This document shows, in pieces, positions 1 to 21,777 of a stretch of 21,777 nucleotides of DNA. This DNA is from a virus. Location: IMG/VR virus record IMGVR_UViG_3300000563_000521, one strand, 5' to 3'. Both the position numbers and the translations under genes were made by a program. Position 1 is the stretch's first letter; every line of letters starts with the position of its first letter. The notes beneath the pieces are model-generated. The model saw only the letters and a program-made list of their open reading frames with translations, made no database searches and was not told the origin of the DNA.

Positions 1-637
1 CTATGTTGTTAATAGGTAACAACTTTGTTATTTTGTTAATTAATGTTTGGTGTGTGTCAAGTTTATGTTGTATACTTGGTGCTAGCCAACCTTCTTCTCG
101 TTTTCGGTTGTTGAATCTTGGTTCTCGATACCATAACTTGTTACGTCTTCCTCTTCTATACATTGCTCGCTCTATTAGTTTTTCACTCACATTTTGTCTT
201 AGTTCTAATTCACCACTCACCAATTCTTGTGTCTCAGTTATCGCTGAGAAACCAATCACTTTACTTCCTGCATCTATGCCGAGAGTGATTGGTTGCGTGG
301 TTTCTCCTGTTGCAATAGTTAGTTGTATAGTGAATGGTTTTCTTTTGATAACTATTGCTTTTCCTTGTTTTAGTAATTTGTTTGCTTTTTGTTGTTTGCA
401 AGGCATCAAAGGTTGCCCCTTGATGTTTTGCACATACACAATATCAGATACTCTCAAGTTCTGATTCCCTGTATGTTGGGAATGGTTCTCTTCGGAGTTG
501 TTAGAAAAGGTTTTTAAGTCTTGCTCACTAAGAATTTCCTCTCTGTTTAAAGACAAGACCATAGAGCTACCGACTAGAGAAGTATCAGTAGGTATGTATG
601 TATTTCTCTTTCCTAACTTCTGCATTTTTGTTTCCAT
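1..637 (-). CDS. iscB: IscB RNA-guided endonuclease (OMEGA), 3' part beyond window edge
   Basis: Open minus frame from ATG 637 (AGGAGG upstream) to the window edge: METKMQKL...DIVYVQNIKGQPLMPCKQQKANKLLKQGKA...ITLGIDAGSKVIG...MYRRGRRNKLWYREPRFNNRKREEGWLAPSIQHKL. This contains the PLMP domain, RuvC-I (LGIDAG), the Arg-rich bridge helix and GWLxPS, all diagnostic of IscB. The PLMP domain begins near GTG 439. Confidence 0.93.
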   Translation of the reverse strand, partial: METKMQKLGKRNTYIPTDTSLVGSSMVLSLNREEILSEQDLKTFSNNSEENHSQHTGNQNLRVSDIVYVQNIKGQPLMPCKQQKANKLLKQGKAIVIKRKPFTIQLTIATGETTQPITLGIDAGSKVIGFSAITETQELVSGELELRQNVSEKLIERAMYRRGRRNKLWYREPRFNNRKREEGWLAPSIQHKLDTHQTLINKITKLLPINNI

Positions 638-711
638 CTTTGCCTCCTAATCAACCAATTGCTCTCAAACCTCACGGCTCAAGCCCCTTCCTTCAGGGAG
701 GGGTGATTGAC
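480..711 (-). ncRNA. IscB omegaRNA scaffold (HEARO-like)
   Basis: Minus strand starts GTCAATCACCCCTCCCTGAAGGAAGGGGCTTG (hairpin), followed by GGTTGATTAG, ...CTCTAGTC..CTCT..TTAAACAG..AGTG..AAACC..TAACAACTCCGAAGAGAA. This is the order of conserved blocks I recall for IscB omegaRNAs, directly upstream of the PLMP domain. The 3' boundary is approximate. Confidence 0.8.
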
Positions 712-1171
712 ATGTTCGTAATTGGTCTATGTTCATATAATTTCTAGTCCAGTATTGTTTATCTATTCCATAAAAACTGAACCAATTAACTTTGTCTTTA
801 TCGATTTCTTTTAACAATGTTTGTTTCATTAAATTTATTTGTGTATCAGATAAGTTAAAATGTTTTTGTATTTTTTCGTATAAAAAAAAGTATCTATCTT
901 GTTTGTCATCTTTTTTTGGATATTTAATAAAAGGTGTTTTGTTCAATTTTTTTCCATCAAAAAACAACAACGACCATGCAGCACTTAAATACACTTTAGG
1001 GGATGTGTAGAACACGAATTTGTTTAATACTCTTGCTTGCCGCACGGTTATGTTGTTCAAAGAAAGAAATCTTTGAATTACTACTGGTTGAATACAACTA
1101 TCGTCTAATTCAATAATCCATTTACTTGATGGATTAGTATACAAGTTTTTCAATATATCAAACACGTTCAT
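665..1171 (-). CDS. Putative clamp-loader small/A subunit (T4 gp62-like), C-terminus replaced by IS sequence
   Basis: ATGA-coupled to the gp44-like gene. Segments QPVVIQRFLS, TPFIKYPKK and EKIQKHFNLSD resemble gp62-family patterns. The last 15 aa (CQSPLPEGRGLSREV) are read from the IS end. Confidence 0.55.
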   Translation of the reverse strand: MNVFDILKNLYTNPSSKWIIELDDSCIQPVVIQRFLSLNNITVRQARVLNKFVFYTSPKVYLSAAWSLLFFDGKKLNKTPFIKYPKKDDKQDRYFFLYEKIQKHFNLSDTQINLMKQTLLKEIDKDKVNWFSFYGIDKQYWTRNYMNIDQLRTCQSPLPEGRGLSREV

Positions 1172-2070
1172 TTTACCATTTCTATTAATGAAGTTGTGAA
1201 AATTATTATTGGTTCTCCTTCATTAAATTTTAAATCATTTGCACAAGTTACTTGAATCATTTTAACATTGTCTTCCAAACAAGATTTTAACCAAAAAAAT
1301 TTGTTCAAATTTCTAAAATCTATCTCGTGAGTAAAAACATATTCTTGCACAAATCGTCTATCTTTTTCTTTTATTTTGTCCCACAACATCTGATATTCGT
1401 CGTCAGAACTTTTTGCGTTTGTTTTTGTTACAGGTTTGTTATCTATTTTTAAATCTTGTAACACTTGCACACAATTTCTAATACTTGGATAATTTATATC
1501 AACAATGTTTTGTAGTCCTTCTAAGTCATATTCTAAGTTTTCGTTAACACATATTTTCATTAAGTATTCTACTATTTCTTCTTTTTTTGGTTGATTGAAT
1601 TTTATTGTTGCACAACGACTTTTTAGTGCGTCACTTATTTTGTGGTAATAGTTACAAGAAATTATAAACAAAGCATTCTCGTGGTATATTTCCATCAAAC
1701 TTCTTAAAGCGTCTTGTGCGTCATTGGTTAATTTGTCTCCTTCATCAAAGAACACTATTCTTCTAACACCTTTTTTTGTGGATTGTGTTTTTACAAATCC
1801 ATTAACTTTATCTCTAATTGTTTCTATTTTTCTATCGTCAGAACCATTCAACATAAGTGCATCTGCACCTAATGTTTTAATAATAATTCGGGCAATTGAC
1901 GTTTTGCCCGTACCCGCCGTATCAGAATGAAGTATTAAATGTTGCATTGATTGTGGTTCTTGTAATCTATTAGCAATTTTATTTTTTACTTCTAATCCAA
2001 CAAAGCTTTCTAATGTTTTTGGTCTATATTTTTCAATCCACATACTATTAATAGGGTCAAATTCTTTCAT
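1168..2070 (-). CDS. Clamp-loader AAA+ ATPase (RFC small subunit / T4 gp44-like)
   Basis: WIEKYRPKTL box, Walker A LILHSDTAGTGKT (gp44-style HS..GTGKT), Walker B FFDEGD, AQDALRSLME, SRC motif (LKSRCA). Confidence 0.95.
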   Translation of the reverse strand: MKEFDPINSMWIEKYRPKTLESFVGLEVKNKIANRLQEPQSMQHLILHSDTAGTGKTSIARIIIKTLGADALMLNGSDDRKIETIRDKVNGFVKTQSTKKGVRRIVFFDEGDKLTNDAQDALRSLMEIYHENALFIISCNYYHKISDALKSRCATIKFNQPKKEEIVEYLMKICVNENLEYDLEGLQNIVDINYPSIRNCVQVLQDLKIDNKPVTKTNAKSSDDEYQMLWDKIKEKDRRFVQEYVFTHEIDFRNLNKFFWLKSCLEDNVKMIQVTCANDLKFNEGEPIIIFTTSLIEMVK

Positions 2071-2090
2071 CTTATTTACCTAAAAAAATT

Positions 2091-2285
2091 TTAATCTTCG
2101 TCAGAAAAATTTATTTCTTGCACTACTAAAGTATATAATACAACATCTAAATTATGTTCGTCTTTATACACTGTTGTTGTTAGTTGAACTTTTGTTGGTT
2201 CTTTACCAAAAGATTCTCTATATTCTTGTTGTAATCTTTCGTAATCAGTATCTTCTAGTATATATAAATTGTTTGTGTAATTCAT
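2091..2285 (-). CDS. Hypothetical protein (64 aa)
   Basis: Part of track ORF 2091..2303. Start moved to ATG 2285 because GGAGG lies just upstream. It sits between the clamp and the loader genes. Confidence 0.6.
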   Translation of the reverse strand: MNYTNNLYILEDTDYERLQQEYRESFGKEPTKVQLTTTVYKDEHNLDVVLYTLVVQEINFSDED

Positions 2286-2289
2286 TTTT

Positions 2290-2988
2290 TTAGTCCTCCG
2301 CATCTATTCTTGGTGCTAATAAAAATTGTATTTTATATTTGTCGTTTTCAATAACTGCTTTTATTAAATAATCTGGTTTTGCTTCAAACGCTATTGTGTC
2401 GTCAATACTTTTAAACATTTTAACAAATGGTTCTCCAAACTTTAATTTTACTCCACCTTTAGTTCCTTCGCTTTTAATATTTCTTGTAAATTTGTATTTT
2501 CCATCGTTAGATAATATTAATCCATTTTCAACAGTTTCTATTCTTACCAAAATATCTTTGTTAAGTTGTGTGTCTTGAATAAAGTCTATTAATTCTTTTC
2601 CGTTTACATTAAAACTTGTTGTAAATTCTTGTAGTTTTGGAACATCTGGCATTGGTGTGATAAATCTTTCGTCGACCAATTCAAGTTTTAGTTCTTTGGA
2701 ATTTGTTTTTGCTGTTAGTAAATTTCCTTCAACATTAAATTCTATTTCTTTTTCTAATCTGTTAAACACTTGTACTAAAACAGATAATTCGTCCACACCC
2801 ACTTTTCCCAATGCAACATAATCAACAAAATTTTCTTTTTTTAATGTTGCATGAACCATACTGGTTGCATCTGCTGTTACTGCTTCAACATATAAACCTT
2901 TATCTGTAAAGTCTAAAAGACATTGGTCTACTTGTTCCATTCTTATTTTTTTCAAAAAATCTATTAACACATTTTTTTCTATTTTCAT
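2290..2988 (-). CDS. pcn: PCNA-type DNA sliding clamp
   Basis: 232 aa. N-terminal pattern FTDKGLYVEAVTADATSMVHATLKKENF and the hallmark C-terminal FLLAPRI. GAGGT SD. Lies upstream of the clamp loader. Confidence 0.9.
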   Translation of the reverse strand: MKIEKNVLIDFLKKIRMEQVDQCLLDFTDKGLYVEAVTADATSMVHATLKKENFVDYVALGKVGVDELSVLVQVFNRLEKEIEFNVEGNLLTAKTNSKELKLELVDERFITPMPDVPKLQEFTTSFNVNGKELIDFIQDTQLNKDILVRIETVENGLILSNDGKYKFTRNIKSEGTKGGVKLKFGEPFVKMFKSIDDTIAFEAKPDYLIKAVIENDKYKIQFLLAPRIDAED

Positions 2989-3146
2989 TTTTTACCTCGT
3001 TGTTTTTTTGTTGTTATGACTTCTTCTATATCTAATTCTTTCTTCATTATAGTTCTCATTTTTTCCAATATTTGTTTTTTGTTTGGCAAAAATTTTGTTG
3101 TATAATCTTCATCATTTAGATACATTGTTACTTGTATGTTTGGCAT
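2985..3146 (-). CDS. Small hypothetical protein (53 aa), possibly DNA-binding
   Basis: Not in track. MPNIQVTMYLNDEDYTTKFLPNKKQILEKMRTIMKKELDIEEVITTKKQRGKK. GGAGG SD, first gene after a promoter, and its TGA overlaps the PCNA ATG. Confidence 0.7.
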   Translation of the reverse strand: MPNIQVTMYLNDEDYTTKFLPNKKQILEKMRTIMKKELDIEEVITTKKQRGKK

Positions 3147-3181
3147 TTTTTGTTCCTCCGTATTCTTTAATTAACTAAACA

Positions 3182-3201
3182 TAACTACTATATAAATGTT
3201 T
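3182..3201 (-). promoter_or_regulatory. Archaeal-type promoter (A-rich BRE-like + TTTATATA + TAGTTA)
   Basis: AAACATTTATATAGTAGTTA, one of five copies of the motif. Embedded in the last codons of the helicase gene and upstream of the clamp/loader operon. Confidence 0.7.
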
Positions 3202-5431
3202 TGTTTTTTGTTACCTCGTGACCCTCTTTTTTAAAACCTCTAATTCTTCCAATACTTGAAAGTTTGAAAAAAACAATATTATCAAAAAAATCATAATATA
3301 TTGCATTGTCTTTGCTGTCATGTGTTCTTAATGCTCTTCCCAGTGTTTGAATGCTAGTTCTTTCAAGTTTATGAGCACTTGCATTAATTACTATGTTTAA
3401 TCTAGGTATATCAATTCCTTCCTCAAAAATACTTATAGTGGATATTAATATTTTTTGTGAACCATCAGTAAAGTCTTCAAACATTTGTTCTCTTTTTTTA
3501 TCACTAATTTTTCCGTGCAAATACTTACTATTAGGAATTAGTTGTTCCAATAACTCGCCGTGTTTAACATATTTAACTAATATTAATATTGTTTTATTAG
3601 AATGATTTTCACATAATTGTTTTATTGTTTCGTTTCTTTTAGTATTATTTATTATACATTCGTCAAAAAAAATTCTGTATTTAATGCCGTCTTTTAAGTT
3701 ATCAACTAAGTCACCATAAGCTTTAAGTGTTTTATCGACAAATTTGTTTTGTTCAGATAATTTTTTATCAATTTCTTCTAATATTAACTCATTACATTTA
3801 TTCTCCATTAACTCTAATTCTTCTTTGGTGTTTACGTCTGTTAAAAATATTATTTCTGGTTTAACTAAAAACCCTTTAGTTATTAATTCTTGTCCTTTTA
3901 AAGAATAAATAACTTCCCCTAATATTGATGTTACTCTCAAATCACAACCTTGATTATTTTTTGCAGTTGCACTAACACCTAATCTGTACTCTGTGTTTTT
4001 TAATAATTTGGATAAAGTGATAAATCTTGGGCTGTGAGTTTTATGACATTCATCTACTATAAACACTCTAATTGTTTTAAAATAATCTTCTAATTCATCT
4101 TTATATTTTATTAACGATTGTATAGTGGCAATAGTAATATTTTCTATTTGTTTGTTGCCCATTCCTATTATGCCAATAGGTGTTCCTAGTTCTGTTTCAA
4201 ACTCTTTTTTTGTTTGTGTTAATAATCTTTTTTTATCTACTACGAATAATGTTTTTAATCCTAATCTTCTAACAATTTCTATTGTTATTAATGTTTTGCC
4301 TGCACCTGTTGATAATTCTAAAATGCCGTTGTTTAAACCTTTTTTATTAATGTATGTGTCTACCGCTTGTATTTGATAATCTCTTAATTCTTTACCACTT
4401 AATAGTTTTTGTGGCATGTCTATTTTTGTTTCATCAAAACATCTATTATCTTGTAATTTTATAATAGGTGTTTTATTAATACTTCTTGCATAATTATGAA
4501 TGGTTTCTACTAATGAATCAACTAAACCTATACTAATGTTTTTAAATTTTTTATTCCACAAACATTTTTTTGTGTTCATATTAGGATATCTTTTTTTTAA
4601 AAAAATTGCACTTTGATTTTCATAAGTATATTTATTAAATAATAATTCATTTAATTCTTCTGAAAAATCTCCTTTAACAAAAACTTCTCCACCATATATA
4701 TTTAATAAAAAATTCATTGTTGTTTCAGGATTTTGTTCTTCAACATCCCATAAATGTTTGTAAGGACAAAAAAAATATCCTTTATTAAATGGTGGCAATT
4801 TGTCTGGGTTGTTTAAATAATAATGAATTTTTTCCAAAGTTTTTTTGTGGTATTGTTCTGCGTTTTTTATATCTTGTATTGTTGGAATAATTATCATAAC
4901 ACTATTTTCGTAACGCAAATAACACACTTTTATTTCTTTAAGTAATATATTGTATTTTCTATAATATTGCCAAACATAATATTTCATTTGAACGGTGTAT
5001 TCTAACTTATTATGTTCATTCATTTGAGAAGTTTTCCAATCACACATAAAATGTGTTTCAGTATTAACACCATCTAAATATGATACGCAATCAGGAAAAA
5101 ATATTTTTAGTTCTGTGTGAGTTAAATCAAAGTTTAATTTTATTCCGTTAAGAATCATTTCCCAAGTTAACTCTTTTTCATGTGCTAATTTTGTTTCATC
5201 TAATTTAAACTTAGTCCATAATTGTTCAAACTGCTCTGCTATTATTGATTGTTCTGTTTGTTTATTTTTATAAAATGTTTCCAAACACTCGTGAACAACT
5301 GTTCCTCTGTTGGCATAACACATATCGCTTACACCAGGAATTTTTTGTATGTATTGCATATACCAAGTTCTCGGACATTGCCAAAACAAATTCATTTGTG
5401 AAAATGACAATGGTCTATTGTATGTTTTCAT
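3188..5431 (-). CDS. PD-(D/E)XK nuclease (AddB/Cas4-like) fused to UvsW/XPB-like SF2 helicase
   Basis: N-terminus: LSFSQ..CPR, GTVVH, YLD, DWKT, Q..Y. C-terminus: LRDYQ, STGAGKT, DECH, SAT, EGIDIP, QTLGRALR. GGGGTGA SD. Confidence 0.88.
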   Translation of the reverse strand: MKTYNRPLSFSQMNLFWQCPRTWYMQYIQKIPGVSDMCYANRGTVVHECLETFYKNKQTEQSIIAEQFEQLWTKFKLDETKLAHEKELTWEMILNGIKLNFDLTHTELKIFFPDCVSYLDGVNTETHFMCDWKTSQMNEHNKLEYTVQMKYYVWQYYRKYNILLKEIKVCYLRYENSVMIIIPTIQDIKNAEQYHKKTLEKIHYYLNNPDKLPPFNKGYFFCPYKHLWDVEEQNPETTMNFLLNIYGGEVFVKGDFSEELNELLFNKYTYENQSAIFLKKRYPNMNTKKCLWNKKFKNISIGLVDSLVETIHNYARSINKTPIIKLQDNRCFDETKIDMPQKLLSGKELRDYQIQAVDTYINKKGLNNGILELSTGAGKTLITIEIVRRLGLKTLFVVDKKRLLTQTKKEFETELGTPIGIIGMGNKQIENITIATIQSLIKYKDELEDYFKTIRVFIVDECHKTHSPRFITLSKLLKNTEYRLGVSATAKNNQGCDLRVTSILGEVIYSLKGQELITKGFLVKPEIIFLTDVNTKEELELMENKCNELILEEIDKKLSEQNKFVDKTLKAYGDLVDNLKDGIKYRIFFDECIINNTKRNETIKQLCENHSNKTILILVKYVKHGELLEQLIPNSKYLHGKISDKKREQMFEDFTDGSQKILISTISIFEEGIDIPRLNIVINASAHKLERTSIQTLGRALRTHDSKDNAIYYDFFDNIVFFKLSSIGRIRGFKKEGHEVTKNKTFI

Positions 5432-5441
5432 TAAAGATTAA

Positions 5442-5633
5442 TCACCCCAGCAAAACCTCTCGTAAATCTTCGATAAATATTGTTTTATGTGTGTTTTTTA
5501 AAGTGTTAATTTTCTTTTTTAAGTCACTAATTTTAATTACTTCTTCTGGTGCAAACACCACACCATTTATAATGGTGTTTTTTCTTTTACTTTCAAGTTT
5601 TCTAAAATCAACAAACCATTTATTCATTTTCAT
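5442..5633 (-). CDS. Hypothetical protein (63 aa)
   Basis: Track ORF with GAGG SD, co-oriented and tightly packed; no family recognised. Confidence 0.55.
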   Translation of the reverse strand: MKMNKWFVDFRKLESKRKNTIINGVVFAPEEVIKISDLKKKINTLKNTHKTIFIEDLREVLLG

Positions 5634-5794
5634 TCCTCGTTTTTTGGTTTATATATACTTTCAATAACTAAATCTGCAACATGAAAAATAATAACAAGTT
5701 TTAGAAAATATTCTAAATTGCTTACAACCATTGACAAAAATTCTTCTTCATTAATACCATATTTTTTCATAAAATATTTAGTGATATTTTCCAT
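5630..5794 (-). CDS. Hypothetical protein (54 aa)
   Basis: Not in track. MENITKYFMKKYGINEEEFL...KPKNEE. ATGA overlap with the next gene; fills the gap. Confidence 0.45.
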   Translation of the reverse strand: MENITKYFMKKYGINEEEFLSMVVSNLEYFLKLVIIFHVADLVIESIYKPKNEE

Positions 5795-5909
5795 TTTTAT
5801 GATAATTGATATCTCTATCCATTCTCCTCAACTCTTTTATTAAATTCTTTTTTAACTCTTCCAAATCTTCTGATTGAGCAATATCTAAATATTTGTTTTC
5901 TTGTCTCAT
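5778..5909 (-). CDS. Hypothetical protein (43 aa)
   Basis: Not in track. MRQENKYLDIAQSEDLEELKKNLIKELRRMDRDINYHKNGKYH, with a strong AGGTGA SD. Confidence 0.55.
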   Translation of the reverse strand: MRQENKYLDIAQSEDLEELKKNLIKELRRMDRDINYHKNGKYH

Positions 5910-5920
5910 TTTATTCACCT

Positions 5921-5935
5921 AAAAAAATAAAAAAA
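5921..5935 (-). terminator. Possible oligo-T archaeal terminator
   Basis: T7-A-T7 immediately after the stop of 5936..6523. Weak evidence in such AT-rich DNA. Confidence 0.3.
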
Positions 5936-6523
5936 TTAAAGTACTTCTACTTTATATAATCCGCCTTCACTTTTTGCTTTTGCAACTTTTTTCTTGTGTT
6001 GCTCTGCTTCTTCTGTTGTTTTAAAGTCTCTTATTTTCATTAAATCTTTTATTGGAAGTGTTGCATCTTTGCCGTTGTATATGTGTGTTATTCGTATAGT
6101 TATGCCGTTAAACGTTTTATTCTCTTTAACCTTTGCCATCAACACACTACCTTTTCCAAACAACGCACCATATAAATCCCAAGACTGAATTGTAAATCTT
6201 TCTCCACCGTCTGTTTCAAGAATATATTCAACTCTTTTAGAATCTGGTTCATCTCTTTTTTTTATTCCGGTCCAAAACTTATCGCCTGTTTTTGTTGTGA
6301 TTTCTCTACCTGGTTTGTTTACAACTTTTGAAATAGTGAAACTTAAACTCTCGCCCACTTCAGGTGTTTTCAAAAAAGTATAACTCATAAAATCATCTGG
6401 TGTCATCTCTACTTCTTTAGATTTTTCTTTAACTTCTTCATTGTTTAAAACAATGGATTCTTCATCTGCTGTATTAAATTCTTCTGAATCAAACAGTTCT
6501 TCAAATTCATTTTTTTCACTCAT
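5936..6523 (-). CDS. Putative ssDNA-binding (OB-fold-like) protein
   Basis: Acidic N-terminal tail, then a beta-rich core (FLKTPEVGESLSFTISKV...EYILETDGGERFTIQSW). Replication-cluster context, GGAGG SD. The ORF is solid; the function is an inference. Confidence 0.4.
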   Translation of the reverse strand: MSEKNEFEELFDSEEFNTADEESIVLNNEEVKEKSKEVEMTPDDFMSYTFLKTPEVGESLSFTISKVVNKPGREITTKTGDKFWTGIKKRDEPDSKRVEYILETDGGERFTIQSWDLYGALFGKGSVLMAKVKENKTFNGITIRITHIYNGKDATLPIKDLMKIRDFKTTEEAEQHKKKVAKAKSEGGLYKVEVL

Positions 6524-6551
6524 TTTTTTCCTCCAAACAAATAATTGTTTT

Positions 6552-6602
6552 CATATGATTAACCAAACATAACTAATATATAAATGTTTTGAAAGTTTAT
6601 AA
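6552..6602. repeat. 51-bp direct repeat, copy 1 (contains promoter on minus strand)
   Basis: catatgattaaccaaacataactaatatataaatgttttgaaagtttataa; one mismatch to 10581..10631. Confidence 0.95.
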
Positions 6603-6662
6603 GTAAGTTATTTTTTTAGCTATTTTGTTTAAACACAATTCTTCCTCCATTTCCTGTAAACA

Positions 6663-6695
6663 GTGAACTACCTCTCCCTGAAGGAAGGATACTTC
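6663..6695 (-). mobile_element. Degenerate IS200/IS605-type end remnant
   Basis: Minus strand GAAGTATCCTTCCTTCAGGGAGAGGTAGTTCAC. Shares CTCCCTGAAGGAAGG (15/15) with the IscB element end and finishes in TAGTTCAC, as IS605/TnpB-type right ends do. Confidence 0.6.
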
Positions 6696-6725
6696 TCAGA
6701 CCTTAGTTAAAAATTTGAATTAGTT

Positions 6726-7913
6726 TCATAATACATCCTCCCATTCTTTTATTATTTTATGTTTATCAAAGTCTTTTGCTCTTTTTAATCCTTTTGAATA
6801 TTTCTTTTGTAAATCTTTGTTTTTCATCATCTCGAACATTGTTTCTGTAAGTTTTTTTTCTTCTTTTGTTGGTGGTTTTTCTTTTAAATCACTAAAATTA
6901 TTCGGTTCGTCAAATGTTTTTAATAAAACCCCATATTTTCCTCGATGTGGATATTTTATTTTTTCTTCTATATTTAATTCTGGACAAAGTATTTCTCTAG
7001 GTCCTGAATCACAATCTGTTGATATTATTGGTTTGTTTTGCGATAGAACTTCTGTTAATACATTTCCAAACCCCTCATAATCTGATGTAAACACAAAACA
7101 ATCTGATTTTTTAATATAGGGGAATACATTTTTTACAACTCCTAAAAAGAAAACTTTGTCTTCTAATCCTAATTTCTTAGTTAGGTTTCTTAAATCCTTT
7201 TCTAATTCTCCTTTTCCAAGAATTATTAATTTTACTTTATTATTTTTTTTAACTACTTCTTTAAAACTTCTAATAAGATTCCAATGAGCTTTTTGTTCGG
7301 TTAAACGCCCTATTGTTATAAAATTGTAATCTTTGCCCATTATTATTCTGTGTTCTTTGTTTGTTATTTTTTCTTTGCTTAAATCTAGAAAACGATTTAT
7401 GTCTTGAATATTGTAGATTGTTTTTGTATTTTTTAGATTAAACTGAGTTTTTAATATATTTTTAACACCTCTAGATAATGCAACCACTAAATCTGCTTTT
7501 GGATAAATGATTTTTGTTAATATTTGAAATAATTTTGGGTGTTTTAGAGGATTATTTCTAACTGAAACTATTGTTTTTGATTTGTTTCTAAAAAGTGTTT
7601 TACTTAAAACTGAGGAAAAATTAGAATCTTCAAGGAAAGATATTGTTGTATTTATTTTGTTTTTTTTGCATATATTAGATATCTTTATTGTTCTTGAGAA
7701 TAATTTATAAGTTTTAGTAAATACGTCTTCTGTTAATTTTTCATTTAAACAGATAAGTTTTCCTTCAAATTCATATTTTGGTTTAAAATCGTAGAATATT
7801 AAAAAAGTTACATCATGTCCTAATCTTTTAAGATTTGTTCCTACTTGAGATGCAATCTTTTCTGCTCCACCTCCTATTCTAAGATGATGTACTATTATTA
7901 AAATTTTTTTCAT
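6726..7913 (-). CDS. Glycosyltransferase, family GT4
   Basis: N-terminal GGGAEK, IGRLTEQKA, SDYEGFGNVLTE, STDCDSGPREIL. Confidence 0.93.
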   Translation of the reverse strand: MKKILIIVHHLRIGGGAEKIASQVGTNLKRLGHDVTFLIFYDFKPKYEFEGKLICLNEKLTEDVFTKTYKLFSRTIKISNICKKNKINTTISFLEDSNFSSVLSKTLFRNKSKTIVSVRNNPLKHPKLFQILTKIIYPKADLVVALSRGVKNILKTQFNLKNTKTIYNIQDINRFLDLSKEKITNKEHRIIMGKDYNFITIGRLTEQKAHWNLIRSFKEVVKKNNKVKLIILGKGELEKDLRNLTKKLGLEDKVFFLGVVKNVFPYIKKSDCFVFTSDYEGFGNVLTEVLSQNKPIISTDCDSGPREILCPELNIEEKIKYPHRGKYGVLLKTFDEPNNFSDLKEKPPTKEEKKLTETMFEMMKNKDLQKKYSKGLKRAKDFDKHKIIKEWEDVL

Positions 7914-8734
7914 TTTATGATTATTCCAACATATTTTTTGTTCTTTTTTATTATTATTGGTTCTTTTTTAATTTTATTACAAAATTCTATAAATGCTATA
8001 TTGTCAGATATATCATCTGATATTAATAGTCCTTTATTTTTTAGATTTTTCCAAATTATCGGATATGCCCACATTCTTCCTTTATAAGATTTATCAGAAT
8101 CATAATGACATAAATCTATTGAGGTATTTAGTTGTCTAATTGATTTTTTTAATGCTTGTCTATCTGGAAGTCTTATTAATGACCACTTTTTTTTAAAAAA
8201 TTTGGGTATAACACATCCGACATAACTATCATTATTTCTAAATAAATAAGGCATATCTATACTTATAAGATTAGACTTATTTCTTGAATTAATAGATAGT
8301 AATATTGCAAGAGATGACCACCCATAAGCCACACCCGTTTCTAATGTTTTTTTTACCTTAAATTTTTCGCATAAATTATATATTAAATCTATATATCCTT
8401 CACCACCCATTTTTACAGGGCAATTTTTTTCTATTTGTCTAGATTCTTTTAATAATTTTGAAAATTTTTTATTAAAATTAATTTCTTTTATGTTTAACTG
8501 TTCATATGCTTTTTTTAAGAATACGCTTTTTTTATCACATATTTCGATTGCTTCTTTTTTTGTAAGTTCTTTTTTAGACGGAAAATATTCGTTTTTAAAT
8601 ATATAATATATTTGGGGTATTAATCTAGGTCTTTTAAAAAACCAAAATAATCCTTTTATTATTTTTTTAAAATGCAAAAATGTTGTTTTAATTTTGTTCA
8701 ATTTGTTTCGCCTTTTTTTATTTCTCGAATCCAT
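7910..8734 (-). CDS. Class I SAM-dependent methyltransferase (glycan-cluster type)
   Basis: LETGVAYGWSS motif I, ISID, HYDSDK, ISDD. The start may be TTG at 8701, overlapping the upstream TGA. Confidence 0.85.
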   Translation of the reverse strand: MDSRNKKRRNKLNKIKTTFLHFKKIIKGLFWFFKRPRLIPQIYYIFKNEYFPSKKELTKKEAIEICDKKSVFLKKAYEQLNIKEINFNKKFSKLLKESRQIEKNCPVKMGGEGYIDLIYNLCEKFKVKKTLETGVAYGWSSLAILLSINSRNKSNLISIDMPYLFRNNDSYVGCVIPKFFKKKWSLIRLPDRQALKKSIRQLNTSIDLCHYDSDKSYKGRMWAYPIIWKNLKNKGLLISDDISDNIAFIEFCNKIKKEPIIIKKNKKYVGIIIK

Positions 8735-9786
8735 TTTTCTATTATATTATTAAGTTCAAATCGTGTGTCTGATTTTATCTTCTTTCCTTTTTTTAATGCG
8801 TCATCAAGTGCTTTTTTAAACTCGTCTTTATTGTTGAATGGTACTATATATCCATACTTAGTTTTATTGTATGTTTTTAATTCTTTGTTTAATTCTACAC
8901 CAAGTAGTTCTCGTGGTCCTGTCTGGCAATCGTTTGCAACACACACACATCCGCTTGCCAGTGCTTCCATTAATGCTCGTGGCATTCCTTCAAAAAGTGA
9001 TGGTAAAACGAACACATCTGCTTTATTTAAGTATTTGTATACGTTATTCTTTGTACCTAAGAAATGTATGTTTTTTTGATTTTTTGTTTTTTCTTTAAGT
9101 TCTTGCTCGAGTGGTCCGTTTCCTATTACGAGTAAATTAACATCTTCTTCTATATCTTTGAACATGTCAAAAAACCATGCATAATTCTTCTGTGAAACAA
9201 GTCGACCTACCATAACTATTGTTTTCTTTTCAAACAATTTCTTTTCTTTTCCTGTTATGGCCTCTTTTTTTTTCTTGTTTATTTCATCTAATTCTATGGC
9301 ATTCCCGATTGCGACTGTGTCGAACTTCACTCTCTTTTGCATGGCTTTTGTAAGTACTATTGTTTTATCTGCTGTATTATGCAGATTTTTAAACCTATAA
9401 TATGCATTACCTTTACTTAAAATATTGTTTCGTATAAATGTCCACAATTTAAATTTTAACATTTTTTTACAAATTAATGCTACCATGTTTGCGTCTTCTG
9501 CATTGGACACAACTAAATCATATTTATTATTTTTAAGAAATTGTCTTAATTTTAGAGGAAAATAAACCAAAATTCTAAAACTTTTAATAATAATATTATT
9601 GGCATAATTATAATTAAAATTGTGTCTTTTAACAAAATATTCATATTCATTTTTAAAATTATAAAAAGTCAAAATTTCTACAACATAATATTTGGCTAAA
9701 CCTTTTGTAAGAATTGCCACAGAGTTCTCTGCACCACCTCCAACTTTTAAATTACTCACTATAAACAATATTTTTTTCTTTTTCAT
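8698..9786 (-). CDS. Glycosyltransferase, family GT4
   Basis: GGGAE, VGRLVSQKN, SLFEGMPRALME, ANDCQTGPRELL. Confidence 0.93.
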   Translation of the reverse strand: MKKKKILFIVSNLKVGGGAENSVAILTKGLAKYYVVEILTFYNFKNEYEYFVKRHNFNYNYANNIIIKSFRILVYFPLKLRQFLKNNKYDLVVSNAEDANMVALICKKMLKFKLWTFIRNNILSKGNAYYRFKNLHNTADKTIVLTKAMQKRVKFDTVAIGNAIELDEINKKKKEAITGKEKKLFEKKTIVMVGRLVSQKNYAWFFDMFKDIEEDVNLLVIGNGPLEQELKEKTKNQKNIHFLGTKNNVYKYLNKADVFVLPSLFEGMPRALMEALASGCVCVANDCQTGPRELLGVELNKELKTYNKTKYGYIVPFNNKDEFKKALDDALKKGKKIKSDTRFELNNIIEKWIREIKKGETN

Positions 9787-10583
9787 TTTTTCTTAATCAT
9801 GTAAAACAATTTTAAAACAAACCAATTAGGTAACAACAATAAAACATTTTCTAAAAATAATCTAATCGTACCTTTTAATCCAAGTTTCAAACCATTTTTA
9901 ACTGCTATTTTTTTAACATAAATTGTATCTTTAATAACTCTTTTCATGTTAGTGTTTTTTATTTGATTTTTATGTAATCTATAATTTAAAACAAATGAAT
10001 TTAAATTATATATTTTGCAACCTTTTAAAAAAAATCTAAACCATAAATCATAATCTTGACTAGATTTTAAATAAGGAGAATAACACCCATATTTTTCAAC
10101 CAATATTCTTTTAAACATAACGGTGGGATGTGCTAATGGGTTCTCGATTTTTATTGTGTTAGCAATATCATGACTATAAATTCGTTTGCCAAAAAGTTTT
10201 CCTTTAGAGTCAATCAAGGTAATGTTTCCTCCAACGACATCAAATTTAGGAAACAATTTTAATTGTGTTTCAAACCTATCGTTGAAACAAACATCATCGG
10301 CATCCATTCTTGCAATATATTCGCCAGAACATTTTTTCAAACCAACATTCAAAGAACCAGTGCAACCTAAATTTTTATCATTCTTAAAACCTTTAATTCG
10401 TTTATCTTTCTTAGCATATTTTTGAATGATTTTCCAAGTATTATCTGTAGAACAATCGTCGATGATAATAAACTCAAAATCTTTAAATGTTTGTTTTAAA
10501 ACACTTTCGATTGCTTCACCAATAAACTTTTCTGCATTATACGCCGGCATCAATACTGAAATTTTATTAATTTTTTTTACCAT
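9783..10583 (-). CDS. Glycosyltransferase, family GT2
   Basis: ISVLMPAYN, IDDCSTD, MDADD (DxD), SQDYDLW. Start set at ATG 10583, 22 nt after the TATA box (leaderless geometry), rather than the track's TTG 10595. Confidence 0.93.
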   Translation of the reverse strand: MVKKINKISVLMPAYNAEKFIGEAIESVLKQTFKDFEFIIIDDCSTDNTWKIIQKYAKKDKRIKGFKNDKNLGCTGSLNVGLKKCSGEYIARMDADDVCFNDRFETQLKLFPKFDVVGGNITLIDSKGKLFGKRIYSHDIANTIKIENPLAHPTVMFKRILVEKYGCYSPYLKSSQDYDLWFRFFLKGCKIYNLNSFVLNYRLHKNQIKNTNMKRVIKDTIYVKKIAVKNGLKLGLKGTIRLFLENVLLLLPNWFVLKLFYMIKKK

Positions 10584-10631
10584 ATGATTAACCAAACATA
10601 ACTAGTATATAAATGTTTTGAAAGTTTATAA
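10581..10631. repeat. 51-bp direct repeat, copy 2 (contains promoter and the GT2 start codon)
   Basis: catatgattaaccaaacataactagtatataaatgttttgaaagtttataa. Confidence 0.95.
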
Positions 10632-10640
10632 ATAGTTTTT

Positions 10641-11909
10641 TTATAATTGTAATTTTTCCCCTGATTTTAAAATAATTTCTTTAAAATCTATTGCCAAATC
10701 TTTAAATAATTTGGCTCTAACTAAAGAACTTTTTTCTTCAATGGTATCAACACAATATAATTGATATAATGAACTATAACCATCTTTTTTCTTTCTCAAA
10801 ACTCTACCCATTCTTTGAATTGTTTGTTTATCGGTTGAATCTCCTGCCATTATTATTGCAACATCTAATTTTGGCAAATTATAACCTTCATCTAAAACTT
10901 TACTAACTAATAATACACTAAATTTATCATTACGATAATCTATTAATGTTCGTTCCCTTGTTTTTTTATCTATACCACTATGAAGTACTCTACACTCTAT
11001 ATTTGTGTCTAATAAGTGCCAATATATTTTAGAAGTTTGTTTGTTGTATTGATTAAAAACCAATATTTTGTTTTCCTTATGATTGTTTATTATTGTTTGA
11101 GTTATATCTATTTTATCAACATAATTGTTTACTAATTCTTTTTGTTCATTAATTAATGCCAGCATTTTCATTTTTAGTGGTGTGTTTGTTTTCATTATTT
11201 TTTCAAACCCACCACCTGTGTTGTAAACTACATATAATTGTTGTTTTATATCATCATATTTGTCTCTTGTGTCTTGGTCTAATACAACACCTATATTATA
11301 AAACACAAAAGGGTTTAATACTCCGTCTTCTAATGCTTCTGAAGGATTATATTTATAAATATTAAAATCAAACAATTCCAACAATTTTCTATGATTTTTA
11401 TCTGCTCTTGCAAGTGTGGCTGTTAAACCTATTTTGTATTTAAAAGGTGTTTCCAAAATCTTTAATATTCTGTCTGTGCCTAAATTGTGTAATTCATCAC
11501 CTATAAACATATCAAACATTGTTAAAGGTATTCTATCAAGATTTTGTATGTTTGTAATAGTGATTCTACTATACTCTTTTATTGAACCATAATACACACC
11601 TATTGATTGTATTGGAATACCATAATCAACTAATTCTTTATACCAACCTTCTTCCAATATAACATTTTTTGGCACGACTATTAACACTTTTAATTTTGGT
11701 TCTTTTAACAATAATTCTTGTAATATGTCAATTGTTATAAAAGTTTTACCAGCACCAGTACTAACTTCAAAAATAACATTTTTGTTGTTTTCATAAAAGA
11801 ATTTTTTGGCTTTTATTTGCCAACTTCTCAAATCTGTTATATTTGTTTGTTTTTCTAAATTTGCTTCTATATTAAATAATTCATCAACATATTCATCCAT
11901 TTTATTCAT
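10641..11909 (-). CDS. SF2 DExH helicase (XPB/Rad25/ResIII-like)
   Basis: LRSWQ, STGAGKT, DELH, GLTAT, VLDEGYNLP, QRMGRVLR. Confidence 0.9.
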   Translation of the reverse strand: MNKMDEYVDELFNIEANLEKQTNITDLRSWQIKAKKFFYENNKNVIFEVSTGAGKTFITIDILQELLLKEPKLKVLIVVPKNVILEEGWYKELVDYGIPIQSIGVYYGSIKEYSRITITNIQNLDRIPLTMFDMFIGDELHNLGTDRILKILETPFKYKIGLTATLARADKNHRKLLELFDFNIYKYNPSEALEDGVLNPFVFYNIGVVLDQDTRDKYDDIKQQLYVVYNTGGGFEKIMKTNTPLKMKMLALINEQKELVNNYVDKIDITQTIINNHKENKILVFNQYNKQTSKIYWHLLDTNIECRVLHSGIDKKTRERTLIDYRNDKFSVLLVSKVLDEGYNLPKLDVAIIMAGDSTDKQTIQRMGRVLRKKKDGYSSLYQLYCVDTIEEKSSLVRAKLFKDLAIDFKEIILKSGEKLQL

Positions 11910-12655
11910 AATTCAAAAATTGTTTTTTGTGCTAAACGTTTATTTGCTATATCACAATATTCTTTGCTTATCTCAAACCCTATGAATTTTCTGTTAAGTT
12001 GTTTACAAGCAACGGCAGTAGTTCCACTACCCATAAAAGGGTCGAGAACTATATCTTGTGGGTTTGAATGAATTTCTATTAACTCTTTAATTAAACTAAG
12101 TGGTTTTTCTGTGGGGTGTTTTGTTTCCCCATAATAAGATTTGTTTGGAGTTTCAAAAAAATTGTGCATTTCTTTTTGTTGTTTAAAATTAAATGTCCAA
12201 GATTTGTCTCCCTTACTTCCAACCCACAGAAATTCACAGGCAGATAGATAATTCACCTTTCTAAAAGATGGAACGGGATTGGTTTTGTGCCAAGAGAGTA
12301 TTGTTCTCGTTCTTATTCCGAACTCTTTTGATGTCCAACCTAAAAAACTGATATCTTCTTTATTAAAGAAACTAATTATTGTTCCTCCGTCTTTTAGAAC
12401 CCTACAACATTCAGATAACCACAATTGAGTAAATTCTAAAAACTCTTCCCTTGTTTTGTTATCCCAATCTCCAAAGTCATATATAAGAGGAGATTCTCTA
12501 CGCATAATGGGAGAATTTAATTTGCTCTTATCTCTATTATCATTCAACTTTGAAATATTATATGGTGGGTCGGTTAAAACCAAATCAACACTCTCGTCAG
12601 GTAATTGTTTTAATCCTTCTAAACAATCCATACAATATATTTTATTCGTTTCCAT
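11906..12655 (-). CDS. DNA amino-methyltransferase, beta class (DPPY; CcrM/HinfI/DpnA-like, probably m6A)
   Basis: TDPPY near the N-terminus, WHKTNPVP, HPTEKP, and C-terminal DPFMGSGTT. Confidence 0.92.
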   Translation of the reverse strand: METNKIYCMDCLEGLKQLPDESVDLVLTDPPYNISKLNDNRDKSKLNSPIMRRESPLIYDFGDWDNKTREEFLEFTQLWLSECCRVLKDGGTIISFFNKEDISFLGWTSKEFGIRTRTILSWHKTNPVPSFRKVNYLSACEFLWVGSKGDKSWTFNFKQQKEMHNFFETPNKSYYGETKHPTEKPLSLIKELIEIHSNPQDIVLDPFMGSGTTAVACKQLNRKFIGFEISKEYCDIANKRLAQKTIFEL

Positions 12656-12660
12656 TTTAT

Positions 12661-13377
12661 TTACAATTCAAAAATTGTTTTTTGTGCCAACCGTTTATTT
12701 GCTATGTCACAATATTCTTTGCTTAACTCAAACCCTATGAATTTTCTGTTAAGTTGTTTAGATGCGACAGCGGTGGTCCCACTACCCATAAAAGGGTCGA
12801 GAACCAATTGTTCAGATTTACTACTACTTTCTATAATTCTTCTAATTAATTTTAAAGGATATTGTGCAGGGTGGTTCGTTCTTTCTTTTGAATTTGCCAT
12901 CACTTGGGGAATCTCCCAAACATCCCCATATTTTGCGTAATCTTCATTAAAGTAGTAATCATTTGATTTTATGAACACAAAAACATATTCGTGTCTTGGA
13001 TACCATTTTATTTTTGCTACATCTGGAGATGAAGCAAATTTCCATATTATCATATTCAATAATTTAAAAGGAGATTTCTCAACAATCCAAAAAGGAATTT
13101 TACATCGATAATCCTGAAATCTATATTTTATATTAAAATAAAACATACCTGTTGGTTTTAGAACTCTATATAATTCTTTAAAATAACATTCTGTCCATTC
13201 TTGGTATTCTTCATCGGTCATATTATCATCATAGCAATCATAACTGCTCTGTTTACCGTCTCTGCTAAATCCACCAAAATTATATGGTGGGCTTGTAACA
13301 ATTAAATCCACACTTCCATCAGGTATTTGCTTCATTCCTTCTAAACAATCCATACAATATATTTTATTTGTTTCCAT
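12661..13377 (-). CDS. DNA amino-methyltransferase, beta class (SPPY; m4C or m6A)
   Basis: TSPPY, HPAQYP, DPFMGSGTT. Confidence 0.92.
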   Translation of the reverse strand: METNKIYCMDCLEGMKQIPDGSVDLIVTSPPYNFGGFSRDGKQSSYDCYDDNMTDEEYQEWTECYFKELYRVLKPTGMFYFNIKYRFQDYRCKIPFWIVEKSPFKLLNMIIWKFASSPDVAKIKWYPRHEYVFVFIKSNDYYFNEDYAKYGDVWEIPQVMANSKERTNHPAQYPLKLIRRIIESSSKSEQLVLDPFMGSGTTAVASKQLNRKFIGFELSKEYCDIANKRLAQKTIFEL

Positions 13378-13380
13378 TTT

Positions 13381-13527
13381 TTAATGAACCAACCTGTCTT
13401 CTTTCTGCAATTTGTTTCTCATAAAAAAATGTTTAATACACAAACCATCCATCATTGGCGACAGTTTGCATTGTAGTCCATTAGAATTAATTGCTCTACA
13501 TCGTTTTGTGTTTTTTTCTAAATCCAT
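13381..13527 (-). CDS. Small C3H zinc-finger protein (48 aa)
   Basis: Not in track. MDLEKNTKRCRAINSNGLQCKLSPMMDGLCIKHFF... has a C-x9-C-x9-C-x2-H pattern and fills the gap exactly. Confidence 0.7.
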   Translation of the reverse strand: MDLEKNTKRCRAINSNGLQCKLSPMMDGLCIKHFFMRNKLQKEDRLVH

Positions 13528-14267
13528 TTTGTATCAACTTTTTTTTTCTTTAACCCAATATATTCTGTCAATTCGTCGTTTGTTTTACCACGATTTTCAT
13601 TGTTGTCTAAAATTTTTTTAGTATCAAACATATTATTAAAATTGTTGTTGCCTAAACCAATTGTATCAACAAGTTCTTTGTTTGATTTCATTTTTTGTTG
13701 AGACAAATTTGGTGTGTTTTTTTGGGTAAATTGTTTATTGGTGTTGTTGCCAAAACCCATATAATCTCCTATTTTATCATTACTCAAACCAGAACTTTGT
13801 TTGTGGTTATTTAACCCTATACAATCTTTCATTTTATTGTTATCAATTCCTGGTTGTTGGTTGTTGTTTTTTTTCAACCCTATATAATCTCCTATTTTAT
13901 CGTTGCTCAAACCAGAATTTTGTGATGAACCCATTAATTTGTTTACATCAAACATTCCACCAGAATTGTTTTCGCCACTATTCATTTTGAAAGCGTTGGC
14001 AAATTTTTCTAGTTTTTCTTTTCTTGCAACACCGGTCATTTTTTTTAATTCTTCTTCTTTATATTTTTTCACTAATTTTGGTTGTAATTCTGTTAACGCT
14101 TGTAATCTTGCTTCTCGTTTTAATTCACTAATTGCTTTTTGTTCGGCTTTTTTTTCAGCTATTTTTTCTTTTAAAGGATTAATTAAAAAAGTTTTGTCTT
14201 TAAGTATTTTGTATAAAAACAAAAACACTCCAATTAATATTATTCCTATTCCTATGTATATTATCAT
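13518..14267 (-). CDS. Membrane-anchored protein with coiled coil and Asn/Gly-rich repeats
   Basis: N-terminal hydrophobic helix, Lys/Glu-rich helix, then five copies of an N-[DK]-[KE]-h-x-[DE]-x-[IM]-G-[LF]-like motif. GAGG SD. Confidence 0.7.
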   Translation of the reverse strand: MIIYIGIGIILIGVFLFLYKILKDKTFLINPLKEKIAEKKAEQKAISELKREARLQALTELQPKLVKKYKEEELKKMTGVARKEKLEKFANAFKMNSGENNSGGMFDVNKLMGSSQNSGLSNDKIGDYIGLKKNNNQQPGIDNNKMKDCIGLNNHKQSSGLSNDKIGDYMGFGNNTNKQFTQKNTPNLSQQKMKSNKELVDTIGLGNNNFNNMFDTKKILDNNENRGKTNDELTEYIGLKKKKVDTKWI

Positions 14268-14458
14268 TTTATTTCCTCGTTGTTGTTCATATAAACACCC
14301 AATAATACTGCGTCTATTATTATGGTAATAAATATTATTGTTAATAAAGTTGTGGTTGTAAATTCACTAATTATGTTTAATACATTAAGTGCCCCCACCA
14401 ACAAATATGTTATTACTTTTAACAATATATATGTTGTCCAATATATTTTAATGTTCAT
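14264..14458 (-). CDS. Small membrane protein (2 predicted TM)
   Basis: Two hydrophobic stretches, GGAGG SD, ATGA coupling. Confidence 0.65.
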   Translation of the reverse strand: MNIKIYWTTYILLKVITYLLVGALNVLNIISEFTTTTLLTIIFITIIIDAVLLGVYMNNNEEIK

Positions 14459-14573
14459 TTTGTTCCTCCACTTCTTTCATCCTATTACAACTCATACAAT
14501 GTTGTTTCATAGAGTGGTTGTTGTAATATTCTTTTGTGCAACCACACCACTTACATTCTTTTTTTTCTATCAT
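14448..14573 (-). CDS. Small C4 zinc-finger protein (41 aa)
   Basis: Not in track. MIEKKECKWCGCTKEYYNNHSMKQHCMSCNRMKEVEEQNEH has two CxxC motifs. Confidence 0.6.
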   Translation of the reverse strand: MIEKKECKWCGCTKEYYNNHSMKQHCMSCNRMKEVEEQNEH

Positions 14574-14805
14574 TTTCTGGTTCCAAGAATTTATCGAAAA
14601 TTTTTTTAAACTCTTCTTTTTCTAATTGTCTACTAATATTAATGCTTTGCAAAAACAAAAACAAACTCATTCCTATTAATACAAAAACTATTAATAGAAT
14701 AAAAGGGTTGTAACAAACCAAAAACATATTATAATACATTCCTGCACTGAAATACCCCACAAACAAAAATATACTTAATAATGTTAATAATATTTTTTTA
14801 TCCAT
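14551..14805 (-). CDS. Small membrane protein (2 predicted TM)
   Basis: Two hydrophobic segments plus a charged tail; AAGGAGG SD. Confidence 0.7.
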   Translation of the reverse strand: MDKKILLTLLSIFLFVGYFSAGMYYNMFLVCYNPFILLIVFVLIGMSLFLFLQSINISRQLEKEEFKKIFDKFLEPENDRKKRM

Positions 14806-14948
14806 TCTTTTGCCTCCTTATAATTGCTTATTATTTCGATATGTTCTTCTATGTGATTAATATCGAAATGATTTTGAATATCGTTTTGTAAGTCTTTTTG
14901 TGTGCAAACAAACTCGTTGCCACATAATTTACATCTCCACTTAATCAT
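14784..14948 (-). CDS. Small C2H2-like zinc-finger protein (54 aa)
   Basis: Not in track. MIKWRCKLCGNEFVCTQKDLQNDIQNHFDINH... has CxxC followed by HxxxxH and overlaps both neighbours. Confidence 0.65.
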   Translation of the reverse strand: MIKWRCKLCGNEFVCTQKDLQNDIQNHFDINHIEEHIEIISNYKEAKEWIKKYY

Positions 14949-15144
14949 TTTTGCCTTTTATGATATAATCCTCAAATTTTCTTTTACATTTGCTACAAAA
15001 CGTTTTGCCACCATGATAATGTTCTTTGTGATTACAATAAGGGCAGATTCTTCGTAAAAGATTTTTATATTCTCCTTTTTTTTCTTTTCTTTGTTGTTCT
15101 CTTGATTCAAGGTATTCTTCAACACCACTTTCATATTCATTCAT
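14941..15144 (-). CDS. Small zinc-ribbon protein (67 aa)
   Basis: CPYC...CSKC; GAGG SD. Confidence 0.7.
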   Translation of the reverse strand: MNEYESGVEEYLESREQQRKEKKGEYKNLLRRICPYCNHKEHYHGGKTFCSKCKRKFEDYIIKGKND

Positions 15145-15347
15145 TGTAAATCCTCTGGTTTGATTTTTGTGTCAACCAATTCTTTTTTTGTTATTATACA
15201 CAAAGTATAATATATGAAAAAGAACATAAACAAAAACCATAACAATGGTTTAACAAAAAGTTTCTTTATTTTATTATATTGTTTTAAAATAGTAACTATA
15301 TTTATTGCATCATCTTCTGCCATTCTTGCCAACATTTTTAGTTTCAT
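15141..15347 (-). CDS. Small membrane protein (1 TM)
   Basis: Hydrophobic LLWFLFMFFFIYYTLCII; ATGA coupling at both ends. Confidence 0.6.
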   Translation of the reverse strand: MKLKMLARMAEDDAINIVTILKQYNKIKKLFVKPLLWFLFMFFFIYYTLCIITKKELVDTKIKPEDLQ

Positions 15348-15649
15348 TCGTTTTCCTCTAATTTTTTTAAAATTTTTTCGGTGTCTTTTTTTATATCGTT
15401 TCTGCTATTAAGGTGTTGATATTCGTGTTTTAATATGAACAAATAGTCAAACAGCCCTATAGATAGTGTGAGCGCCACCAATATTGTTAACAACAAAAAA
15501 ATATTTATATTAATATTATTAACTGCAAAAAATGTATTTATTATGAAAAAACTATTAACAAAAACCAAATAGCTTGCAGTTCTGTTACCAAAATTCTTAA
15601 TTTTGGCGATGTTTTTAAACAATTTGTTTAATTTTTGTTTTAGTTTCAT
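15344..15649 (-). CDS. Membrane protein (2 predicted TM)
   Basis: Basic N-terminus, two hydrophobic segments, charged C-terminus; ATGA coupling. Confidence 0.65.
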   Translation of the reverse strand: MKLKQKLNKLFKNIAKIKNFGNRTASYLVFVNSFFIINTFFAVNNININIFLLLTILVALTLSIGLFDYLFILKHEYQHLNSRNDIKKDTEKILKKLEENE

Positions 15650-15867
15650 TTATCTTCCTCTATTTTGATAATAAGGTTTTTTTTATTGTGTTTTGAATAA
15701 AACACTCCAAAGTAAGTTTGAATGTGTCTTAAAAGTGTTTCCATACACTCTAATTCGCCATCTTCAATATCATATGATTCAAAAACAACTGTCGTTTTTT
15801 TTTCTCCTTCAAATGATTCAACAACAAAACCGTTCTCTACTCTTTCTATTGTTGTTTTCCAAACCAT
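15646..15867 (-). CDS. Hypothetical protein (73 aa)
   Basis: IERVENGFVV pattern reminiscent of small viral hypotheticals; GAGGT SD; TAATG coupling. Confidence 0.65.
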   Translation of the reverse strand: MVWKTTIERVENGFVVESFEGEKKTTVVFESYDIEDGELECMETLLRHIQTYFGVFYSKHNKKNLIIKIEEDK

Positions 15868-16019
15868 TACTCTGACCTCATTTTTGGGGGTCTTAGTAAA
15901 AAGTATTCATTTAATATATTTTCTATAGCTTCTGTTTTTGTTTTTACATCATTATATATCATATATAACTTTAAATTTTTATCAACAAATTCATCAATAT
16001 CCATTTGTATTTTAACCAT
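15867..16019 (-). CDS. Ribbon-helix-helix-like DNA-binding protein (~50 aa)
   Basis: MVKIQMDIDEFVDKNLKLYMIYNDVKTKTEAIENILNEYF: alternating beta strand, helix, and a TKTEAIENIL second helix. Start set at 16019 (GAGG SD); the track starts at 16076. Confidence 0.55.
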   Translation of the reverse strand: MVKIQMDIDEFVDKNLKLYMIYNDVKTKTEAIENILNEYFLLRPPKMRSE

Positions 16020-16086
16020 TTTATGTAACCTCTGTGATTGTGACATTTTGTTATGTCTTAATACACCATATATCAATTAGTAATCA

Positions 16087-16106
16087 TAACTAGTATATAA
16101 ATCTTT
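16087..16106 (-). promoter_or_regulatory. Archaeal-type promoter for the leftward operon
   Basis: AAAGATTTATATACTAGTTA. Confidence 0.7.
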
Positions 16107-16132
16107 CGGTTTTTGACGATTTTTGATATATG

Positions 16133-16883
16133 TTATATCAAATGTGACACTTTTTTGAAAAAGTGTCAAAAAAGCCATTTGTCACATTTTTTCGGCACTT
16201 TTTTTCATTTTTTTAAAAAATCCTTATATCAAATGTGACACTTTTTTTTGGCACATTTGTGACATTTTGATTTTTTTAGAATTTTTTTTAATATACAGAA
16301 ATGTATATTAATTCGTTATTTTGAAATATGGGTTTATAAATATATTGTTTTTTGGCATAAAAAATAGGTGTTTTTAGAAAAAAAATTTTTTTTATGTAAA
16401 AAATATTTTTTTTGTGTCACAATTGGTATAACAGGTATTGTGATGTATCATCTATATCATTATATATCGTAGTGTATTTTTGTGACAAAATTGGTGTTCC
16501 ATAGGAAATGAAGGTTGGTTTTGTGACATTTGTGCCAGTTAACTTTAAATAGTGGAAATGCAAAATGTCACAAAATGTCACAAAATGTCACAAGATATAT
16601 ATAGTACAAAATATAAAACTATATAAATAAGTGAACCATCGTTTCATATGGAACCCTTTCAAGTATTAAAATTCTTTATTATTATCAATTATGAAAAAAC
16701 CATGTGACAGTTTTGAAAAAAAATTCCATATGCGTTTCTGGAACTTTTGCCGAAATATACTTGAGTATATAATATTTTAGAAAAAAAAATTGTTAAAAAA
16801 AATCCAATTATGAAATTTTTTGTGACATTTTTGTGCCAAAAAGCTGTCACATTTATATCAAATGTGACAAAAAAAATGTCACA
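16133..16883. repeat. Putative replication origin: dispersed TGT(G/C)ACA heptamers
   Basis: TGTGACA at 16143, 16234, 16258, 16481, 16522, 16703, 16821, 16863. TGTCACA at 16180, 16415, 16566, 16576, 16586, 16845, 16877. TTATATCAAATGTGACA x3 (16133, 16224, 16853). Long A/T tracts. Next to MCM, with divergent genes on either side. Confidence 0.75.
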
Positions 16884-17137
16884 AAATCATAAGCAAAAAA
16901 ATTATTACACTACTAATATACATTTTATATACTTAATGTATATTTTTTTATTACTTATATTTTTTTTTGACAAACCACATCATATAAGGACAATTTTTTT
17001 TACCATATTGTATAGTTGTGTATATATAATTTGATAATTTAATAACATAAAATAAAAAATGATAAAAAACACAAAAAATCAAAAAAAATCTATTTTATCT
17101 AAAAAACAATTTTTTTGCAAAAATACCAAAAAAATCA

Positions 17138-17157
17138 AAACATTTATATATTAGTTA
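17138..17157 (+). promoter_or_regulatory. Archaeal-type promoter for the rightward (MCM) operon
   Basis: AAACATTTATATATTAGTTA. Confidence 0.7.
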
Positions 17158-17197
17158 CATTTGTTAGATTATACAAAAACAATTTTTTGGTAAAAAA

Positions 17198-17374
17198 ATG
17201 GAAACAGAAAAAAAGATATTTATTCTAAAAATGTCAGAAACACAACACACCAAACTAAAATTGATTTCTACAATAGTTAAAAAAGATATGCAGGATTTAA
17301 TTTTAGAAGGTATAGATAACATATTAGAAACATATAAAGAAGAATATAATAAAACAATAGAAACTTTAAAATAA
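17198..17374 (+). CDS. Ribbon-helix-helix-like DNA-binding protein (58 aa)
   Basis: Not in track. METEKKIFILKMSETQHTKLKLISTIVKKDMQDLILEGIDNILETY... fits the RHH strand-helix-helix pattern; first gene after the promoter. Confidence 0.6.
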   Translation: METEKKIFILKMSETQHTKLKLISTIVKKDMQDLILEGIDNILETYKEEYNKTIETLK

Positions 17375-17387
17375 GAGGTGTTGGATT

Positions 17388-19562
17388 TTGGAACAAACAG
17401 ACACAACACTCGTAACGGATTTGACACAAATAATAAATCACGAAGAAGTAATATCTTTAATAAAAAAAGAGTTCTTTAGAATAGATACAAATTCTGCAAT
17501 AACTCTTGCTGAACTCATTATAAACAACGAAACAAAAATAAATGTCAAACAATTTAAACAAAAACACAAATCTTTTGTAAGAAAAAACCTTGGGAAATTT
17601 GAAAAACCAGAAGATGAAGAAAATGGCGATTATTATTTAAAAGAAGAGATTGTTGAATTTATAAAGAAAAAACTAATCATAATTGTTGAAAAAATCGGGT
17701 CCTCTATAAAAGATGTAGAAGACGATAGTGATAGGTGGTCTCTGAGTCAGGTTGATGGAATAGAAGCGTTTGAAACAACAAAATATACAACCTTTCAAGA
17801 TATAAGAGAAAAAATTAACAGAGAAGGAAAAAATATAGAATTTAGGTATTCTTTTAAAAAATCAGATTTAAAAACTTCTTTTTATGAAAATAAATCAACT
17901 TTACAAATGATAGATGTTCATATAAACAATAATGGTGAACATTTTGATTATCCTATAAAATATGTTTATGTTTGTCCTATGTGTGAAACAATTAGCAGTA
18001 TGATGGAATATAAAGTTGCTTCAACAAACAATAAACACAAATGTCGTCAAATGGTTACAAAAGATGATAAATTGAAAACGTGCAACACACCTTTAAATCC
18101 TGACACAAACAGAACAATAACCAAAGATGCATATATTTATGATATAACATTTAAAGATAAAGAAGGAAAGGAACAAAAGGCAGACGCAATGTCTTTTCAA
18201 TATTTGCCCAAAGGTCATTTAAAAGTTGTTCTGCAAAAAATACCACAAGCATATGGTAGACTGTTTGTTCACATAGTAGATTTCCAACCGATAGATAAAG
18301 AATCTATGAAACTACCAGAAAAAACAGCGAAAGAACATTATGTATTCACATTAATAAAACACATAGATAAATATATTAAAGAAAAAACCGGTTATGTTCA
18401 TTATGGTTATTTACCAGCAAAAATAAGTATGTTAGCACAAATGGGTTCAAGACACATTCCAGGATTTAAATACAATTTTCACATATCTTTGTCCGGAGAT
18501 ATGTCTAGTGGTAAATCACAGTTTGCTCGTTATTGGGGGATAACACTTTATGCAGAAGATGTGTTTCTTAGCAATGCAACAAGTGTAAGCATTCCAAAAT
18601 TAAGAGGAACGATGGAAAGCTTTCACTTATTTGGAAAAGAACACAGATATCAATACAGAGGTTTATTAGGAGAAAAGAAATTAATAGTAATAGATGAAAT
18701 AAAAGAGAACCCAGAACTAAAAAACAGTTTGAAACAATATTCACTTGAACCGGTTTATGATTATTCTAAACAAGGCAGTAATAATCAAACTTACAAAAGA
18801 ACTGCACAATTAGTAGTTACACAAAACATAGATACAAAACATTTAGATAAATATGCTAAAGACATAAAAACATTGTATCAATCAGACACATTAAAATTAA
18901 CTAACGATGATGGAATAGAACCAAAACCTGCTTGGGACCAACATACAGATTTAACATTACCATTATATACTTATAAAAACAGATACTTAAAATATTGTAT
19001 AAAAAAAATAAGAGAAGAATATGAAAGAAACACAAACAATTGGATTGATGGTTCGGAAATTGCTTTAAAACAAAGATTTTATTTTTATTATTATTTAGGT
19101 TCAAGTAAAACAAATAAAAAATTAACTCATACAATTAAACAAAACAACATAACACCTATAATATCTAACAATTTAGAACTAGTAAGAATAATGTGTGCAA
19201 AAGAATTGGTAGAATATTTAGAAAATACTCATGGTTATACTTATGGTGAAAACGATTTAGAATATTTTGATAAAATAGATGAGTTATTATCAAAATATGA
19301 TAAAAGAGGAGATGCCAGAACAAAAGAAATGAGTTATACTTTAATAAAAATTTTGAGAATAATAGATAAAAGAAAATATTGCAACGAAGAAGATTTGAGA
19401 ATATTACAATATATTTTAGAAAATGTTGATAACAAAGTAGAAGTAATAGATACAGACGAATTTAAAATAAACAACACTTATATAAAAAAAGACGATGTTG
19501 AGGAAACAAATATAGAAGAAGAAAATAAAGATTCTTGGGGTTATGATGATACTTTCAAATAA
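17388..19562 (+). CDS. mcm: Divergent MCM-family replicative helicase
   Basis: Zn finger (CPMC...C...C), Walker A ISLSGDMSSGKSQF, Walker B VIDEIK, SKQG hairpin, sensor VVTQN, Arg finger ALKQRF. TTG start preceded by GAGGTG. Confidence 0.85.
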   Translation: MEQTDTTLVTDLTQIINHEEVISLIKKEFFRIDTNSAITLAELIINNETKINVKQFKQKHKSFVRKNLGKFEKPEDEENGDYYLKEEIVEFIKKKLIIIVEKIGSSIKDVEDDSDRWSLSQVDGIEAFETTKYTTFQDIREKINREGKNIEFRYSFKKSDLKTSFYENKSTLQMIDVHINNNGEHFDYPIKYVYVCPMCETISSMMEYKVASTNNKHKCRQMVTKDDKLKTCNTPLNPDTNRTITKDAYIYDITFKDKEGKEQKADAMSFQYLPKGHLKVVLQKIPQAYGRLFVHIVDFQPIDKESMKLPEKTAKEHYVFTLIKHIDKYIKEKTGYVHYGYLPAKISMLAQMGSRHIPGFKYNFHISLSGDMSSGKSQFARYWGITLYAEDVFLSNATSVSIPKLRGTMESFHLFGKEHRYQYRGLLGEKKLIVIDEIKENPELKNSLKQYSLEPVYDYSKQGSNNQTYKRTAQLVVTQNIDTKHLDKYAKDIKTLYQSDTLKLTNDDGIEPKPAWDQHTDLTLPLYTYKNRYLKYCIKKIREEYERNTNNWIDGSEIALKQRFYFYYYLGSSKTNKKLTHTIKQNNITPIISNNLELVRIMCAKELVEYLENTHGYTYGENDLEYFDKIDELLSKYDKRGDARTKEMSYTLIKILRIIDKRKYCNEEDLRILQYILENVDNKVEVIDTDEFKINNTYIKKDDVEETNIEEENKDSWGYDDTFK

Positions 19563-19573
19563 GGAGGCATAAA

Positions 19574-19816
19574 ATGAAACTAGAAGAAATAATGAATAAT
19601 ATAAATAATTTGGATAAACTGAAAAAAGAAGAATTAATAGAATATGTTTATACTTTGGCAATGAATTTGAAACGAATACAAAACAAAACAATATCTTTAA
19701 ACGGCGAAATAAGATTTTTAAAAAGACATATGACAAAAATAAGAGATATGATTGATAGAACACTTAAAACAAATATAGAAACAGAAAATGTTGGTTGGTA
19801 TAACAATGGTGATTAA
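19574..19816 (+). CDS. Hypothetical coiled-coil protein (80 aa)
   Basis: AAGGAGG SD; heptad-like Leu/Ile pattern. Confidence 0.65.
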   Translation: MKLEEIMNNINNLDKLKKEELIEYVYTLAMNLKRIQNKTISLNGEIRFLKRHMTKIRDMIDRTLKTNIETENVGWYNNGD

Positions 19817-20687
19817 ATTAGAAGAAAAATACGGTTTTTCTAAACCCAATCAAAACAAATTGTTGGATTTTGAAGATATGTTAAATTATTGTAAAAAATA
19901 TAAAAAAGAAATTAATAGAACACTTATGTTTCAAAACAATTTTTCACATGCAGAAATAAATTGGTTTGCAGTGAATTATAAAGAAAAAATATTGGAGGTA
20001 AATAAAATGAACAAACCAAAAACAGGTGTTGGTGGGGTCATACTCGCAATGGAAATAGGAAACACTTTATTAAATGAAGTTAAAAAAAAATTAAACATAG
20101 AAAGTTTTGATTATAACGGTGTTTATAAAACACACATAGACAAATATATCAAAAATATTAGGAAATCATTAGAAGAAGATAGAAAGGGATTAACACCAGA
20201 AGAATACGCTGAAATAAAAAAAGACTTGGAAAAAGAATTGGTTGATGAAAGACACTATATTGAATGTTTTTGTGGTTTTTTAGAAAAAGAATTAAGTAAA
20301 AAAGATTTAGAAGAAAGCGTAACAATAAAAAAAGTTGATAACGAATACATTATTATTCAAAACAAAAAAACCAAAAAATTCAACAAATCTTACAAAGACA
20401 TACATTATATTAAAGAAAAAGATGTTAAAGATTTGTGGAAAATATTAGTTATGTTAACTGATAAGAAAAAAAATAAAACAAATTATACAAGAATAATATC
20501 TTCCATTATAATAAAAAATAATATAAAAATGAGAATAGAAAGTTTTAATGGAGGAAAAAATAGGACAAAGTATTATTTTCCATTATACTATTATCCTTTA
20601 AAAATATTACAACACAAAGAATATATAATTCACAATAAGAGAGGACAAGTTATTAGAACTAAATTTGATAAAGGTGTTAAATTATGA
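19806..20687 (+). CDS. Hypothetical protein (~293 aa)
   Basis: Long co-oriented ORF (track 19788..20687). Start placed at ATG 19806; a strong internal SD precedes ATG 20007. No family recognised. Confidence 0.6.
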   Translation: MVIKLEEKYGFSKPNQNKLLDFEDMLNYCKKYKKEINRTLMFQNNFSHAEINWFAVNYKEKILEVNKMNKPKTGVGGVILAMEIGNTLLNEVKKKLNIESFDYNGVYKTHIDKYIKNIRKSLEEDRKGLTPEEYAEIKKDLEKELVDERHYIECFCGFLEKELSKKDLEESVTIKKVDNEYIIIQNKKTKKFNKSYKDIHYIKEKDVKDLWKILVMLTDKKKNKTNYTRIISSIIIKNNIKMRIESFNGGKNRTKYYFPLYYYPLKILQHKEYIIHNKRGQVIRTKFDKGVKL

Positions 20688-20806
20688 GTTTTGGAAAACT
20701 GCAAATGTTTGATGAAGACACTGTAATATATTGTGATAGATGTAAAGCAAACTTTACAGTAAGGGTCAAACCTTTTCTGTGTCCAAAATGTAACAATAAG
20801 TGGTAA
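20684..20806 (+). CDS. Small zinc-ribbon protein (40 aa)
   Basis: Not in track. MSFGKLQMFDEDTVIYCDRCKANFTVRVKPFLCPKCNNKW has two CxxC motifs; AGGTG SD; ATGA overlap. Confidence 0.7.
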   Translation: MSFGKLQMFDEDTVIYCDRCKANFTVRVKPFLCPKCNNKW

Positions 20807-20809
20807 AAA

Positions 20810-21777
20810 ATGTGTGAGTGGTATGAATTTGAAGGATTGGACAGAATAAAGAATGTTTACAAAAAACATTCTTTGCAAGACTTTTTTAATTGGTGGAATG
20901 ACGAAAAAAATCAAGTAATGGAGATAAGGTTTCAGGAATGGAAGTATGCCGACGAATGTTCTAAATTGTTTTTTGTGCAAAAACACAAACAAAGTGTTTT
21001 TATAGATAACCACGAAAAATTAATAAAAATTGTTAAATATTTTAGTAAACACACAACAATGTGGTTTGGTGTTAATCCAAAAAAGAAAACACTAAACAAA
21101 TATGGTAAAAACAAATATAACGATTTGGACATCGGTATAAGCAAAATAAAACATATTTTTATAGATATTGATAGAAAACAAAAAAATGGTCCTGCAACAA
21201 AACAAGATTTGATGCAAGCAGATTTTTTAGCTAATAAAATATTAGAACAACTATCTTTGCAAAAGTTTGATAAAAATTATATGAAAATATGTTCTGGCAA
21301 CGGTTTACAACTAATAATAAAATTAGATATTCCAATAGTTTTACCAAACGCAGAATTTGATGAAACTATAGAAAAATATATTGAAACATTGTTGTTTAAA
21401 GAAATAAAAAAAACAATAAAAGAGGGCATAGGAAAAGTATTAATTAATTATTCTGCAAAAATAGGCAAACAATATTTAGAAGATTGTGGAGAAGAGTTTA
21501 ATGCAGAAGTTGATACAACATGTTTTAATATAGGGCGGGTTGGTGCTTTACCTTATAGTTTTAATTTTAAACACAATACAATGATTCCTAGAGGAATAGT
21601 AGAAATAAAAAATACAGGCAACAACGAAGGTTTAACTGATTACCTTAAACAACTTTTTGAAGAAAAAAAACAAAGAACCAAAACAATTAAACACAACAAC
21701 GAATCATTAATATGTTTATCAGAAGAATATAGATTAAAAGAAAATCAATTAAAAAAAAACACTTTAATACAATTAAT
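20810..21777 (+). CDS. AEP-superfamily primase / primase-polymerase, runs off right edge
   Basis: Not in track. Open from ATG 20810 to the end (322 codons): WFGVNP, motif I IFIDID, motif II CSGNGLQ, motif III-like VDTTCFNIGRVGALPYSFN. Confidence 0.82.
   Translation, partial: MCEWYEFEGLDRIKNVYKKHSLQDFFNWWNDEKNQVMEIRFQEWKYADECSKLFFVQKHKQSVFIDNHEKLIKIVKYFSKHTTMWFGVNPKKKTLNKYGKNKYNDLDIGISKIKHIFIDIDRKQKNGPATKQDLMQADFLANKILEQLSLQKFDKNYMKICSGNGLQLIIKLDIPIVLPNAEFDETIEKYIETLLFKEIKKTIKEGIGKVLINYSAKIGKQYLEDCGEEFNAEVDTTCFNIGRVGALPYSFNFKHNTMIPRGIVEIKNTGNNEGLTDYLKQLFEEKKQRTKTIKHNNESLICLSEEYRLKENQLKKNTLIQL

Follow-up and report, generated by a model that had tools for sequence, protein, structure and literature searches.

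The left end of the DNA analysed here, a window of 21,777 nucleotides from IMG/VR virus record IMGVR_UViG_3300000563_000521, raises the question of what interrupts a gene of a phage-type replication module, and whether the interrupting element could be aimed at the very gene in which it lies. Positions 1-735 had been read in the initial annotation as an IscB-omegaRNA element in an archaeal virus-like replisome operon, with its guide taken from the clamp-loader gene. We consider it likely that an intact IscB element of 1,498 bp is inserted in the gene at the T4 gp62 position, that its guide is acquired by read-through transcription, and that it would cut element-free copies of that gene and be reinstated there; the functional part of this reading draws on analogy. 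The window corresponds to bases 3503-25279 of contig C103 (44,224 bp, 28% GC). Because another 3.5 kb of this contig precede the window, the whole IscB element is readable, and the leftward extension that had been suggested recovered HNH, RuvC-II, and RuvC-III together with the other end of the insertion sequence (IS).

The core coding region of iscB in the window (PLMP, RuvC-I, and bridge helix) occupies positions 1-457 on the minus strand and was identified with the Pfam RRXRR and HNH profiles and by alignment to IscB structures. The minus-strand frame 2-637 matches RRXRR at 7e-54 and can be aligned with solved IscB at the PLMP motif and at GIDAG, in agreement with the minus-strand iscB carrying PLMP, RuvC-I, and bridge helix that had been noticed initially. 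The gene runs from the TTG at 457-455 to C103 2775 and encodes 394 aa. The complete iscB matches the entire RRXRR profile (positions 1-174 of 174; 4e-66) and HNH at 1.8e-10, and its product aligns to PDB 11hr, 7xht, and 7utn with E values of about 1e-42 to 1e-44. The HNH domain sits between RuvC-II and RuvC-III. The catalytic columns are the same as those of PDB 11hr, namely RuvC-I Asp, RuvC-II Glu, HNH His-His, and RuvC-III His/Asp. The gene as read is intact, free of frameshifts, and equipped with the complete domain set; neither the frameshifted nor the catalytically dead iscB that had been considered at the outset was found, and the IscB-omegaRNA copy is apparently a working one. With 394 aa, the protein is among the smaller IscB nucleases, a size that could be of use to developers of tools.

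The omegaRNA scaffold (HEARO, RF02033) is located at positions 480-711 on the minus strand, directly upstream of iscB and on the same strand. It was detected by Rfam cmscan with 111.8 bits (gathering score 83, E 1e-22) as a full-length match over model positions 1-211 of 211. The first base of the omegaRNA is position 711, where the scaffold had been proposed to start, and the RNA begins with GTCAAT. The end of the RNA match and the TTG start are separated by 22 nt, and the real 3' end of the omegaRNA is probably slightly further down, near 458. Seven omegaRNAs were aligned, two from the local copies and five from related elements on IMG/VR contigs, and compensatory double changes occur in 40 of the 66 predicted pairs. 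This is far beyond chance and argues that the omegaRNA is under structural selection. The first stem-loop of the omegaRNA, read from the sequence at 684-703 on the minus strand, is also the subterminal hairpin of the RE (the omegaRNA-proximal end), and its stem pairs 9-15/25-31 covary.

The iscB frame also remains open upstream of the TTG. The in-frame, stop-free extension through the omegaRNA occupies 458-637 on the minus strand, with ATGs at 637 and 625, and gives 454 aa when counted from 637. It contains no stop in the iscB frame, compared with four to five in each of the other two frames. Each of the nine elements in the clade of about 50% identity (the window copy, L004, L011-L015, L033, and L035) likewise has the iscB frame open over most of its omegaRNA; stops number zero in this frame and three to seven in each other frame, and the length differences among the nine are multiples of three. 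The extension starts at a conserved in-frame ATG (peptide MQK...). The second local copy does not have that ATG and opens at an upstream in-frame one (METK...), and the ATG is also absent from L024, a more distant archaeal relative. The omegaRNA-overlapping frame may represent a candidate translated extension of IscB; at least part of the literature on IscB treats the omegaRNA as a 5' UTR. The SD-like GGAGG at 645-650 on the minus strand, before the ATG at 637, was considered as evidence for a ribosome-binding site and rejected as such, because it forms one strand of a covarying long-range omegaRNA helix (columns 68-71 covary with 248-251) and is absent from the second copy.

The whole IscB element spans C103 2716-4213, equivalent to window positions -786 to 711. 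The 711 bp on the RE side, positions 1-711 on the minus strand, were delimited by the homology limits of the two copies on the contig and by the end architecture of relatives. The second IscB-omegaRNA copy is intact and lies 29 kb away on the plus strand at C103 32838-34322 (L004 7839-9323); it exhibits 73% nucleotide and 62% amino acid identity to the first copy, and its HEARO match scores 126.4 bits. Homology between both copies begins exactly at GTCAAT (window 711). At the far end, the homology passes the subterminal hairpin of the LE at C103 about 2733-2752, fades over 17 nt, and stops at C103 2716. The RE and LE hairpins have the loop CTGAAGG in common; 8 nt separate the former from its end of the element, and 17 nt the latter. 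The flanks of the element exhibit no target-site duplication, and terminal inverted repeats are absent too.

The LE is abutted by TTTAT in the first copy and by CTTAT in the second, which read as ATAA[A/G] on the iscB strand. The order of a hairpin, 14-18 nt, and then ATAA[A/G] is clear in both local copies and in L012, L013, L014, and L035, and is ambiguous in L011 and L016; ATAAA also follows the L033 element. On the plus strand of the contig, the element lies 3' of TTTAT, and the layout is the classical IS608 type: the target TTTAT is followed by the LE, whose hairpin stands behind a long spacer, and at the other side only a short spacer separates the RE hairpin from the end. Judged by its sequence, the element is a non-autonomous IscB element of the IS200/IS605 family (ISC-type).

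The gene that is interrupted occupies the T4 gp62 position and reads at 665-1171 on the minus strand. Residues 1-153 of this ORF are native, whereas the IS end supplies its stop and the 15 residues before it (665-711). The 13 homologues found in the protein database, which are 47-57% identical, share ...Y[GN][DK]R...KKGLDAW as a conserved C-terminal tail, which is absent here. A displaced native tail of 16 codons is found beyond the element at C103 2666-2715 on the minus strand, in the frame predicted by the boundary. When the flanks were joined in silico at ATAAA, the product read ...LRT YKE*PTTKPKQGLMGF*, compared with ...KD YGDRPKPKKGLDAFF in homologue P0004. The joining restores the conserved C-terminus of the gene, and the element is therefore placed 17 codons before the native stop, between T and AT of a Tyr codon on the gene strand.

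A far boundary seven bases further inward, with the flank ACAAGG and a 168-aa protein of homologue-like length, was also considered, and it was rejected since its frame does not resemble the conserved tail at all. We prefer the boundary at ATAAA because it restores the Tyr and the ...KPK.GL..F tail and because the motif lies at the same offset in relatives. The displaced tail contains one in-frame TGA at a conserved Arg position, a single-base change from CGA or AGA. Given this TGA and the identity of only 73% between the copies, the insertions are not very recent and may be fixed.

The interrupted ORF lies directly downstream of, and overlaps, a gp44-type clamp-loader ATPase gene at 1168-2070 on the minus strand. 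The ATPase matches phrog_168 'clamp loader' at 2.6e-57 as well as Pfam AAA and DNA_pol3_delta2, and its best phage matches are T4-like clamp loaders at less than 40% identity. Upstream in the same co-oriented operon is the clamp-position gene at 2290-2988 on the minus strand, which is named by gene order. The minus-strand order is thus clamp-position gene, gp44-type ATPase, gp62-position ORF, several small genes, and DNA polymerase B at the start of the contig; the order in T4 is genes 45, 44, 62 ... 43. A 38.8-kb ENA contig of a syntenic relative (L009) has the same gene order as this module and carries no element at the place of insertion.

The designation 'gp62-like' given in the initial annotation is supported by this gene position and only hinted at by the predicted fold. 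The AlphaFold model of the gp62-position protein (pLDDT 77) has 8unf_A, 8uk9_Q, and 3u5z_A as its top three PDB chains in Foldseek, with the best at only E 0.31 and TM 0.34. All three are the chain of about 187 residues in T4 clamp-loader complexes, the length of which matches gp62. The ORF has no Pfam or PHROG match, and no relatives of its protein were found in viral contigs. Elsewhere in the window, neither the clamp-position ORF nor a 724-aa ORF (17388-19562, plus strand) has a Pfam or PHROG match at E <= 1e-3, and the labels PCNA and MCM that had been considered for these ORFs are unsupported by those searches.

The flank that would encode the guide lies at 712-731 on the minus strand, as identified from its position relative to the scaffold. 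It reads as it had been quoted initially, and it belongs to the 3' part of the gp62-position gene. The putative guide consists of the last 16-20 nt before the scaffold, with GACCAATTACGAACAT as the 16-mer. Meers et al. (bioRxiv 10.1101/2023.03.14.532601) report that the RE of the transposon delimits the IscB omegaRNA. According to their work, the motif next to the LE, TTTAT or TTCAT in Geobacillus, serves TnpA as a target and is identical to the TAM; IscB elements tend to share the orientation of the gene upstream of them, and GstIscB cuts the donor joint left by excision. The motif next to the LE here matches the TAM type of Meers et al., and we infer ATAAA as the TAM, which on the iscB strand directly follows the target at its 3' side, where the initial annotation had expected it.

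Both local copies are co-oriented with an upstream gene and overlap its 3' end, and there is no intergenic gap in which transcription could stop. For the second copy, this gene is a 99-aa ORF, and the flank is ATAAG; its removal in silico leaves the stop codon of the upstream gene one base before the ATG of the next gene. In the mechanism that we propose, the transcript of the replication operon would read through the 3' end of the gene, and 16-20 nt of gene sequence would be fused 5' of the scaffold. IscB with this flank-guided omegaRNA would then cut element-free copies of the gene, in which the 16-mer target is followed by ATAAA. The occupied allele would be spared because the scaffold GTCAA stands at the place of the TAM. 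Repair of the break from an element-bearing genome copy would reinstate the element after excision by TnpA, which would be supplied in trans, and the same repair could copy the element into an element-free genome that replicates alongside. Read-through, cleavage, and homing are extrapolated in this scheme from published IscB work.

The guide is unique in the genome at up to one mismatch, and no TAM-bearing site occurs there at up to two mismatches. The exact 20-nt guide has no match in the metagenome and viral contig collections. The IS-free allele for which a search had been advised was not found at the nucleotide level in those collections or in the bin genome, and the homologues, at 47-57% protein identity, are too diverged to serve as targets of a 16-nt guide.

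The only Y1 transposase in the bin is encoded on the host-like contig C57, in a TnpA-TnpB element beside a Kae1/TsaD-like host gene. This element, at C57 3809-5364 (L007 344-1899, minus strand), resembles an autonomous IS605, with a TnpA of 139 aa (Y1_Tnp 5.6e-35) and a TnpB of 379 aa. At its ends, the hairpin motif of the IscB element was not found, and no similarity to the ends of the IscB element is visible.

Compared with known systems, the element corresponds in every tested feature to a standard IscB OMEGA element, and we regard it from these comparisons as a clean example of a known system and not as a new one. It resembles the GstIscB element (ISGst, Geobacillus stearothermophilus) in being a non-autonomous member of the IS605 family, with the omegaRNA upstream of iscB and bounded by the RE, a guide from the RE flank, and co-orientation with the upstream gene. 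Both elements exhibit an AT-rich pentanucleotide that abuts the LE, which is TTCAT/TTTAT in the GstIscB element, where it is target and TAM, and TTTAT/CTTAT here. The present element differs in its carrier, an accessory virus-like archaeal contig, in its insertion inside a coding region, and in its shorter protein (394 aa from TTG). [quoted passage not shown] The sequence similarity is only distant, however, and the C-terminal TAM-reading part is unaligned. The TAM is expected to differ as well, being putatively ATAAA here and NWRRNA in OgeuIscB (cited in PMC12660989).

IscB and HEARO RNA on viral or prophage contigs have a precedent in the virus-associated systems (MG35 family) of Goltsman et al. 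2022 (PMC9755519), who report that more than 16% of HEARO-encoding fragments are likely viral. That work is not known to have analysed insertion sites or guides in virus genes, whereas here the site within a replisome gene is fixed to a single base. This resolved insertion and the setting in an archaeal mobile element are the modest addition that the locus makes; the understanding of how IscB works is unchanged. With both ends, the putative TAM, the guide, and a reconstructable empty site in hand, the 'cut the empty site' model becomes testable in a virus-like setting.

The carrier of the element was characterised from the bin to which C103 belongs, which comprises 0.91 Mb in 115 contigs and is estimated to be 87% complete. 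The SSU rRNA of the bin fits the archaeal model (1349 bits) better than the bacterial one (1068 bits), and genome sizes in the same order are 0.3-1.5 Mb. These scores and sizes point to a small-genome, DPANN-like archaeon. Two contigs of the bin, C22 and C49, exhibit 45-52% GC and tetranucleotide correlations with the rest of the bin of -0.2 and 0.64, and both are likely binning contaminants. The correlation of C103 with the mean of the other large contigs is 0.97, compared with 0.985-0.998 for typical contigs. The gp62-position gene is present in two of 196 genomes of the host order and IscB in three of 196, both counts including the bin, and C103 is therefore regarded as accessory. IscB was found in none of the 21 genomes of the host family.

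Contig C103 has two arms with divergent transcription. Its recognised genes encode helicases, glycosyltransferases, methyltransferases, and an intein-bearing ATPase, and most other ORFs tested have no family match. The ATPase is a 634-aa P-loop protein with two mini-inteins (L004 5233-7137, C103 about 30232-32136, plus strand; Pfam Intein_splicing 2e-28 in three stretches). One intein splits the Walker A motif and the other follows the Walker B region, and no family was matched by the extein. Searches of 20 larger ORFs of C103 against PHROGs and Pfam detected no capsid, portal, or terminase family; a single weak terminase-family match on the contig falls within the intein part of this ATPase. 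There are no shared k-mers between C103 and the other contigs of the bin that would suggest CRISPR spacers. The initial annotation had spoken of an archaeal virus. Binning with an archaeal genome and the phage-type replication module agree with that description, but no capsid or terminase hallmark was detected; as far as this evidence goes, C103 is a virus-like mobile element of an archaeon.

In a broader reading, an archaeal virus would carry and spread both elements, and these would act as RNA-guided gene drives when genomes co-infect a cell, read-through aiming each of them at the element-free allele of the gene that it interrupts. We hold this reading only tentatively and consider it rather doubtful. 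If it were true, the elements would represent an RNA-guided counterpart of the T4-like seg and mob homing endonucleases, in a host lineage that is otherwise almost without IscB. The seg and mob genes are free-standing homing endonuclease genes that lie among the replication and nucleotide-metabolism genes of T4-like phages; their products recognise DNA by protein contacts, and they are not transposons. The likeness is one of functional analogy only, in that a selfish nuclease gene lies among phage replication genes and would be expected to cut element-free co-infecting relatives. It differs from seg and mob in that recognition here would depend on a flank-derived RNA guide and a TAM.

A further reading differs from the preferred one only in which target matters, and holds that the element is kept mainly as an inter-virus weapon or gene drive, which is where the initial annotation had put its emphasis. 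The ribonucleoprotein produced during infection would cut the gp62-position gene of close, element-free relatives in the same cell and thereby convert them by non-restorative homing or exclude them, in the manner of the seg and mob endonucleases. The distribution described above fits this reading, since IscB is rare in the host order, the C103 replication module is sporadic, and both IscB copies of the bin are on the accessory 44-kb contig, with none on host-like contigs. Replication in T4 is recombination-rich, and the T4-type module would imply the same for C103. In addition, 'transposon non-restorative homing' into co-infecting phages or plasmids is listed as theoretically possible in a 2026 review (PMC13565253). 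However, the searches turned up no element-free relative whose genome has a matching target, the closest homologues of the gene being those at 47-57% in protein, and the guide falls in a variable part of the gp62-position gene. The carrier would also have to be a virus, and no capsid, portal, or terminase family was detected on C103 apart from the one weak match in the intein region. We consider this reading unlikely.

Another reading sees the element as a stranded passenger, fixed at its site without a compatible transposase or target, which has not yet decayed or whose removal would not restore the gene. Such a passenger would account for the lack of an empty site in the collections and the genome, for the nonsense codon in the displaced gene tail, and for the lack of a TnpA with matching ends in the bin. 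Nevertheless, at 73% nucleotide and 62% amino acid identity, neither copy has lost its complete ORF, its catalytic residues, or its full-length omegaRNA, in which the changes are compensatory, and the intactness of copies that have diverged this far argues for purifying selection and not for decay; we regard this reading as improbable. An artefact of assembly or binning, by which the IS would have been joined to the replication gene only in the data, might be suspected in a MAG of 115 contigs that includes the off-composition C22 and C49 and in which repeats can cause chimeric joins, but it is very improbable, since an independent Logan assembly of run SRR490129 has the same gene/IS junction (99.96% identity over 4,657 nt), both flanks fit into one conserved ORF, and the copies, at 73%, are too diverged to collapse in assembly.

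IscB relatives at about 50% identity were identified on IMG/VR contigs and in bacterial MAGs of three phyla. Two IMG/VR contigs, L011 and L016 (UViG_3300036761_003159 and 3300032143_000041), carry the same IscB element with identical flanks. Judged by eye, the flanking frames in both contigs resemble the halves of one Cys-rich ORF, and elements of this clade may often insert into coding regions.
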